Source of the DNA: a virus | Taxonomy: Duplodnaviria > Heunggongvirae > Uroviricota > Caudoviricetes | Virus record (IMG/VR): IMGVR_UViG_3300032322_001781 | DNA: 64,000 bases | Strand: one strand, 5' to 3' | In this document: one piece after another, positions 1 to 64,000 of the stretch | Layout of the letters: each line of letters opens with the position of its first letter | Numbering within the stretch: the first letter of the stretch is position 1 | Position numbers and translations under genes: made by a program | The notes under the pieces: model-generated | Database searches by the model: none | What the model was told of the DNA's origin: nothing | What the model saw: only the letters and a program-made list of their open reading frames with translations

Positions 1-1
1 A

Positions 2-391
2 GGTAGCAATAATAGAACTTATGGATATGCTAGTCATGCTGAGGGTTCTGGCACAACGGCTAATGGTGATTATTCACATTCTGAAGGTGTGTTCACAACA
101 GCAGAAGGTATAGCCAGTCATGCTGGCGGTAGGGGAACAACAGCTTTGGGAAATTATAGTTTTGTGCATGGAACGGGTTCAACAGCAAGTGGCACAACAA
201 CAATAGTTTTGGGTAATAATATAACAAATACTTTACCAAATACAGTTTATGTTAACCCTATTGTTGTTAAAAAATTAGACTTAACACAAAGAAATGCACT
301 GACACCTGAAAATGGTATGATAATATATAACACTATAACTGATAAATTTCAAGGTTACGCTAGCGGAACAACTTGGGTAGATTTATCGTAA
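2..391 (+). CDS. Tail fibre/adhesin-like protein, C-terminal part (5' end lies outside the window)
   Basis: Frame is open from base 2. S-H-A-E-G-type repeats (YASHAEG, YSHSEG, ASHAGG) and a C-terminal ENGMIIYNT motif. Confidence 0.6.
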   Translation, partial: GSNNRTYGYASHAEGSGTTANGDYSHSEGVFTTAEGIASHAGGRGTTALGNYSFVHGTGSTASGTTTIVLGNNITNTLPNTVYVNPIVVKKLDLTQRNALTPENGMIIYNTITDKFQGYASGTTWVDLS

Positions 392-402
392 TTTAATATA
401 AC

Positions 403-645
403 ATGCCACAATTAATTAAAAATATAAAAGGTAATATTTATGATAATACAACTGGTAATGTTGTTTATTTGAAGGGTGTTTCGGCTGAATTACAACAAGA
501 AGACTATATTAATATATATAGTTTGATTGCTTATTTACAAAATTTTACTAAAATTGAACAAGCATTTGCTTTAACAAAACCTTTATTATTAGGTTTAAAA
601 AATAGCAAAAACTTAACAGTAACAACATTAAATATAAATTATTAA
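403..645 (+). CDS. Hypothetical protein
   Basis: 80 aa ORF coupled to the next gene. Confidence 0.6.
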   Translation: MPQLIKNIKGNIYDNTTGNVVYLKGVSAELQQEDYINIYSLIAYLQNFTKIEQAFALTKPLLLGLKNSKNLTVTTLNINY

Positions 646-2081
646 TGAGGTATCAAGAACTTATATACATACAGAATCAACATAGTGCTGTTAGAAACAA
701 GGACTTCGTCAATGTTAATATGAGTTCGGATATTAACATTTTTGAGGGACCCTTGTTTACGTTAAGTGGTGCTTCTAAAATAGATTGTTCTGGTGTTACT
801 ACTGGTAATACATATGTTATAACAACTGAAGCTGAAATACCCCTAGAATTTACATTTACAGCCAATACAAATACCTTTACAGCAAATAGTGCTACATTTA
901 GATATGAAATTTATAAGTACAACGAAAATGCTAATATATTTGCACAACCACCAGTATATAGGTCTGGAAACTTCAATAACTCTAATTTGACAACCAAAGG
1001 TGGTAACAAAACTTTACTGCAAAATATACCAATTAATTCTTTAGCTTTAGATGGTGATTATTTGGTTAAGGGTTATTATAATTTTAGCGCAACAACAAAA
1101 TATTTAGGTGAATTGGGTAAAATAGTGGACACAGCACAATATAAAAATGGAACTGAATATGCGTTATATGATTCAAATATTGATTATTACTTTATAGCTT
1201 TTAAAGGTGCTGAAACGCCAAAATTATTAAACAATAGTAGTAATTTGGCTCCAGCAAATCAGTTATTTCAACAAGTATTTTTACCAGAAAACGGTCAAAC
1301 AACATTTGTTGTATCTTATTTAGTAAAAGGGTTTTTTATAATAACATTAAATGGTTTAGTATTAGCCCCAACATACGATTATACTTACTCTGGTAGTCTT
1401 GTAACTATGAATTCATCTATGGTTAAGGGTGATATAGTTACCATTATTTACACAACAAACGGTGGAAATAATTTAGTTGGTGACAATATTGATATTTCTT
1501 CATCAATAGTCAGCGGTTCAACTGGAAACGAAGGCTCTAATTCAGTGTATTATAATACAACCAAACAAAAATATGAAATTTATACTAGTGTGTCACCAGC
1601 TACTGGTGGTTCTATATTGGTTATGTTAAATGGTGTTATGCTAGCAAATGGAATCGATTACTATCAATCAAAATCAAACCCAAAAAGAATAATATTAGAA
1701 GGTGATTTGTTGGTAGGTGATTTGATTACAATAGCATATTTCCCAATTGTATCAGCAGTAAATGGTTTGATAACAAATAATCCTAGTGTTGGGTGGCAAA
1801 TAACAACACCTCCACAAAAACCTAACGGTACCTTTACGTTAGAAGTTAGCACTGGAAAAACTTTTTCAACACTTTACAGCAGCATTTCTCAACCTTACGT
1901 TACAGGTATTTCACTTTATTATGATACGTTTATTGCTAGTGGAACAGTCGGAACGACTTTATATTATAGAGTTAAAAATGAAAAAAACTATGAAGCACTT
2001 TGTGGTAATGTTATTACTGATATTGCATATAGTGAAACAATACCAATAATAGTACAAACAAATTCAATAAATTCATACTAA
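645..2081 (+). CDS. Virion structural protein (tail/baseplate)
   Basis: T/S/N/G-rich beta-type sequence with repeated LNG-x-L-x-x-x-DY motifs; structural gene context. Confidence 0.6.
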   Translation: MRYQELIYIQNQHSAVRNKDFVNVNMSSDINIFEGPLFTLSGASKIDCSGVTTGNTYVITTEAEIPLEFTFTANTNTFTANSATFRYEIYKYNENANIFAQPPVYRSGNFNNSNLTTKGGNKTLLQNIPINSLALDGDYLVKGYYNFSATTKYLGELGKIVDTAQYKNGTEYALYDSNIDYYFIAFKGAETPKLLNNSSNLAPANQLFQQVFLPENGQTTFVVSYLVKGFFIITLNGLVLAPTYDYTYSGSLVTMNSSMVKGDIVTIIYTTNGGNNLVGDNIDISSSIVSGSTGNEGSNSVYYNTTKQKYEIYTSVSPATGGSILVMLNGVMLANGIDYYQSKSNPKRIILEGDLLVGDLITIAYFPIVSAVNGLITNNPSVGWQITTPPQKPNGTFTLEVSTGKTFSTLYSSISQPYVTGISLYYDTFIASGTVGTTLYYRVKNEKNYEALCGNVITDIAYSETIPIIVQTNSINSY

Positions 2082-2143
2082 TATTATTGACTATTGGATA
2101 TTTATAACTAAAATAAAGCTAAAAACAAAGATATTTATAACAT

Positions 2144-4279
2144 ATGAGCTATATCATTACAAGCACGAATCCATTTGTGAGTGTCAAATTAACTGAAAAA
2201 GGGAGAGAACAACTTTCTTTAGGTCAATTGAACTTTAGTTATTGGGCGATTGGAGATTCTGAAATAAACTACGAAAGAGAAGCAATAGTAGATGCAAACC
2301 CTAATAACGTGACTCTTTCAGCCACAAGTAAAGTTTTAAGACCAGTTGATAGACAACCAAATATTAAAAGCTTTATCACCTCTAGCACATCAACGTCAAA
2401 CTATCAAGCTATAAATGCCTCAAATATGAACGTTGTAAAAGCGATTGTAAACAATCAAGCTGATGAAAGAGGTTTTTTCACAAACAATATAACAGGTTTT
2501 ACAACGAATCTATCAACAACTTTAACACCTTATTATCAACCAGTTGCAAATTCTACTTTATCTGGCACCACTACATTAATATTAAGTGGTTCACCAGTTG
2601 TTAGTGTTGGTGATATAGTTCTGCTTAAATTAACCAATTCAATCGTAGGACCAATTTCAGCTAATGAAACTACGATTGCAACACCAAATTTATGGTTTAA
2701 AGTTCAAGGGTTAACTGGCAATACAGCAACTTTGGATAGAAATTTGCCAAATCTTTCTGGTGATTCACAATCTTCCCAATTATTGATTTATAGAGGTGGT
2801 GAAATTTATGATACTATTGCAACTGGTACTACAACAGCATATTGGGATACTGGAACGCTATCTTTTAATTCTTCAATAAATGTAACATGTCATGATGTTC
2901 CAGTTTGGAACATGAATAATGTTTGGTGTGAAAACTTAGCTGGTATGTCAGGTGGGACACATGAAGATTATACCTATTTTGGTTCATATCCATATTTTGG
3001 AACTAAAAACCCATATTTTGAATATCTTTGTGTTTCTAGTGGTTTAAGTGAAACACAATTAAAATGTAACGACCCAGGGATTAGTTATCTAGACGATGTC
3101 TCAAAATCAATTTCTATAATTCATTATACAAACAACGCTATATCAAATTTATATGGTGAATTTTTCTATGTAGATGCTACAAATAACAAATATGTTAAAG
3201 TACATATGCCTAATTTAATGTACCATAGAGATGGTTATGCAACAGCCAGCGGTACATCAATGGGTATGGATTTCATAGCTAGTGGGTCAACACAAAGAAT
3301 TGGTACTAGCGATATAGAATACATTGATTTAATTGAAGACCCATCATTCATATCAACAGCAAACACAACACCATTGGTTGTGGGTAAAGTTTTTCCACAA
3401 TTAAAAATGATTGTGATAGATAATGATGAAATCGTTGCTGCTATGTCTTATAAATCTAACAGAAATTGGACATTACCAGAATTAGCGGCTACACTTCAAT
3501 CACCTTCTGGTGGTACATCTACTGGTGTTTTGGGTTCAAACCAAACAATGTATTTAACATATTCTTTGGAAGTAAGTGGTGTTAGCGGATTAACAACAAG
3601 TCTCCCATGTCAACAATACGTTAAAGTTGATAATATCACGTCAACAGCTAAAGATATTGCTTTTAGAATAAACGGTACAGATTTACTCCCATATATGCGT
3701 AAAATAGAGAATGTTGGTTATGACGGTTTAGGGTTTTACGCTACTAATTTTAAGTTATTATATCAAGTAGTATCTGGCTCAACACAGAGACCAGACCCAG
3801 CAGCTTGGAAAGCGTATGATTTTACAAGCAATGCGATAACCGTAAATACAGGTCAAACAATTGACCCTAAACTTTTAGAAAATCAATCACCAGCAACAAA
3901 TGGTTTTATTTTAGATAGTTTAAAAGCGGCTTCCGCAACAACATTTAATTTGGTTCCTTTATTAAACTTACCACAAATAAACCAACCAAATAACTTACAA
4001 TTTGGTGATGAAAGGTTTTTTTATGGTAACTTAGAAACATATATTGGGGCTACTATTTATAAAACTATTTTTGATGTCAGAGTTAATTCAAGTTTATTCA
4101 ATCTGACATCAAACCCAACCAGAAGTACTGACCCAGCAACCAATCCACCTAATATTAGAGTAACGGAAGTTGGTATTTACGATAATTTACAAAACCTAGT
4201 TTGTATTGGTAAATTAAGTAGACCAGTTATATTGCTACCAGGCAACACAATAATGATGGAACTTTCAATGGATTTTTAA
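2144..4279 (+). CDS. Baseplate/tail structural protein
   Basis: N-terminal VKLTEKGR and C-terminal TEVGIYD..LVCIGKL motifs typical of tail-fibre-attachment/baseplate proteins; TATTTAT motif upstream. Confidence 0.65.
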   Translation: MSYIITSTNPFVSVKLTEKGREQLSLGQLNFSYWAIGDSEINYEREAIVDANPNNVTLSATSKVLRPVDRQPNIKSFITSSTSTSNYQAINASNMNVVKAIVNNQADERGFFTNNITGFTTNLSTTLTPYYQPVANSTLSGTTTLILSGSPVVSVGDIVLLKLTNSIVGPISANETTIATPNLWFKVQGLTGNTATLDRNLPNLSGDSQSSQLLIYRGGEIYDTIATGTTTAYWDTGTLSFNSSINVTCHDVPVWNMNNVWCENLAGMSGGTHEDYTYFGSYPYFGTKNPYFEYLCVSSGLSETQLKCNDPGISYLDDVSKSISIIHYTNNAISNLYGEFFYVDATNNKYVKVHMPNLMYHRDGYATASGTSMGMDFIASGSTQRIGTSDIEYIDLIEDPSFISTANTTPLVVGKVFPQLKMIVIDNDEIVAAMSYKSNRNWTLPELAATLQSPSGGTSTGVLGSNQTMYLTYSLEVSGVSGLTTSLPCQQYVKVDNITSTAKDIAFRINGTDLLPYMRKIENVGYDGLGFYATNFKLLYQVVSGSTQRPDPAAWKAYDFTSNAITVNTGQTIDPKLLENQSPATNGFILDSLKAASATTFNLVPLLNLPQINQPNNLQFGDERFFYGNLETYIGATIYKTIFDVRVNSSLFNLTSNPTRSTDPATNPPNIRVTEVGIYDNLQNLVCIGKLSRPVILLPGNTIMMELSMDF

Positions 4280-4280
4280 A

Positions 4281-5483
4281 ATGGGATTTATATCAAGTGC
4301 AAATACGATTACATTAAACGCTAAGTTAACACCATTAGGTAGACAAAGAATGATTTCTACAAATAATGGACTTATCACCACATTTTCTTTGGGTGACTCT
4401 GACGCTAATTACTATGTTCCATTAACTTTGTCAACTGGACAAATTCCAGCTGAAGCTGGTGAAATTGGTGCAAACGCATCTTTTAGCAATAGTACTGCTC
4501 AAAACGTAAAATTAAAATCACCTATTATTGTTAATTCTAGTGGTTTACTAAGAAAACCAGTTGAATCTCAATCAATAACAATATCAACAGATTTATTATC
4601 AAATGGTTTTACAACAGTAAGTGGTAATAATTTAACACGAGTTATTATTGACAGAAATAATTACAATACGGATGCTTTGGTTAATTTATATTATTCATTT
4701 GGTTTACCTTTAAACACAAATAATGATAATACTTATACTGGTATAACATATGCAAATGGTGGATATTCAGATACAGCACTTAGTGCGATTTCTAAAACAA
4801 AAATATTAGTTATTGGCATAAACAATGCAAATTATGGTGAGTGTATTGATGGTAAAACTGTAAAAATACAATTACCTACATCAGCTGGCACCTATACAAT
4901 TTATAGCACTTTTCAAAATGATGGAACTTCTTTATCCATCCAAGATGCTAATATAAGAGACACATCAGTTGTAACAAGCTATTTAGATGATAATATTGCA
5001 ATGTTATTCTCAGATTCTATTGCTAGACCAAACGGTGGCTCTAGTTCATTAAGTTGGGCAACTGGATACGGGACAACAAAACCTTTTAGCGTTAATGGAA
5101 AACAACTTTACAATTTACAAACAAATAGCAATATTGGAACTACAGCTGATACTATTGTTGGTATTGCATACCTTGATAAGGGCTTTATGGTCATTACAAA
5201 CCAACAGATTATTTCAAATTATACTTCAACAGCAGCCACAGCTACTACAGTTAGTTTTAACAGTGTTTCAACTTCAGTTTACCAAAATATAACATGTGTT
5301 GCAGCTAGAGGCGAATTTGGCACTTCAACCAATTCAACTTTTACAGGTTCAGATGTTGTTAGGATTTCAGAAGTAGGTTTATACGACAATTTAAATAATT
5401 TGATAGCTATCGGTAAAACTGATAGACAAGTTACAAAAAATGTAAATGAATTTTTAGCTTTAAGTGTAAAAATAAATTTGTAA
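4281..5483 (+). CDS. Baseplate/tail structural protein (paralogous ends to 2144..4279)
   Basis: AKLTPLGR ... SEVGLYDNLNNLIAIGK motifs. Confidence 0.65.
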   Translation: MGFISSANTITLNAKLTPLGRQRMISTNNGLITTFSLGDSDANYYVPLTLSTGQIPAEAGEIGANASFSNSTAQNVKLKSPIIVNSSGLLRKPVESQSITISTDLLSNGFTTVSGNNLTRVIIDRNNYNTDALVNLYYSFGLPLNTNNDNTYTGITYANGGYSDTALSAISKTKILVIGINNANYGECIDGKTVKIQLPTSAGTYTIYSTFQNDGTSLSIQDANIRDTSVVTSYLDDNIAMLFSDSIARPNGGSSSLSWATGYGTTKPFSVNGKQLYNLQTNSNIGTTADTIVGIAYLDKGFMVITNQQIISNYTSTAATATTVSFNSVSTSVYQNITCVAARGEFGTSTNSTFTGSDVVRISEVGLYDNLNNLIAIGKTDRQVTKNVNEFLALSVKINL

Positions 5484-5527
5484 TCTTTACCTTTTATTAA
5501 AGGTTCTTAGATTAGTGTTAAAAACAT

Positions 5528-6169
5528 ATGCAAAAAGAACCAAAATTTATATTGGCCTTGGATGTATCCACATCTACAATAGGTATTGCTTTATTTGAAG
5601 ACTTGGGTGACAAAGGAGAACTTAAATTGTTACATCATGTTAGCCCAAAGGTAAAACCAAAACCAGAAAACAAAATGGAAGAATTATTCAAAAAAGTTGA
5701 AATCTTCCAAACAGAGTTTTTAAACAAATATGCAGATTTTGGTATTTCAAATGTTATTATTGAAGAACCACTTTTACAATCAAACAACGTATATACAATT
5801 GCAACGCTTTTACGTTTTAATGGGATGATTTCTAAATCTGTTTTTGATACCATCGGTGTTGTACCAGATTTTATATCATCATACGATGCTCGTAAATATG
5901 CGTTTCCAGAATTGATGTCTGTTAGAAAAGCTAAAAAAGATGGAACCCCATTGTCAGAAAAACAAATATCTAAAAACGAACCTGTGTTATTTGGGGGTTA
6001 CCCATTTGATGTGGATAAAAAAATGGTAATTTTTGACAAAGTTTGTGATTTAGAACCACAAATAAAATGGATATTAGATAAAAACAATGTACTAAAAAAA
6101 GAAAATTTTGACATGAGTGATGCTTACACATGTGGTTTAGCTTGGTTTAATCTTAGAAAACAAAGTTAA
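5528..6169 (+). CDS. ruvC: RuvC-like Holliday junction resolvase
   Basis: ILALDVST, IIEEP and DMSDAY RNase H-fold acidic motifs. Confidence 0.75.
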   Translation: MQKEPKFILALDVSTSTIGIALFEDLGDKGELKLLHHVSPKVKPKPENKMEELFKKVEIFQTEFLNKYADFGISNVIIEEPLLQSNNVYTIATLLRFNGMISKSVFDTIGVVPDFISSYDARKYAFPELMSVRKAKKDGTPLSEKQISKNEPVLFGGYPFDVDKKMVIFDKVCDLEPQIKWILDKNNVLKKENFDMSDAYTCGLAWFNLRKQS

Positions 6170-6208
6170 ATATTTGCTTTTTCCAATTTTATTTAATACC
6201 TTTGTTGG

Positions 6209-7165
6209 ATGTCACACTTATTAGTGAATATTCTAGAGGGGTTCTTAGGTGAACACAGAAAACATAATGAAGACACTGGACAAGTATCTTTTGATTGCCC
6301 TGCGTGTTCAGAAGATAAAGGTATGCCAGATGGCGATGGCAAGGGTAATCTTGAAATTAATTATCAGCGAAATGTATTTAAATGTTGGGCCTGTCAAGAT
6401 ACAAACAATATGTATGGTCCAGTAATGAAATTACTTAAAAGGTATGCCACACCAAGAAACATTCGTGAGTATTTATTGGTTAAACCAGATGCTGATGAAA
6501 TACATGATAAAGAACACAGTGAAATAATTGTAACCTTACCAGAAGGTTATAAAAAATTATCATTATGTTCTAGTATGGATTATAAGTCTGATTTAGCGTT
6601 AAGGTACTTGAGAGAGCGTGGAATAACTGATGAAATTATAGATGATTACAAAATTGGTTACACAATTCATGGAAAATACTATAACAGAATAATTATCCCA
6701 TCATATGATTCAGATGGAAAATTAAATTATTTTATCGCTAGATGGTTTGCTAAGGAGAAGACTAAGTTAAAGTATCTTAATCCAGAAGCTGAAAAACAAG
6801 AAATAATCTTTAATGAAGGTAAATTAAATTTGGATGCAACCATTTATTTGGTTGAAGGTGTGACTGACCATATAGTAACACCAAATTCAATACCATTATT
6901 AGGTAAGTTTATATCACCTAAATTGTTAGATTTGCTTTATGAAAGGTCTAGCGGATATATAGTAATAGTATTAGATGACGATGCTTATGAAGATGCTGTC
7001 AACTTATATAAACAACTCAATTTTGGGAACCTTTATGGTAGGATAAAAATAGTAAAATCCCCTGAAGGTTATGACCCATCAAAAATATACGAAAAACTTG
7101 GTTCAAAAGGTATTGTTAAATTATTAATGAGTGCTAGACAATTAACCTACAACGAATTGAGTTAA
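6209..7165 (+). CDS. DNA primase (Zn finger plus TOPRIM)
   Basis: CPAC...CWAC zinc finger; LVEGVTD and LDDD TOPRIM motifs. Confidence 0.85.
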   Translation: MSHLLVNILEGFLGEHRKHNEDTGQVSFDCPACSEDKGMPDGDGKGNLEINYQRNVFKCWACQDTNNMYGPVMKLLKRYATPRNIREYLLVKPDADEIHDKEHSEIIVTLPEGYKKLSLCSSMDYKSDLALRYLRERGITDEIIDDYKIGYTIHGKYYNRIIIPSYDSDGKLNYFIARWFAKEKTKLKYLNPEAEKQEIIFNEGKLNLDATIYLVEGVTDHIVTPNSIPLLGKFISPKLLDLLYERSSGYIVIVLDDDAYEDAVNLYKQLNFGNLYGRIKIVKSPEGYDPSKIYEKLGSKGIVKLLMSARQLTYNELS

Positions 7166-7639
7166 TTCTTCTTTATTTGGGTGGTTTTTTATCATACATA
7201 AATCACCTAATTCACTAGAAACACAATCAAAATCCGAATCATTTTTTAGTTTATCCCATATCTTAGTAACCATTGGGTTTAATCTTCTACCTTTACCAGA
7301 ATATAAATGTCCTAAATCGTTTATAACGGCTTTATATATTTTATAACCTAAACCTAATCCTCTTAAATCTTCTGGTAAATGTACATGCATTTGATATACC
7401 ATGTCATTAATTAATTGAATATCAATGACGATTGATTCTGAAGCAATGGTTTCAAAGGGTAATAAAACAGCCAAATGAGCAATGTTTCCAGAACCACCTA
7501 AATCATCTATTTTAAGGTCAGTCCATTTAACGTTTTTAATGGCTAGTTTTTCATCATCGCTAATCTTAACATCTTTTGGTAATCTAAATGATGGTATCTC
7601 TAAAGCTTCACGAAGTAATTTTTTAACAATTTGGCTCAT
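7142..7639 (-). CDS. GNAT-fold-like protein with KKLLRE leader
   Basis: LRGLGLG acetyl-CoA-binding-like motif; likely start MSQIVKKLLRE at 7639. Confidence 0.45.
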   Translation of the reverse strand: MSQIVKKLLREALEIPSFRLPKDVKISDDEKLAIKNVKWTDLKIDDLGGSGNIAHLAVLLPFETIASESIVIDIQLINDMVYQMHVHLPEDLRGLGLGYKIYKAVINDLGHLYSGKGRRLNPMVTKIWDKLKNDSDFDCVSSELGDLCMIKNHPNKEELTQFVVG

Positions 7640-7696
7640 CTTAAGTTTTACAATAAATACTTGCACAACATAACAAATAATCGTATATTTGCAAAT

Positions 7697-8482
7697 ATGG
7701 CTAAAATAAAAAAATGGGAGTCTATTATATTTCTAGAACCCATACAACATAAATATCATCATAGGGAAACTGGTAAAATATACAAATCAGTTACCACAAC
7801 GCTAGCCTCAATTGAACCACATTTTGATGCTGAGGCTGTTTCCTTGGCAATTACAAGACAAGCAGACAACGTTAAACAAGAGCGTTATATTGGCTTATCT
7901 CAACAAGAGATTCTAGATTATTGGCAATTACTGAATGATGAAGCAAATGTTTATGGTAGCAAGGTTCACGACATTGTTGAACGATATCTTTTGGCTAACA
8001 AATGGTATTTCCCAGAGGATAATGAAGAAGGTTTGTTTGAACAAAAAGTTATTGATGGTTACAACGCATTAAATATTGAAGAAGGTGTTGCTATGTGGCC
8101 AGAAAGAATATTATTTTCTGAACAGTATGAGTTAGCTGGTACTTCAGATTTGATTATCGACATAAACGATGTTTTTTTTGATGTGGCTGATTATAAGACT
8201 AATAGGGTTTTTAATTTTTATAATCCTTATGGTTATGAAACATTATTAAAACCATTCGAGCATCTTCAAGCTTGTCAATGGTCAATATATACACTGCAAC
8301 TAAGTGTTTATGCGTATATGTATGAGTTAGAGTTTCCAAAAAGAAAATGTAGACAAATTTATGTTTTATATTGGGATAAAGAAAAACTCTCGTTTCAAAA
8401 AATACAAATAATGTATCTCAAAAAAGAAGCAAAACAGCTAATTGAGATGCACCACTATAATATTATGAAAAATAATGGTTAA
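7697..8482 (+). CDS. PD-(D/E)XK exonuclease (Cas4/RecB-like)
   Basis: GSKVH, AGTSDL, DYKT and QLSVY motifs; start chosen downstream of the TATATTTG promoter at 7684. Confidence 0.8.
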   Translation: MAKIKKWESIIFLEPIQHKYHHRETGKIYKSVTTTLASIEPHFDAEAVSLAITRQADNVKQERYIGLSQQEILDYWQLLNDEANVYGSKVHDIVERYLLANKWYFPEDNEEGLFEQKVIDGYNALNIEEGVAMWPERILFSEQYELAGTSDLIIDINDVFFDVADYKTNRVFNFYNPYGYETLLKPFEHLQACQWSIYTLQLSVYAYMYELEFPKRKCRQIYVLYWDKEKLSFQKIQIMYLKKEAKQLIEMHHYNIMKNNG

Positions 8483-9287
8483 AAAAATAATTCATTTGAG
8501 TGATATTCACATTAGAACCTTTAGGTTACATGATGAATACAAAGAAGTTTTTGTTACTTTGTTAAAAGACATAAAAGAACTAATTAAAGATTATCAGAGA
8601 GAAGAAGTTAGGATAGTAATTGCTGGTGATTTAGTTCACCAAAAAATAGTCATTTCAAATGAACAGCTTATATTGGGGACTTGGCTTTTAAGGTCTTTGG
8701 AAAAAATAGCACCTGTTATTATTATTGCTGGTAATCATGATTTGTTGGAGAATAACAAAGATAGAATGGATAGCATCACCCCAATGGTTCAATTTTTACC
8801 AGATAGCAATATAAATTTCTTTAAAGAAAGCAAGTGTTATTTAGATGACAATATTGTTTGGTGTGTTTATTCTATTTTTGAAGGAAATACCAGACCAGAT
8901 ATTGAGTCAGCTAGACTTACATTTGGAGATGATAAAACATATGTTGGGTTATTTCACGCCCCTCTGGTAAACGCAAAAACAGATATTGGTTATGAAATTG
9001 ACCATGGTGCTGAATTGGATGAGTTTGAAGGGTGTGATTTTGTTTTGTTGGGTGACATTCACAAAAGACAAGTTTTTAACCACAAAGGAATTCTGGTGGC
9101 TTATTCATCATCTTTGATACAACAAAATTTTGGGGAAAATGTGTCAAAACATGGTTTTTTATTGTGGGATGTGGAGAGTAAAACATTTACAGAACATGAT
9201 GTGGAAAACAAATATCCGTATTATCAATTTAAAATAAAATCTCTAGAAGATTTAGAGACTGGGAGTGAAAAATTAACAAACGTATGA
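8475..9287 (+). CDS. sbcD: Metallophosphoesterase nuclease subunit (SbcD/gp47-like)
   Basis: LSDIH, GDLVH, GNHD and LGDIH motifs. Confidence 0.85.
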   Translation: MVKKIIHLSDIHIRTFRLHDEYKEVFVTLLKDIKELIKDYQREEVRIVIAGDLVHQKIVISNEQLILGTWLLRSLEKIAPVIIIAGNHDLLENNKDRMDSITPMVQFLPDSNINFFKESKCYLDDNIVWCVYSIFEGNTRPDIESARLTFGDDKTYVGLFHAPLVNAKTDIGYEIDHGAELDEFEGCDFVLLGDIHKRQVFNHKGILVAYSSSLIQQNFGENVSKHGFLLWDVESKTFTEHDVENKYPYYQFKIKSLEDLETGSEKLTNV

Positions 9288-9553
9288 GTGAAGAAAAAAC
9301 AACTGGAATTACAATAAAAGAATTAAAAGCTTTTTTAGATGGACTACCAAAAGAATTTGATGATTTTGGTTTAGTAAATGGTGAAGTTATTGGGGTTGAT
9401 GAGTATTATGTGAGGGTTGATAAACCAATAATACATTTAGAAATAGATGAAACAACCAAAGAATTCATGTTGCTTCATCAATCGGAAAAAGAATTAGAAG
9501 AAATTTTAAAAGATATTGAAAAATATGGAACTTCCGAAGGAACTAAAGAATGA
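9284..9553 (+). CDS. Hypothetical protein
   Basis: 89 aa ORF in operon. Confidence 0.6.
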   Translation: MSEEKTTGITIKELKAFLDGLPKEFDDFGLVNGEVIGVDEYYVRVDKPIIHLEIDETTKEFMLLHQSEKELEEILKDIEKYGTSEGTKE

Positions 9554-9971
9554 TATTTGGGATTATTGTAGAAACAATAACATCACCAATATTGATGAGT
9601 TTACATTAAAACTAGTGAAACAGGGTTTTACTGTTGAAAAGTACGGTGCCACACCAATACAAAAAACGATAGAGGTTGAAAAAATAGTTGAAAAGATTAT
9701 TGAAAAACCCATTGAAAAAATCATAGAAGTACCTGTTGAAAAAATTGTAGAAAAAGAAGTAATAGTTACTGATAATTCACAGGTTAAAGTTTTAGCTGAT
9801 AAAGTAAATGATTTGCAAAATAAACTGTTAGAACAACAATCTCAATACAATATAACAATAAAAGAGCTTCAAACAAATGTTGACGAAAAAAACAAAGAGT
9901 TAGAGGTTGTTCAAAAATTGTTAATCGAAGAAAAAAATAAACACAAAAAAGATTTATACGGAGAAATATAA
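9525..9971 (+). CDS. Coiled-coil protein with EKIIEKP-type repeats
   Basis: Coding repeats and heptad pattern. Confidence 0.6.
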   Translation: MELPKELKNDIWDYCRNNNITNIDEFTLKLVKQGFTVEKYGATPIQKTIEVEKIVEKIIEKPIEKIIEVPVEKIVEKEVIVTDNSQVKVLADKVNDLQNKLLEQQSQYNITIKELQTNVDEKNKELEVVQKLLIEEKNKHKKDLYGEI

Positions 9972-12322
9972 TGGAAGATAAATTAAGAATATCACCTTAT
10001 TCTAGAATAAAAGTAGAATGGACAGACCGACCAGAAAATTATTCTAAAGAAAATAAGAATAAAGTAAGAAACTATTTTGCTAACAAATATGGTGTGAATA
10101 AAAATAACATAAATGTTGTTTATAAACCTGTTAAATTTAATGAAAATGGTGACGCTATTGAAATAACTGGTGCTGGTATTGAAAACATTATGGATGTTAA
10201 TTATCAAAGAGCTCTTATGAAAGAGTTAATTGTTAGAGATAATAAAAATGTTGATTTTAACAGAATTATTGCGCTAGATGATAAAGTTAATGGTGAATTA
10301 AACATCGATTTAACTCAATCACAACACAAGTCGTGGTCTATAAAATGGATTATGATTGATAATTTTCTTTCTTTTGGTGAAAACAATTATATCCCTTTTA
10401 GTAAATTTAAAGGCTTAACAGTTGTGAATTCAATTCCTGGGAATCAAGGTGGTAAAACAACACTTACCATAGATGCTATAAAATTTTTATTACATGGTTC
10501 CACAACCAAAACCGATAAAAACGAAGAAGTATTTAACACTTATACTGGCAAAAATGAATTGGTTGTTCGAGGGATGATTGAAATTGAAGGTGAAGAAACC
10601 ATCATAGAGCGTAAAATGAAGCGAAGCTCCAAAAAAGGTGGTGGTTGGACTGTCATAAACAAGGTAAATTACTATAAAATTTTACCAGATGGGGAAGAAG
10701 AAGAATTAAATGAAGAAGATGCTAAAAAGACGACTTCAAAATTAAAAGAGACCATAGGTAGTGAAAAAGATTTTGAAATGTTGGTTTTGGCAACTGAAAA
10801 AAATCTAGATGACCTTATCGGTTTGACAACAACAGAATCTGGTAAAATATTAACTAGGCTTATTGGTTTGGAAATACTTGAGTTAAAAGAAGCTGCTGTT
10901 AGGGTGATGTATAATGATTTTACCAGAAAGAAAAAATCAAATGAATTCGATGTAATCACATTAACGAATGAAATCGAAGAACATAAAAACAAGATACTAG
11001 AATCTGAACAACTTGAAGAATTGTTTAGAAAAAGATTGTCAGATACTAAATCAGAGCTCCAAAAAAACAATGAGGAGAATGATAGGTTATTAAATAGCAA
11101 ACAAAAAATAGATGTTTCGATTTCTACATTAAACCCATCATCACTTCAAAATGAAGTAGATTTGTTAACAAAAAAAGGTGTAGAAACAAAGGCGAAGATA
11201 ACTGAAATGAATGATGTTATTTTTGCATATGGTAAAATTGAATTTGATGAAGACCTTCATTATATGTATACCAAAGAACTTAATGGTTTGACTTCTAAAA
11301 AAGCTGTTTTTGAAGCGGAAATAAAACGGTTAACTAAAGTTATTGCTGATTTGATAGCTGGGGGTATTTGTCAATCATGTCATCGTAAATTGGATGATGT
11401 AGACAATACTGAACATATTAATAAACACAATGAAGAGATAAATAAAATTAACAGTGACATATCTGATATATCAAAAAGACTAGAGGTGTTAGAGAGTTAT
11501 TTGTTGAACCTTAATGAGATTAAAGTAAAAGTAGATAAGAAAAATAGATTAGAGTTAGATAGAGATAGATTAGAGGTTGAAATTGGTTCATTAAGAAATA
11601 AGGTGGTTGAAAAAATGAATGATTTAAAAAAATACAACCTTAACTTAGAAGCTATTGAACATAATAAAAGAATTGATATTGAGGTTAGTAAAGTAAAAAC
11701 AAATATTTCAGTACTTAATCATACTAAAGATGAAACAATAACTAGGATAGAAAGAGTTACAAACGAAATACAAAATCATAATACCAACATTTCGACCAAA
11801 ACAAAATTAATAGAAACTATTAAAAAAGAAGAAGAGATTGATAAAATTTTTAAGATTTATATTGACTTGGTTGGTAAAAAAGGTATAAGCAAGTTGGTAT
11901 TAAGGTCAGTGTTACCTATAATAAATTCAGAAGTTCAAAGATTATTAGAAGATGTTTGTGATTTTGAAGTGGAGATATTTATAGATGATAAAAACGATGT
12001 TCAATTTTTGATAAATAAGGATGATGTTTCAAAACAACTTAAATCAGCTAGTGGTTTTGAAAAAACTGCGTCTAGTCTTGCGTTAAGAGGTGTTCTGGGT
12101 AAAATGTCTACGTTACCTATGCCTAATTTCATAACTTTTGATGAAGTTTTAGGTAAAGTAGCTCCAGAAAATATTGAAAAACTGAAAGGGTTGTTTGATA
12201 AGATTAAAAACATGTATGAAATTGTTTTTTTAATAACACATAATGATTTGGTAAAAGATTGGGCTGTTTCTTTGGTTACCGTTATAAAAGAAAATAATGT
12301 TTCGAAAATTAAAATTACATAA
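9971..12322 (+). CDS. sbcC: SMC-like recombination ATPase (SbcC/gp46/Rad50-like)
   Basis: Walker A NQGGKTT, CQSC zinc hook, SASGFEK signature, Walker B FITFDEV. Confidence 0.9.
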   Translation: MEDKLRISPYSRIKVEWTDRPENYSKENKNKVRNYFANKYGVNKNNINVVYKPVKFNENGDAIEITGAGIENIMDVNYQRALMKELIVRDNKNVDFNRIIALDDKVNGELNIDLTQSQHKSWSIKWIMIDNFLSFGENNYIPFSKFKGLTVVNSIPGNQGGKTTLTIDAIKFLLHGSTTKTDKNEEVFNTYTGKNELVVRGMIEIEGEETIIERKMKRSSKKGGGWTVINKVNYYKILPDGEEEELNEEDAKKTTSKLKETIGSEKDFEMLVLATEKNLDDLIGLTTTESGKILTRLIGLEILELKEAAVRVMYNDFTRKKKSNEFDVITLTNEIEEHKNKILESEQLEELFRKRLSDTKSELQKNNEENDRLLNSKQKIDVSISTLNPSSLQNEVDLLTKKGVETKAKITEMNDVIFAYGKIEFDEDLHYMYTKELNGLTSKKAVFEAEIKRLTKVIADLIAGGICQSCHRKLDDVDNTEHINKHNEEINKINSDISDISKRLEVLESYLLNLNEIKVKVDKKNRLELDRDRLEVEIGSLRNKVVEKMNDLKKYNLNLEAIEHNKRIDIEVSKVKTNISVLNHTKDETITRIERVTNEIQNHNTNISTKTKLIETIKKEEEIDKIFKIYIDLVGKKGISKLVLRSVLPIINSEVQRLLEDVCDFEVEIFIDDKNDVQFLINKDDVSKQLKSASGFEKTASSLALRGVLGKMSTLPMPNFITFDEVLGKVAPENIEKLKGLFDKIKNMYEIVFLITHNDLVKDWAVSLVTVIKENNVSKIKIT

Positions 12323-12378
12323 TTTATAATAAAAATAGTTTTATTAAATAAAAAAACGTACCTTTGTAAAAAATACAT

Positions 12379-12894
12379 ATGTTTAGAAACTACTGCATAG
12401 TGATTATGGGCGATACACTTGGCTCCCAAGAAGAAATAATAAAGATAAGTGAAATTAAACCAAATGTTTTGGACGCTAAAGGTATATTGATAGCAACATT
12501 TTCTTCTATCATAGAACCAAGCGAACTAACCGAATGGTTTACTAGTAGGAAGAGAAGTTTTTTGTTGTTTGATTTAAACGAGTCATCTTCTGGGTTTAAC
12601 ATTACTAAAAAAGAAATTCATGAAGGGTTGTTTGGGTTTCTAAAGGAATTTAATGTTGAACAAATGAATGAAGATTTTTTGAGAACTATCAATATGTCTT
12701 CAGAAACAAAAACAACCAAAAATAATAATAAAAAAACAAAAACTGAAAACAAAGATAAAAATTTATTAGACCCTGTTAAAATAGAAAAAATGAGTTCGTT
12801 TGAAAAAGATACGCTACTCAATAAGCTAATAGATAGTGGGCTTGAAAAATTATCTGAACATGATAAAACACTATTGCCTTTGTTGGCAAAATAA
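12379..12894 (+). CDS. Hypothetical protein
   Basis: 171 aa ORF following a TACCTTTG promoter. Confidence 0.6.
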   Translation: MFRNYCIVIMGDTLGSQEEIIKISEIKPNVLDAKGILIATFSSIIEPSELTEWFTSRKRSFLLFDLNESSSGFNITKKEIHEGLFGFLKEFNVEQMNEDFLRTINMSSETKTTKNNNKKTKTENKDKNLLDPVKIEKMSSFEKDTLLNKLIDSGLEKLSEHDKTLLPLLAK

Positions 12895-12977
12895 GGTTAA
12901 AATCCTTGACTTTTAAGGATTTTAACGTATATTTGTTTATATAATAATATAACATAAAAGTAAAATGAGACAATTTA

Positions 12978-13805
12978 ATGAGTAAAATTTTTTTAAATTT
13001 TGATAGTGATGATAGTATTGCAAAGTATTTTAAAGACGTTAAGAAATCAATAATCCTAACCAAAGAACAAGAGGTAGATTTGGCGAAAAGAATAAAGCTA
13101 GGCGACCAAAAAGCAATCCACCAATTGGTTAAAGCAAATTTAAAATTTGTTATCTCAATAGCTAAAGAATACCAAGGACAAGGTTTACCATTATCTGATT
13201 TAATAAACGAGGGTAACTATGGTTTAATAAAAGCGGCAAGTAAATTTGACCATAAGAAAGGTTTTAGATTTATATCATATGCTGTGTGGTGGATTAAACA
13301 ATCGATTTTACAAAGTTTAAATGATAATGCTAGGATAGTAAGATTACCAGCAAACGTTATAAGTAAAATATCGTATCTAAACAAAGAGATAACCAAGTTT
13401 GAGACTGAAAACGAAAGAGAACCTATATTTGGTGAAATATTCGATAAGGATAATGATATTATGTCTTTGGTAATTTATCCTAGATGTGCATCATTAAATG
13501 AAGTGATTAACGAAGACGGGGATGAATTAATTGATTTAATACCTATTGAAGATAGTGAAGATTCTTTAGAAATTGATGAAAGGTTAAAGAATGAGATAAA
13601 TAAAACTTTATCTGTTTTGGAAACTAGAGAAAGAATGATTATTGAGGCTTATTTTGGTATAAACACAGATTGCAGACCAATGACCTTGGAAGCAATCGGT
13701 GAAAGATATAATTTAACAAAGGAAAGAATAAGACAAATTAAAGAAAAAGCTATAAGAAAATTGAGACATAACGCACACGATTTATATAATTTAATAAATG
13801 AATAA
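12978..13805 (+). CDS. Sigma-70 family RNA polymerase sigma factor (RpoD/RpoS-like)
   Basis: ANLKFVISIAK, DLINEGNYGL, FISYAVWWIKQ and TLEAIG...TKERIRQI regions 2 and 4. Confidence 0.92.
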   Translation: MSKIFLNFDSDDSIAKYFKDVKKSIILTKEQEVDLAKRIKLGDQKAIHQLVKANLKFVISIAKEYQGQGLPLSDLINEGNYGLIKAASKFDHKKGFRFISYAVWWIKQSILQSLNDNARIVRLPANVISKISYLNKEITKFETENEREPIFGEIFDKDNDIMSLVIYPRCASLNEVINEDGDELIDLIPIEDSEDSLEIDERLKNEINKTLSVLETRERMIIEAYFGINTDCRPMTLEAIGERYNLTKERIRQIKEKAIRKLRHNAHDLYNLINE

Positions 13806-13858
13806 AAGGGTTAATAACCCTTTTATTCGTTATGTGTATTTATATTAAAATTAATGAT

Positions 13859-15004
13859 ATGAAATTAAAATTTAGCTACATTGTATTGTTACTGGCACTA
13901 ATTGTTTCTGGTTGTGCTGCTTATTTTTCAGTATGGGGGCTTAGTCAACTATTTGCTGGTGCTAGCACGGCTGTTATAATAATGGCTACTGCATTGGAAA
14001 TTGGTAAAGTGGTTGTAACGACTGCTTTACATAGGTATTGGGATAAAATATCTGGTTGGTTAAAATTTTATTTAACTATTAGTGTTGGTGTTTTAATGAT
14101 AATTACATCAGCTGGTATATATGGGTTTTTGTCAAATGCCTATCAAAAAACAGCAAATAAATTAGAAATCCAAGAAGGTCAAGTTGGTGTATTGGATGCT
14201 AAAAAATCTTTGTTTGAAAAAAGTATTTTAGACAATGAAAAGATTATAGCCAATAAAACAAAACGTATTGACCAACTAACAAACTTAAGGAATACGCAAG
14301 AAGTTAGATTAGATAACGCTTCTAGCAATAGGGCTAAAGATAAAGCTAGGGCTGACATAAAATTGGCTAATGACGAAATTCAAAAGTTATCAAACGAAAT
14401 TGATGGGTTTAATGTTAAGAATTCTATTATGTCAGATTCAATAAGTGTTTATTCAACAAAAGCAATAGAATTAACAGCTAATAGCGAAGTTTCAGCTGAA
14501 GTGGGACCACTTAAATATATATCAGAATTAACAGGTCAACCTATGGGTAACGTTGTTAATATATTAATATTGTTTTTGATATTTGTATTTGACCCATTGG
14601 CTATCTCTATGATTTTAATGACGAATAAAATTTTTGAATTAGAGAAAGGTGACCATTCAGAAATCAAAAAAAAAGTTGAACCGAAGCCAGAATCAATTAC
14701 CCAGTTAATCGAAGCTAAGGAAAATCAAACAGTTACTGAAGAGTCAGAAATTTTTGAAGAAGAAGAATTTAATGAAGTTGAAGAATCGTCTGACGTTGTG
14801 GAAAAAAATGTTGTTGAACAAAAAGATAGAGAACCAGTAATACCAACTGGCAAGATTCAATTAGAAGATATTAGAGAGATAAAAAATAGAGGATTTTCCG
14901 TTGATGTACCAACACCTAAAAAAAGCAATATTGTTGAAAGAATAGGTACAAACAAAGTGGTTAAAAACGGTGATAACAACAAAGTTTATTATAGGAAAAA
15001 CTAA
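13859..15004 (+). CDS. Membrane-anchored coiled-coil protein
   Basis: Three N-terminal hydrophobic segments, a long coiled coil and a further TM (FVFDPLA). Confidence 0.65.
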   Translation: MKLKFSYIVLLLALIVSGCAAYFSVWGLSQLFAGASTAVIIMATALEIGKVVVTTALHRYWDKISGWLKFYLTISVGVLMIITSAGIYGFLSNAYQKTANKLEIQEGQVGVLDAKKSLFEKSILDNEKIIANKTKRIDQLTNLRNTQEVRLDNASSNRAKDKARADIKLANDEIQKLSNEIDGFNVKNSIMSDSISVYSTKAIELTANSEVSAEVGPLKYISELTGQPMGNVVNILILFLIFVFDPLAISMILMTNKIFELEKGDHSEIKKKVEPKPESITQLIEAKENQTVTEESEIFEEEEFNEVEESSDVVEKNVVEQKDREPVIPTGKIQLEDIREIKNRGFSVDVPTPKKSNIVERIGTNKVVKNGDNNKVYYRKN

Positions 15005-15615
15005 TGAACATTGATGACACGTCATACGTATTATCTAGCGAGAATTATGTGGCTGTAGAATCAAAGAAAACACGTATAGTCTTAGCTCATACCTTTACAA
15101 ATGATATGAAACATTTTATTGGTTGGAAACATAGGTATAATGGGTTATATAAAAATACAGCACCTTTTACAATCTCAAAATCTGGCCAAATTTACAAACA
15201 TTACGACCCTAGTTTTTCAACTAAAATGTTGAAAAATTATGAATTTAACATGTCGTGTATTGTAATATTATTAGAGAACGAAGGTTGGTTGATAAAAGAT
15301 TCAAATAAAAATGAATTTATTACGTGGATTGGTGATATTTATAAAGAACCGAACATGGTTGTTGAAAAAAGATGGAGAGGTTACAATTATTGGGCTCCAT
15401 ATACAAAAGAACAATTATATTCGGCCAGTGAGTTGGTAAAATCATTATGTGCCAAATTTGACATACCTTTATCTGTGGTAGCACACAATACAAAATTGGA
15501 AAATTTTAGCACGTACAATGGTGTATTTTATAAAAGTAACATTGAAAAGCACTATACTGATTTAAACCCAACTTGGGATTTTGAAACATTTAAAACAAAA
15601 ATAGAAAAAAAATGA
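15004..15615 (+). CDS. N-acetylmuramoyl-L-alanine amidase-like protein
   Basis: IVLAHT, I.I.LENEG, YTKEQ...LV..LC and VVAHN pattern of the Amidase_2 fold. Confidence 0.55.
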   Translation: MNIDDTSYVLSSENYVAVESKKTRIVLAHTFTNDMKHFIGWKHRYNGLYKNTAPFTISKSGQIYKHYDPSFSTKMLKNYEFNMSCIVILLENEGWLIKDSNKNEFITWIGDIYKEPNMVVEKRWRGYNYWAPYTKEQLYSASELVKSLCAKFDIPLSVVAHNTKLENFSTYNGVFYKSNIEKHYTDLNPTWDFETFKTKIEKK

Positions 15616-16073
15616 AAAACAACATCAATGAACACGATATGACCAAAAAAATGATGGATGTCATTAGAGGTGGGTATAAGTCTAGATTGTTATCCGAAGC
15701 AGATGAGTTATCTCCAACCCAAGATGATTATAAAGACACACTAGATGTTAAAAAAACGGATTCTGTTTATAAATCAGAATTAAAAAAATTACAAGATATT
15801 GTTGACCCTAGGGTTGAAATTACAAATTTTAAAATTTATCCAGAAGACAGCAATGTTTTAATAGAGGGTATATTTTTAAAAGGTGAAAACGAAGACACAG
15901 GTATAAAATTTAGAATGTCTTTGGCCGCAGGTGAAATAAACATAACAATGAGCAACATTGAAGTTACCGATAAGGTTAGTTTATTACTCACCAAATTAAA
16001 AGGTTATTATGAAAATTGGGTAGATGAATGGGCTTTAAAATTAGCTAACGAATACAAACCAAAAAAAGACTAA
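15612..16073 (+). CDS. Hypothetical protein (LLSE leader)
   Basis: 153 aa ORF. Confidence 0.6.
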   Translation: MKNNINEHDMTKKMMDVIRGGYKSRLLSEADELSPTQDDYKDTLDVKKTDSVYKSELKKLQDIVDPRVEITNFKIYPEDSNVLIEGIFLKGENEDTGIKFRMSLAAGEINITMSNIEVTDKVSLLLTKLKGYYENWVDEWALKLANEYKPKKD

Positions 16074-16474
16074 TGGGAGAGAAACGTTTCGATTTTAAAA
16101 ATTTAGACGCTAAAAGCATTTTTATAATAATATTAGCGATAGCGTTAATATTAAGTTTTTTATTTAATATACATAATAGTATAGTTTACCCAAAAGATGA
16201 AATAAAAAAGTTAAGAGAAGCTAATGAAATATTGTCTAAAAAGAATGATAGTGTTTTTTTGGTGAATAAAGGTTTAGATAAAAAATTAGCTGAATTGGGT
16301 TTAATCTTAAAAAATAACGATAAAAAATTAGCTGAAACAGAATCAGAGTTAAAACAATTAAAAAAGAAAAAAAATGAAACACCTAACTATGTTAATCGTT
16401 TGTCTGCTAGTGGCGTTGCAACTGCACTCTCAGAATATCTCGATAAAACCACAAAGAGTAAAAACAGTCGTTAA
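16073..16474 (+). CDS. N-terminally anchored coiled-coil protein (spanin-like?)
   Basis: Single N-terminal TM plus coiled coil; overlaps the next ORF by 101 nt. Confidence 0.45.
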   Translation: MGEKRFDFKNLDAKSIFIIILAIALILSFLFNIHNSIVYPKDEIKKLREANEILSKKNDSVFLVNKGLDKKLAELGLILKNNDKKLAETESELKQLKKKKNETPNYVNRLSASGVATALSEYLDKTTKSKNSR

Positions 16475-16847
16475 TACATATGGTGACACTCTTATTGAGA
16501 TGTCATTATCAGATGCAAGGCTAATCCTTACGGACATAATTGACAAACAAGTTTCTGATAATATTATATCAGTATACGAATTCAGAGATAGCTTAAACAA
16601 AAGCGCAATACAAATACAGTTAACACAAATAAACATATTAAAAGAAAAAGTAAAAAATTGTGAAACTGTGATTAAAAATTTAAACGAGATGTTGATTAAT
16701 AAAGAAAAAGAAATAGCCTTGTTGAACGAAACCATAATAAGACAAAAAAGAGAAATTAGGAAGCAAAAAATATTGAAAATAATAGGATTTACAAGTGCTG
16801 TTATATTACCTGTTATTACACTTGGAGTTGTTTTGGGTGTAAAATAA
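16374..16847 (+). CDS. Secreted coiled-coil protein with C-terminal TM (spanin-like?)
   Basis: Signal-peptide-like N-terminus and hydrophobic C-terminus. Confidence 0.45.
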   Translation: MKHLTMLIVCLLVALQLHSQNISIKPQRVKTVVNTYGDTLIEMSLSDARLILTDIIDKQVSDNIISVYEFRDSLNKSAIQIQLTQINILKEKVKNCETVIKNLNEMLINKEKEIALLNETIIRQKREIRKQKILKIIGFTSAVILPVITLGVVLGVK

Positions 16848-16949
16848 ATGGTTAATTACAATATATTTATTTATAACATTAAATAAGACCCCTTAAAGGG
16901 GTTTTTTTATGTTATAACGATATTTATATAAAAATAAATTAGAGCTATC

Positions 16950-17192
16950 ATGAAAAACCAAATCAAAGAAAATTTGACCAAGTCTGATGTATCCAAAGAG
17001 ATTAAAATATACATGGACACCAAAGAATTCAAGTCAAAAATTGAAAAGATTGTTAAAGATAGAATAAAAAATGAAAAAGAGTTAGAAGACAAAGTTGTTG
17101 ATATAACTAGAAACGTCCTGACTCAATTATATAAAACCTTATGGACAAAAAGAGCCACATGGGTAAATAATTTAAGCAATAAAAATAATTAA
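16950..17192 (+). CDS. Small late protein
   Basis: Follows GATATTTATA at about 16920. Confidence 0.55.
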   Translation: MKNQIKENLTKSDVSKEIKIYMDTKEFKSKIEKIVKDRIKNEKELEDKVVDITRNVLTQLYKTLWTKRATWVNNLSNKNN

Positions 17193-17193
17193 A

Positions 17194-18819
17194 ATGAAAA
17201 AAATTAGAATCACGGAAAGCCAAGCCAAAAAATTGGGGTTAATTAATGAGAATAGTGGTGAGGATTCTGGACTTAAATCGTCTAGTGGTGCACTTGGACC
17301 AAAACCAATTAGAATTGTAATATCTGGTGATTCCATTATAAAACTTAAGGATATTATAATAAAAGCAATTAAAAGACAAGACTCAGATGCAAACGTAGCT
17401 TATTATGAAGCTACTGGTAAAATTGTTGGAACTGTAAGTGAATATAAATTGGAATCAATAAAAAGAGATGTTAAACAAATAGACCCAATGTTATCACTAG
17501 AAAAAAAATCGTTAGTAAAAGCTTTAAAAGAAAATAAAAAAAATGTTCTTAAAATAACAAAAGAACAATATAATAACTTATTAAATTCTGGTTTAATAAA
17601 AGAAGAGGCTTTTAAAGTTAATGGTGGTCTGTCTAGAGTTGATAAAACTTTTAATAAAGAATTTACAAAAAACAAAACTAAAAATTTTTTAACTGAAACA
17701 AAAAAATTAATAGAATATTTATATGGTAATACACAAGACTACCCTAGTTTTTTAAATCAATACAATTTGTCATATGACGATATTTGCGAAGTATTATCAA
17801 AAGAAGGCGTGATACTTGAAAATGAAGGACATTGGAAATTATCAAAAGCTTTAGGAACACCTGAAATGGCTATTAATACCGTCATGGAAAAATTAAATGA
17901 AATGATAACAAATAATCGTAAATTAGAAACAGAGAACTCACCAATTGACGCTTTAGAGAACGAAATTATGTTTGATGTAATTTATCACAATAGAGAAATT
18001 GCGATATTAACGGATAAAGAAGGTAATATGTTCGTTTTAAACCATGATTCAATCCCTAAAACTAACGTTGGAAATGATGAAGATGCAATAGAAAGATATA
18101 TAAATGACAACTTAAATAGTTTTTCTTATGGTAATGGTCTTGATGATTTTGAATCAGGTAAAGATATTATTAAAATTGATTCTAATCTTAAAGATGATTT
18201 ATTAAGATTATATGACAAAGATAATAAATTAGTTTCCAAACTTTCTTCGATACAAGAAGATAGTAATTTAATTAATAATTTATTAGGTAGCACAGAGAAA
18301 GCCATGACCCCTCAAGGTGAAACAAAAGAAAAAACAAAAGAGGAAGTAAGGCAAATGGCTAGAAAACTTGCTAAACTATATAAAAAACCAGTTAAATTTT
18401 ATTTGGACAAATTAAATAAAAAGTATGGTATTGAAGAAACAACCACAGCTGCGTCATCTGGTTCATATACTGGTCCCTTTTTAGGTTCACCAGCTGAAGC
18501 ACCAGAAGACCCAAATAAACTTGAAGTTCCTGTTGTTGGTGAAGTAACTGCTGGAAGCGGTAGTGTTGGCGCTTATGATGCCAATGCATTACCAAATATT
18601 GGTAGAGATGGTGAGTTTAAATCAAATCCTAAAGTACCAAAAGCATTTAAAAAAACACAATATGCAAAAGGAGGGTTTGTAAAGTTTAATGACTGCGTTA
18701 AATTAAATAACAAACCAGCTGGTGCTGGTTGCAGCCAAGGAGCTGTAGATAATGTTGTTAAAATTGTACAAACAAAAGGTAACGTAAATGCACCATCACT
18801 TGGCGAAGGAAATAATTAA
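17194..18819 (+). CDS. Putative head-internal protein
   Basis: Repeated L/I-x-E motifs (ITES, LINE, LKEN, LIKEE) resembling T4 prohead-protease sites. Confidence 0.5.
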   Translation: MKKIRITESQAKKLGLINENSGEDSGLKSSSGALGPKPIRIVISGDSIIKLKDIIIKAIKRQDSDANVAYYEATGKIVGTVSEYKLESIKRDVKQIDPMLSLEKKSLVKALKENKKNVLKITKEQYNNLLNSGLIKEEAFKVNGGLSRVDKTFNKEFTKNKTKNFLTETKKLIEYLYGNTQDYPSFLNQYNLSYDDICEVLSKEGVILENEGHWKLSKALGTPEMAINTVMEKLNEMITNNRKLETENSPIDALENEIMFDVIYHNREIAILTDKEGNMFVLNHDSIPKTNVGNDEDAIERYINDNLNSFSYGNGLDDFESGKDIIKIDSNLKDDLLRLYDKDNKLVSKLSSIQEDSNLINNLLGSTEKAMTPQGETKEKTKEEVRQMARKLAKLYKKPVKFYLDKLNKKYGIEETTTAASSGSYTGPFLGSPAEAPEDPNKLEVPVVGEVTAGSGSVGAYDANALPNIGRDGEFKSNPKVPKAFKKTQYAKGGFVKFNDCVKLNNKPAGAGCSQGAVDNVVKIVQTKGNVNAPSLGEGNN

Positions 18820-18859
18820 CTTTGCTTAAAATTAATATATTTATTATAAAATCAATAAA

Positions 18860-20542
18860 ATGAATAAAAAAACAATAAAAAACTACTTAGCAAAAAGATT
18901 TTTGTCAGAGGAAGTGGTTCCAGGTATTTCTGTAACAAAAAATGCTTTGAACCAATCTAAAAAAATCAATATGCAAGGTTTAAAAGATATTGAAAAAAAC
19001 GTTGCTGATTTTGAAAAAGCTGTTAGACCAGATGCTAACGCAAAAGAAATGGCACCGAACAAATTCAACTACGAAAACGATTTTGAGAAAACATATCATG
19101 ACCAAATGGAAATAATGAATGGTCAAGAAATGATTCAATATTCTTCAGTACCTAGTGAAAGGTTTAAAGAAAGAGCTTTAGAAGCTTTAGAAGGTAGTTC
19201 AAAAATGGGTAACAACCCAGAATGGGCAAATGTGATACCAGCACAACAAGGTTTTACTGGTCCTAATTTTGGAAAAAATCTTGTAAAGAACATAAAAGCA
19301 TCTATTAAAAAGAGGGCAGATGAAACTGAACCAGATTATGAATTAACTGGTGCTGACATAAAACCACAAATAAAAGGCAACGGTACCAAACCTTATGCTA
19401 TTTCTGAAAATAAAGATAATAATAAACCACAAATAAAAGAAACAATGAAAAGATTAACGTTTAAAAATCCATTTAATGGTGTTGGAAACGCATTAAAACT
19501 TATCCCAGAAGGATACAGAGTAAATAATAAAGTATTTGAAATGACTGATGGAAACGAAAGTTACAAGATTCGTTGGGAAGGTTCTTTAAATGAAGGTAAA
19601 GCTGTTGTATTAACTGCTGCTGACAAAACTTTGGTTAATGAAGACATTTCTAGAATGAAACAATTATTTGGTTACAAATCACATGAAACCCTTGGCCTTT
19701 TAAAAGGAAAAGAAAGACTTGATGAAAACAAAGTATTTTCAGATATTTGGAACAAAACAAAAACCTTATTGGAAACTGAAGATATGGAAGGTGCTAATGC
19801 TAAAGAAGGTAATTGGGATGAAGAAACAAAAAAAGCTCCAGAAGCAACAAAACACGTTAAATCATCTGTAAAAAAAGATTCAGCTATAGCAAAAGGTAAA
19901 GAAGGAAACCCAGATAAAGCTGTTTCACACGCACCAGAAGCAAAAACCCCAATGAAAAGTTCAAAAGGTGTAAACATTGAAACTGATGCTGACGCTGCTG
20001 AAGGCTATTGGGAAGCTGCGGCAAAACCTCAAGCTCCAGAAGCTAAAAAACACGTTCATTTAAAAGAATCCGAAATGGAAGAAGCTGAGATGGAAGAAGG
20101 TTCTTTGGTTGATGAAGGATACATGGATGAAGCTATGTTGGATGAAATGATGAAGTCAGAAGGTTGGATGAACGAAGCTGAAGAAGAAGGTGAGGAAGAT
20201 GAAGTAGATTCATGGGAAAAAGGTGATGAAGATGAAGATGGAGGTGAAGAAATGGAACCAACTGCCGCTGATATAAAAGCTGATATCCCAACTCCTTCAA
20301 ATGATGATGATGATGATGAATTTGTTGTACCATCTACCGCTAACTTTAAGCTATTATTTAGCCCATCAAGTGGTGAATATTGGATTGATAACAACGGTAT
20401 TAAAACACAGGTTCCATCTAAATTTTACTCTATAGCTTCTGATAAGTCTAAAAAAGGTGCTGAAAAAGCTGCCAAAATTGTTGCTCTTATGGCAAAAGAC
20501 TCTGAAAATTCTGCCGAAATGGGTGGTGAAGAAGAAATGTAA
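18860..20542 (+). CDS. Putative head-internal/scaffold-like acidic protein
   Basis: L-x-E motifs, internal APEAKKHV repeats, acidic tail, TATTTAT upstream. Confidence 0.5.
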   Translation: MNKKTIKNYLAKRFLSEEVVPGISVTKNALNQSKKINMQGLKDIEKNVADFEKAVRPDANAKEMAPNKFNYENDFEKTYHDQMEIMNGQEMIQYSSVPSERFKERALEALEGSSKMGNNPEWANVIPAQQGFTGPNFGKNLVKNIKASIKKRADETEPDYELTGADIKPQIKGNGTKPYAISENKDNNKPQIKETMKRLTFKNPFNGVGNALKLIPEGYRVNNKVFEMTDGNESYKIRWEGSLNEGKAVVLTAADKTLVNEDISRMKQLFGYKSHETLGLLKGKERLDENKVFSDIWNKTKTLLETEDMEGANAKEGNWDEETKKAPEATKHVKSSVKKDSAIAKGKEGNPDKAVSHAPEAKTPMKSSKGVNIETDADAAEGYWEAAAKPQAPEAKKHVHLKESEMEEAEMEEGSLVDEGYMDEAMLDEMMKSEGWMNEAEEEGEEDEVDSWEKGDEDEDGGEEMEPTAADIKADIPTPSNDDDDDEFVVPSTANFKLLFSPSSGEYWIDNNGIKTQVPSKFYSIASDKSKKGAEKAAKIVALMAKDSENSAEMGGEEEM

Positions 20543-20631
20543 TATTTTTAGTTAAAACAACATAAAAAAACCCCATAATTATGGGGTTTTTTATTTTATA
20601 AAGATATTTATTAACAGTTAATATCTTTATA

Positions 20632-21246
20632 ATGTCACTAAAAAAACTACAAGAGAAAATTGGTGTAAAATCAGATGGAGAATTTGGACCTATTACATTA
20701 AAAAAAGCTGCTGAATATTATAAAATGTCACCAGAAAGAGCCGCACATTTTTTTGGACAAACCGCCCACGAGACAGGTAATTATGCTACTTTTAGCGAAA
20801 ACTTAAATTACTCAGCAGATGGTTTGAAAAAAATATTTGGTAAGTATTTTCCAAACAATTTAGCTGAAAGTTATGCAAGACAACCAGAAAAAATTGGTTC
20901 TAGAGTCTATGCCAATAGAATGGGAAATGGTGATGAAGCTTCAATGGATGGTTTTTTATTCAGAGGAAGAGGTGCTTTGCAAACAACGGGAAAATCAAAT
21001 TATAAAGCACTTTCAGGATATCTAAAAAAGCCAGAAATAATGACAAACCCAGATTTGGTAGCAAATGAATTTGCTTTTGAATCTGCTTTATATTTTTTTG
21101 AGAGTAACAAACTTTGGGCGATTACTGATAAAGGGGTAAATGCAGAAACAATTTTGGCACTAACAAAAAGAATCAACGGTGGTACCAACGGACTAGACCA
21201 TAGGACCGAACTGACAAATAAATTCTATATTTGGTTAAAATCTTAA
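20632..21246 (+). CDS. Glycoside hydrolase family 19 endolysin
   Basis: QTAHETG, FRGRGALQTTGKSNY and INGGTNG motifs. Confidence 0.88.
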   Translation: MSLKKLQEKIGVKSDGEFGPITLKKAAEYYKMSPERAAHFFGQTAHETGNYATFSENLNYSADGLKKIFGKYFPNNLAESYARQPEKIGSRVYANRMGNGDEASMDGFLFRGRGALQTTGKSNYKALSGYLKKPEIMTNPDLVANEFAFESALYFFESNKLWAITDKGVNAETILALTKRINGGTNGLDHRTELTNKFYIWLKS

Positions 21247-21293
21247 AGTTTAAATCTTTATTTTAGGCTCTTATTGTATATATTTAACAATAA

Positions 21294-21758
21294 GTGATGA
21301 ATAATAAACACAAAAATTTTTTAGCCTATATAAATAAACCTATGAGCAAGGAAAGCATCATGATGGTTTATGACGCAAACAACGTAAAGTTTGAGCGTTG
21401 TGAATTATATAATGATTTCATTCAGTCTCTTTTAAGGATATTATTCGAAACATATATGGGTGATGAAATTACAGATTCGGTTGATAAATTAAAACATTTT
21501 AATTGGTGTTGGGATAAAAACATAAACAATTTTAAAAATGAGGGTTTTTTATTTGAAAACCAAAAATTATATGAATATTTTTTAGAATACTCGATACAAG
21601 TTTTCTATTCTGTTGAAAAAAATATTGATTATAGTGATAAAAATAGTTTAATATTTTGGAATGAGTTGTTTGACTATAGTAAAAATAAAACAAACTCTGA
21701 AATTGACACGTTTATTGAAATTTATAAAATTATTGAAAAAGCACAAAAAACACTATAA
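21294..21758 (+). CDS. Hypothetical protein
   Basis: 154 aa ORF. Confidence 0.6.
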   Translation: MMNNKHKNFLAYINKPMSKESIMMVYDANNVKFERCELYNDFIQSLLRILFETYMGDEITDSVDKLKHFNWCWDKNINNFKNEGFLFENQKLYEYFLEYSIQVFYSVEKNIDYSDKNSLIFWNELFDYSKNKTNSEIDTFIEIYKIIEKAQKTL

Positions 21759-21807
21759 AAATAAGGTTTACTATTTATTTTATTATTTATCGACTTATAA
21801 TTGTTTT

Positions 21808-22041
21808 ATGAACACTGAAAGAATATTTAGAATGGTAATGACTGATTTGACCTTGGAACGGCTAAAATTAGAGGAAGATTTAGAAAGAACTGTTAATTCC
21901 GATTTAGAATCGGACTTTAAATTACAACAAATTAAATCTATGGTTAGTAGAATTGCTATAGTTGATGCTAGTTTAGCGCAATTCTCATCAATGATGAATA
22001 ATAACATAACTAAAAACGAAACAGAAAATGGAAAAGTTTAA
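21808..22041 (+). CDS. Hypothetical protein
   Basis: Likely start MNTERIF. Confidence 0.5.
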   Translation: MNTERIFRMVMTDLTLERLKLEEDLERTVNSDLESDFKLQQIKSMVSRIAIVDASLAQFSSMMNNNITKNETENGKV

Positions 22042-22204
22042 TGAATTAAAAACATTGATTGCTAGCATGGAAGAAGATGCTGCAAAATTCTTTAACAAAG
22101 ACAACAAAGCGGCTGGTGTAAGACTTAGAAAAGGATTGCAAGACGTTAAAGCTTTATCTCAAGCAATTAGGGTTGAAGTATCTGACAAAAATAAAAAGGA
22201 TTAA
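22028..22204 (+). CDS. Histone H1-like (Hc1-family) small DNA-binding protein
   Basis: 58 aa, not in the ORF track: MEKFNELK...KDNKAAGVRLRKGLQDVK, with the N-K-A-A-G-x-R-x-R-K motif. Confidence 0.7.
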   Translation: MEKFNELKTLIASMEEDAAKFFNKDNKAAGVRLRKGLQDVKALSQAIRVEVSDKNKKD

Positions 22205-22208
22205 TAAT

Positions 22209-22421
22209 ATGCTTTTAGAAATTGTCAACAGAATATTGATAGTGCTATTTTTTATGTCTTGTTTGATAACAATTAGACATGGTTACTTCTTTATTCAAGC
22301 AATAATAACATCAAGCAGTGAGGAACCAATAAAATACAGGCTATCATCAACATCATTATTTTTTTTATGTGTTTCGATTGCTTATATTTTGTCCGTAATC
22401 TTTACTGGGATAACAATATAA
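22209..22421 (+). CDS. Small two-TM membrane protein
   Basis: Two hydrophobic stretches. Confidence 0.55.
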   Translation: MLLEIVNRILIVLFFMSCLITIRHGYFFIQAIITSSSEEPIKYRLSSTSLFFLCVSIAYILSVIFTGITI

Positions 22422-22425
22422 CTGA

Positions 22426-23151
22426 ATGTCAAACATACAAAAGACTTTAGATGCGCTACAACCATATGTGATAGGCATCAGATATTTAGAAGGTACCGCA
22501 GTAGTAGATGCTGTATTTAAAGAAGGTTGGACAGTTCTAGACGACCCTAATATAAAAAAAATAAAAGGTAACGAAGAACTTAATTATTTCATGTTTTATA
22601 GTGAGGCTCCAAATATTGGATTAGATGAACTTCTTAACTATGTTGATAGAATAATAAAAGCTAATCAAGAAAGAGAGAAAAAACATGAGCTTTTACGTGA
22701 AAAAGTAAATGAACTAAAAGAGCTATTCAAAAAGAATTCACTACATAAATTAACAAGGTTAAAATTTGTACTAGGTGAAGAAGATTTTGTACCAAAACTT
22801 GATGAGTTTGAAATTGATGATAATTTAGACGAAACGCCAATTATCGAACCAACTCCAATATCAAATGAAGAACCAAAAGTAAATAACGTATCTTATTTAG
22901 ATGAAAACGGTAACCCAATAGAACTAAGTGAAGAAGAAAGGGAATTACTAGAAGAAGAAGCTAGAGCTGAAAAAAATAGAAAAGCATTGGCTAGTAAAAA
23001 AAATACACCTGCCTCTAAAATAGCCGCTAAAATAGATTTACCTCCGAAGAAAAAAATAGAAATGGCTATCGCTAACAATGATTACGATTATGAATGTGAT
23101 TGTGGACCAGAAGAAGCCTGTTCTAAATGTATAGATAGCAAAGGTCTATAA
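22426..23151 (+). CDS. Hypothetical protein with C-terminal CxC...CxxC
   Basis: 241 aa ORF. Confidence 0.65.
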   Translation: MSNIQKTLDALQPYVIGIRYLEGTAVVDAVFKEGWTVLDDPNIKKIKGNEELNYFMFYSEAPNIGLDELLNYVDRIIKANQEREKKHELLREKVNELKELFKKNSLHKLTRLKFVLGEEDFVPKLDEFEIDDNLDETPIIEPTPISNEEPKVNNVSYLDENGNPIELSEEERELLEEEARAEKNRKALASKKNTPASKIAAKIDLPPKKKIEMAIANNDYDYECDCGPEEACSKCIDSKGL

Positions 23152-23175
23152 AAAAAAGTCCCGTTTGGGGTTTTT

Positions 23176-23514
23176 TTATTTTTGGTGATGTCTTTCAAAC
23201 GCCTCTTGTACCGTATGTATTAACCATACACCAGCTGCTGAAAGCAACCCATTTAAGAATACAATCAAATAAGGGTCTTCAACACCTATTGAACCTACTG
23301 GTGTTAAGTGCCCATAACCAAACTGAAGCATTATGGCACTAATTGCAAAACCCATCCAAGTACCTAAACACATAAAGCATGTGAATAGTTTATGCAAACT
23401 ATAGCCACTTGTACCTAGTTTTGATAGAGTATTTCTCCATCCTTCAAATATAGAACCGTAAATCATATTGTTACAAGCTCCATAACAAATTAAAATAAAA
23501 ATAATTGTTTCCAT
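23176..23514 (-). CDS. Membrane protein (DUF1360-like)
   Basis: LFTCFMCLGTW motif between TM helices. Confidence 0.55.
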   Translation of the reverse strand: METIIFILICYGACNNMIYGSIFEGWRNTLSKLGTSGYSLHKLFTCFMCLGTWMGFAISAIMLQFGYGHLTPVGSIGVEDPYLIVFLNGLLSAAGVWLIHTVQEAFERHHQK

Positions 23515-23568
23515 GTCTTTTAATTACAATAATACGATTTATAGACGAAATAGTCAATATTTATAGTT

Positions 23569-23982
23569 ATGAAAAGATTTATAAAAAAAATACTTAGAGA
23601 AACCGTAATGAAAAATAACGCTGTTGGAGTTTTAATAAAATGTGAAACAACAGACAAAATATTTCTTATGTTAAGAAATGATAAAATACCAACTTGGTCT
23701 TTGGTTTCTGGTGGTTTGGAAATAGGTGAGAAACCCATAGAATGTTTAAAAAGAGAAATCATAGAAGAACTATCAATAAACCCAAACTCAATCAATTACA
23801 AAAAAATTGGTGTTGAAGAAATTGCAGATAAAAATCTAACTTTTCACTATTACGAAGGCTTGACTTCCAAAGAATTTACACCTAAATTAGACCATGAAAA
23901 TTTAGAATGGGGGTGGTTTGATAAAAAAAACTTACCATCACCATTATATAGAGGAATGAAAGAAAAAATAATAAACATATGA
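23569..23982 (+). CDS. Nudix hydrolase with KKILRE leader
   Basis: Nudix box GGLEIGEKPIECLKREIIEE. Confidence 0.85.
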   Translation: MKRFIKKILRETVMKNNAVGVLIKCETTDKIFLMLRNDKIPTWSLVSGGLEIGEKPIECLKREIIEELSINPNSINYKKIGVEEIADKNLTFHYYEGLTSKEFTPKLDHENLEWGWFDKKNLPSPLYRGMKEKIINI

Positions 23983-24194
23983 AAGACGCATTATCTAGAG
24001 AAGTTGAACTTGTTGAAAAACAAAAAATAAATGACAAATATGTTACGGCTTTAAAAAAAGCTCAGTTTGCAAACGAAATCAAAAGTGGGTTAGGTGTAAA
24101 GATAAAAGAAAACCCAAATGGGGTTAAATTAATAAAAAAATCATGGGGACAAAAATTATCTTCATGGTTTAAAAACATTTTTACAAAGTTTTAA
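23979..24194 (+). CDS. Hypothetical protein
   Basis: 71 aa ORF. Confidence 0.5.
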   Translation: MKDALSREVELVEKQKINDKYVTALKKAQFANEIKSGLGVKIKENPNGVKLIKKSWGQKLSSWFKNIFTKF

Positions 24195-24195
24195 T

Positions 24196-24420
24196 ATGAC
24201 ATACGAACAATTAATAGAAACTATATCATTAATAGTTGAGACCGAAAAGATACAAAAAATTGGTTTAACTCTTAATTATGAATTAGATGAAAAACAGCAT
24301 TTGATTCTAAATGAAGACATATACAAAAGAACAAATCCATATTCAACCAACTTTACACCAACAGATGAGTTTGAAGTTATGATAGCAGGTATTTTAATAA
24401 AATTTACAAAAAGAAAATAA
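24196..24420 (+). CDS. Hypothetical protein
   Basis: 74 aa ORF. Confidence 0.5.
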   Translation: MTYEQLIETISLIVETEKIQKIGLTLNYELDEKQHLILNEDIYKRTNPYSTNFTPTDEFEVMIAGILIKFTKRK

Positions 24421-24466
24421 TAAAAATTTTGTAATATCAAAAAAAAGTTATACCTTTGCAATTGTT

Positions 24467-24967
24467 ATGAAAAATTTAGGATTTATATTTTTACTAAGCG
24501 TTATCTTGGTGTCTTGTTCAAAAGAAGATATGACACCTGGTAGTTATAAACCATCACAACCACCACCTCAAGACACAACCAGTTGGCAATCAACATATGA
24601 AGATGCTGGAACGATTCCTAATTGGGGTAGTGGGTCACAAACAAATGAGTTGGTTGGTACAACATGGGTTTTGACAAATTTACAAATAGGTTTGACAACA
24701 CAACCATTACCTATTGACACTATCAGGTTTGTAAACAACATATATTACACGATTAATAGTGGTTCGGTTAGAACATATCAGTTGTCATCTGGTGTTGCGA
24801 CTAGTAGTAAATCACTTACACTAAATTTTCACTATCCTTTTGGAAGTGGAAATTACAAAGGGGAGGTTTCACCAACGTTTGTTTCGGATGGTGTAATATA
24901 TAACTGTGAGTTTTATAATACAAACACTAGTACGATGATGGTTAGAGCTTCTTTCATCAAACTTTAA
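24467..24967 (+). CDS. Predicted lipoprotein
   Basis: Bacteroidota-style lipobox ILVSC-SKED. Confidence 0.65.
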   Translation: MKNLGFIFLLSVILVSCSKEDMTPGSYKPSQPPPQDTTSWQSTYEDAGTIPNWGSGSQTNELVGTTWVLTNLQIGLTTQPLPIDTIRFVNNIYYTINSGSVRTYQLSSGVATSSKSLTLNFHYPFGSGNYKGEVSPTFVSDGVIYNCEFYNTNTSTMMVRASFIKL

Positions 24968-25052
24968 ATTTTTTTTTAAAAATACTTGACACGAAAAGTA
25001 ATTTTTAGTACCTTTGCAAAAATTAATCAGAAAAACTTTTAAATAAATTATT

Positions 25053-25544
25053 ATGAGTAAACTTTTAGCTGCTATGCAAACAAACGATGTTCTTACTTTA
25101 AACGGTATGCCTACAAATTCATCAAGTCTTAATCATTGCGTTAACCTATTTTTCCAAATAGGTGCGTTGAGAGGACAAGATAAGGTTCGGCTTATTAATG
25201 CTTTTACAAAAGCTTTTGGTGAGAATCCGTTGACAGCTATGAAACTTTTGTTTTGGGCTCGTGACGTTCGTGGTGGTGCTGGAGAAAGACAAATATTTAG
25301 AGATATTGTTGAATATCTTGCTAAAAACCGTAAGGATAGTTTATCAAAAAACCTTCACTTGATTTCAGAATTCGGTAGATGGGATGACCTTTTGGTTTTG
25401 GTTGGAACACCTCTAGAAAAAGAGGCTCTTGACCTTATCGCTAAAGGTTTGGCTGATAAAACAAAAGCTGAACAAGTTTTAAAAAACCTTGATTCGCTAA
25501 CTGAAGATGAATGTGCTAAATTAATTACTGAGTTTTCGATTTAA
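25053..25544 (+). CDS. DUF2828/Ro60(TROVE)-like protein, N-terminal fragment
   Basis: TLNG, ARDVRGGAGER and FGRWDDLL motifs; ends in a non-homologous tail of about 27 aa. Confidence 0.75.
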   Translation: MSKLLAAMQTNDVLTLNGMPTNSSSLNHCVNLFFQIGALRGQDKVRLINAFTKAFGENPLTAMKLLFWARDVRGGAGERQIFRDIVEYLAKNRKDSLSKNLHLISEFGRWDDLLVLVGTPLEKEALDLIAKGLADKTKAEQVLKNLDSLTEDECAKLITEFSI

Positions 25545-26247
25545 AATTATTAAAGTTATTAGAATTTAGTTGTGTTAAATAAGATTTTCTAGTAACTTCT
25601 GAACGTTCTTTTAAAATATATGGGTTAATATTAGGGTTTAATTTACAATTATCCCCATGAAATCTTTTAAAGTTTCCACCATCACATTGTTTATCACAAT
25701 GTTCACATGTTATTTTTGGTGTTAATTTTCTAGCTTCAATAATTCGTTCTTTTCTTATTTCACTACATGGACCAGAAGGTTTAATTTTTTTACCTTTATT
25801 TTTAGATGGTAGTCCTTTTCTAACTTTAGAGAAGTTCTGTCGGTGTTTATCGGTAAAACCTCTAACCCATCCACTTGGTATAGGTAATTTTTCATCATGA
25901 TAAGTTTCCATTCCTAAGTCATTATGGATAGTTATTAGACCTTTTCTAGAGTAGTTTGGCATGTTGTTAGCCTTATTGATAAACTTACCATTTACAGCTG
26001 CGTTAACCCTTGTTAAAACTGCTTTTTCATGGTTAACGGCATCAGTTTTATTGTTAAATGTTTTAGTTACCTTAATAATAAATGAATCAACACCATATTC
26101 TTTAATCAGTTTATTTATGTGTTTAGATGATGTAAAGTATGATACAAACAAATCAGTAGGGTGACAACCTTTAGCCCATCTAACACCATAGTAATATTGG
26201 TTAGTTGGTTTGAAAATTAGTTTGTAAGTGTAAGGTATTGTTTCCAT
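25525..26247 (-). mobile_element. Free-standing GIY-YIG (Seg-like) homing endonuclease
   Basis: YTY...YYYG N-terminus, NUMOD3-like basic motifs, C-terminal CxxC...H..C; flanked by a 9-bp direct repeat ATGTGCTAA (25511-25519, 26254-26262). Confidence 0.75.
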
Positions 26248-26316
26248 ATCAGTATGTGCTAAGTGGATGCGTTATTTATTAATAAATATGTTTGTTTAAT
26301 TAAAAAGATAAAATAA

Positions 26317-26535
26317 ATGAGAAATAAAAAAATTAAATACCGAATAAAACCAATAAATTGGTTTTATAGATTAATTGCCTATTTTGGTATATTCAAGCAT
26401 GAAACTGGATATTATCACCAATATGGGTATTCTGGTAATCAAAAAGACGATAATCCAGATATAATAATAGTTGAAAAAGAAGACGGTTCGGTTATTACCA
26501 TACCAAATAATAAAAAAACATATAAATTAATATAA
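26317..26535 (+). CDS. Hypothetical protein inside the split gene
   Basis: 72 aa ORF after the palindromic TATTTATTAATAAATA at 26274-26289. Confidence 0.5.
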   Translation: MRNKKIKYRIKPINWFYRLIAYFGIFKHETGYYHQYGYSGNQKDDNPDIIIVEKEDGSVITIPNNKKTYKLI

Positions 26536-26537
26536 TT

Positions 26538-27614
26538 ATGACAAATAAATTAAAATTGAAATCATTATTGAATGAAAAAATAATGACTGGTTCTTTGGTG
26601 GCTAAATGGATGCCACGTCCAAATGTGTCAAATCGTCAAAAGAAAATATGGGCTGCTGCTGTTAGACAACACATGGGTTTGTCTCCAAAAGAGTACCGTA
26701 AGTTGCTTGTTGAAAACTCTAACACCGTTGAGCAATTGATGTGTGCTAATGAGTGGTCAGCTATTCAATATTCTAAACTGCCTTCTAAGGCTATGAGTGA
26801 CTTGATGAAAGCGTTCACAAAACACGATAAAGAAAGGTTTGCTGCTTACTTGGAGAGCGTGAACAAAGGTGAAGCTAAAATTAACGCTGGTGCCGTATAT
26901 CCATACGACATTGTTAAAAACTTAAGATTTGGTGACAAATCTGGAGCTAACACACAGTGGAATGCTCTTCCAAATTACCTTGAGGGTAATAAAGAAAGAT
27001 TCTTGCCAGTAGTTGACGTATCTGGTTCTATGTCATGTCCAGCTGGGAATAATCCTAACGTTACATGTATGGATGTTGCAATCTCATTGGGTTTATATAT
27101 TTCTGAACGTAATGTTGGCCCTTTCAAGGATGCGTTTGTTACTTTCTCAAACAACCCTAAACTGCAAATCCTTAACGGTAATTTGCAAGAAAGATTCAGT
27201 CAGTTGTCAAGGGCTGAATGGGATATGTCAACCAACGTTGAGGCTGTGTTCAATTTGATACTTCAAAAAGCTAAATCTTCTAACGTACCTGCGGAAGAAA
27301 TGCCAACAATGATTCTGATTATGTCAGACATGGAGTTCAATTCTGGAACACGTGGAAACTTTGGGCTTTCTGCTCAGCAAATGTTTGAAAAGATGTATGC
27401 TGAAGCTGGGTATAACATGCCTAAAATTGTTTACTGGAACATTCAAGCCAAAAGCGATAACTTCCCAGTTCACTTTGATAAAAATGGTGTTGCATTGGTA
27501 TCTGGTTTTAGCCCATCTTTGCTTACTAACCTGTTAGGTGGTAAAGACTTAACTCCAATGTCTATGATGTTGGAAGTTATTAACTCAGAACGTTACTCTG
27601 TTATAACAGTTTAA
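26538..27614 (+). CDS. DUF2828/Ro60-like protein, C-terminal fragment with vWA domain
   Basis: LVAKWMPR, GAVYPYD, MIDAS DVSGSM and ILIMSDMEF motifs. Confidence 0.8.
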   Translation: MTNKLKLKSLLNEKIMTGSLVAKWMPRPNVSNRQKKIWAAAVRQHMGLSPKEYRKLLVENSNTVEQLMCANEWSAIQYSKLPSKAMSDLMKAFTKHDKERFAAYLESVNKGEAKINAGAVYPYDIVKNLRFGDKSGANTQWNALPNYLEGNKERFLPVVDVSGSMSCPAGNNPNVTCMDVAISLGLYISERNVGPFKDAFVTFSNNPKLQILNGNLQERFSQLSRAEWDMSTNVEAVFNLILQKAKSSNVPAEEMPTMILIMSDMEFNSGTRGNFGLSAQQMFEKMYAEAGYNMPKIVYWNIQAKSDNFPVHFDKNGVALVSGFSPSLLTNLLGGKDLTPMSMMLEVINSERYSVITV

Positions 27615-27660
27615 TATTAAAGGGGTTTGATTCACTATGTGGTTCAACCCCTTTTTTCAT

Positions 27661-27812
27661 ATGTGTTCATAATAAAAGTGTATTCTGCAAAAAGAAAACC
27701 ACAATTATAAATGTTCAACTATCAATGTAGGAACCGCTTCCTCTATTTTTTAAAGCGGTAAACTTCAAAACAGGGTTAGAAGTAAAAACCCCAACACTTT
27801 GATTGAACACAT
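27661..27812 (+). ncRNA. Candidate structured ncRNA (helix + TTCTGCAA family)
   Basis: Closing helices ATGTGTTCA/TGAACACAT and AAAGTGT/ACACTTT; bracketed by terminator hairpins near 27620-27656 and 27815-27838. Confidence 0.55.
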
Positions 27813-27881
27813 AAAACCCCATTATGGGGTTTTTTTATTTTTAACTATTTACACTTAATTTTAAAATGGTTAAATTTGTAA

Positions 27882-28136
27882 ATGAAAAAAATAATAGTAA
27901 AAGAAATTGACAGACTTAATAGCACTGTTTTTAAAGAAAAACAAATTTCAGAATATTTAATTTATCTAATGTTAGATGATATAAAATTAAATGCTTATAC
28001 TGAAATTGGTTCCGATGCTAAAAAAGAGAGGGTAAATGAACTATTGCTTACCCATTTTATAACAGAACAAAATAACAAAATATCCATTGAAGACATTATA
28101 CAAGAAATGTCATTGGAAGAAATCAAAAAAAATTAA
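27882..28136 (+). CDS. Hypothetical protein
   Basis: 84 aa ORF. Confidence 0.5.
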   Translation: MKKIIVKEIDRLNSTVFKEKQISEYLIYLMLDDIKLNAYTEIGSDAKKERVNELLLTHFITEQNNKISIEDIIQEMSLEEIKKN

Positions 28137-28138
28137 AT

Positions 28139-28489
28139 ATGGAAAATAATTATCCTTTGGTTTTGGTGTTTTATTTAGATGCCGAACTTATGAAAAACCC
28201 ACAAATTATAAAACCATTTGCTGAATCTATTGATAAAATGTTAGCATTTAAAAAAGCAAATGCTTTAGCTTTCTTTTTACCAACAATTGGTGAAGAACGT
28301 GTAGAATGCATCAACCCAATTATGGTAAAAGAGACTGATATGGAAAAAATAAACAAATTAATTGAAGATATTAAACAAAATTTCTCAATCGGTGTTGATA
28401 TGGAAATCGATATTGACGAAACTAGTATAGATGAACAAAAACCATGTGATTGTGGTAATAACCCAAACGGAAACTGTAAATGTGATTAA
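28139..28489 (+). CDS. Hypothetical protein
   Basis: 116 aa ORF with Cys-rich tail. Confidence 0.6.
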   Translation: MENNYPLVLVFYLDAELMKNPQIIKPFAESIDKMLAFKKANALAFFLPTIGEERVECINPIMVKETDMEKINKLIEDIKQNFSIGVDMEIDIDETSIDEQKPCDCGNNPNGNCKCD

Positions 28490-28490
28490 T

Positions 28491-28679
28491 ATGACCAACC
28501 AAGAAAAAGCAATTATATATGACAATTGCACCAGAGAAAGTGATAAATTGTTAAGAGAGATATCCAAGTATAAATCAGAATATGCTACTAGTATCCCGCC
28601 ACATATTGAAAAAGAGATAAAAATAAGAGAAGCTAGAATAGCTGTTCTAGTTGGTAGATTAGAAAGTCTTTTTAAATAA
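28491..28679 (+). CDS. Hypothetical protein
   Basis: Likely start MTNQEK. Confidence 0.5.
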   Translation: MTNQEKAIIYDNCTRESDKLLREISKYKSEYATSIPPHIEKEIKIREARIAVLVGRLESLFK

Positions 28680-28682
28680 TTA

Positions 28683-29360
28683 ATGAATAAATTTGATATT
28701 TTAAAGTTTTTAGGTAGAAATTATAAAATTGAGAATGATTCTTTTTTTGATGTTTCTTTAGATAAAAAAGTTTATGGTTCTGATATATTGGAACATTTAA
28801 ACATAATTTTTTCTAACGATGAAAACACAAATAAAGAATTAATAAAAGAGTGGGCGTTAAAAACTATAACGTTAGAATGTTTTGAAAATAATTGGGAATT
28901 CAAGAGACTAATTCCAGAGATTGGACGATATGAACTAAAAAAAATGAATAGATTTTTAATTACTTTTCCAGATTATTTTAATATTCCGCAATGGGTTGTT
29001 TTTGAACTGGATAGACCATCAGCTAGATTAATAACAAAGGACATTTTAGGGGTTAATTTGTTTAAAAAATTAGTTTGGGATGATATGATAATAAAAATGA
29101 GGGACCCAATTGGTCCTTCAACATCACAGTCTTTTATGGATTTAGTTCATAAGAACTTCTATCACAAAGAACGAATTATTAAAAATAAATTCAACATGAA
29201 ATTAGAGATGTTGGACCCAGTGGGTGAGGTTGTTGAAAGATGGGATTTATCTGACTGTGAAATAAAATCTATTAATTTTGGTCAGTTATCTTATCAAATA
29301 GATGACCCAGTTGTTATTACTTTGGTTATTAAACTTGGTAGTGTAATTCTTGAGTTTTAA
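28683..29360 (+). CDS. Protein with C-terminal tail-tube (gp19-like) domain
   Basis: LEMLDPVGEVVERWDL..C....FGQLSY motif. Confidence 0.55.
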   Translation: MNKFDILKFLGRNYKIENDSFFDVSLDKKVYGSDILEHLNIIFSNDENTNKELIKEWALKTITLECFENNWEFKRLIPEIGRYELKKMNRFLITFPDYFNIPQWVVFELDRPSARLITKDILGVNLFKKLVWDDMIIKMRDPIGPSTSQSFMDLVHKNFYHKERIIKNKFNMKLEMLDPVGEVVERWDLSDCEIKSINFGQLSYQIDDPVVITLVIKLGSVILEF

Positions 29361-30013
29361 GGTCTTGTGCTTCTTCTTCTAATTTTGGTATAAGGCCATT
29401 TGGTATTATCATGGATTAGGTCATACATTCTACCAATATTTGCTTTGCTGGCTGTACCCATAAACATAAGACTTTTAATTTTTTGTTTTTTTGCTATTCT
29501 TGCTAGTGTATGGTGTAACCTTTGAGCGTCTTCCATATTTTTGCATAAAACCATATCAAATTGGTCTTCATTGTAAATAATTAATTTATTATACACTACA
29601 ATAATTTGCTTTACCATTTTTTTAGAATGAGCACCAGTAACTAATCTTTTAACGACTTCTTTTATCGTAGGTCTTTCTAATTTAGGGTTAAACCTGTACA
29701 TCCAAAATGATTCCTCAATTTCATAACTATCAGAATGCAATATTGTCCAATCACCTAAAGGCGATTCTGTATATGTTCTACCAAAATCATCCCTAAGAAT
29801 CCTAAAAACATCAGATTCTTCTGTTGGTTTGGTTACACATATTTCGTATTTAACAGGTTTTATGCCTTTTGTGTTAATAAATTTTTGTGGAAACATAACT
29901 TTGTTTTCATCTTTTATTCTATGAAAATTAATAAATGCAGTTTCCCTAGTTTTACACCTATGTAAAGTTTTTTTATAAACACCATTTGCTGTTAAAACAA
30001 CTCTATAATTCAC
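29357..30013 (-). CDS. Hypothetical protein
   Basis: 218 aa ORF. Confidence 0.65.
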
Positions 30014-30071
30014 AATATTATTTGGTTTTTACAATAAATTTAAGTACTTTTGTGGAAAAATAAAGACTGAC

Positions 30072-31046
30072 ATGTCAAAAAAAAATTATTATGAAATATT
30101 AGGGGTCTCAAAAGAATCTTCTTCTGATGATATTAAAAAAGCGTATAGAAATCTTGCCAAACTTTATCATCCAGATAAAAACCCAAATAACTCAGAAGCT
30201 GAAGAAAATTTTAAACAAGTATCAGAAGCTTATGAAACATTATCAGACCCTGAAAAGAAAAATAGGTATGATAATGCCGAACGTTTTTCTGGTTTTGGTT
30301 TTAATAATACAGGCCGACAAAGACCTATTAGAGTAGGGGAGAGTATTAAACTAAACGTAAAACTTACGTTGGAAGAAATATTTTCTGGTGTTAAAAAAAC
30401 ATATAAATTTAAAAGAAATGATATTTGTTCGTCATGCGATGGTCATGGCGGTACCGATATTATTACCTGTTCAACTTGTAACGGTAGTGGGATTTTGGTT
30501 CAAACCTTTAATACACCCATTGGTTATATTAGACAAGCAATTGAATGTCCAGATTGTAACGGCTCTGGCCAAACATATAAAAATAAATGCGATGTTTGTA
30601 ATGGTGATGGTGTTAACTTAGTTGATGAAACAGTAGAAATAAATGTTCCTTATGGTGTTTTAGATGGTGCTACCTTTATAATGGGTGGAAAAGGACATGC
30701 GATTAAAAGTGGTAGGCATGGTGATTTATACATCATTATAAATGAATTACCACACCATAAATTCATTAGAGATGGTAACAACTTAAAAATAAAGTTAAAT
30801 CTTAGTTACCCACAATTAGTTTTGGGTGATAAAGTTGAAGTTGAAACTATTGATGGTAGCAGAATCAGGGTCAATATACCAGAATTTAGTCAAGTGGATA
30901 CTAATTTAAAGGTTATTGGTAAAGGAATGGCTGAATTTAAAGGTAGTAATCGGGGTGATATGATAATAACGCTGGGTGTAAACATTCCAAAAAAAATTGA
31001 TGATGAAACAAGAGATGTTCTAGAAAAATTAAAAACAAAATTTTAA
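30072..31046 (+). CDS. dnaJ: DnaJ chaperone
   Basis: J-domain HPD and four CxxCxGxG repeats. Confidence 0.95.
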
Positions 31047-31115
31047 ACATTACTTGCAGGTTCAGTAATTAATTAGTAGTTTTGCGATAATAACAATAAA
31101 AACAAAACTAAAATT

Positions 31116-31550
31116 ATGGCTAAATACGAAGAACCATTTGAAGACACTCAAACACTGTTTAACGAAGTTATTGAAGCTACTGGGTTAAACAACTACATTA
31201 ACATTACTGTTCTTACAAACAACAAATCAAAAGATATTTTTAAAGTTAATAAATCAAACGAACTTCTTAAATATAGAACTGGAGATGATGTTATCATTGT
31301 TTTGAATGAAAATATATTTGAAAAGTTACATGATGAACAAAAAAGAATTGTTGTTGAAGAAGCTATAGCTTATATTTCTTTCGACACAGAAAAAGACAAA
31401 TTGGTTATAACACAACCTGATTTTATGGCTCATAGTGGTATTTTACGTAAACATACTTTTACGACTATTGAAGTCGTTAGAGAATCAATTAAAACTCTTT
31501 TTCAATCTGAAAAACAAGCTGAAGACGAAACTGAAGCTATTGCAAACTAA
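31116..31550 (+). CDS. Hypothetical protein (phage metallopeptidase-like fold?)
   Basis: 144 aa ORF. Confidence 0.55.
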   Translation: MAKYEEPFEDTQTLFNEVIEATGLNNYINITVLTNNKSKDIFKVNKSNELLKYRTGDDVIIVLNENIFEKLHDEQKRIVVEEAIAYISFDTEKDKLVITQPDFMAHSGILRKHTFTTIEVVRESIKTLFQSEKQAEDETEAIAN

Positions 31551-31808
31551 ATGAACATAGAACAAATAGAAGAAATAAACCCAGAAGCTTTGATTTGTGA
31601 TGGGTTTGATGAAGCAATAATAGGCATGGCCGAGAGAATAAACCTTGGCCCTGTCGTTGCTTATAGCGTTGAAAAAATATTAGACACGTTAATCAACAGA
31701 GATGGTATGACATATGAAGAAGCTGTTGAATATTACGAGTTTAATATTGTAGGTGCTTGGTTTGGTGAATTTACACCAGTTTTTATAACAAATTATGAAA
31801 ATATATAA
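31551..31808 (+). CDS. Conserved phage hypothetical protein
   Basis: DGFDEAIIG...EAVEYYEFNIVGAW motif. Confidence 0.6.
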   Translation: MNIEQIEEINPEALICDGFDEAIIGMAERINLGPVVAYSVEKILDTLINRDGMTYEEAVEYYEFNIVGAWFGEFTPVFITNYENI

Positions 31809-31809
31809 A

Positions 31810-32064
31810 ATGAAAAAATTATTAATCGACATGTTGAGGACCCAACTTGAGGCCCAAAGAAGAAAAGCATTATTAACACTACACTTATTATCACATCATT
31901 CTGTTGGCATTGGTGACCATTCTACAGGAGATTTTTATAAAAATGCTGATGAAGCTCTAAGTATGTTAACTGAAGCTGATGATAAACTTGAAACTTTATC
32001 TAAATACGAATTTGAACTTGTTAATGGTGAGAATGTAACTTATAAAAATGGAGAAGCCTTATGA
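31810..32064 (+). CDS. Hypothetical protein
   Basis: VGIGDHS motif. Confidence 0.55.
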   Translation: MKKLLIDMLRTQLEAQRRKALLTLHLLSHHSVGIGDHSTGDFYKNADEALSMLTEADDKLETLSKYEFELVNGENVTYKNGEAL

Positions 32065-32756
32065 ATATAATGAATGAATTTAGAGAATATGCTGTAAAGC
32101 ATATGGGTGTTAGTAGTTTACAAATACATTATTGGGAACAACTTCAAGAAAAACTTTATGGTACTAACGCTTCTTTGACACCATATATTTTAGAGGAAAG
32201 AGAAATGCGTGCTACACAAATTGATATTTTTTCTAGAATGATGATGGACCGTATTATATGGTTGGCGGGACCTGTTAACGATAGAATGAGTACCGTTGTT
32301 CAAGCACAGCTTATGTTCTTAGATAATATTGAGACCAAAGATATTGTATTGCACATAGATTCACCTGGTGGTTCTGTAAAATCTGGGCTCAGTATTGTTG
32401 ATGTGATAGATTATGTATCTTCAGATATCGTAACTATAAACACAGGTATGGCTGCTAGCATGGGTAGTATTTTATTAGGTTCTGGTACCAAAGGTAAACG
32501 TTACAGTTTGCGTTTTAGTAGAGTTATGCTACACCAAGTTTCTAGTGGTGCGGAAGGTAACATTCAAGATATTCGTATTAGCTTAGCTGAAGCTGAAAAA
32601 TATAATGAAATTCTTTTTGACCTTCTTGGGAAATGTACAAACAAAGACCCAAAACAGGTAATGGAAGATGCTAGTCGTGATAAATGGTTAAATTCTGATG
32701 AAGCATTAGCTTATGGTATTGTAGATAACATTATTTTAAATAAAAATAAAAAATAA
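32061..32756 (+). CDS. clpP: ATP-dependent Clp protease proteolytic subunit
   Basis: IDSPGG, AASMGS, MLHQ and RDKWL...EALAYG motifs. Confidence 0.95.
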   Translation: MNIMNEFREYAVKHMGVSSLQIHYWEQLQEKLYGTNASLTPYILEEREMRATQIDIFSRMMMDRIIWLAGPVNDRMSTVVQAQLMFLDNIETKDIVLHIDSPGGSVKSGLSIVDVIDYVSSDIVTINTGMAASMGSILLGSGTKGKRYSLRFSRVMLHQVSSGAEGNIQDIRISLAEAEKYNEILFDLLGKCTNKDPKQVMEDASRDKWLNSDEALAYGIVDNIILNKNKK

Positions 32757-32868
32757 TTGGTAAAGTGTTTGTATTTTTAAATATAATTTAGTACCTTTGC
32801 ATTAACAATAAAAATATGTGGTCTTTTTTATTAGGCCACATATTTATATTACAAGTTCTTTAATTTAT

Positions 32869-33223
32869 GGGGATATAAAGGTATTGACTGAGTATAGTCG
32901 TAATTGGTAAGCATGTAGTGCTAAATGGAAGCACTTTAAACTAGCTATTAAACTTTTTAAACGGCAACGATTTTGTTGTATCCGAAAATTTCCTTAACGA
33001 AGCTGCATGCAGTTTCGCTGGAGAGCTTGCTGTAGCCTAATATAGCTGATAGTGATAATTCACTTCATCGTGGTATGTTCCACGACATGATGGTAGTCCA
33101 TTAGGGTATCATGATTTCCTTCACGAATAATCATGATATTTGGCTTCATTAGAAAAAGAAGATAAACATGTAGAAAGTCTTTGAAGAATATTCAACACAT
33201 GGGTTCGATTCCCATTATCTCCA
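32869..33223 (+). ncRNA. ssrA: tmRNA
   Basis: GGGGATA/TATCTCC acceptor, GGTTCGATTCCC T-arm, and tag ORF 32963-33040 (GNDFVVSENFLNEAACSFAGELAVA*). Confidence 0.92.
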
Positions 33224-33323
33224 CTCATACCAGATTTATGTCCAATAAATACGCCACGGGATATAAAATAAAAACCCCCAGTAAATCGCTTTATTGGGGG
33301 TAATTTTTTGGTAGCCTCAACAT

Positions 33324-33410
33324 TTATTTGCTAGGTGTTGGGGGGTTAGTTGTGGTTGTGCTTGTAGGCTTTGGTTTGCCACATCCACATCCGTTGCTTA
33401 CTGTGTTCAT
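33324..33410 (-). CDS. 28-aa GCGCGK peptide
   Basis: MNTVSNGCGCGKPKPTSTTTTNPPTPSK; minus-strand TATTTATA motif upstream. Confidence 0.5.
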   Translation of the reverse strand: MNTVSNGCGCGKPKPTSTTTTNPPTPSK

Positions 33411-33487
33411 GTTCTTTTAATTTTTATAGTGTGTTATTGTTATATATAAATACTTGACTTATCATAAATAAGATTTTATATTTAATT

Positions 33488-33703
33488 ATGTTTAAATCAA
33501 AGTATACTGTTTCATTCTTAGATAGTAAATGGAATGTCTTGAAAAATAATATTAAAGTTCATTCTTTACCTAGAAAAGACGAATATGTTTTTTTTAATGG
33601 GTTGTATTATGAAGTTTTAAACGTAGTGCATACTATTGATAATAATCACATAATATACGTCATTATCAATGAAGTGCCACATCAACACAAACCAACAAAA
33701 TAA
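33488..33703 (+). CDS. Hypothetical protein
   Basis: 71 aa ORF. Confidence 0.55.
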   Translation: MFKSKYTVSFLDSKWNVLKNNIKVHSLPRKDEYVFFNGLYYEVLNVVHTIDNNHIIYVIINEVPHQHKPTK

Positions 33704-33799
33704 AAAAAAAATATTTTTTTTAAATTTACTTGACAAATAATGATTTTTTTAGTACTTTTGCATATATATTTAAACAACGTTCTTTAAAAAACAAAAATT

Positions 33800-34020
33800 A
33801 TCCAAAAAGGTGGGTTCTGCAAACGAACTTTAAACAATTACTAATATGTAAAAAGTATGTGGGCCTTTTACCAAACCTATGACCGAAAGGATGGTTTGGA
33901 ACCAAAACCACCATGGTGTAAGACCATGTAAAAAAATAACTTCATGACGGAGGTCATGTAAAAATAGCTGCTAGGTAAACGGGAGTCCTATAAAATAAAA
34001 ACGAACAGCCATCTTGGGAT
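33800..34020 (+). ncRNA. Candidate structured ncRNA (helix + TTCTGCAA family)
   Basis: AAGGTGG/CCATCTT closing helix; internal hairpins CCAAACC/GGTTTGG, CATGG/CCATG, CATGAC/GTCATG; own TAnnTTTG promoter at 33753. Confidence 0.55.
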
Positions 34021-34025
34021 AACAT

Positions 34026-34095
34026 AGGGGATTGAGCGTAAGTAACGCTGAGGGCGATTGGGCCCTTTGATTAAGTATCGAATCTTCATCCCCTA
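34026..34095 (+). tRNA. Degenerate tRNA-like gene, anticodon unclear
   Basis: AGGGGAT/ATCCCCT acceptor, D-arm, AGGGC/GCCCT arm with a 6-nt loop, weak T-arm. Confidence 0.45.
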
Positions 34096-34100
34096 CATAT

Positions 34101-34172
34101 TGCGAGTCGGAGAAATGGTAACTCATTGGGCTCATAACCCAAAGATGGTTGGTTCGATTCCAACACTCGCTA
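34101..34172 (+). tRNA. tRNA-fMet(CAT)
   Basis: 1:72 mismatch, GGG/CCC anticodon stem, CAT anticodon. Confidence 0.9.
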
Positions 34173-34178
34173 CAAAAA

Positions 34179-34238
34179 AGAATGGATTCAGCAATTTAAA
34201 ATTCTATTTAGGAAAAACAGAAAACAACCCCATTCTGA
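34179..34238 (+). ncRNA. Minimal helix + TTCAGCAA RNA
   Basis: AGAATGG-ATTCAGCAA...CCATTCT-GA, followed by a terminator at about 34246-34272. Confidence 0.45.
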
Positions 34239-34331
34239 ACTTATTAAAAAGCCTCTTCGTGAGGCTTTTTTTGTTTACAATAATTACAAAGAATTATTTG
34301 CTTAATTCAATTTTTTTAGTAGCTTTGTATT

Positions 34332-34832
34332 ATGAATAAAAAATTATTAATAATTGGAAATATGAAACACGGAAAAGATACCTTTGCCGAAATATTAAAT
34401 GAACAATTTGGATTAAAATATCAGTCGTCATCACAAGCATCGGCTGATATTTTTTTATATGATGTTCTTAAAGATAAGTATGGGTATAAAACACCAGAAG
34501 AATGTTTTGAAGACCGTGTTAATCACAGGGCTGAATGGAAACAAATGATTTGTGATTATAACAAAGACGATAGAGCCAAGCTAGCGAAAGAAATCCTAAA
34601 GAATTCTGATTGTTATGTAGGAATGCGTGATAGAAAAGAAATCAATGAATGTATGAAACAAGGCTTGTTTGATATTATTGTATGGGTTGATGCGTCTGAA
34701 AGACTTCCTTTAGAACCAGCTAGTTCTTTTGATATTGACAAAACTTGTGCTGATGTTATAATTGAAAACAACGGTACTTTTGAAGAGTTCAAAGAAAAAG
34801 TTTTGAGATTTGGAAAAATATTTGCAAAATAA
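34332..34832 (+). CDS. Deoxynucleoside monophosphate kinase-like P-loop protein
   Basis: IGNMKHGKDT motif. Confidence 0.7.
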   Translation: MNKKLLIIGNMKHGKDTFAEILNEQFGLKYQSSSQASADIFLYDVLKDKYGYKTPEECFEDRVNHRAEWKQMICDYNKDDRAKLAKEILKNSDCYVGMRDRKEINECMKQGLFDIIVWVDASERLPLEPASSFDIDKTCADVIIENNGTFEEFKEKVLRFGKIFAK

Positions 34833-34884
34833 TATTTGTTAAAGTCATTTTGTTTTTATACCTTTGTAAAAAAAACAAAAAAAA

Positions 34885-35796
34885 ATGATTTTTAACAATA
34901 AAGTAAGTAGCGATAATGTTTTAAGACCAGAAAATAGGTCTTTCTTTGATAAGTATGTTAAAGAAATTGCAAAATTTAAAATTTTAACAAGGGATGAAGA
35001 ACAAAATCTTTTCAAGGAATATGAAGAGACTGGTGATGAAAAGATTTTAACTAAAATTTGTAAACACAATTTATTATTTGTTGTAACAGTAGCTAGACAT
35101 TATGCCAAATCGTTATCTTTTTCAAACACCATTGTGTTAGAAGATTTAGTAAACGAAGGAAATATGGGTTTATGCATTGCCGTTAAACGTTTTGACTATA
35201 AAACTGGTAATAAGTTTATAACATATGCTATATGGTTTATTAGACAACAAATTTTAAATTCAATGCAATTTAATTCTAAAAATATAAGAATCCCTTTCTC
35301 AGCTAGAGAAAATATAGTATTTTATAAAAATAAAAAAGATGAGTTAGAACAGAAACTAGGATGTGAAATTGATTTGGTTGATTTATATAATCATTTATCG
35401 GATGAAGGTTTATTAAGCGGTTTTGAAGATTTCACCAAAATGGAACATTTATTGAGGATGAATAAATATGAAACTAGATTAAATAGCAAAGTTGGTGACG
35501 ATGAAGAAGCTGAACTTATAGATTTTTTAAATACTTCTGACGATTATTTGGCTGATTCGGAACTTATGAAAAAAGATAGAAAAAATCAGGTTGATAGTAT
35601 TTTAAAAATGTTAGATGAAAAAACAGCTTCTTATATTAGAGATTATTTTGGGATTGATAGTACAGAACCATTGAATTTTAGGGGAATTGCAACGAAATAC
35701 AACACCAACCCAACAAATGTTATAAATCATATTAAAAGAGGTTTTAGACGAATTAATCGTCTAAAAAATAGAAAAGTTATTTCTATTGATATTTAA
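34885..35796 (+). CDS. Second sigma-70 family factor
   Basis: EDLVNEGNMGL and FITYAIWFIRQ motifs. Confidence 0.88.
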   Translation: MIFNNKVSSDNVLRPENRSFFDKYVKEIAKFKILTRDEEQNLFKEYEETGDEKILTKICKHNLLFVVTVARHYAKSLSFSNTIVLEDLVNEGNMGLCIAVKRFDYKTGNKFITYAIWFIRQQILNSMQFNSKNIRIPFSARENIVFYKNKKDELEQKLGCEIDLVDLYNHLSDEGLLSGFEDFTKMEHLLRMNKYETRLNSKVGDDEEAELIDFLNTSDDYLADSELMKKDRKNQVDSILKMLDEKTASYIRDYFGIDSTEPLNFRGIATKYNTNPTNVINHIKRGFRRINRLKNRKVISIDI

Positions 35797-35801
35797 TAAT
35801 A

Positions 35802-36980
35802 ATGAAACGTGAAATTGTAAAAATACTTAGAGAAGGACTTGTGCGTGAAGAACGTATAAAGTTTGATTTTACTATACCACAAGATATTCAACAAATAAAA
35901 GACGTGTTCAAAAAGAACGGTTTTAAACTATATGTTGTTGGTGGAGCTGTTCGTGATGCACTTTTGGGGAAAAAACCCAAAGATTTTGATTTGGTTACCG
36001 ATGCTCATCCAGACAAAGTAGAAGAAATTATGGCCAAATCTGGTCTTAGAACGCTCCCAACAGGCAAGGCGTTTGGTGTTATAAATGTGTTTACTGACCA
36101 AGGTGAATATGAAATAGCAACTATGCGTAAGGACATAGGTTCTGGCAGAAGACCAGATTCTGTTGAATATACAGATATTAATCACGATGTTTTAAGAAGA
36201 GACCTTACCATCAATGCATTGTTTTACGATATTGATACACATGAAATTGTTGATTTAGTTGGTGGTGTGCAAGACCTTAAAAATGGTGTTATAAGAACCG
36301 TTGGTGCACCAGAAGATAGATTTGGTGAAGACCGTTTGCGTATCATGAGAGCAATACGTTTTTCTGGCAGATTTGGAAATGAATTGGACCCAGCTACTGA
36401 TGCTGCGTTGCAAAAAGATGCGAGTCTTGAGGGAATTTCTGGTGAACGTATTCGTGATGAATTCATCAAAGGGATTAATTCTGCCAAGTCACAAAAACAC
36501 TTCTTGGAGATGTTAAACAGATACAATTTGTTTGATTGGATATTCAAAGGTTTGAATGTTGACTTGGATTTTATTTCTAGTATGAATAAGAATCATGATG
36601 ATTACATTGTGTTATTAGCAAGACTCCTAAAGAAAAACAACCTAGACGTATTAAAGAAAAAATTAAATGAATTAAAATACTCTGTTGAAGAAGTTAAAGC
36701 CATAACATTCCTTATAGCTATGTTGAAATTGGATGTTGACACAGCGGTTACCTTAAAAAAAGCTGAACAAAATTCTGGTGTATCTCCAGACCAAATCAGA
36801 GAGTTCTGTGGAAAGGAAAATGTGCCATCACAACTTTTGAACGCATTTGAAGAATTCAGACTTTCTGTAAGTGGCCAAGAAGTTATGGATAAAATGGGTT
36901 TGAAACAAGGTCCAGAGCTTGGTAAAGCAATTCAAAAGATTGAGACTGATAACTTCAAAAAAATACTGGGTTCTATCTAA
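35802..36980 (+). CDS. cca: CCA-adding tRNA nucleotidyltransferase
   Basis: VGGAVRD, DFDLVT, RRDLTINA and EDRLRIMRAIRF motifs. Confidence 0.93.
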   Translation: MKREIVKILREGLVREERIKFDFTIPQDIQQIKDVFKKNGFKLYVVGGAVRDALLGKKPKDFDLVTDAHPDKVEEIMAKSGLRTLPTGKAFGVINVFTDQGEYEIATMRKDIGSGRRPDSVEYTDINHDVLRRDLTINALFYDIDTHEIVDLVGGVQDLKNGVIRTVGAPEDRFGEDRLRIMRAIRFSGRFGNELDPATDAALQKDASLEGISGERIRDEFIKGINSAKSQKHFLEMLNRYNLFDWIFKGLNVDLDFISSMNKNHDDYIVLLARLLKKNNLDVLKKKLNELKYSVEEVKAITFLIAMLKLDVDTAVTLKKAEQNSGVSPDQIREFCGKENVPSQLLNAFEEFRLSVSGQEVMDKMGLKQGPELGKAIQKIETDNFKKILGSI

Positions 36981-37029
36981 CGCTTTATTTTTTTGTATGG
37001 TGTGATATATTTATTGCATATTTAAATTT

Positions 37030-37404
37030 ATGGCAAAATATATTGTAACTTTCAATGACCAGATAAATGATATTGAATTATTTGGTTTCAAACTTATGAC
37101 TGAAAAAGAAGTAGAATCGTTTGAAGATTTATCAGAAAGCATTAGATGGACTTTTTACTTTCCTTTGGCAAATCATCTTGAATTAGAATTTTCAGATGGT
37201 AATGATTTATTATCAAAATTGGACTTCAAAGAAGTTAGCAATGATGAGTTTAAATATTTAAAAAAAGTTTTTGGTGAAGGATTTGGATTTTTTATTGATG
37301 AGGAATTTTTAGAATCTCAACTAGAAGAGGAAGAAGAAGAACTTTATGACCAAGAAGATGATTACGACCAAGAAGATTCTTTTGATAATGATGATGATTA
37401 TTAA
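37030..37404 (+). CDS. Acidic hypothetical protein
   Basis: 124 aa ORF with D/E-rich tail. Confidence 0.6.
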   Translation: MAKYIVTFNDQINDIELFGFKLMTEKEVESFEDLSESIRWTFYFPLANHLELEFSDGNDLLSKLDFKEVSNDEFKYLKKVFGEGFGFFIDEEFLESQLEEEEEELYDQEDDYDQEDSFDNDDDY

Positions 37405-37443
37405 TTTTTATATCTTATAAGATATTTATTATAAAATATTATC

Positions 37444-38049
37444 ATGAGAAAGAAAGAAATAATCACTGAAGCTAAAAGGAAAACTTTGTTGGCTGATAGA
37501 GAAAAAGCAATTGTTGAATCATTTGCAAAAAATTTTAACAAAATAAAAAGATTGGATGAAGCGTACGGAATGTCTTTTGAAGAAGCAAAAGCAGAAGCCA
37601 AAAGAATTTCTGATGAAGAAGGTGGTGCAGCTCAACATGTAAATCAAGTCGGTGAAGACAAATTCATTGTTTCTGACTTTTTTGATTCTGACACAACAGT
37701 AGCTAGTTTTGGTTTAGGTATTGATGAAGCTGAAGAAGTTTATGAACTAGCCTCTAGAGGTGTTGAATATGGAATGGACCCGTATTCTGAAAGACCATCA
37801 TTATTTGATGCTGTTGATAAGATATTGGTTTCTAGACCAGAAGGTATGGGAGGAGTTATAAATATTATATATGGTATATATATTATATATAAAAATGGTA
37901 AACAAGAAAAAATTAACTCAGTTGAAGAATTCAATCAAAAATTCGGAACAGATATTCCATTAACCAAAGACCCTAGGGAAGTTGTTTCTTATCTTGAAAT
38001 GAATTACCCAGAAGTTACAGTATATTTGGATGAATTTGACGTTTCGTAA
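37444..38049 (+). CDS. Putative head-internal protein
   Basis: IITEAKR...IVES...LDEA L-x-E motifs; TATTTAT upstream. Confidence 0.5.
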   Translation: MRKKEIITEAKRKTLLADREKAIVESFAKNFNKIKRLDEAYGMSFEEAKAEAKRISDEEGGAAQHVNQVGEDKFIVSDFFDSDTTVASFGLGIDEAEEVYELASRGVEYGMDPYSERPSLFDAVDKILVSRPEGMGGVINIIYGIYIIYKNGKQEKINSVEEFNQKFGTDIPLTKDPREVVSYLEMNYPEVTVYLDEFDVS

Positions 38050-38161
38050 ATATAATTCTTATTAAGAATATAGATAATTTTTTAAAATAAATTTGGTAAT
38101 GTCAAAATTAATTCGTACCTTTGTCTTATCAAATTAAAACAAAAAAAATATTTTGCAAAAA

Positions 38162-38226
38162 TACTTGACAAATTAAAAAATAATTAGTACCTTTGCATAA
38201 CTTTTAGAAAAAACAACATATTTATT
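38162..38226 (+). promoter_or_regulatory. tRNA-operon promoter, copy 1
   Basis: TTGACA (38165) ... TACCTTTG (38188) followed by TATTTAT; near-identical copies at about 56451, 59517 and 63425. Confidence 0.8.
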
Positions 38227-38240
38227 TAAAAATAAAAACA

Positions 38241-38342
38241 ATGAGAAACATTAATATACATATAAATTCGATTAGCATGTGGAGACGTAATAGTAATCCA
38301 TTTGAGTCGGCTATGTCTGTAAGTTTCTTTGATGACATCTAA
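38241..38342 (+). CDS. Attenuator leader peptide L1, MRNINIHINSISMWRRNSNPFESAMSVSFFDDI
   Basis: Codons 2-19 encode only R, N, I, H, S, M, W; antiterminator segment TTTGAGTCGG at 38301-38310. Confidence 0.85.
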   Translation: MRNINIHINSISMWRRNSNPFESAMSVSFFDDI

Positions 38343-38365
38343 AATCAAAATAAACAATAAAGAAG

Positions 38366-38401
38366 AACCCGATTCAGAATAAAATCTAAATCGGGTTTTT
38401 T
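38366..38401 (+). terminator. Attenuator terminator T1
   Basis: AACCCGATTCAG/CTAAATCGGGTT stem plus T-run. Confidence 0.85.
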
Positions 38402-38412
38402 CATTTTAAAAA

Positions 38413-38583
38413 ATGGCTGAACAAAGACTCAAAAAACTTGGAATCGTAAAAGCGACTAAATTAACCAAGAATTTTGATGAGCTTTATGAGGTTTACAAAA
38501 AGAAAGCTGAAAAAGCTGGATATATTGGTGAACTTAAGTTCATCAACGAACATGGTAGAGTGTTTATCTACGTAGTTCTTTGA
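38413..38583 (+). CDS. Small hypothetical protein (56 aa), first gene after T1
   Basis: MAEQRLKKLG...; not in the ORF track. Confidence 0.5.
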   Translation: MAEQRLKKLGIVKATKLTKNFDELYEVYKKKAEKAGYIGELKFINEHGRVFIYVVL

Positions 38584-38599
38584 CATGGTGGTTAAATAC

Positions 38600-38681
38600 A
38601 CAGTGGCATTCATTGGCGAGATAAGCAGTCTCCAAAACTGTGAGCATTACGCTCTTGTGAGTTCAACTCTCACTCACTGTG
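38600..38681 (+). tRNA. tRNA-Trp(CCA), long variable arm
   Basis: Cloverleaf, ctCCAaa loop, G73. Confidence 0.85.
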
Positions 38682-38695
38682 CAAATTATTTTAAT

Positions 38696-38786
38696 GGAAG
38701 CTCCCATGTGGCGTGGTACGTGGTCTTGAAAACCATGAGGTCGGTAACCAATCCGATGTGGCCGAGTTCGACTCTCCCAGTTTCCG
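38696..38786 (+). tRNA. tRNA-Ser(TGA)
   Basis: ctTGAaa loop, long variable arm, G73. Confidence 0.85.
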
Positions 38787-38802
38787 CTTTTAAACTTTAT
38801 AT

Positions 38803-38876
38803 GGGTCAGTTAGCTCAATTGGCAGAGCAATAGATTGTGATTCTATGGGTTATGGGTTCGAGTCCCATACTGGCCC
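38803..38876 (+). tRNA. tRNA-His(GTG)
   Basis: G-1, C73, ttGTGat loop. Confidence 0.9.
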
Positions 38877-38885
38877 CTTAAATAT

Positions 38886-38961
38886 GGTGTTTGAAGCTTT
38901 AATGGTTAAGCGTTGGTCTGTGAATCCAAAGAAGACGGCTCGGTACCGTCCTTACACCCCA
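38886..38961 (+). tRNA. tRNA-His(GTG)
   Basis: ctGTGaa loop, encoded CCA, atypical CTCGGTA T-loop. Confidence 0.8.
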
Positions 38962-39131
38962 CTTTTTTACCGCCTTTAAACGATGGTTTGAACTCCATAG
39001 AGATGGATGCTAGTGAATATGATAATAAACTAGGGCGGTTGAGAGTTAGAATTTATTATAAAATAAAAAAAATACACATGAAAAAAGAATTTGATATGCT
39101 TTAGGACTGCTAAACAACAGTCATTTAAGCA

Positions 39132-39317
39132 ATGAGTAACGAAAAATCAAAAACAACAAATCGTTCTGTATATAATAAACTATATCAAAACGAATTATCT
39201 AAAAAATTTGGATTATGTCCAATATGTGGCCCACATTCTGGTTGTAATAGTCGATTTGGAAAAAAAGGACCATATAGAAATTGGAAAAATTATAGAAAAA
39301 CAAGGTGGAAACAATAG
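39132..39317 (+). CDS. Small basic protein with CPICGPHSGC
   Basis: 61 aa ORF within the tRNA cluster. Confidence 0.55.
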   Translation: MSNEKSKTTNRSVYNKLYQNELSKKFGLCPICGPHSGCNSRFGKKGPYRNWKNYRKTRWKQ

Positions 39318-39333
39318 GGTCTCCACCATTAAA

Positions 39334-39418
39334 CGTGAGGTGGTCTAGCGGTTTGGGGCACCAGTCTGATACACTGGAGAGGAAACTCTATAGGTGGGTT
39401 CGACTCCCACCCTCACGA
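39334..39418 (+). tRNA. tRNA-Ile(GAT), long variable arm
   Basis: ctGATac loop, CCAGT/ACTGG stem. Confidence 0.85.
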
Positions 39419-39427
39419 CTTTAAATT

Positions 39428-39502
39428 CTTGAGGTAATAGTCAATGGTGAGACTGGGAAGCTTATATCTTCGCACGTGTGGGTTCGAGTCCCACCTTCAA
39501 GA
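39428..39502 (+). tRNA. tRNA-Ile(TAT)
   Basis: ctTATat loop, CTTGAGG/CTTCAAG acceptor. Confidence 0.8.
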
Positions 39503-39524
39503 CTTGGAACTTTTTGTAAAATAT

Positions 39525-39597
39525 GGACTGTAAGCTGACAAGGTGTAGCGGTGGTTTGTTAAACCAAGGGTGGTTGGTTCGATTCCAACACAGTCCG
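39525..39597 (+). tRNA. tRNA-Asn(GTT)
   Basis: ttGTTaa loop, G73. Confidence 0.88.
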
Positions 39598-39661
39598 CAA
39601 CATTAATTTTTATTGTTAATAATTGGTTTTTTGTGTTAGAACCACATAAATAATTAAAAAT

Positions 39662-39767
39662 GGACTGGTAGCTCAGAGGCAGAGCAAACGGCTAGGTGTG
39701 ATAATTAGTTTCACACAAAAGAGTGTTAACCGTTAGGCCGAGATTTCAAAATTCTCTCAGTCCTCCA
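39662..39767 (+). tRNA. tRNA-Asn(GTT) with a 31-nt insertion in the anticodon loop
   Basis: AACGG-CT-[39694..39724]-GTT-AA-CCGTT; encoded CCA. Confidence 0.7.
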
Positions 39768-39775
39768 AAATAAAT

Positions 39776-39845
39776 TGCATGTGTTATTGGAAAACAACCA
39801 GCTCTCATAAGGCAGGTCAAGTGGGTTCGACCCCCATCCATGCGA
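39776..39845 (+). tRNA. tRNA-Met(CAT) (or lysidine-type Ile)
   Basis: ctCATaa loop; imperfect stems. Confidence 0.7.
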
Positions 39846-39850
39846 CAAAT

Positions 39851-39930
39851 GCAGACGTAACCGAGCTAAGCTACGAACTTAGTAACCGTAAATGGAGTTG
39901 TAAATGGGGGTTCGAGTCCCTCCGTCTGTA
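39851..39930 (+). tRNA. tRNA-Arg(ACG), D-arm missing, long variable region
   Basis: GCAGACG/CGTCTGT acceptor, CTAAG-ctACGaa-CTTAG arm, only 8 nt between acceptor and anticodon stems. Confidence 0.65.
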
Positions 39931-39937
39931 CTATAAT

Positions 39938-40008
39938 GGTTCCATCGTTCAACGGAAGGACAAGGGTCTTCTAAGCCCTTTATGTAGGTTCGAGTCCTAC
40001 TGGGACTA
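39938..40008 (+). tRNA. tRNA-Arg(TCT)
   Basis: Canonical cloverleaf, ctTCTaa loop. Confidence 0.9.
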
Positions 40009-40012
40009 CTAT

Positions 40013-40101
40013 GGAGAGCTAACTGGACAGGGTTCCAGACTTGTTTGCTAAACAATGGGTGCGTCTAAAAAGCGCATGGTTTTCGATTAACCAGTTCTCC
40101 G
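40013..40101 (+). tRNA. tRNA-Ser(GCT)
   Basis: ttGCTaa loop, long variable arm, G73. Confidence 0.85.
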
Positions 40102-40149
40102 CCCTTGACTTTTTTATTTTGGCTAATATTTATAGAAAATTTTTAGCCA

Positions 40150-40536
40150 ATGTTTATACCAAACCACCTACATTTAATAGTTAAGGGTACCTTTAAAAAC
40201 CCACCAACAGAAGTTGATGTTTTAAATAAATGGTTTATTGAGTTAGTTGAAAGAGTTTCAATGAAAGTTGTCGCTGGCCCAACTTCAGTTTATGTACATG
40301 AAGAAGGCAATGAAGGATTGACAGGAACTGTTACTTTGGCAACCAGCCATGCATCAATACATATATGGGAAAAATATGAACCATCAATGTTTCAGTTTGA
40401 TATATATTCATGTTCATGTTTTTCTGCTGAAGAGGTTTTGCACCATTTAAATAAATTTGATTTAATAAAGTGTGAATACATTCTAATAGATAGAAACGGA
40501 GATAAAATGGTAATCATTGAAGATGGCTCAAAATGA
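40150..40536 (+). CDS. speD: S-adenosylmethionine decarboxylase proenzyme-like protein
   Basis: HL...G, GLTGTVTLATSHASIHIW and FDIYSC motifs. Confidence 0.75.
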   Translation: MFIPNHLHLIVKGTFKNPPTEVDVLNKWFIELVERVSMKVVAGPTSVYVHEEGNEGLTGTVTLATSHASIHIWEKYEPSMFQFDIYSCSCFSAEEVLHHLNKFDLIKCEYILIDRNGDKMVIIEDGSK

Positions 40537-40846
40537 TGATAATGTAGACTTCTTCCAATTTAGTTTTTGGCTTCTTAAAGACGTATTCTGGCTTTTAAAA
40601 TGTAAAGTATTGGCTATGTCAATGGCCATTCCAACGGTTATTCTAACAGTTTATTTGTTATTAAAAACAAAAAAATTAGTCTCTACAAATACCATATTTT
40701 CATCATGGGTTATGACAAATGTTTTTTGGATGTTACACGAATTATATAACACACCTTTGGAAATTGCGAAGATATTTATAGTTACGGGAATAACAACATT
40801 GGTTTTATACATTATTAAGAACCATAAAACGCTTATAAAAATTTAA
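40517..40846 (+). CDS. Membrane protein
   Basis: Three hydrophobic segments. Confidence 0.6.
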   Translation: MKMAQNDDNVDFFQFSFWLLKDVFWLLKCKVLAMSMAIPTVILTVYLLLKTKKLVSTNTIFSSWVMTNVFWMLHELYNTPLEIAKIFIVTGITTLVLYIIKNHKTLIKI

Positions 40847-40848
40847 TT

Positions 40849-41364
40849 ATGGATACAGTTACATTACAAAGAATACAACTTTTACATCCCAAAGTAAGAA
40901 CAGAAGTAGATAACATTTATAAAAATCAAATAGTCCCAGCTCTAACTGGTAGAGCAATATGTAGGTTTGCATATACGCTTAGAACATTTGCTGAACAAGA
41001 TGTTTTGTATGCTCAAGGTAGGACAAGATTGTTTGATAGTAAAGGTAATAGATTAGGTATAGTTACCAAAGCTAAAGGAGGCCAATCAATACATAATTTT
41101 GGATTAGCTTTGGATATTGTTCTAATAAAGGATAATAAAACGGCCAGTTGGGAAGACAACGTTGATTTTGATAAAGATGGTAAAGCAGATTGGCTGGAAG
41201 TGGTTGATATTATGAAGTCTAATGGTTGGACTTGGGGTGGTGATTGGAAATCATTTAAAGACAAACCACACTTTGAAAAAACATTTGGTTATACATGGCA
41301 ACAATTATTGGCAAAACATAATGCTGGTGATTTTATCGCTGGTACCAACTATGTGAATATTTGA
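40849..41364 (+). CDS. M15-family L-Ala-D-Glu peptidase (endolysin)
   Basis: SIHNFGLALDI and DKPHFE motifs. Confidence 0.88.
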   Translation: MDTVTLQRIQLLHPKVRTEVDNIYKNQIVPALTGRAICRFAYTLRTFAEQDVLYAQGRTRLFDSKGNRLGIVTKAKGGQSIHNFGLALDIVLIKDNKTASWEDNVDFDKDGKADWLEVVDIMKSNGWTWGGDWKSFKDKPHFEKTFGYTWQQLLAKHNAGDFIAGTNYVNI

Positions 41365-41365
41365 T

Positions 41366-41929
41366 ATGAAACATTTAATTAAAAAATTATTAAGAGAAAA
41401 TTTACTTAAAGAAATTAAAACGATAAAACCTATTATAGCTTATCACGGCAGTCCTAATAAAATATTAAAATTTGTTGATGAGTTTGTAGGTGGGGAAAAA
41501 GCCAACGACCAAGAAGGTCCAGGTATTTATTTTACTTCATCATTTGACAATGCTGGACATTATGGGGGGTATGTTCATACAGTCACACTTTCACCTAGAA
41601 AACTAATATCCATGGCTCCATCATCAAATAAAATTAGCGGTCTTATTAATAAAATGGTTTTGATGGCACCAGATTGGCAAATGTCAGCTCAAAACTATGA
41701 TGAAAACCCTAGAATAGGACTTAGAAATTTTATAGAAGCAACCATTGATTACAATGATACTGAAAAAGATGTGGTTCAACAGATATGGTATGATTTTTAT
41801 CGTTACAACCCAATTGATTTTGTTAGGAATATGGTTAAACTAGGTATTGATGGGATAATGGTTACCAAAGATAATGGTGTTATTCATTATATTATATATA
41901 ATCCATCCATAATAAAAATTCAAGATTAA
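41366..41929 (+). CDS. ADP-ribosyltransferase-like protein with KKLLRE leader
   Basis: AYHGS and GPGIYFTS motifs. Confidence 0.65.
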   Translation: MKHLIKKLLRENLLKEIKTIKPIIAYHGSPNKILKFVDEFVGGEKANDQEGPGIYFTSSFDNAGHYGGYVHTVTLSPRKLISMAPSSNKISGLINKMVLMAPDWQMSAQNYDENPRIGLRNFIEATIDYNDTEKDVVQQIWYDFYRYNPIDFVRNMVKLGIDGIMVTKDNGVIHYIIYNPSIIKIQD

Positions 41930-41966
41930 TTTGGTTTTATAAAATTAATCTTGTACCTTTGTCTTT

Positions 41967-42896
41967 ATGAAAGATAAAATCAAAGAAATATTACGTGAAA
42001 ACGTAGATAAAAATATTTTGGGGGTTAGTGTTACAAGACCTAATCAAGAGCTTATTATTATGCGTGGTGTACCTGGAGCTGGAAAATCAACCAAAGCCAA
42101 ATCGCTTGTAGGTCAAGGAAAAATTCACTCGACTGATGACCTCATTCAAAAGTCTGGTGATTATCGTGAATTTTTTGCTAATATGATTGCTACAGGTGAT
42201 TTTAGTGCTTTAAGCAAAATGCATTCCCAAAACCTAAAAGACGCTATTGCCTCTATGAAATCTGGTGTTACACCAGTTATCGTAGATAACACCAACATTA
42301 AGCAAAACGAACCAAAAGCGTATGTTGTAGCGGCACTAGAAATGGGCTTTGCTGATAACAATATAAAGTTTGTTGACGTTGGTACAGCTGGGCTTGAAGC
42401 ACAACAATTAGTTGAAAGAAACACTCATGGTGTTCCATTAAATAAAATTGAAGCGATGATTGCAAGTCACACAGCACAAGGCCCCCTTACTCTTAAAAGT
42501 GTTTTGGAATCTAAGGATATGTATAATAAATCAAATGTATTATATTCTTGTGTTCTTCTAGATAAAGCTTCGCACAACAAATTAATTGACAGATTTGCCT
42601 TGGATATTCCTGATGGTTGGAAAACATTTGCTCATCACATGACAATAACAATGGGTGAGTTAAAGGATAAGACAGACATTGGCAAAGAAGTTATTTTGAA
42701 GGTAATAAAAGTTGGTTTGTCTGATATGGCAATGGCTGTACAAGTCGATGGGTATCCATCAAAAAATGTTATCCCCCATGTTACTATTGCGGTGAACCCA
42801 GAAGGTGGTAAACCAAAAGATTCTAATGACATTACCAAATGGGAAGATATTAAACCTTTTTATGTCACAGGTTTTGTAACCGAAATCACGAAGTAA
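41967..42896 (+). CDS. Polynucleotide-kinase-like P-loop fused to a 2H phosphoesterase domain
   Basis: GVPGAGKST, VDNTN and RNTHGVP; C-terminal HHMTI and PHVTI 2H motifs. Confidence 0.8.
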   Translation: MKDKIKEILRENVDKNILGVSVTRPNQELIIMRGVPGAGKSTKAKSLVGQGKIHSTDDLIQKSGDYREFFANMIATGDFSALSKMHSQNLKDAIASMKSGVTPVIVDNTNIKQNEPKAYVVAALEMGFADNNIKFVDVGTAGLEAQQLVERNTHGVPLNKIEAMIASHTAQGPLTLKSVLESKDMYNKSNVLYSCVLLDKASHNKLIDRFALDIPDGWKTFAHHMTITMGELKDKTDIGKEVILKVIKVGLSDMAMAVQVDGYPSKNVIPHVTIAVNPEGGKPKDSNDITKWEDIKPFYVTGFVTEITK

Positions 42897-43528
42897 TGAA
42901 AGTATCTGCACAAGTAGTATTGATTAACCAACAAGGGTTGGTATTGGGTGTGTCACGTAAAAATGACCATTATGATTTTGGTTTTATAGGTGGAAAAATG
43001 GAACCAGAAGATAATGGTGATGCGATGGTTACTGCAATTCGTGAAACACTTGAAGAGACTGGTCTTAATATTTCAAATTTGAGATTGATTTTAGCTATTC
43101 ATAAAGATGGTTATATGAGTTATACCTATTTAGCTGATTACGAAGGAGAAATCAACCATAATGAACCACATGTAGTGAAATGGTTGCCGATGGAAAGATT
43201 GGTTAATGGTAGTTTTGGAAAGTATAACAAATTGGTTTCTGAATCTTTGAAGGATATGGGTGTATCATTTAAGTATGACATATCCTTGGATGAAATTAGA
43301 GAAGAAATAAAGAACTATATCACATCTATTGGCTATAGGTATATATCTGTCAACAAATCTTATGATTGGTTAGGCAGATATATACTCGAAGTTAGATTTG
43401 GACATACGTTTGAAGAAATTTATGAAGAACTTGGGGATGAAGGATACCGAATTCAAGATAAATTAATAGAAATTGGTAAAGGATATGGATTAGATATTTC
43501 TTTTCCTAGTTATTATTTTTCAAAATAA
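42896..43528 (+). CDS. Nudix hydrolase
   Basis: GGKMEP...AIRETLEETG motif. Confidence 0.85.
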   Translation: MKVSAQVVLINQQGLVLGVSRKNDHYDFGFIGGKMEPEDNGDAMVTAIRETLEETGLNISNLRLILAIHKDGYMSYTYLADYEGEINHNEPHVVKWLPMERLVNGSFGKYNKLVSESLKDMGVSFKYDISLDEIREEIKNYITSIGYRYISVNKSYDWLGRYILEVRFGHTFEEIYEELGDEGYRIQDKLIEIGKGYGLDISFPSYYFSK

Positions 43529-43564
43529 CTTGCAACTTGTAAAAAATAGTGGTATCTTTGTAAA

Positions 43565-43873
43565 ATGAATGAAAAAAATAAAACAATGGAAAGAAGAATT
43601 GAGCTAAGCAATAAATTTATTGAGATGGGCCGTTCTTTAATCAAAGAGGGTAATGAAATAAATGATTACTCCATAACACAATCAGGTAATTTTCTTATTC
43701 TTATATCAGGTATTATCTTAGAAGAGAAGGATTCTGTTGAATTTGCGAATTTATGTGCTATGTTTTCAGCTAAAAAATTAATGGAAAACATGGGTGATTT
43801 TTGGTCTGATATCCCTAATGAAGAAATGATTAGAAAAATGTTAGGGTTGGATGATGAATCATTAGAAAATTAA
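43565..43873 (+). CDS. Hypothetical protein
   Basis: 102 aa ORF after a TAnnTTTG promoter. Confidence 0.55.
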   Translation: MNEKNKTMERRIELSNKFIEMGRSLIKEGNEINDYSITQSGNFLILISGIILEEKDSVEFANLCAMFSAKKLMENMGDFWSDIPNEEMIRKMLGLDDESLEN

Positions 43874-43876
43874 TTT

Positions 43877-44137
43877 ATGACTGAAGAAAAATTTAACCAA
43901 ATTAAAGAACTTAAAAACAAAATTGAAGGTAAAGAAGACAAATTAAGAGATATAGATTTGTTGATTCAAACCCCAAAACTTGTTTGTAAAATTTATGGGT
44001 CACCGAATAGGTCTCTTAGACAAGACCCTGAGTTTTATTTTTTTGAAGAAGATGAAATTATTAGACTTTTGAAACTTGGTAGAGAAAAAATTAATTCTGA
44101 GTTATCTGAGTTAAAAAAAACTTTTTCTGAATTATAA
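43877..44137 (+). CDS. Hypothetical protein
   Basis: 86 aa ORF. Confidence 0.55.
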   Translation: MTEEKFNQIKELKNKIEGKEDKLRDIDLLIQTPKLVCKIYGSPNRSLRQDPEFYFFEEDEIIRLLKLGREKINSELSELKKTFSEL

Positions 44138-44194
44138 GGTTTTTATTTTGAAAATTAAATATTTTTATTTACCTTTGTAGTATAAATAAAAATT

Positions 44195-45319
44195 ATGTTA
44201 CTAATACAAGAATTTATCATTAAAAATGGTTTAGAAAACGCTGTAAGTGAATTTAATCTTAAAATACGTGAGTACGAATCAAAAATTTTATTAAAATATG
44301 ACCAATTATCACCTCCATCAATGATGGGGTTAAAAGAAGTTCAAGAATGTCGTGGCCTTATTTTGGAAAAAAAATCTTGGCGTGTCATGTCTTTGGCTTT
44401 TAAAAAATTCTTTAACTCTGAAGAATCCAATGCACATAAGATTGATTGGAATTCTGCACATGTTTTAGAAAAACTGGATGGTACTTGCATTCAAGTTTAT
44501 TATGATTGGAATGACATGACATGGTATGCTGGAACTACAGGCACTGCTGATGGTGAAGGTGAAGTTAATAATAAAACTGGCACGACATTCAATCAATTAT
44601 TTTGGAAGACTGTTAAAGAAAAATATAACTTAGACACATCAAAGTTTAATGCTGGTTACACTTATGTATTTGAATTAACAACACCTTATAATATCGTTGT
44701 TAAACCTCATGGTGAGTCATCAGCCACTTTGTTGACTGTTAGGAATCTAGAAACATTGAAAGAATTGTCTTTCGATGAATTGACAAGGGTTTCTGAAGAA
44801 TTGGGTATCCCACGTGTTAAGGCATACGACTTGAACGTTAAAAATGTTGGAACCTTGTTGAAGACATTTGACAACATGGTATGGTATGACGAAGGTTATG
44901 TTGTGGTAGATGCTAAACACAACCGAGTAAAAATAAAAAACCCAGCTTATGTTGCGGTTCACCATCTTAAAGGTAAAACGGCTGAACACAATATTTTGAC
45001 GATAGTAAAGACCAATGAAATAGAAGAATTCGCTGCTACCTTCCCAGACCGTAAGGATGAGTTGGTTAAGTTGAAGGCTAACTATGATGCGTTGATTGCT
45101 AAGTTGGATTCTGTTTGGGTTGAGTTACAAGTATTTCGTCCAAAGAATATCACACCACAAGAAAAGAAGAAGTATGCAATAGCGGTGTTTGAAGTGTGTG
45201 GTAAACGTGATGTCAAGAATTTTACTGGCCTATACTTCGGTTTGGTTGATGGTAAAGTAACATCTGTTGAAGACTATATGTTAAAATATGATGATAAAGC
45301 CTTATATAAAATGTTATAA
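44195..45319 (+). CDS. RNA ligase, T4 Rnl1-like
   Basis: ECRGLIL, FKKFFN, EKLDG, FEL, EGYVV and RVKIK motifs. Confidence 0.88.
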   Translation: MLLIQEFIIKNGLENAVSEFNLKIREYESKILLKYDQLSPPSMMGLKEVQECRGLILEKKSWRVMSLAFKKFFNSEESNAHKIDWNSAHVLEKLDGTCIQVYYDWNDMTWYAGTTGTADGEGEVNNKTGTTFNQLFWKTVKEKYNLDTSKFNAGYTYVFELTTPYNIVVKPHGESSATLLTVRNLETLKELSFDELTRVSEELGIPRVKAYDLNVKNVGTLLKTFDNMVWYDEGYVVVDAKHNRVKIKNPAYVAVHHLKGKTAEHNILTIVKTNEIEEFAATFPDRKDELVKLKANYDALIAKLDSVWVELQVFRPKNITPQEKKKYAIAVFEVCGKRDVKNFTGLYFGLVDGKVTSVEDYMLKYDDKALYKML

Positions 45320-45365
45320 AGTTTATCTTTTTTAACATCTCTATTAAACTAATAAATAAAGCAGT

Positions 45366-45791
45366 ATGGGATACAACACAGGAAATATTAATAAGATAAC
45401 AAAAGAAGAATTAGATAACTATCTAGTTTCTATTGGTGGTTTAGAGAGAAGTTGGCGTAAAGATTTGGGGCCTATATTTAATACTAATTTTTTTGCGGTA
45501 GATGAAGGTTGGTATGGATTGATTAAGAGTTTAATCGAAGAATTGATTGAAGCTGGGTGGGATAAAAAATTAGTACAAGTTAAAGAAAAATTTGGCGGAC
45601 TTCATTTTTACATTGAAAATAGTGATGAGTTATCATATGCTATAATTTCAAAGTACGAAAAATTATCTTATAAAGTTTGTGAGAAGTGTGGTTCTGAAGG
45701 TGTTTTAAGAAAAGGTGCTTGGTTAAAAACTCTTTGTGATGAACATTCTGATGGAAGAGAAGAAATGATTTTTAACGAGCCACCAATTTAA
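45366..45791 (+). CDS. Hypothetical protein
   Basis: QVKEKFGGLHFY...CEKCG...TLCDEH motif. Confidence 0.6.
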   Translation: MGYNTGNINKITKEELDNYLVSIGGLERSWRKDLGPIFNTNFFAVDEGWYGLIKSLIEELIEAGWDKKLVQVKEKFGGLHFYIENSDELSYAIISKYEKLSYKVCEKCGSEGVLRKGAWLKTLCDEHSDGREEMIFNEPPI

Positions 45792-45846
45792 ATTTGGTAA
45801 TTTCAAAAAAAATTACTACCTTTGCATTAACAAAACAAAAAACGAT

Positions 45847-47259
45847 ATGAGTATCAAACAAATCTTTGACGAAATAGCTGCTGAATCAAGCACCAACCAA
45901 AAAATGGAAATCCTTAAAAAATATAAGGATAATGAATTGCTTAAACGTGTGCTTTATATGGCAAACTCAAAGCGAGTAAAGTTTTATTTAAAACAAATAC
46001 CAGCGTACACCCATAATAAAATTGGTTGGACTCTTGAAGAAGCGTTGAATATGCTTATGAGTATAGCTAATCGTGAGTTTACAGGTCAAAATGCTATAGA
46101 TAAATTAACTATTTGGTTAGAAAATGTATCAGCTGATGATGCGTATATCATTGAGCGTATTATTGAAAAAGATTGTAAGATTGGTATGGGTACCACTTTT
46201 ATGAATAAGGTTATCAAAGACCTTATTGAAGACACAGCATACATGGGTGCTATCTCTTTTGATGAGAAAAAGGCTCGTGAAGTTTTTAAAAAAGGGAAAG
46301 GCGGCTTTTCTCAAATTAAAATGGATGGCCGTTATTGCAACGCTATTATTCGTAGCGGTGAAGTTGAACTTGAGAGTCGTAGCGGTGAACCAACCGTGTT
46401 AACTGGTGCTAAATTTGTTTCTGAATTGGCTTCATTTCAAGATAGTGTATTAAACGGTGAATTAACCATGGATGGTGTTCCTCGTTATGAGAGCAACGGT
46501 ATCATTGCTTCTTTGATTGATATTCAAGGTAAACGTAATGAGCGCACAGAATCTGAAACGCAAAAGAAAATTGCTACATTTGAGAAGAAACACGGTAGTT
46601 TTAAAACAGCTCTTAACAATGTTCGGTACACCGTATGGGATATGATAACTGTTGATGAATACTTTGAAAAAAAATCAAACAACCCCTATTACATTCGTTT
46701 GAACAATGCTTCTAGTCTTATTAGTTTGTCAAGCTCAACAATGGTTAGTTTAATTAACTCCAAGTTTGTTAAGACATATGGTGAAGCGATGGAACACTTT
46801 CAAGAAGTATTGGCCACTGAAATTGATGGGGTGCCACAAGAAGGAACAATATTGAAAGCTTACGATGGTGAGTGGAAAGATGGTAAACCTAATTGGCAAA
46901 TCAAACTAAAAATCGAGATGGATTTGGACCTTAAAATTGTTGGTTTCAACTATGGTACCAAAGGAACAAAAAACGAAGATATTATTTCAAGTCTTAATTG
47001 CGAATCATCAGATGGGTTGGTTAAAACTCGCCCTCAAGGTATCAAAGAAGATATGATGATTTATATTACTGAAAATCAACCAGAACTTATGGGTAAGATT
47101 GTTAAGATTAAATGTAATGGCTTGTCAAAAGACAAAGATGGTAATTACTCTCTATTATACCCAGCATTTATGGAAATTCGTGATGATAAAACAGAAGCAG
47201 ATTCTTTAGATAACATAAAGAATATCGAAGACACGGTTAAACAATTAGCAACTAATTAA
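45847..47259 (+). CDS. ATP-dependent DNA ligase
   Basis: KMDGRY, LNGEL, EGTILK and OB-domain LYPAF motifs. Confidence 0.92.
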   Translation: MSIKQIFDEIAAESSTNQKMEILKKYKDNELLKRVLYMANSKRVKFYLKQIPAYTHNKIGWTLEEALNMLMSIANREFTGQNAIDKLTIWLENVSADDAYIIERIIEKDCKIGMGTTFMNKVIKDLIEDTAYMGAISFDEKKAREVFKKGKGGFSQIKMDGRYCNAIIRSGEVELESRSGEPTVLTGAKFVSELASFQDSVLNGELTMDGVPRYESNGIIASLIDIQGKRNERTESETQKKIATFEKKHGSFKTALNNVRYTVWDMITVDEYFEKKSNNPYYIRLNNASSLISLSSSTMVSLINSKFVKTYGEAMEHFQEVLATEIDGVPQEGTILKAYDGEWKDGKPNWQIKLKIEMDLDLKIVGFNYGTKGTKNEDIISSLNCESSDGLVKTRPQGIKEDMMIYITENQPELMGKIVKIKCNGLSKDKDGNYSLLYPAFMEIRDDKTEADSLDNIKNIEDTVKQLATN

Positions 47260-47269
47260 AAATATAAAA

Positions 47270-48346
47270 ATGAAAAAACACATTTCTTTTCCTAGTATTG
47301 AACAATTCAGAAACGTAATTGCTGGTATTAATCGTCAATACAACTTTGTTGGTTTACTTGAAAATGGTGAACCTGTTTATGACACAACACGTACAAAGCC
47401 TACGCTTACCTTTAAGGGTACGGTAAAGCTCCACGGGACCAATGCTGGTGTTTGTTATAACAAAACTGATGGTATCTGGTATCAATCACGTGAAAACATC
47501 ATCACACCAGAAAAAGATAATGCTGGGTTTGCGTTTTTCGCTGAGTCAAATAAAGCAGTGTTTCAAGAGTTGTTCGCACAAGTTATTGATAAAACAATCC
47601 CTTATGTGGACCCAACTCAAAACACTATCAGTATTTTTTTTGAGTGGGCTGGTACTGGGGTACAAAAAAATGTTGCTATATCTAATATTAAGAAAAGTGC
47701 ATTTATTATTGGAATTAAAATTACGCCACATACTAATAGTGAGGAGGAATCAAAAAATAAACCAGCGTTTTGGGTTGATTTTTCTGGTATTAGAAATGAA
47801 GAATGCAAAATATATAATATTTTAGATTTTCCGACTTATGATGTAGAAATAGATTTTGACAAGCCAGAGTTGTCTGTAAATAAAATTTTAGATTTAACTT
47901 TAAAAGTGGAGGAAAACTGTCCAGTTGCTAAACACTTTGGTTTTGATGGTATTGGGGAAGGATTGGTTTTTTCATGTGAACACAAAGGAAGTGTTTTGCG
48001 TTTTAAATCAAAAGGTGACAAACATGCTGGTAAGTCAAAGATAAAGACTTTAAAACCTGTTGATGATGGTAAGATTAGTAAACTTATAGAACTGGCTGAT
48101 AAATTAACACCAGAATGGCGTTTAGACCAAATGTTAACTAATACATTTAATTTGCTTAATAATGGTGAATTAGATATTAAGCGTCTTGGTGAATATATCA
48201 AAAATGTAAATGCTGATATTCTAAAAGAAGAAATAGATGTAATAGCTGAGGCTGGTTTTGAATATAAAGATATCGCCAAATATGTTTCTGAAATTTCTAA
48301 GAAATATTTTTTCCAAAGATTTAATGAGGTAACTGGTTTAAAATAA
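47270..48346 (+). CDS. RNA ligase, Rnl2-family
   Basis: TVKLHGTNAG, GEGLVF and RFKSKG motifs. Confidence 0.85.
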   Translation: MKKHISFPSIEQFRNVIAGINRQYNFVGLLENGEPVYDTTRTKPTLTFKGTVKLHGTNAGVCYNKTDGIWYQSRENIITPEKDNAGFAFFAESNKAVFQELFAQVIDKTIPYVDPTQNTISIFFEWAGTGVQKNVAISNIKKSAFIIGIKITPHTNSEEESKNKPAFWVDFSGIRNEECKIYNILDFPTYDVEIDFDKPELSVNKILDLTLKVEENCPVAKHFGFDGIGEGLVFSCEHKGSVLRFKSKGDKHAGKSKIKTLKPVDDGKISKLIELADKLTPEWRLDQMLTNTFNLLNNGELDIKRLGEYIKNVNADILKEEIDVIAEAGFEYKDIAKYVSEISKKYFFQRFNEVTGLK

Positions 48347-48423
48347 TATCATGGTAAAAGGAGAAAAAAAATACATTTTTTTTTATTTAAAAATTAATTG
48401 TACCTTTGCTAAAACGATAAAAA

Positions 48424-48768
48424 ATGAATAATAAGTTAGAACATATTTTCATATCTATGATGGTAGGTGCTATTAGAAATAGTGAATTGGAAAATCTACA
48501 TTCTGGCGTGTCACCATCAACAAAAACTGGTGATTATAGCGATGTTAAAGTTGTGACACCGTATGGTGAGATAGAATGGAGTAAAGTCAGTAGGATAAGT
48601 GATAAAGAAATGGGTTTATTAAAAGACTCAATTAGAGAAGAAATAACACAACAAATTGAAATGCTTAAAAATAATGGCCTTATTATTTCTGTAAAAGAAA
48701 AATCTATTCTATCTTCAGCCATAAAAAAATTTTTTCAAATTACCTGTATAATTGTTGGTTTTTATTAA
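48424..48768 (+). CDS. Hypothetical protein
   Basis: 114 aa ORF. Confidence 0.55.
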   Translation: MNNKLEHIFISMMVGAIRNSELENLHSGVSPSTKTGDYSDVKVVTPYGEIEWSKVSRISDKEMGLLKDSIREEITQQIEMLKNNGLIISVKEKSILSSAIKKFFQITCIIVGFY

Positions 48769-48789
48769 AATAAGTAGTATCTTTGATTC

Positions 48790-48993
48790 ATGATAACAAA
48801 TAAAGTATACAAATTGAAACAAGACACCGAAGTAATGAAAGGTGTCAATCTACAGGCTGGTCAGGAGATTGAAGTGGTAATGGATGTTGTTTATATGAAT
48901 GGCTATCCGTTGCCACCAAATCTTCAACCAACTTTTATGGCTTGGTTAAAGAATAATCCAAATTTATTTAAGGACGACACGAGACAGTGGTAA
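48790..48993 (+). CDS. Hypothetical protein
   Basis: 67 aa ORF. Confidence 0.55.
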   Translation: MITNKVYKLKQDTEVMKGVNLQAGQEIEVVMDVVYMNGYPLPPNLQPTFMAWLKNNPNLFKDDTRQW

Positions 48994-48994
48994 A

Positions 48995-49438
48995 ATGGAA
49001 CTAGTAACAACAAATATATGTAAAACTTCTGATATAGGTTTACATAACAATATGTTTGGTGGCGAGCTTATGTCAATAATAGACTTAGCTTCAGCGGCTT
49101 ATGCTGCTCAAATTTGTGATTCACCTAGACTTGTAACTCTTAAAATTGATGAGTTAATATTTAAAACACCTGCTAGAGTTGGGAATATAATTAAAACATA
49201 TGCTAATGTTAAAGAATTTGGAAACACGTCTATAACTCTTTATATTGAACTTAGAAAGCATAATGTATATACTGGTAAACAAGAGATTGTTATACATACA
49301 AATATAAAATTTGTTCATATTGATGAAGAAAACAATCCAATCCCAATTCCAGAAAGAATTAAACTTAGGTATAAAGAAAGAATGGTAAAATATGGCAAGG
49401 GGTTGTTAAGTTTTGAAGAATTACAAAATGAACGATAA
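48995..49438 (+). CDS. Acyl-CoA thioesterase (HotDog fold)
   Basis: NMFGG..MS.ID motif. Confidence 0.85.
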   Translation: MELVTTNICKTSDIGLHNNMFGGELMSIIDLASAAYAAQICDSPRLVTLKIDELIFKTPARVGNIIKTYANVKEFGNTSITLYIELRKHNVYTGKQEIVIHTNIKFVHIDEENNPIPIPERIKLRYKERMVKYGKGLLSFEELQNER

Positions 49439-49697
49439 TTTTATTTTAAGGTCTGGAAAATATCAAGGTAAAACAATTGCTTGGGTTAAAAAAACTGATA
49501 ATAATTATTTAATTTGGGTTAAAGAAAATAGACCAGAAATGCTTAAAGAGTTAACACCAAAGGGACCAACAATACGAAAGATGATTCCTGATGATGTAAA
49601 AGTTTCGGCTATGCAACCAAATTTAAATTTTTGGAATGAAGGGCCTGATGAAAAAAGTTTAATTTATTTAAAAAAAGAAAAAGATAATGATAACTAA
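49428..49697 (+). CDS. Hypothetical protein
   Basis: GKYQGK...YLIW motif. Confidence 0.5.
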   Translation: MNDNFILRSGKYQGKTIAWVKKTDNNYLIWVKENRPEMLKELTPKGPTIRKMIPDDVKVSAMQPNLNFWNEGPDEKSLIYLKKEKDNDN

Positions 49698-50985
49698 AGA
49701 AAATGGGTTGCGTTACGCTAAACTAATCCATGTAAGTGTGGATAATGGAAAAACCGATAATAGCAATAAAGTTTATATAATGGAGGAACTTTCTGATGGT
49801 CGAATTAAATGTGAGTATGGTCGAGTTGGTAAATCGTTGACAACAGAGTATAAATCAAGTTCAAAATGGTCTTCTGTTTACAAACAAAAAACTGGAAAAA
49901 GTAAGGGTTATACCGATGTAACAGAACTTCTTGCAGAACCAGTTGTCGACCAAGACCAACCAAAAGATGAGAAGGTTGAGGCTATTAAAGATACTGTAGT
50001 TAAGAAACTTGTGGAAGAATTGATGGCATTTGCTAATAAATCTATCCAAAAAAACTATAAAGTAACCCAAGAATCGGTATCTGAACAACAAGTAGTCTCA
50101 GCTCAAGAAGTCTTAGACCAAATTAGCGGACTCATAAAAATAGGGGTTGATATCAAGCATGTGAATGATATGCTATTGAAACTTTACACTATTATCCCTC
50201 GTAAAATGGACAATGTAAAGAATCATTTATTCAATGACATCAAAGATGTAAATTCGTTATCCCAAGCTCAACGTTTGCTTGACAACGAACAAAGTGCTTT
50301 GGATACAATGGCTGGACAGGTACAGTTGATTAAACAACAACGTGACGCTGCCAAAGAATCTGCTGATGAAAAAACCAAAGGTAAAAAGTCTAGTAAAACA
50401 ATTCTTGACCAAATTGGGCTTGCTATTGAGGTTGAAACAGATAAAGATACACTTGACCTTATATCAAAACTGCTTGGTCCTAACTCAAACCAAGCCAAGA
50501 AAGTTTACAAGATTATCAACCTTAAAACTCAAGCTAGGTTTGATGCTAACATGGCCAAGGCTGAAGTTAAGAAAAAACGTCTTTATTGGCACGGTTCACG
50601 TAACGAGAATTGGTTTAACATTCTGCAAACTGGATTGCTTATTCGTCCATCTGGTGCGGTTCATACGGGAAGCATGTTTGGTGATGGTATCTACTTTGCC
50701 GACAAAGCACAGAAGTCTATCGGTTACACATCACTAAGAGGTTCATATTGGGCTCATGGTGGAGATAACAAAGCATTCTTGGCTTTGTTTGATGTTCACT
50801 TAGGAAAACAAAAAGAAATTCTTAATCATAACTCAGATTGTTATAAATTGTCTGATAAAGTGTTGAAACAAGAAGGTTATGACAGTGTGTTTGCTAAAGG
50901 AGGTGCTGACCTCCGTAATAATGAGTTCATCGTTTACAATTCAGCACAATGTACAATATCACACTTAATAGAAATTACAAATTAA
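49687..50985 (+). CDS. Poly(ADP-ribose) polymerase (WGR-like, regulatory and catalytic domains)
   Basis: YGRVG, LYTIIPR, YWHGS, MFGDGIYFAD, KSIGY and NNEFIVY (H-Y-E triad). Confidence 0.9.
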   Translation: MITKENGLRYAKLIHVSVDNGKTDNSNKVYIMEELSDGRIKCEYGRVGKSLTTEYKSSSKWSSVYKQKTGKSKGYTDVTELLAEPVVDQDQPKDEKVEAIKDTVVKKLVEELMAFANKSIQKNYKVTQESVSEQQVVSAQEVLDQISGLIKIGVDIKHVNDMLLKLYTIIPRKMDNVKNHLFNDIKDVNSLSQAQRLLDNEQSALDTMAGQVQLIKQQRDAAKESADEKTKGKKSSKTILDQIGLAIEVETDKDTLDLISKLLGPNSNQAKKVYKIINLKTQARFDANMAKAEVKKKRLYWHGSRNENWFNILQTGLLIRPSGAVHTGSMFGDGIYFADKAQKSIGYTSLRGSYWAHGGDNKAFLALFDVHLGKQKEILNHNSDCYKLSDKVLKQEGYDSVFAKGGADLRNNEFIVYNSAQCTISHLIEITN

Positions 50986-50986
50986 A

Positions 50987-51703
50987 ATGAATATGACATT
51001 AAAATCTGGGTATGAATGGTGTTTAGAAGCCAATATGCGTATATTAAACATTTCTTCTTGGGATACGAATTGGGATTCTTATGAAGAATCATATTATGAA
51101 GAAAAAATAGATTTAAAAGAATTTTACAGACGTATAGAATTGTGTAAAGTAAAACCTAATTCTATGCCACGTAAAACTGAAATGTATCTTGAATATCGTA
51201 TGTATGGTATGGTAAATTATCAGTTAAGTGGTACAATACACGCTGGTATCCAATTTGGACATGCTGTTGTTGATTATGGTCAAACCGTAAGAGGTATGGG
51301 TACATTGGAAAAAGTATATAATAAATGGGCCAACAAAGATAAAACATTTATTATTCTTAACGGTGGTACAACCAATAACAACCAAGACCGATTGGGTACA
51401 TTGAACAAACACTTATTAGCGTTGCAAGAAGCTAAGATTGTGGTTCAAAGTTTTTGTGAACCAGATTTGGGTGACCAATTAACAGCTGTTGTGTTCCTAG
51501 TAGATGAACGAGTGTTTAACAAAACCCTTTACCCAGATTTCACACCAGAAACACTTCCATGGAGTCGTAATAAACCAAGTGAAAAACAAGTTTCTGAATT
51601 GGAAGCAAAAAATAATGAAAACTATAAGCACTGGGTTGAGAAAATAGGTGGTGAAAAAAATGCGTTCTTGAGAGAATATTTAAAACCTTTAAGATTAGCT
51701 TAA
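50987..51703 (+). CDS. Peptidyl-tRNA hydrolase 2-like protein
   Basis: GIQFGHAV, KTFIILNGG and EPDL..QLTA motifs. Confidence 0.55.
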   Translation: MNMTLKSGYEWCLEANMRILNISSWDTNWDSYEESYYEEKIDLKEFYRRIELCKVKPNSMPRKTEMYLEYRMYGMVNYQLSGTIHAGIQFGHAVVDYGQTVRGMGTLEKVYNKWANKDKTFIILNGGTTNNNQDRLGTLNKHLLALQEAKIVVQSFCEPDLGDQLTAVVFLVDERVFNKTLYPDFTPETLPWSRNKPSEKQVSELEAKNNENYKHWVEKIGGEKNAFLREYLKPLRLA

Positions 51704-52224
51704 TGAATGATAGAATAACTCTGTCTGGTAAGATTGGGTTTGAACCAGATAACAAGACTAAAAAACACGATGCACAGTCATCTTGGAAAAGAATGGCTAT
51801 GGTCTATTTAAATGGCGATATAACAGAATACTACGCTTGGTTTATACAAAAACGTTACAATCTAGTATTGAACAAACCATTGAGAGGTGCCCACATTTCA
51901 TTTATCAACGATAGCATAAAAGACCTCAGTTTAAATGGTACCAAAACCATGGAAGAAATTGATGCAACATGGAATGCGGTAAAAACAAAATGGGATAAAC
52001 AAACAGTCCCAATAACACTTGAGTTGAGCCCTAGAACTGATGATAAACATTGGTGGTTGAGGGTGGCTGATGAAAGTCGTCATGACTTACATGGAATTAG
52101 GGCTGAACTAGGATTGGGTAAACCATTTTGGGGTCTACACATGAGTATTGGGAGGGCTGAACATCGCCATTATGAACACTCACAATATATACATAGTTTA
52201 ATTAAACAAGGTTTTATATTATAA
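51703..52224 (+). CDS. 2H phosphoesterase
   Basis: HISF and HMSI H-x-S motifs. Confidence 0.7.
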   Translation: MNDRITLSGKIGFEPDNKTKKHDAQSSWKRMAMVYLNGDITEYYAWFIQKRYNLVLNKPLRGAHISFINDSIKDLSLNGTKTMEEIDATWNAVKTKWDKQTVPITLELSPRTDDKHWWLRVADESRHDLHGIRAELGLGKPFWGLHMSIGRAEHRHYEHSQYIHSLIKQGFIL

Positions 52225-52281
52225 AAAAAATATTCTTCATTCAAAATATATAGAACATTTATTTAAAGTTAAATTTTTAAC

Positions 52282-53334
52282 ATGACAACAATCCTTTCAA
52301 TTTTTGGTATTGTAGCTTCAAGTATAATATCAATTTGGGCTATATTAAAATTTATTGTATCTCAAAGTTATAGATTAGATGATAATCTTAGTAAAACTCT
52401 AATTAAAAAAATTCAAACTGATGCTACTTTTAAGTTTGAACTAAATAATGAGTTTAGTATAAATAAAAAATATCCAGCGATTTATGAAACATTTTGTTTT
52501 ATTAATGGTTGTTTTTTATTGTTTAGGAGAAATGAAAGGTTATTAAATGCTGGTTGGCAAAGTAAAGATACTATAAGTGAAATATATTTCTTTAGATGGC
52601 AAAAAAACAAATTTTTGAATTATATACAAACTATCTCTAAAGTACAAGATAGTATAAATGTAATGGTTTTGGGTCCTTATGGTTCAGATAAATTAGGTCA
52701 GTTAGAAATAACTGAACCAACAATTAGCATAGATAAACATTTATATGAAGATATTGAAGCTGATATTAAAGATATGTTGGAAAACAATAAATCAAAAACT
52801 GGTTGTTTGCTATACGGTAAACCAGGTACTGGTAAAACAAGACTAGTAAAATATTTTTCTCAAAAATTTTCATTACCTATATATACAATTTATTTGAGTC
52901 CAGATTATAGCAATTTTGATATTCTTATGATGTTTGGCTCTATACCAGAAAAATGTATAGTTCTTTTTGAAGATTTTGACAACTATTTCAATAATAGAGA
53001 ATGCACTTTAAAGAATGAGAATGTAAAATTTACATTTGATGCAATCATTAATGCGTTAGACGGTATATATAATGACTATAAACAAGTTGTATTTATAATG
53101 ACGGCCAATGATATAACTAAAATAGATGATTCGATTAAATTGCGTTCATCTAGATTCAAATTCGTTAGAGAAATCACACCACCATCTTATGAAACAAGAT
53201 TAAATATTCTTGAAGATGAAGAATTAGCCTTAAAAACTGAAGGTATGACCGTGGACAAAATTTATTTTGTCAAATCATTGAAAGATAAATACAACATTGA
53301 CGAAATAATTAAAAAAGCAAATTTAAGTGTTTAA
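52282..53334 (+). CDS. Membrane-anchored AAA+ ATPase (BCS1-like)
   Basis: N-terminal TM, GKPGTGKT, LFEDFD and MTAN motifs. Confidence 0.8.
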   Translation: MTTILSIFGIVASSIISIWAILKFIVSQSYRLDDNLSKTLIKKIQTDATFKFELNNEFSINKKYPAIYETFCFINGCFLLFRRNERLLNAGWQSKDTISEIYFFRWQKNKFLNYIQTISKVQDSINVMVLGPYGSDKLGQLEITEPTISIDKHLYEDIEADIKDMLENNKSKTGCLLYGKPGTGKTRLVKYFSQKFSLPIYTIYLSPDYSNFDILMMFGSIPEKCIVLFEDFDNYFNNRECTLKNENVKFTFDAIINALDGIYNDYKQVVFIMTANDITKIDDSIKLRSSRFKFVREITPPSYETRLNILEDEELALKTEGMTVDKIYFVKSLKDKYNIDEIIKKANLSV

Positions 53335-53388
53335 ATTTGGTAATATAAAATTCTTTTATTACCTTTGCAATCACAAAATAAAAAAGAC

Positions 53389-53784
53389 ATGTTTTTTAGA
53401 CGCAAACATTTAGTAGAATTCGGATATAAAGTCATGGGGCTTGATTTCGGTAGCAATAACACATACAATAACTATGTTAAATATTTTCCAGAGCATAACT
53501 CAATGGTTGTGTTCTCAAGTATTCATAACAATAGGGTTTTGGTTTATCGACTAACCAAACAACAATATGATGATTTCCAAGAAGGAAAGTTTGCGTTGTC
53601 ACATGATGGTAGAGGTTGGGGTTCAACTCCAACTGGTCATCCGATTAAAAATCATGGTATAACAGCCATATTTGCTGGTGGTGAAATAAGCAGACGAAAG
53701 TATCTAAAAGAAATGCTTGATGTAGCTGAAGAAATAGCACAAGGCAAAGAAATAGAATTTGAATTCGTAATTAAAAGAAAATAA
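53389..53784 (+). CDS. Hypothetical protein
   Basis: Likely start MFFRR. Confidence 0.5.
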   Translation: MFFRRKHLVEFGYKVMGLDFGSNNTYNNYVKYFPEHNSMVVFSSIHNNRVLVYRLTKQQYDDFQEGKFALSHDGRGWGSTPTGHPIKNHGITAIFAGGEISRRKYLKEMLDVAEEIAQGKEIEFEFVIKRK

Positions 53785-53785
53785 A

Positions 53786-54793
53786 ATGGGCGGGAAAGCG
53801 TTGAAAGGTGAAAATACAATTACTCGTAGATACGAGAGAGCAGAATTTGACACCATAAGTGTTGAACTTATGAACATGCTAAAGCCAGACTTTAAACGTG
53901 TTGCAATGCCTCTCTTCTATAATAACAAAGAATCATTCGGTGATGCTGATATTCTCCTTTCAATGGAAGGTTTTAATGGCAACATACGTGATTACATCAC
54001 TGATAAGTTCAATCCCAACGAGATATTCCATAATGGAAACTGTTGGTCATTTGATTACAAAGAACTTCAAGTTGACCTTATCACGGTATCAGCTGAAGAC
54101 TTTGACACCAATGAAATGTATTTGTCATACAATGACCTTGGCAATTATATAGGAAAAATAGCCCATGGTTTTGGTTTAAAATATGGGCAAAATTGTTTAA
54201 CCTATGACCATTATTTTAAAGGTGTAAAAATAGGTAGAGTTTTTATTTCACAAGACTTTCCTAGAGTTTTTGAATTTTTAGGGTTGGATTATAATAGATA
54301 TCTTCAGGGATTTGATGAATTAGAGGATATCTTCAAATATATATCTGAATCTAAATATTTTAATTGGGAATTCCTTCAATTAGAAAACAATAATAAAGTT
54401 AATAGAGATAGAGATAAAAAACGAAAATCATATATGTCATTTTTAGAATATATTGAAAATAATTGTAAAGATGATAATCATAGATACCAATACGAAAAAG
54501 ATAAATCTATATATTTTAATAAAATTATTGAATTTTTTCCAGAAAGTAATCTAGAAATGGAAATCAGAAGGATGGAATATGAATATTGTAAATCACTTTA
54601 CATCAAAGCCAAATTCAATGGTGGTGAAGTAATGCGTAGATATGGACTACAAGGCAAGGAGTTGGGTGACGCTATATCTGGGTTTAAAAAAAACATAATG
54701 AGTGTTTTTGGTGAAAAAACGTATGAAGACTACATCATAAACAACGGATTAGAAAAAATATACAGTGATTTTGAAGTTTATTTAAAAAGATAA
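53786..54793 (+). CDS. Pol-beta-like nucleotidyltransferase
   Basis: FGDADIL...QVDLI motif. Confidence 0.65.
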   Translation: MGGKALKGENTITRRYERAEFDTISVELMNMLKPDFKRVAMPLFYNNKESFGDADILLSMEGFNGNIRDYITDKFNPNEIFHNGNCWSFDYKELQVDLITVSAEDFDTNEMYLSYNDLGNYIGKIAHGFGLKYGQNCLTYDHYFKGVKIGRVFISQDFPRVFEFLGLDYNRYLQGFDELEDIFKYISESKYFNWEFLQLENNNKVNRDRDKKRKSYMSFLEYIENNCKDDNHRYQYEKDKSIYFNKIIEFFPESNLEMEIRRMEYEYCKSLYIKAKFNGGEVMRRYGLQGKELGDAISGFKKNIMSVFGEKTYEDYIINNGLEKIYSDFEVYLKR

Positions 54794-54797
54794 AATT

Positions 54798-55301
54798 ATG
54801 AATATAGATGATGCACCAAAAGATTCGATAAGAACAAATTCTGGTTTATACATAAATGTATTTGACACTGACCCAGCTACAATTAAAATAGAAGACATTG
54901 CACATGCTTTGTCTAGGCTTCCTAGATTTGGTGGTCATTTAAATCGTCATTATTCTGTCGCACAACATAGCGTGTTATGTGCTCAAATGGCTAAAACAAA
55001 AAAAGATAAAAAGGCAGCTTTACTACATGATGCCAGCGAATCCTATCTTTTGGATATGCCAACGCCAATCAAAGCCAAAATGAACGAATACAAATCTTAC
55101 GAAAATAAGCTGATGGCAGTTATTTTTAAAAAATATGGATTGGTATGGCCTTTAAACCCAAATATTAAAAAGATTGATAGAAAAATGTTATTGATTGAGT
55201 GGGAAAATCTAGCAGTTAATGATAATAAGTCTTTTGAATGTTGGAAACCTAATAAGGCTAAAAAAGAATTCTTAAAACTATATAAAGAATTGTTTAAATA
55301 G
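54798..55301 (+). CDS. HD-domain phosphohydrolase (YfbR-like)
   Basis: YSVAQHS and LLHDASE motifs. Confidence 0.85.
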   Translation: MNIDDAPKDSIRTNSGLYINVFDTDPATIKIEDIAHALSRLPRFGGHLNRHYSVAQHSVLCAQMAKTKKDKKAALLHDASESYLLDMPTPIKAKMNEYKSYENKLMAVIFKKYGLVWPLNPNIKKIDRKMLLIEWENLAVNDNKSFECWKPNKAKKEFLKLYKELFK

Positions 55302-55325
55302 AACAAGTTCAAAAATGAAATTACA

Positions 55326-55658
55326 TTATTTGTAGAAAGGGTTTTGTTCCAGAAGAAGTTTTACAGTTTTATCAATCCATTTACATCTATCAATAAACCC
55401 TAAAACTTGTTCATCATCTAATGAAAACCATTCATTATTAGCCTCTGTTTTTTTACTAGCAAAGTCTCTATGCAACCATCTTTCTATTTTTTTATAGTTA
55501 TCGGTTTCATAAAAATTTAAAAGACTAATAATATTAGAATTACCAGTTGACAATTGTTTAACTCTTTTTTCAGGGTGATTTTTAGAATGACCTATTTTGT
55601 ATCTTTCATGACCATGTTTATCCACCTCTAATAAAATATATACATAACCCATAAACAA
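55326..55658 (-). CDS. GIY-YIG (T5orf172-like) protein
   Basis: YVYI, YKIG, R..QL.TGN and EWF motifs. Confidence 0.75.
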   Translation of the reverse strand: MFMGYVYILLEVDKHGHERYKIGHSKNHPEKRVKQLSTGNSNIISLLNFYETDNYKKIERWLHRDFASKKTEANNEWFSLDDEQVLGFIDRCKWIDKTVKLLLEQNPFYK

Positions 55659-55688
55659 ATTTAAAGAAAAAGATTACCTTTGTAAAGA

Positions 55689-56432
55689 TTAACTTTCTGA
55701 AATCGCTAAATTTATTAGTTTTATCAGTTGAATCCCTTTAGAACTAATAAAAACATCCTCATGATTATTAAAATTTGCAATAACATTGATGGGACTGTTA
55801 TCAATTCTAATTAATTCATCTTCATGATAAGCTTTTGATAAACGTTTAAAATATTTTGATTTAAAAATAAATTCATTTGGGTTGGTAGTATATTCCAACA
55901 CAAACGCCATTCTCAAATCCTCTTCAATCATTTCTCTTAACAAAATTTTACGTGACTCAGGTGTTTTATAATCATTAAAATCTATATTTGCCGCTACTTC
56001 TGTTAAAATTTCATGATTACCAAAAATTGATGCTGAATCAATATTGGTAGACCAACTTTGAATTTTACTTTTTGCCTTATAAACATAAGGAAAAGGTTTA
56101 TACATATTTATTGGTATTTTTTTATTTATAAAATAACTTGCTGGTAGAGTTAAACCACGATATACTTTAGTTTTTTCTGGTGTTAGAACTTCAGGATATT
56201 GTGCCATACATCCTTTTAATGTTTTAATAGCGTTTATAAAATCTGGTGTTATTTCTTGACCATACATATTATCAGTAAAATCTTCAATGTCTCTTACGTA
56301 TTGGTTTTCCAATCCAGTGTTTTTTTCGACCCCACCCAATTCATCACCAAATAATTCAGAACCAAACTTCCTAACACAAGCCTCTATTTCAGACTCATTT
56401 ATAAGTGTTTTATAAACTTCTAAAATTTTCAT
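55689..56432 (-). CDS. Hypothetical protein with LINE leader (ART-like motifs possible)
   Basis: VYRG and QSWST motifs; minus-strand TATTTATA upstream. Confidence 0.5.
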   Translation of the reverse strand: MKILEVYKTLINESEIEACVRKFGSELFGDELGGVEKNTGLENQYVRDIEDFTDNMYGQEITPDFINAIKTLKGCMAQYPEVLTPEKTKVYRGLTLPASYFINKKIPINMYKPFPYVYKAKSKIQSWSTNIDSASIFGNHEILTEVAANIDFNDYKTPESRKILLREMIEEDLRMAFVLEYTTNPNEFIFKSKYFKRLSKAYHEDELIRIDNSPINVIANFNNHEDVFISSKGIQLIKLINLAISES

Positions 56433-56450
56433 TTGTTTTTTTTATATAAA

Positions 56451-56512
56451 TACTTGACAAATTGAAAAATAATTACTACCTTTGCATAACTTTTAAAAAT
56501 AACTATATATTT
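56451..56512 (+). promoter_or_regulatory. tRNA-operon promoter, copy 2
   Basis: TTGACA at 56454, TACCTTTG at 56477. Confidence 0.8.
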
Positions 56513-56521
56513 AATAGTAAT

Positions 56522-56596
56522 ATGAAAAACTTAAATTTAAACTTAGTCCTTGTGTTATGTTTGCTAGTGGCAGACTGGATGGGCTATGTTTGTTAA
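56522..56596 (+). CDS. Attenuator leader peptide L2, MKNLNLNLVLVLCLLVADWMGYVC
   Basis: 11 of codons 2-16 are L, V or C; antiterminator segment GGATGGGCT at 56577-56585. Confidence 0.85.
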   Translation: MKNLNLNLVLVLCLLVADWMGYVC

Positions 56597-56620
56597 GTAA
56601 GTAATAAACTGAAATAACCG

Positions 56621-56650
56621 AAGCCCATCCGTAAAAAGATGGGCTTTTTG
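56621..56650 (+). terminator. Attenuator terminator T2
   Basis: AAGCCCATC/GATGGGCTT stem plus T-run. Confidence 0.88.
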
Positions 56651-56659
56651 CTTTTATAT

Positions 56660-56746
56660 GCTCATATACCAAAGTGGTTGAATGGGGCGGTCTGCAAAAC
56701 CGCTGGATTGAAAAATCCCACGTAGGTTCGAATCCTACTATGAGCT
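56660..56746 (+). tRNA. tRNA-Cys(GCA), long variable arm
   Basis: ctGCAaa loop, U73. Confidence 0.88.
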
Positions 56747-56764
56747 CACAAACAAATAATAAAA

Positions 56765-57088
56765 ATGAATAAAAACGAAGTAACAAAAGAATTGTATAAA
56801 TCAAAAGCAATGGCTAAGTTTAGTCATTATATTGGTGGTAATTTATATTACATGGTTGAAGTTTTTGGTGAATTGTATCAGTTCCCAATCTCAACAATTG
56901 AGCCCAGACAAATTATGATAGGTGGTATGGATGAAATGGATGGTCCAGCAGATGCTGAATATATTGAAACTATAAAGCTTTCTGAAGATTTAGGTACAAC
57001 TAGGTTTGAAGGTGAAGTTAGAGGTTCAGAATTGAATAGATGGATTGGTAAAGCGATAGATACTAATAATTTTATAAAAATAAATTGA
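56765..57088 (+). CDS. Hypothetical protein
   Basis: 107 aa ORF in the tRNA cluster. Confidence 0.6.
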   Translation: MNKNEVTKELYKSKAMAKFSHYIGGNLYYMVEVFGELYQFPISTIEPRQIMIGGMDEMDGPADAEYIETIKLSEDLGTTRFEGEVRGSELNRWIGKAIDTNNFIKIN

Positions 57089-57089
57089 A

Positions 57090-57311
57090 ATGAAGGAAAT
57101 TAGAAAAGTTGGTATTGAAATAGAGATTGAGGTTCAACCAATAGAAGAATATTTTAAAGAAAATGGGATTGAATCTAATGGTGAGCCATCTAGTAAATTG
57201 GCTTGTTATATTCCATGTATAAATACATCGTTTTCAACAAAACCAGAAAATTTTGAATCTATGGTAAAATCAATATTTTATAGTTTTTTTCAAGAAAAAC
57301 TTAAAAAATGA
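57090..57311 (+). CDS. Hypothetical protein
   Basis: 73 aa ORF. Confidence 0.5.
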   Translation: MKEIRKVGIEIEIEVQPIEEYFKENGIESNGEPSSKLACYIPCINTSFSTKPENFESMVKSIFYSFFQEKLKK

Positions 57312-57316
57312 AATAT

Positions 57317-57388
57317 GGGGGTTGCGTATAATGGTAGTATGCATGGTTTACATCCATGAAGGAAACGGTTCGATTCCGTTAGCCCCTA
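57317..57388 (+). tRNA. tRNA-Val(TAC)
   Basis: CATGG-ttTACat-CCATG arm. Confidence 0.9.
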
Positions 57389-57394
57389 CAACAG

Positions 57395-57465
57395 TGTTCT
57401 AGCATATGATGGTAGTATACTTCTTTGACATGGAAGGTGAAGCAGTTCGATTCTGCTTAGAACAA
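57395..57465 (+). tRNA. tRNA-Val(GAC)
   Basis: CTTCT-ttGACat-GGAAG arm. Confidence 0.85.
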
Positions 57466-57525
57466 CAAAAATAAATTTGGTAATATTAAAAATATATATT
57501 ACCTTTGTTTCGTTCTTTAATATAT

Positions 57526-57611
57526 GGGTGGGTGGCGTAACTGGTAGCCGCACTAGACTTAAAATCTAGGGTCCCGAAAGGGGCGTATGGGTTCGAATCC
57601 CATCCCGCCTA
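57526..57611 (+). tRNA. tRNA-Leu(TAA)
   Basis: Canonical class II tRNA, ctTAAaa loop. Confidence 0.92.
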
Positions 57612-57688
57612 CGCTAATTAAGCTAGTTTATGAACAGCCTATGAGGTGAGATGCTCTCATTATAAGACAGCTCGGAAAGACGAGCAAT

Positions 57689-57794
57689 GGTGAGGTGGTG
57701 AAATTGGTAGACGCAACCTATTAAGGGGTCGGAGGTAATAGCAAAACGTAAGATACGGAATAACTCCATGCAAGTTCAAATCTTGTCCTCACCA
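57689..57794 (+). tRNA. tRNA-Leu-like gene, irregular anticodon loop (TAA or AAG), variable arm of about 40 nt
   Basis: Leu-type D-arm GGTGAAATTGGTAGACGC, intact acceptor and T-arm. Confidence 0.6.
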
Positions 57795-57870
57795 CCTTGT
57801 GCTCAGTAAAGCCTCTTGCGAAAGCAACGTAACTGATGGAAGTATCTCTAATGAGTACGCCTTCCAAAAT

Positions 57871-57968
57871 GGCCAGATGGTGGAATTGGTAGACACAGCG
57901 TAAGTAGGTATTACAGTAAACCGAACTCGCTTCTGTATTTATGTAGGTTCGAGTCCTACTCTGGGCCA
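57871..57968 (+). tRNA. tRNA-Leu-like gene with elongated anticodon arm (CAG at tip?)
   Basis: Leu-type D-arm; AGCG/CGCT stem encloses 27 nt. Confidence 0.55.
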
Positions 57969-58051
57969 CAAAATCTTGCTTTGCAACTGATGAGTGAAAG
58001 ACCTCAAAATTATGCAATGGTAGTTGACTGCTTGGAATAGACAAGCACCAT

Positions 58052-58135
58052 GGGGAAATGATGGAATTGGCAGACATAATCGCCTTAGAAGCGATGGCTG
58101 AAATATGCGTAAGAGTTCGAGTCTCTTTTTCCCTA
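58052..58135 (+). tRNA. tRNA-Leu(TAG)
   Basis: ATCGC-ctTAGaa-GCGAT arm. Confidence 0.9.
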
Positions 58136-58184
58136 CAAATCTTGAGAGTAATTAACTCAAGACTGAACGATTCGAAGCGTTCGA

Positions 58185-58274
58185 TTGGTCATAGTGTAGT
58201 GGGCACACTGGCCCTAGACTCCATATAGAGGGTCGGGGCTGGAGGTTGGTGGTTCGAATCCTACCTTGACTAAC
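58185..58274 (+). tRNA. tRNA-like gene with extended anticodon arm, identity unclear
   Basis: TTGGTCA/TGACTAA acceptor, GCCCT/GGGGC stem enclosing an extra GAC/GTC hairpin, T-loop TTCGAAT. Confidence 0.5.
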
Positions 58275-58278
58275 TAAA

Positions 58279-58363
58279 AAGATGGTTACAGCAAATAACT
58301 TAGGATAAAAATTTGTCTCGAAAACGAATCTAGTGGTTCAAATCCACAAATATACCATCTTGA
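58279..58363 (+). ncRNA. tRNA-mimic RNA of the helix + CAGCAA family
   Basis: AAGATGGT/ACCATCTT helix, TACAGCAA, an anticodon-like arm (ctCGAaa) and T-arm GTGG-TTCAAAT-CCAC. Confidence 0.6.
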
Positions 58364-58367
58364 TTTT

Positions 58368-58449
58368 GGCCCTATGGTGGAACTGGTAGACACGCTTGAC
58401 TCAAAATCAAGTGCCGCAAGGCGTAACGGTTCGAGTCCGTTTATCCCTA
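58368..58449 (+). tRNA. tRNA-Leu(CAA) with mismatched acceptor stem
   Basis: ctCAAaa loop; GGCCCTA vs TATCCCT gives three mismatches. Confidence 0.65.
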
Positions 58450-58454
58450 CAAAT

Positions 58455-58544
58455 GGTTCAGTGGTGCAACTGGTTGAGACACAGCAGATTTAAAATCTGC
58501 TACCCAAGAGGTAAACGTTGTGGGTTCGAATCCCACTTGGACTA
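58455..58544 (+). tRNA. tRNA-Leu(TAA)
   Basis: GCAGA-ttTAAaa-TCTGC arm. Confidence 0.88.
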
Positions 58545-58612
58545 CTTAAGTTCTTTGAAATATTTTTACATGTAGTGTGTACTTTTCACGCGTCTACCTT
58601 ATATTTATAAGT

Positions 58613-59047
58613 ATGAGAACAGATATAATTGAAAGAAAAACAGAAATACTTAATTGGATAAGTGAAAATAAATCTAAAGCTTATATGATTAAAGAATTAG
58701 GTTGTAAACAAGATACACTAAATCAATATTTAAAATTAATGAATATTGATTATAACGGTAATCAAGCTGGTGTTGGTTTACTAAAAAGTAAAGTAGAATT
58801 AGAAGATATAATAACTAACAAAGTTAAGTTCAGTCGTCATCAATTAAAGAAAAGACTATTACATTTAGGTATACTTGAATATAAATGTTGTTGGTGTGAT
58901 AATATTGGTGAATGGAATGGTAAACCGATGTCGTTAGAGTTAGACCACATTAATGGTATCAATGATGATAATCGATTAGAGAATCTTAGAATCCTTTGCC
59001 CAAATTGTCATAGTCAAACACCTACATATAAAAATAAAAATAGATAA
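58613..59047 (+). mobile_element. HNH homing endonuclease
   Basis: CCWC...LELDHING...N...NLRILCPNCH motif; TATTTAT promoter at about 58601. Confidence 0.85.
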
Positions 59048-59048
59048 T

Positions 59049-59135
59049 ACCCTTATAAGCAAACTGGTAAAGCTGGTGGTCTTAGAAGCCATGGCAAACA
59101 TTGATACGTTCTCGGTTCGAGTCCCACTATCCTCA
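59049..59135 (+). pseudogene. Degenerate tRNA-Leu(TAG)
   Basis: GTGGT-ctTAGaa-GCCAT arm, with unpaired acceptor and weak T-stem. Confidence 0.6.
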
Positions 59136-59248
59136 CAAGAAATATTTAAAGCTGATATTGCAATATCATCTTTTTTTATGTATATTTGTGTTATGATAAA
59201 ATTGAAAATTTTATCCATTTTTTATGTATATTTATATGTATATGTGAA

Positions 59249-59455
59249 ATGCTTAAAATAAATAAAATATCAGAATTGATAATTGGTCATGATTATTATT
59301 ATCAAAAAAATAATATCACTGGTATTCTTATTTTTATTAACTTTTCAAATAATTTAGGTTCGTTTAAAATTAAACAATTAAATAGATTAATAGATTTTGA
59401 TATCCTTTGTTTATCAGAAGAATCAATACTAAATCATATTTATAAAAAAGTTTAA
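59249..59455 (+). CDS. Hypothetical protein
   Basis: Likely start MLKINK. Confidence 0.4.
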   Translation: MLKINKISELIIGHDYYYQKNNITGILIFINFSNNLGSFKIKQLNRLIDFDILCLSEESILNHIYKKV

Positions 59456-59516
59456 AATAAATTTGGTAATGTTAAAATTAATACATACCTTTGTCCTATC
59501 AAATTAAAAACAAAAA

Positions 59517-59582
59517 TACTTGACAATTTAAAATTAATTAGTACCTTTGCATAACTTTTAAAAACAACAACATATTTATATT
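59517..59582 (+). promoter_or_regulatory. tRNA-operon promoter, copy 3
   Basis: TTGACA at 59520, TACCTTTG at 59542, then TATTTAT. Confidence 0.8.
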
Positions 59583-59595
59583 AAAAATAAAAACA

Positions 59596-59685
59596 ATGAG
59601 AACTTTTAACAACATATTTGATTTTGCAGCGTTTGCAGCCGAGGAGGATAGACTCTTAGGTAGGTCAGTTATTGTCAAAAGTTAA
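59596..59685 (+). CDS. Attenuator leader peptide L3, MRTFNNIFDFAAFAAEEDRLLGRSVIVKS
   Basis: 12 of codons 2-18 are F, D, A or E; antiterminator segment GGTCAG at 59663-59668. Confidence 0.85.
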   Translation: MRTFNNIFDFAAFAAEEDRLLGRSVIVKS

Positions 59686-59708
59686 CATAAAAAGTTAAAA
59701 CATGATAG

Positions 59709-59738
59709 AAGCCTGACCGTAAAAAGTCAGGCTTTTTT
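59709..59738 (+). terminator. Attenuator terminator T3
   Basis: AAGCCTGAC/GTCAGGCTT stem plus T-run. Confidence 0.88.
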
Positions 59739-59745
59739 CGTTTAT

Positions 59746-59818
59746 GGGGGTATAGCAAAGATGGTCTATGCGGAGGACTGAAAATCCTTAGATGTTGGCT
59801 CGGTACCAACTGCCCTCA
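59746..59818 (+). tRNA. tRNA-Phe(GAA)
   Basis: GAGGA-ctGAAaa-TCCTT arm; CTCGGTA T-loop. Confidence 0.85.
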
Positions 59819-59907
59819 CAGAATAGTTATTTGACGTATTGGCGATTGAAATAGAATTTAAAAAATGTTATTCCATGTCTTTTAATGTTAATATAACGGT
59901 ATGATTT

Positions 59908-59991
59908 GGTCCATAATACAAAGGGGTGAGTGGCTGCTCTTTCAAGGCAGATGTAGAAATACTAGAGAGGGTTCGATTCCCTTGTGGACTA
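59908..59991 (+). tRNA. tRNA-Glu(TTC), long variable arm
   Basis: CTGCT-ctTTCaa-GGCAG arm. Confidence 0.75.
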
Positions 59992-60001
59992 CAATATAAA
60001 T

Positions 60002-60087
60002 GTCGCATTAGCCTAACAGGTTAGGGCACCAGCCTTTCAAGCTGGAAGTCGAAAGACTGTGAGAGGGTTCGAGTCCCTCATGCGATA
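60002..60087 (+). tRNA. tRNA-Glu(TTC), long variable arm
   Basis: CCAGC-ctTTCaa-GCTGG arm; AGTC-GAAA-GACT variable arm. Confidence 0.88.
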
Positions 60088-60150
60088 CCTTGACTTTTTT
60101 TGTACTTTTTCTATAAAGAAAGAAGAACAATTTGGAAAGACGGATAATAT

Positions 60151-60226
60151 GGCTGATAGGTCAAACGGTTAAGATATCTCCTTGTCACGGAGTATGGAGC
60201 GAGTTCAACTCTCGTATCAGCCGCCA
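60151..60226 (+). tRNA. tRNA-Asp(GTC)
   Basis: ttGTCac loop, G73, encoded CCA. Confidence 0.9.
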
Positions 60227-60256
60227 TAATAGACAATCTGGAAAGACAGATAAAAA

Positions 60257-60331
60257 CGAGCATTAGGCCCCTTGGTGGGGAACAAGATTGTCACTCTTGT
60301 AAAATTAACGGGTCGCAACCGTTATGTTCGG
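60257..60331 (+). tRNA. tRNA-Asp(GTC)
   Basis: CAAGA-ttGTCac-TCTTG arm; atypical T-loop. Confidence 0.75.
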
Positions 60332-60333
60332 CA

Positions 60334-60437
60334 AAACTAAATACCCTTATTGGGCAAGCTGGATTGGGTCACTAGCATTCTCGTTCGAGTCGAGCTTTGT
60401 GGGCCAGCTAGGAGAAATGAAGACCTATTTAGTTTTT
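60334..60437 (+). ncRNA. Candidate permuted tRNA-mimic RNA
   Basis: AAAACTAAATA/TATTTAGTTTT closing helix with an internal CTCG-TTCGAGT-CGAG T-arm. Confidence 0.45.
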
Positions 60438-60439
60438 AT

Positions 60440-60513
60440 GGGTCATTGGTGAAGCTGGCTATCACACATGTCTTGCAAACATGAGTCTCGGATTCGAGGT
60501 CCGAATGTATCCA
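60440..60513 (+). tRNA. tRNA-Ala(TGC)
   Basis: CATGT-ctTGCaa-ACATG arm; irregular acceptor and T-loop. Confidence 0.75.
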
Positions 60514-60579
60514 CAATAGAGTTATGGTGTACACAGAAAAACTCTATTCGTCAATCCAATCGGAAGGTTGGTGCGATGA

Positions 60580-60651
60580 AGTCATGAAGTATTTATGGTA
60601 AGTATTCCACACGGCCTGTGGGGGTTATTGGTTCGAATCCAGTCATGACTG
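60580..60651 (+). tRNA. tRNA-Ala(GGC)-like gene
   Basis: AGTCATG/CATGACT acceptor, CCAC-acGGCct-GTGG arm, TTCGAAT T-loop. Confidence 0.6.
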
Positions 60652-60914
60652 CAAAAACCCTAAAATTTTTTATTTTATACTTGCACGATATTAAAATGTT
60701 TAGTAGCTTTGCATTATTAAACAAACGTTCTGATTTTTTTTAGTGATTAAAGGGCTGTCCATGGCCCACGTAATAAAATACGTATGAACTACAGTTCATG
60801 TAAACATATGACAAATTAGCCAATTGTTAGTAGCAATATGTTAAAAAACAGAGACCAATGGATTCTAATTTGAATGGTTAGATAGGTAGTTAGAGCCGAA
60901 AAATCTAATAAATG

Positions 60915-60986
60915 GTGACGTAGCTCAGTTGGTAGAGCAAAGGACTGAAAATCCTTGTGTCGGTGGTTCGATTCCACCCGTCACCA
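60915..60986 (+). tRNA. tRNA-Phe(GAA)
   Basis: Canonical cloverleaf. Confidence 0.95.
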
Positions 60987-61113
60987 CGATGTGTCAACAC
61001 GTGTGGTGAATGTGTTAAAATGATGGATAACATACCCGAATAATCAATGAGACCCCATCAAGTAGGAAAGACTGCGACTAAACCTACTTAGCTTTTGTAA
61101 GGTAAAAGCAAAT

Positions 61114-61235
61114 AGGGAGGTGGCCAAATTGGTAAAGGCGGCAGTAAGCAAAAAGATTAATCTGTTAAGATTAAGTTCAGCAACCAAAACGCAATGGAAA
61201 ACTGCTATTTGTGGGTTCGAATCCTACCCTCCCTA
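61114..61235 (+). tRNA. tRNA-like gene with a 55-nt anticodon loop containing the helix + TTCAGCAA motif
   Basis: AGGGAGG/CCTCCCT acceptor; GCAGT/ACTGC stem encloses TTAATCT/AGATTAA-GTTCAGCAA. Confidence 0.65.
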
Positions 61236-61432
61236 CAATTATAAAAAGGTATAAAATATAAGGCTAAACTTCATTATTTTTCATTAAAAAAAATGTTAAT
61301 AAAAAACTGATAATCAATAAAATAGGTTCGTATTTTATTAATAAAATTGCTTGACTTTTAATAAAAATATATTATATTTGTTTATAAAAAAAATTATAAT
61401 AACAATAATAAAAAACAAATAAAATAAAACAA

Positions 61433-62068
61433 ATGGCTGGAAAAACAACCACAACAAAAAAAGCAAGTGCGTCAACTGAAATCGTATTAGGTCAAGCCGC
61501 ACAACAAATTTCTAAAGCGGTAAGCGAATTGAATGCTGCTACAGAAACTGTAAACAAATTAGCAACACAAGCTGAAGACTTGACTCTTCAAGTTGCAAAC
61601 AAAGAAGCTCAGATTTCTGAATTAGATGTTCAGTACGCTGAAAAAGCTCGTCAAGCTGAAGTTGATTTCAATTTGAACGTTAAAGCTAACTCTCAACGTG
61701 TAGTAAACGAAATTTTGAGAGAAGGTGGAATGGAATCTATCAGCTCTGCTGAATTGAAAGCATTGCGTCAAGAATTGGCTGATACCAAAGCTGGTGCTGA
61801 AGCTGAAACCAAGAAGCAAGTTGCTATTGTGTCTTCAACTCTTAAGGCTCAATTCGACAATGATTTACGTTTTATCCAATCTGAAAACAAAGCTATCGCT
61901 GCTGAGAATGCTTCTAAAATCGGTGTATTAGCTGAAAAGAACAAGTTCCTTGAAGAACAAGTTACCAAGTTGTACACTCAATTGGATTCTGAACGTCAAG
62001 CTGGTATAGAAAGGGCTAAAGCTGGTTCTATCGGAAATATCACGGTTGGTGATACTTCTCGTAAGTAA
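61433..62068 (+). CDS. Coiled-coil protein
   Basis: 211 aa, A/E/K/Q-rich, well-adapted codon usage. Confidence 0.7.
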   Translation: MAGKTTTTKKASASTEIVLGQAAQQISKAVSELNAATETVNKLATQAEDLTLQVANKEAQISELDVQYAEKARQAEVDFNLNVKANSQRVVNEILREGGMESISSAELKALRQELADTKAGAEAETKKQVAIVSSTLKAQFDNDLRFIQSENKAIAAENASKIGVLAEKNKFLEEQVTKLYTQLDSERQAGIERAKAGSIGNITVGDTSRK

Positions 62069-62083
62069 TCCAAAAAACAATAA

Positions 62084-62290
62084 GCTATGTGAGGAATTGC
62101 ATAGCTCATTGCAAGGTAAAAGATTACTTCATAAGAACAAACTCGTGTAGCGTTAGGGTGGCTCCCTTTCCCACATTTGGGATATGACCAAAAAGAGCTG
62201 TGGCTGACCACGGGCATCCTTTATACAGGGGGCGAAATAACGCAAACGGTTTCTAGAGCCTAGGTAAATTCCCACGAGTCCCTGTTCCTT
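62084..62290 (+). ncRNA. Candidate multi-stem ncRNA
   Basis: GC-rich intergenic island; ACTCGTG/CACGAGT and GCGTTA/TAACGC long-range helices plus several hairpins. Confidence 0.45.
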
Positions 62291-62590
62291 TTTATCTCCA
62301 CAAATATTTTTTATAGAAAAATTTGTAAATCCCAAATATTATTCGTACCTTTGTATTCATTAATAATAAAACTTTCTAAAGCTATGGGGTTAGCTTGGAC
62401 TGAATACGGAGATAAACATAGAGATGTTTTTCACGATATTAAATAATTATTGTTAAAATCCTAAAAAATACTAGGTTAACTTGACAGTTTATAAAAATTA
62501 AGTATATTTGTGTGGTTCTATATATTTATAAAAAATAAAATCCTTCAAAGTTATTGGTTGGGTTAAAAATTAAATCAAATTAAATGGATA

Positions 62591-63013
62591 GTGGTGAGTG
62601 TAGTAAACAGGAAGACGCTGGGGACAGTATGTCTAGCGATAGCAACCTTCCTAAACCCTTTTGGGTTCGATATTTTGGTTTACAAACTAATGTCGTTAAC
62701 AAACGATTATTGGAGCACAATGCTTATATTATATGTATTTTCGGCCCTGTTCTTTGGAGTATCTTTTATTTCATTTAAATTAGGTGAAAAGATAATAGCA
62801 AATGCAACGATGACTGTTGGTTTATTTTTGAATCCGTTAGGTTATGATTTTGTTGTTTTTGGTATAAATAAATTAACAAACGATTATTGGATTACAATGA
62901 GTATTATGTATATAATGGCTACGTTATTTTTTATTGGTTTTATGGTTTTTTATAAAATAAATCCGATAAAAATAATTAATATAAAAACTAAAAAATATGG
63001 ACAAAAATTTTAA
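62591..63013 (+). CDS. Four-TM membrane protein with internal duplication
   Basis: Two copies of FLNP(F/L)G(F/Y)D...LTNDYW.TM. Confidence 0.65.
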   Translation: MVSVVNRKTLGTVCLAIATFLNPFGFDILVYKLMSLTNDYWSTMLILYVFSALFFGVSFISFKLGEKIIANATMTVGLFLNPLGYDFVVFGINKLTNDYWITMSIMYIMATLFFIGFMVFYKINPIKIINIKTKKYGQKF

Positions 63014-63407
63014 CGACTTATTTGACGAATTTTTTTTTAAAAAAAATTTATCCGATAGCGATTTCTACAAAAAAATAAACATCAATATTAAACAATTGTT
63101 TGACCTTCTTAAAAATGTTAAAACAAATGAAATTGATGGAAAAACAGATATGTCATTGGGCGAACCAGATAGTGTTGAATCATATTCAGATGGTTTTTTC
63201 TTTTTTGAAAAAAAAGTATGGCACACCCCAAATGGTGATATTATAAAAATAACAGCTTCAGATAATACAGATAATTTACATGAGCCAGAAAAAACGTTAC
63301 AAGAACAATTGGATGAAGCTATAAATAATGAAAACTACGAGAAAGCCGCACAGATTCGTGACCTTATGAATCCACCAAAGAAAAAAAAGTCCACCAAAAA
63401 AAAATAA
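62997..63407 (+). CDS. UVR (UvrB/UvrC-motif) domain protein
   Basis: LDEAINNENYEKAAQIRD motif. Confidence 0.7.
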   Translation: MDKNFNDLFDEFFFKKNLSDSDFYKKININIKQLFDLLKNVKTNEIDGKTDMSLGEPDSVESYSDGFFFFEKKVWHTPNGDIIKITASDNTDNLHEPEKTLQEQLDEAINNENYEKAAQIRDLMNPPKKKKSTKKK

Positions 63408-63424
63408 AAAATATTTTGCAAAAA

Positions 63425-63490
63425 ACTTGACAAATTAAAAATTAATTAGTACCTTTGCATAACTTTTAGAAACAACAACATATTTATATA
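63425..63490 (+). promoter_or_regulatory. tRNA-operon promoter, copy 4
   Basis: TTGACA at 63427, TACCTTTG at 63450, then TATTTAT. Confidence 0.8.
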
Positions 63491-63502
63491 ACAATAAAAG
63501 CA

Positions 63503-63595
63503 ATGAAAACAACAACGACATATACAGGGAAACAGTATCCGCAAGGCAAACAATTGCCTAACGGACTAGTAATGTCGTTATATAATCTAAGCTAA
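63503..63595 (+). CDS. Attenuator leader peptide L4, MKTTTTYTGKQYPQGKQLPNGLVMSLYNLS
   Basis: Codons 2-17 encode only K, T, Y, G, Q, P; antiterminator segment GGACTAG at 63563-63569. Confidence 0.85.
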   Translation: MKTTTTYTGKQYPQGKQLPNGLVMSLYNLS

Positions 63596-63618
63596 CAAAA
63601 CTTAGATATTTTAAAGAC

Positions 63619-63651
63619 AACCCCTAGTCCTCAAAAAACTAGGGGTTTTTT
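63619..63651 (+). terminator. Attenuator terminator T4
   Basis: AACCCCTAGT/ACTAGGGGTT stem plus T-run. Confidence 0.88.
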
Positions 63652-63714
63652 GTTTTTGGTAGGTCACCATATAAAATATAGACCAAACGTATATTTGACA
63701 TTTTGGATTTTCAT

Positions 63715-63787
63715 AGGGTAATATATCAATTGGAAGATTACATACTTTGGGAGTATGAGGTTGGAGGTTCGAGTCCTCTTTACCCTA
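63715..63787 (+). tRNA. tRNA-Pro(TGG)
   Basis: CATAC-ttTGGga-GTATG arm. Confidence 0.88.
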
Positions 63788-63795
63788 CAATAAAT

Positions 63796-63889
63796 CGGGA
63801 TTTGTGCGAGAGGTTTAAGCATCCAGTCTTGGAAACTGGAAACCGTACAAGGTTAGTGCGGTTCGAGGGTTCGACTCCCTCAATCCCGA
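63796..63889 (+). tRNA. tRNA-Ser(GGA)
   Basis: CCAGT-ctTGGAa region read as ttGGAaa; long variable arm. Confidence 0.75.
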
Positions 63890-63902
63890 CAAATTTTATC
63901 AT

Positions 63903-63989
63903 TCTGCTTTCGCCTAATTGGTAGGGCACGGGGCTTTGAACTCCGCAATCGTAAGATTCTAGGTCTAGGTTCGAATCCTAGAGGCAGAA
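63903..63989 (+). tRNA. tRNA-Gln(TTG), long variable arm
   Basis: U1:A72, ctTTGaa loop. Confidence 0.75.
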
Positions 63990-64000
63990 CATTTAAGAGT

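Follow-up and report, generated by a model that had tools for sequence, protein, structure and literature searches.

Near the end of the 64,000-nt stretch of viral DNA analyzed in this study (hereafter the window), a promoter, a short open reading frame (ORF), and a GC-rich hairpin followed by a U tract stand ahead of the last of four tRNA gene clusters. This arrangement raises the question of whether the tRNA genes are controlled by a leader-peptide attenuator and, if so, what the attenuator senses. Leader-peptide attenuation is a textbook mechanism known for genes of amino-acid supply. In the present locus, the same logic would gate tRNA genes; the regulator would measure its own product, namely the tRNAs for six amino acids at once, and it would do so in a virus. 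We consider, with a probability of roughly 0.8, that the element is a ribosome-mediated leader-peptide transcription attenuator sensing the supply of its own tRNAs, and that the phage probably makes this six-amino-acid tRNA set only when ribosomes read the corresponding codons slowly.

The locus and its continuation beyond the window

The window is AT-rich (31% G+C) and phage-like, and ARAGORN identified 22 tRNA genes and a tmRNA gene in it, with further tRNA matches obtained from Rfam. The sequence past the window end was taken from L005, a 20.4-kb stretch of a 306,401-bp metagenome scaffold, which was found through the protein of the neighboring UVR-domain gene encoded on the same scaffold. 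In the window this gene lies at 62997-63407, and its stop codon precedes the promoter block of the leader under study (leader 4). Comparison of the window with L005 revealed 0 mismatches over all 11,004 shared bases; the source is an uncultured jumbo phage from a lake, with a genome of approximately 306 kb. The nearest virus record (G001) stops approximately 200 nt past its copy of the promoter, and no extension was gained from it. No relative of the 3-kb leader and tRNA region was found in the GenBank phage collection. The tRNA cluster is followed in L005 by protein genes, and those directly 3′ of the cluster match the Pfam families tRNA_Me_trans (tRNA methyl transferase) and Acb1/2_5_RNA_ligase2.

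Promoter and 5′ leader

The promoter of leader 4 (63427-63457, + strand) is of the Bacteroidota type and has the arrangement TTG(ACA)-N17-TACCTTTG, that is, TTG, 20 nt, and TACCTTTG; TTG-N20-TAnnTTTG is the promoter form of Bacteroidota. The window contains 22 matches to this form, all on the + strand, compared with 2.95 expected, and near-identical promoter blocks are located ahead of the three other leaders (at 38165, 56454, and 59520). The promoter is followed by an A-rich 5′ leader without a Shine-Dalgarno sequence (63458-63502, + strand), which is unpaired in the minimum-energy fold and is conserved both across the four leaders of the window and among relatives. No full promoter of the TAnnTTTG type was found from 63458 to the end of cluster 4.

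Leader codons and downstream tRNA genes

The leader ORF (63503-63595, + strand) comprises 30 codons and a TAA stop and reads MKTTTTYTGKQYPQGKQLPNGLVMSLYNLS; its ATG is 46 nt 3′ of the -7 box, and the ORF is presumably translated. Codons 2-17 (63506-63553, + strand), hereafter the regulatory codons, are AAA ACA ACA ACG ACA TAT ACA GGG AAA CAG TAT CCG CAA GGC AAA CAA, which encode K T T T T Y T G K Q Y P Q G K Q. An earlier note on this DNA had claimed that these codons all belong to {K,T,Y,G,Q,P} and include a Thr run resembling that of thrL, and reading the ORF proved this true: 16/16 fall in the set, and four of the five Thr codons are consecutive. Because the six amino acids constitute 30.9% of the residues in 53 long ORFs, 16/16 would arise by chance with p = 7e-9, and the stretch is unique across six frames of 73 kb.

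The tRNA genes behind the leader, followed through the window into L005, are in the order Pro, Pro-type, Gln, Tyr, Thr, Gly, Gly, Lys, and Lys, and they serve exactly P, Q, Y, T, G, and K and no other amino acid. Three are located in the window, all on the + strand: tRNA-Pro(UGG), which opens the cluster (63715-63788; ARAGORN, Rfam tRNA model 57.1 bits); a 95-nt tRNA with the anticodon UGG (63796-63890; ARAGORN cloverleaf, Rfam tRNA model 50.6 bits); and an 88-nt tRNA-Gln(UUG) with an extra variable stem (63903-63990; ARAGORN), which is the last gene of the window. The remaining genes, at L005 11066-12151, are Tyr(GTA), Thr(TGT), Gly(TCC), Gly(GCC), Lys(CTT), and Lys(TTT), the Lys(CTT) call being low-scoring.

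The first three tRNAs had been named Pro(TGG), Ser(GGA), and Gln(TTG) in the earlier note. The Pro and Gln assignments agree with ARAGORN; Ser(GGA) was dropped because a normal 7-nt anticodon loop (c-t-TGG-a-a) places TGG (63830-63832) as the anticodon. The same tRNA has an 8-bp variable stem, C1-G72, and A73, the latter two features being characteristic of the acceptor stem of tRNA-Pro in bacteria. This gene encodes another UGG tRNA that serves Pro codons; its extra arm is long, and its acceptor end is of the Pro type. This correction helps the attenuator reading because Ser would lie outside the leader set. The same note had regarded downstream tRNAs unrelated to that set as evidence against attenuation; the tRNAs in L005 belong to the same six amino acids, and because the leader set {P,Q,Y,T,G,K} equals the tRNA set of the cluster, the attenuator reading survives.

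The match extends to individual codons. Under standard wobble rules, all 16 regulatory codons are readable by the downstream anticodons UUU, UGU, GUA, UCC, GCC, UUG, and UGG, and the two Gly isoacceptors are each probed by a codon of their own (UCC by GGG and GCC by GGC). Within their synonymous sets, the leader codons include both the commonest of the phage (AAA, ACA, TAT, and CAA) and the rarest (CCG, 3% of the set; GGC, 7%; CAG, 9%; ACG, 9%; and GGG, 10%). The rare G/C-rich codons are situated in paired stretches.

A second Lys-rich frame was observed inside cluster 4. At L005 11899-11971 (equivalent to window positions 64895-64967), six of the 14 codons of an ORF (M K K M S F K F K R K S K R) encode Lys; the ORF runs directly into a 12-bp hairpin that lacks a U tract, and the two Lys tRNA genes come immediately afterward. 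Both the ORF and the hairpin are kept in the variant L022, and together they may form a second, Lys-specific layer of control.

Predicted helices and switch geometry

The leader RNA folds at -42.1 kcal/mol, compared with -20.0 ± 3.3 kcal/mol for shuffled sequences (z = -6.6). Using ViennaRNA, we identified three mutually exclusive helices (1:2, 2:3, and 3:4) formed by four segments in the manner of trp. Segment 1 (63514-63527, + strand), which lies within codons 4-9, is the 5′ arm of the protector (1:2) and pairs with 63566-63579. The protector hairpin (63514-63579, -21.9 kcal/mol) is present in the minimum-energy fold, overlaps the regulatory codons, and is kept in relatives with a partly shifted register. 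Segment 2 (63562-63580, + strand; codons 20-26), with the core GGACTAG at 63563-63569, can pair with segment 1 or segment 3, and segment 3 (63612-63630, + strand) can pair with segment 2 to form the antiterminator or with segment 4 to form the terminator.

The antiterminator (2:3) is a rod of -20.6 kcal/mol composed of 63563-63569/63624-63630, 63573-63576/63616-63619, and 63578-63580/63612-63614, and it is capped at its tip by a small hairpin (63585-63607, + strand) whose loop contains the stop codon TAA (63593-63595). Part of the antiterminator sequence also belongs to the 5′ arm of the terminator. The predicted intrinsic terminator (3:4; 63619-63657, + strand) has a GC-rich stem (63619-63628/63638-63647), a 9-nt loop, and the tract T6 (63646-63651)-G-T5, and its hairpin energy is -14.6 kcal/mol. 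A consensus terminator scan did not flag 63619-63657 because its 9-nt loop exceeds the 8-nt loop limit of that scan.

The earlier note had described GGACTAG (63563-63569) as perfectly complementary to CTAGTCC (63624-63630), and this is exact. Taken alone, the 7-mer complement is weak evidence, considering that 2-3% of shuffled or random 110-nt stretches contain one and that the antiterminator core is only 7 bp long. Single-sequence shuffles of the duplex energy of the 2:3 pairing yielded fractions of 0.01-0.43, mostly not significant, although this procedure undercounts the present lineage, in which segment 3 extends into the terminator loop.

To place the ribosome on this structure, we took its footprint to span -15 to +14 relative to the A site, masked these positions, and folded the transcript up to segment 3. 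The antiterminator formed when the A site was at codons 2-16 and was blocked at codons 17-28 and at the stop codon, and similar behavior was obtained in the 12 other variants described below. The stretch of regulatory codons therefore stops at the point from which a stalled ribosome would start to cover segment 2. When the whole leader was transcribed, the minimum-energy fold contained the terminator at any ribosome position; as in trp, switching must therefore depend on which helices fold first as the RNA is being transcribed.

Conservation and covariation among relatives

The first variants of the leader were obtained through pattern scans of viral and metagenome contigs that required part of the peptide, so that conservation among them is partly built in. 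Two further variants, L035 and L096, were found through a neighboring-gene search and a generic tRNA-arm scan in which the leader sequence was unused, giving a set of 13 including the window. A covariance model constructed from the first eleven variants recovered L035 at 50.5 bits and L096 at 38.9 bits. The ORF frame is open over 28-35 codons in all 13 variants, and every variant with enough downstream DNA carries Pro, Gln, Tyr, Thr, Gly, and Lys tRNAs, with the exception of L020, which is discussed below. The leaders of L035 and L096 are rearranged (in L035, K K T T T Y Q Y T G K P Q G Q G K Q G P), yet neither the set of amino acids nor that of the tRNAs differs.

The peptide differs widely in its C-terminal half from variant to variant, whereas segment 2 keeps its pairing. 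The core 2:3 helix is paired in 11/11 variants, with G-U substitutions only. In the 13-sequence alignment, which was fitted to the structure and thereby favors it, 13 pairs changed on both sides, compared with 6.0 ± 1.4 in shuffled alignments, and 0/500 shuffles reached as high a count. Across the 13 variants, the terminator is paired in 97.7% of cells and shows 4 compensatory pairs; in the small hairpin at the tip of the rod, 5/7 pairs change on both sides among relatives, with only 56% of cells paired. An ORF segment mimicking the 3′ arm of the terminator is present in every variant.

The distant relative L096 has a different terminator, with the arms CCCAGTTGAA and TTCAACTGGG, and its segment 2 is TCAACTG, located at codons 20-22 in the same place as GGACTAG here. 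This variant, in which the terminator and the antiterminator have been swapped together, is the most telling case. The tRNA match, the set of 1:2, 2:3, and 3:4 helices, and the conservation and covariation in 13 variants thus support the attenuator proposed in the earlier note.

Sister leaders and unrelated tRNA clusters

The window contains four such units, in which a promoter block, a short ORF, and a terminator stand ahead of each of the four tRNA clusters. Of the 16 codons at positions 2-17, the cluster behind each leader serves 16, 11, 11, and 16 in the four leaders, and any other cluster serves at most 4. Together, the four leaders cover most amino acids.

A T-arm 20-mer pattern proved too generic and returned unrelated phages, and we reused its loci as an unbiased survey of 59 tRNA clusters. 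Among these clusters on unrelated viral contigs, at least two-thirds of the tested codons were served only in L096 and in the pair L066/L062. The latter pair represents a GC-richer, unrelated phage with a sigma-70-type promoter and a short ORF beginning with M N I R R H K F H N N R I, which in L066 lies on the - strand approximately 184 nt ahead of the first tRNA gene and in L062 at 2442-2492. The downstream tRNAs are Arg(ACG/TCG), Ile, Lys, Asn, His, and Phe, and the Arg codons CGA and CGC fit the Arg(ACG) tRNA. No canonical U-tract terminator was seen at the L066/L062 leader. The principle of a codon-matched leader may thus recur outside this phage group, perhaps with another mechanism.

For leader 4, an alternative reading is that leader translation controls the tRNAs through Rho-dependent termination, or through RNase processing or stability of the precursor, rather than through an intrinsic terminator. 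The L066/L062 leader, a codon-matched short ORF ahead of tRNA genes without a canonical U-tract terminator, is consistent with this reading, as is the Lys mini-ORF in cluster 4, which is followed by a 12-bp hairpin lacking a U tract. We nonetheless regard it as improbable: the GC-rich stem and the T6 tract are present here and conserved with compensatory changes, and the mimic of the terminator 3′ arm in the ORF of every variant is a signature of control by an intrinsic terminator.

Spacer between the terminator and the first tRNA gene

A 63-nt spacer separates the terminator from tRNA-Pro. It contains a conserved element (63694-63708, + strand; TTTGACATTTTGGAT) of the form TTTGACAT(A/T)TTGGAT, which occurs once in the window and is kept in all lineages, with variable flanks. 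The element could be a processing signal or a protein-binding site. Just 5′ of it, a U tract and GG can pair with a conserved CCAAA-T-AAAA stretch. A sigma-70-like match (TTGACA-18-TAATAT, 63695-63724) overlaps the start of the first tRNA gene and might allow some transcription that bypasses the gate. Reading TTTGACAT...TTGGAT as an internal promoter was rejected as unsupported: TATATTTG (63690-63697) matches the -7 box in this lineage only, and the -10 box of the sigma-70-like match falls within the tRNA gene and lacks conservation.

These elements bear on the possibility that the ORF and hairpin belong to a separate small gene or small RNA that ends at a constitutive terminator, that transcription of the tRNAs starts at another site (for example, the TTGACA at 63695), and that the codon match has no role in regulation. 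The sigma-70-like match, the conserved spacer element, and the leader without tRNAs in L020 can each be cited in its favor. In L020, the leader and terminator are kept (5339-5700), and no tRNA is present in 13.7 kb; the UVR-domain gene is followed by two small ORFs and a GP88-family gene. The same UVR-to-GP88 interval in L005 holds the tRNA cluster and the two genes matching tRNA_Me_trans and Acb1/2_5_RNA_ligase2, and the complete cluster is present in L034, whose leader differs little from that of L020. On this comparison of gene orders, L020 can be read as a deletion that left an orphan leader and that also took the neighboring genes between the UVR-domain and GP88-family genes. The putative -10 box of the sigma-70-like match, moreover, lies inside the tRNA and is not conserved, and the promoters of this phage are of the TAnnTTTG type, which is absent in full form downstream of 63457 through to the cluster end. 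What is conserved in the C-terminal half of the ORF is its RNA pairing and not its peptide, and an independent gene or RNA would leave unexplained the 16/16 match, the top score of each leader with its own cluster, and the match in L035 and L096. We therefore hold this explanation to be very improbable and retain the attenuator as the preferred reading.

Proposed mechanism and comparison with known systems

In the attenuator that we propose, transcription would start at the promoter (63427-63457) and a ribosome would begin the 30-codon leader. With charged Lys, Thr, Tyr, Gly, Gln, and Pro tRNAs in ample supply, it would move on over segment 2 and leave segment 3 free, such that the 3:4 terminator (63619-63647) forms with the U tract behind it and RNA polymerase halts ahead of the tRNA genes. 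Should any of the six tRNAs be scarce, the ribosome would stall in codons 2-16 and hold segment 1; segment 2 would then pair with segment 3, no terminator would form, and transcription would read through into the tRNA cluster. The new tRNAs would quicken leader translation and close the gate, a feedback loop in which the sensed molecule is the product. If the leader is not translated, the 1:2 hairpin would form first and lead to termination. The direction of the switch is that suggested by the folding model, and close coupling of transcription and translation is assumed for the presumed Bacteroidota host. Candidate causes of natural tRNA depletion are the AT-rich codon demand of the phage, host shut-off, and host nucleases.

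This scheme shares with the thrL, ilvL, trpL, and hisL attenuators a promoter-near short ORF in which regulatory codons abound, three overlapping helices (1:2, 2:3, and 3:4), a GC-rich hairpin with a U tract, and read-through on stalling. In the enterobacterial attenuators of amino-acid operons, thrL contains Thr and Ile codons and ilvL contains Ile, Leu, and Val codons; like such multivalent leaders, leader 4 samples several amino acids, and its Thr run resembles that of thrL. Unlike in thrL, ilvL, trpL, and hisL, the genes controlled here would be tRNA genes and not those of biosynthetic enzymes, so that the product would be the sensed molecule; six amino acids are involved at once, and the element lies in a phage, behind a Bacteroidota-type promoter, and without a Shine-Dalgarno sequence. 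The Rfam leader families (Thr_leader, His_leader, Trp_leader, and others) gave no match at the gathering score, and at E values up to 10 only chance-level matches appeared, the best being PyrR at 22 bits compared with the 54 needed.

In E. coli, the pheM leader attenuator controls pheST, which encodes Phe-tRNA synthetase. Like the element proposed here, that attenuator sets the level of a component of the translation apparatus by the decoding rate of its cognate codons, but it controls a protein (the synthetase), responds to one amino acid, and belongs to a cellular gene. T-boxes likewise switch between terminator and antiterminator according to the state of a particular tRNA, and the genes that they govern belong to the tRNA-charging pathway; T-boxes differ in binding the uncharged tRNA directly, without an ORF or a ribosome. 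No T-box is known to gate tRNA genes, and the Rfam T-box model detected no T-box match (specifier loop or T-box motif) in the leader.

Large tRNA sets that include Lys and Tyr tRNAs, with a plausible role in replacing lost host tRNAs, are also found in phage tRNA arrays that counter tRNA-targeting defenses, such as the tRNA-rich region of T5 (PMC11555353, PMC10264068, PMC11464382). In T5, a strong promoter drives high expression of the tRNA-Tyr gene, and the accessible part of the same report describes no translational sensing of tRNA supply in the T5 array (PMC11555353). A full-text literature search on tRNA-gene attenuation and phage tRNA regulation returned no report of attenuation controlling tRNA genes; the single mention of a "tRNA operon" in PMC3082878 refers to the supercoiling of a Salmonella tRNA promoter.

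If confirmed, the proposed attenuator would indicate that large phages regulate their tRNA arrays on demand and not constitutively, that the codons whose supply a phage anticipates running short during infection can be read from sequence alone, and that there are small, programmable detectors of decoding speed that synthetic biology could reuse. The question of why phages carry tRNAs would also become open to experiment, through the depletion to which each gate responds.

Possible triggers of the switch

The same mechanism could serve, as the earlier note had suggested, as a dedicated defense sensor, in which the trigger would be anti-phage anticodon nucleases that cleave host Lys and Tyr tRNAs, and others, and the answer would be replacement phage tRNAs. 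The PtuAB effectors of retron Eco7 are reported to destroy tRNA-Tyr and PrrC to act on tRNA-Lys (PMC11555353), and phage tRNAs rescue infection from tRNA-destroying host systems (PMC11555353, PMC10264068, PMC11464382). Systems of this kind, and rescue from them by phage tRNAs, would provide a rationale for such a sensor. The position of the Lys tRNAs behind the second, Lys-rich mini-ORF and hairpin, and that of the genes of the tRNA_Me_trans and Acb1/2_5_RNA_ligase2 families directly downstream of the cluster, are also in line with it. However, the sequence singles out no nuclease trigger, and the argument draws on the known biology of other phages. Thr (five codons), Gly, Gln, and Pro are weighted as much as Lys and Tyr, and the sister leaders cover other amino acids, which looks like general control of supply. 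Because the four leaders together cover most amino acids, general sensing of tRNA supply fits at least as well as defense sensing, and we consider a sensor dedicated to defense unlikely.

A broader form of this idea, which we put forward tentatively, is that the four leaders constitute a counter-defense circuit, in which each leader senses, by way of ribosome stalling, the loss of a group of host tRNAs and induces only the matching block of nuclease-resistant phage tRNAs. The triggers in such a circuit would be anticodon nucleases or host shut-off, and some of the induced tRNAs would be those with unusual extra arms. If this possibility were true, it would represent an inducible repair of the translation apparatus by a virus.

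Additional observations on tRNA genes and promoters

Several tRNAs of types that normally have a short variable arm carry a long extra variable stem in this phage: Pro/UGG (95 nt, 63796-63890), Gln (88 nt, 63903-63990), Cys (88 nt, 56660-56747), Glu (88 nt, 60002-60089), and Ile (86 nt, 39334-39419) in the window, and Lys/UUU (89 nt, 12063-12151) in L005. In the variants L008 and L010, the Gln gene lacks exactly the extra arm, which appears as a 15-nt gap in the alignment. Two further stretches of the window, 61114-61235 (122 nt) and 57689-57794 (106 nt), match the Rfam tRNA model and were uncalled by ARAGORN; they may be tRNAs with insertions or degenerate copies.

Extra TTG-N20-TAnnTTTG matches were present inside or beside clusters 2 and 3 (57477-57507, 59463-59493, and 60681-60711), and some tRNAs of these clusters may thereby escape their own attenuator. 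In the region 33730-34100, a fifth promoter, of the same class (TTGACAAAT...TAnnTTTG), was observed 340 nt ahead of a lone tRNA-Met(CAT). The stretch between this promoter and the tRNA gene is ATG-rich and contains ATG-TAA mini-frames and hairpins built from CATG.
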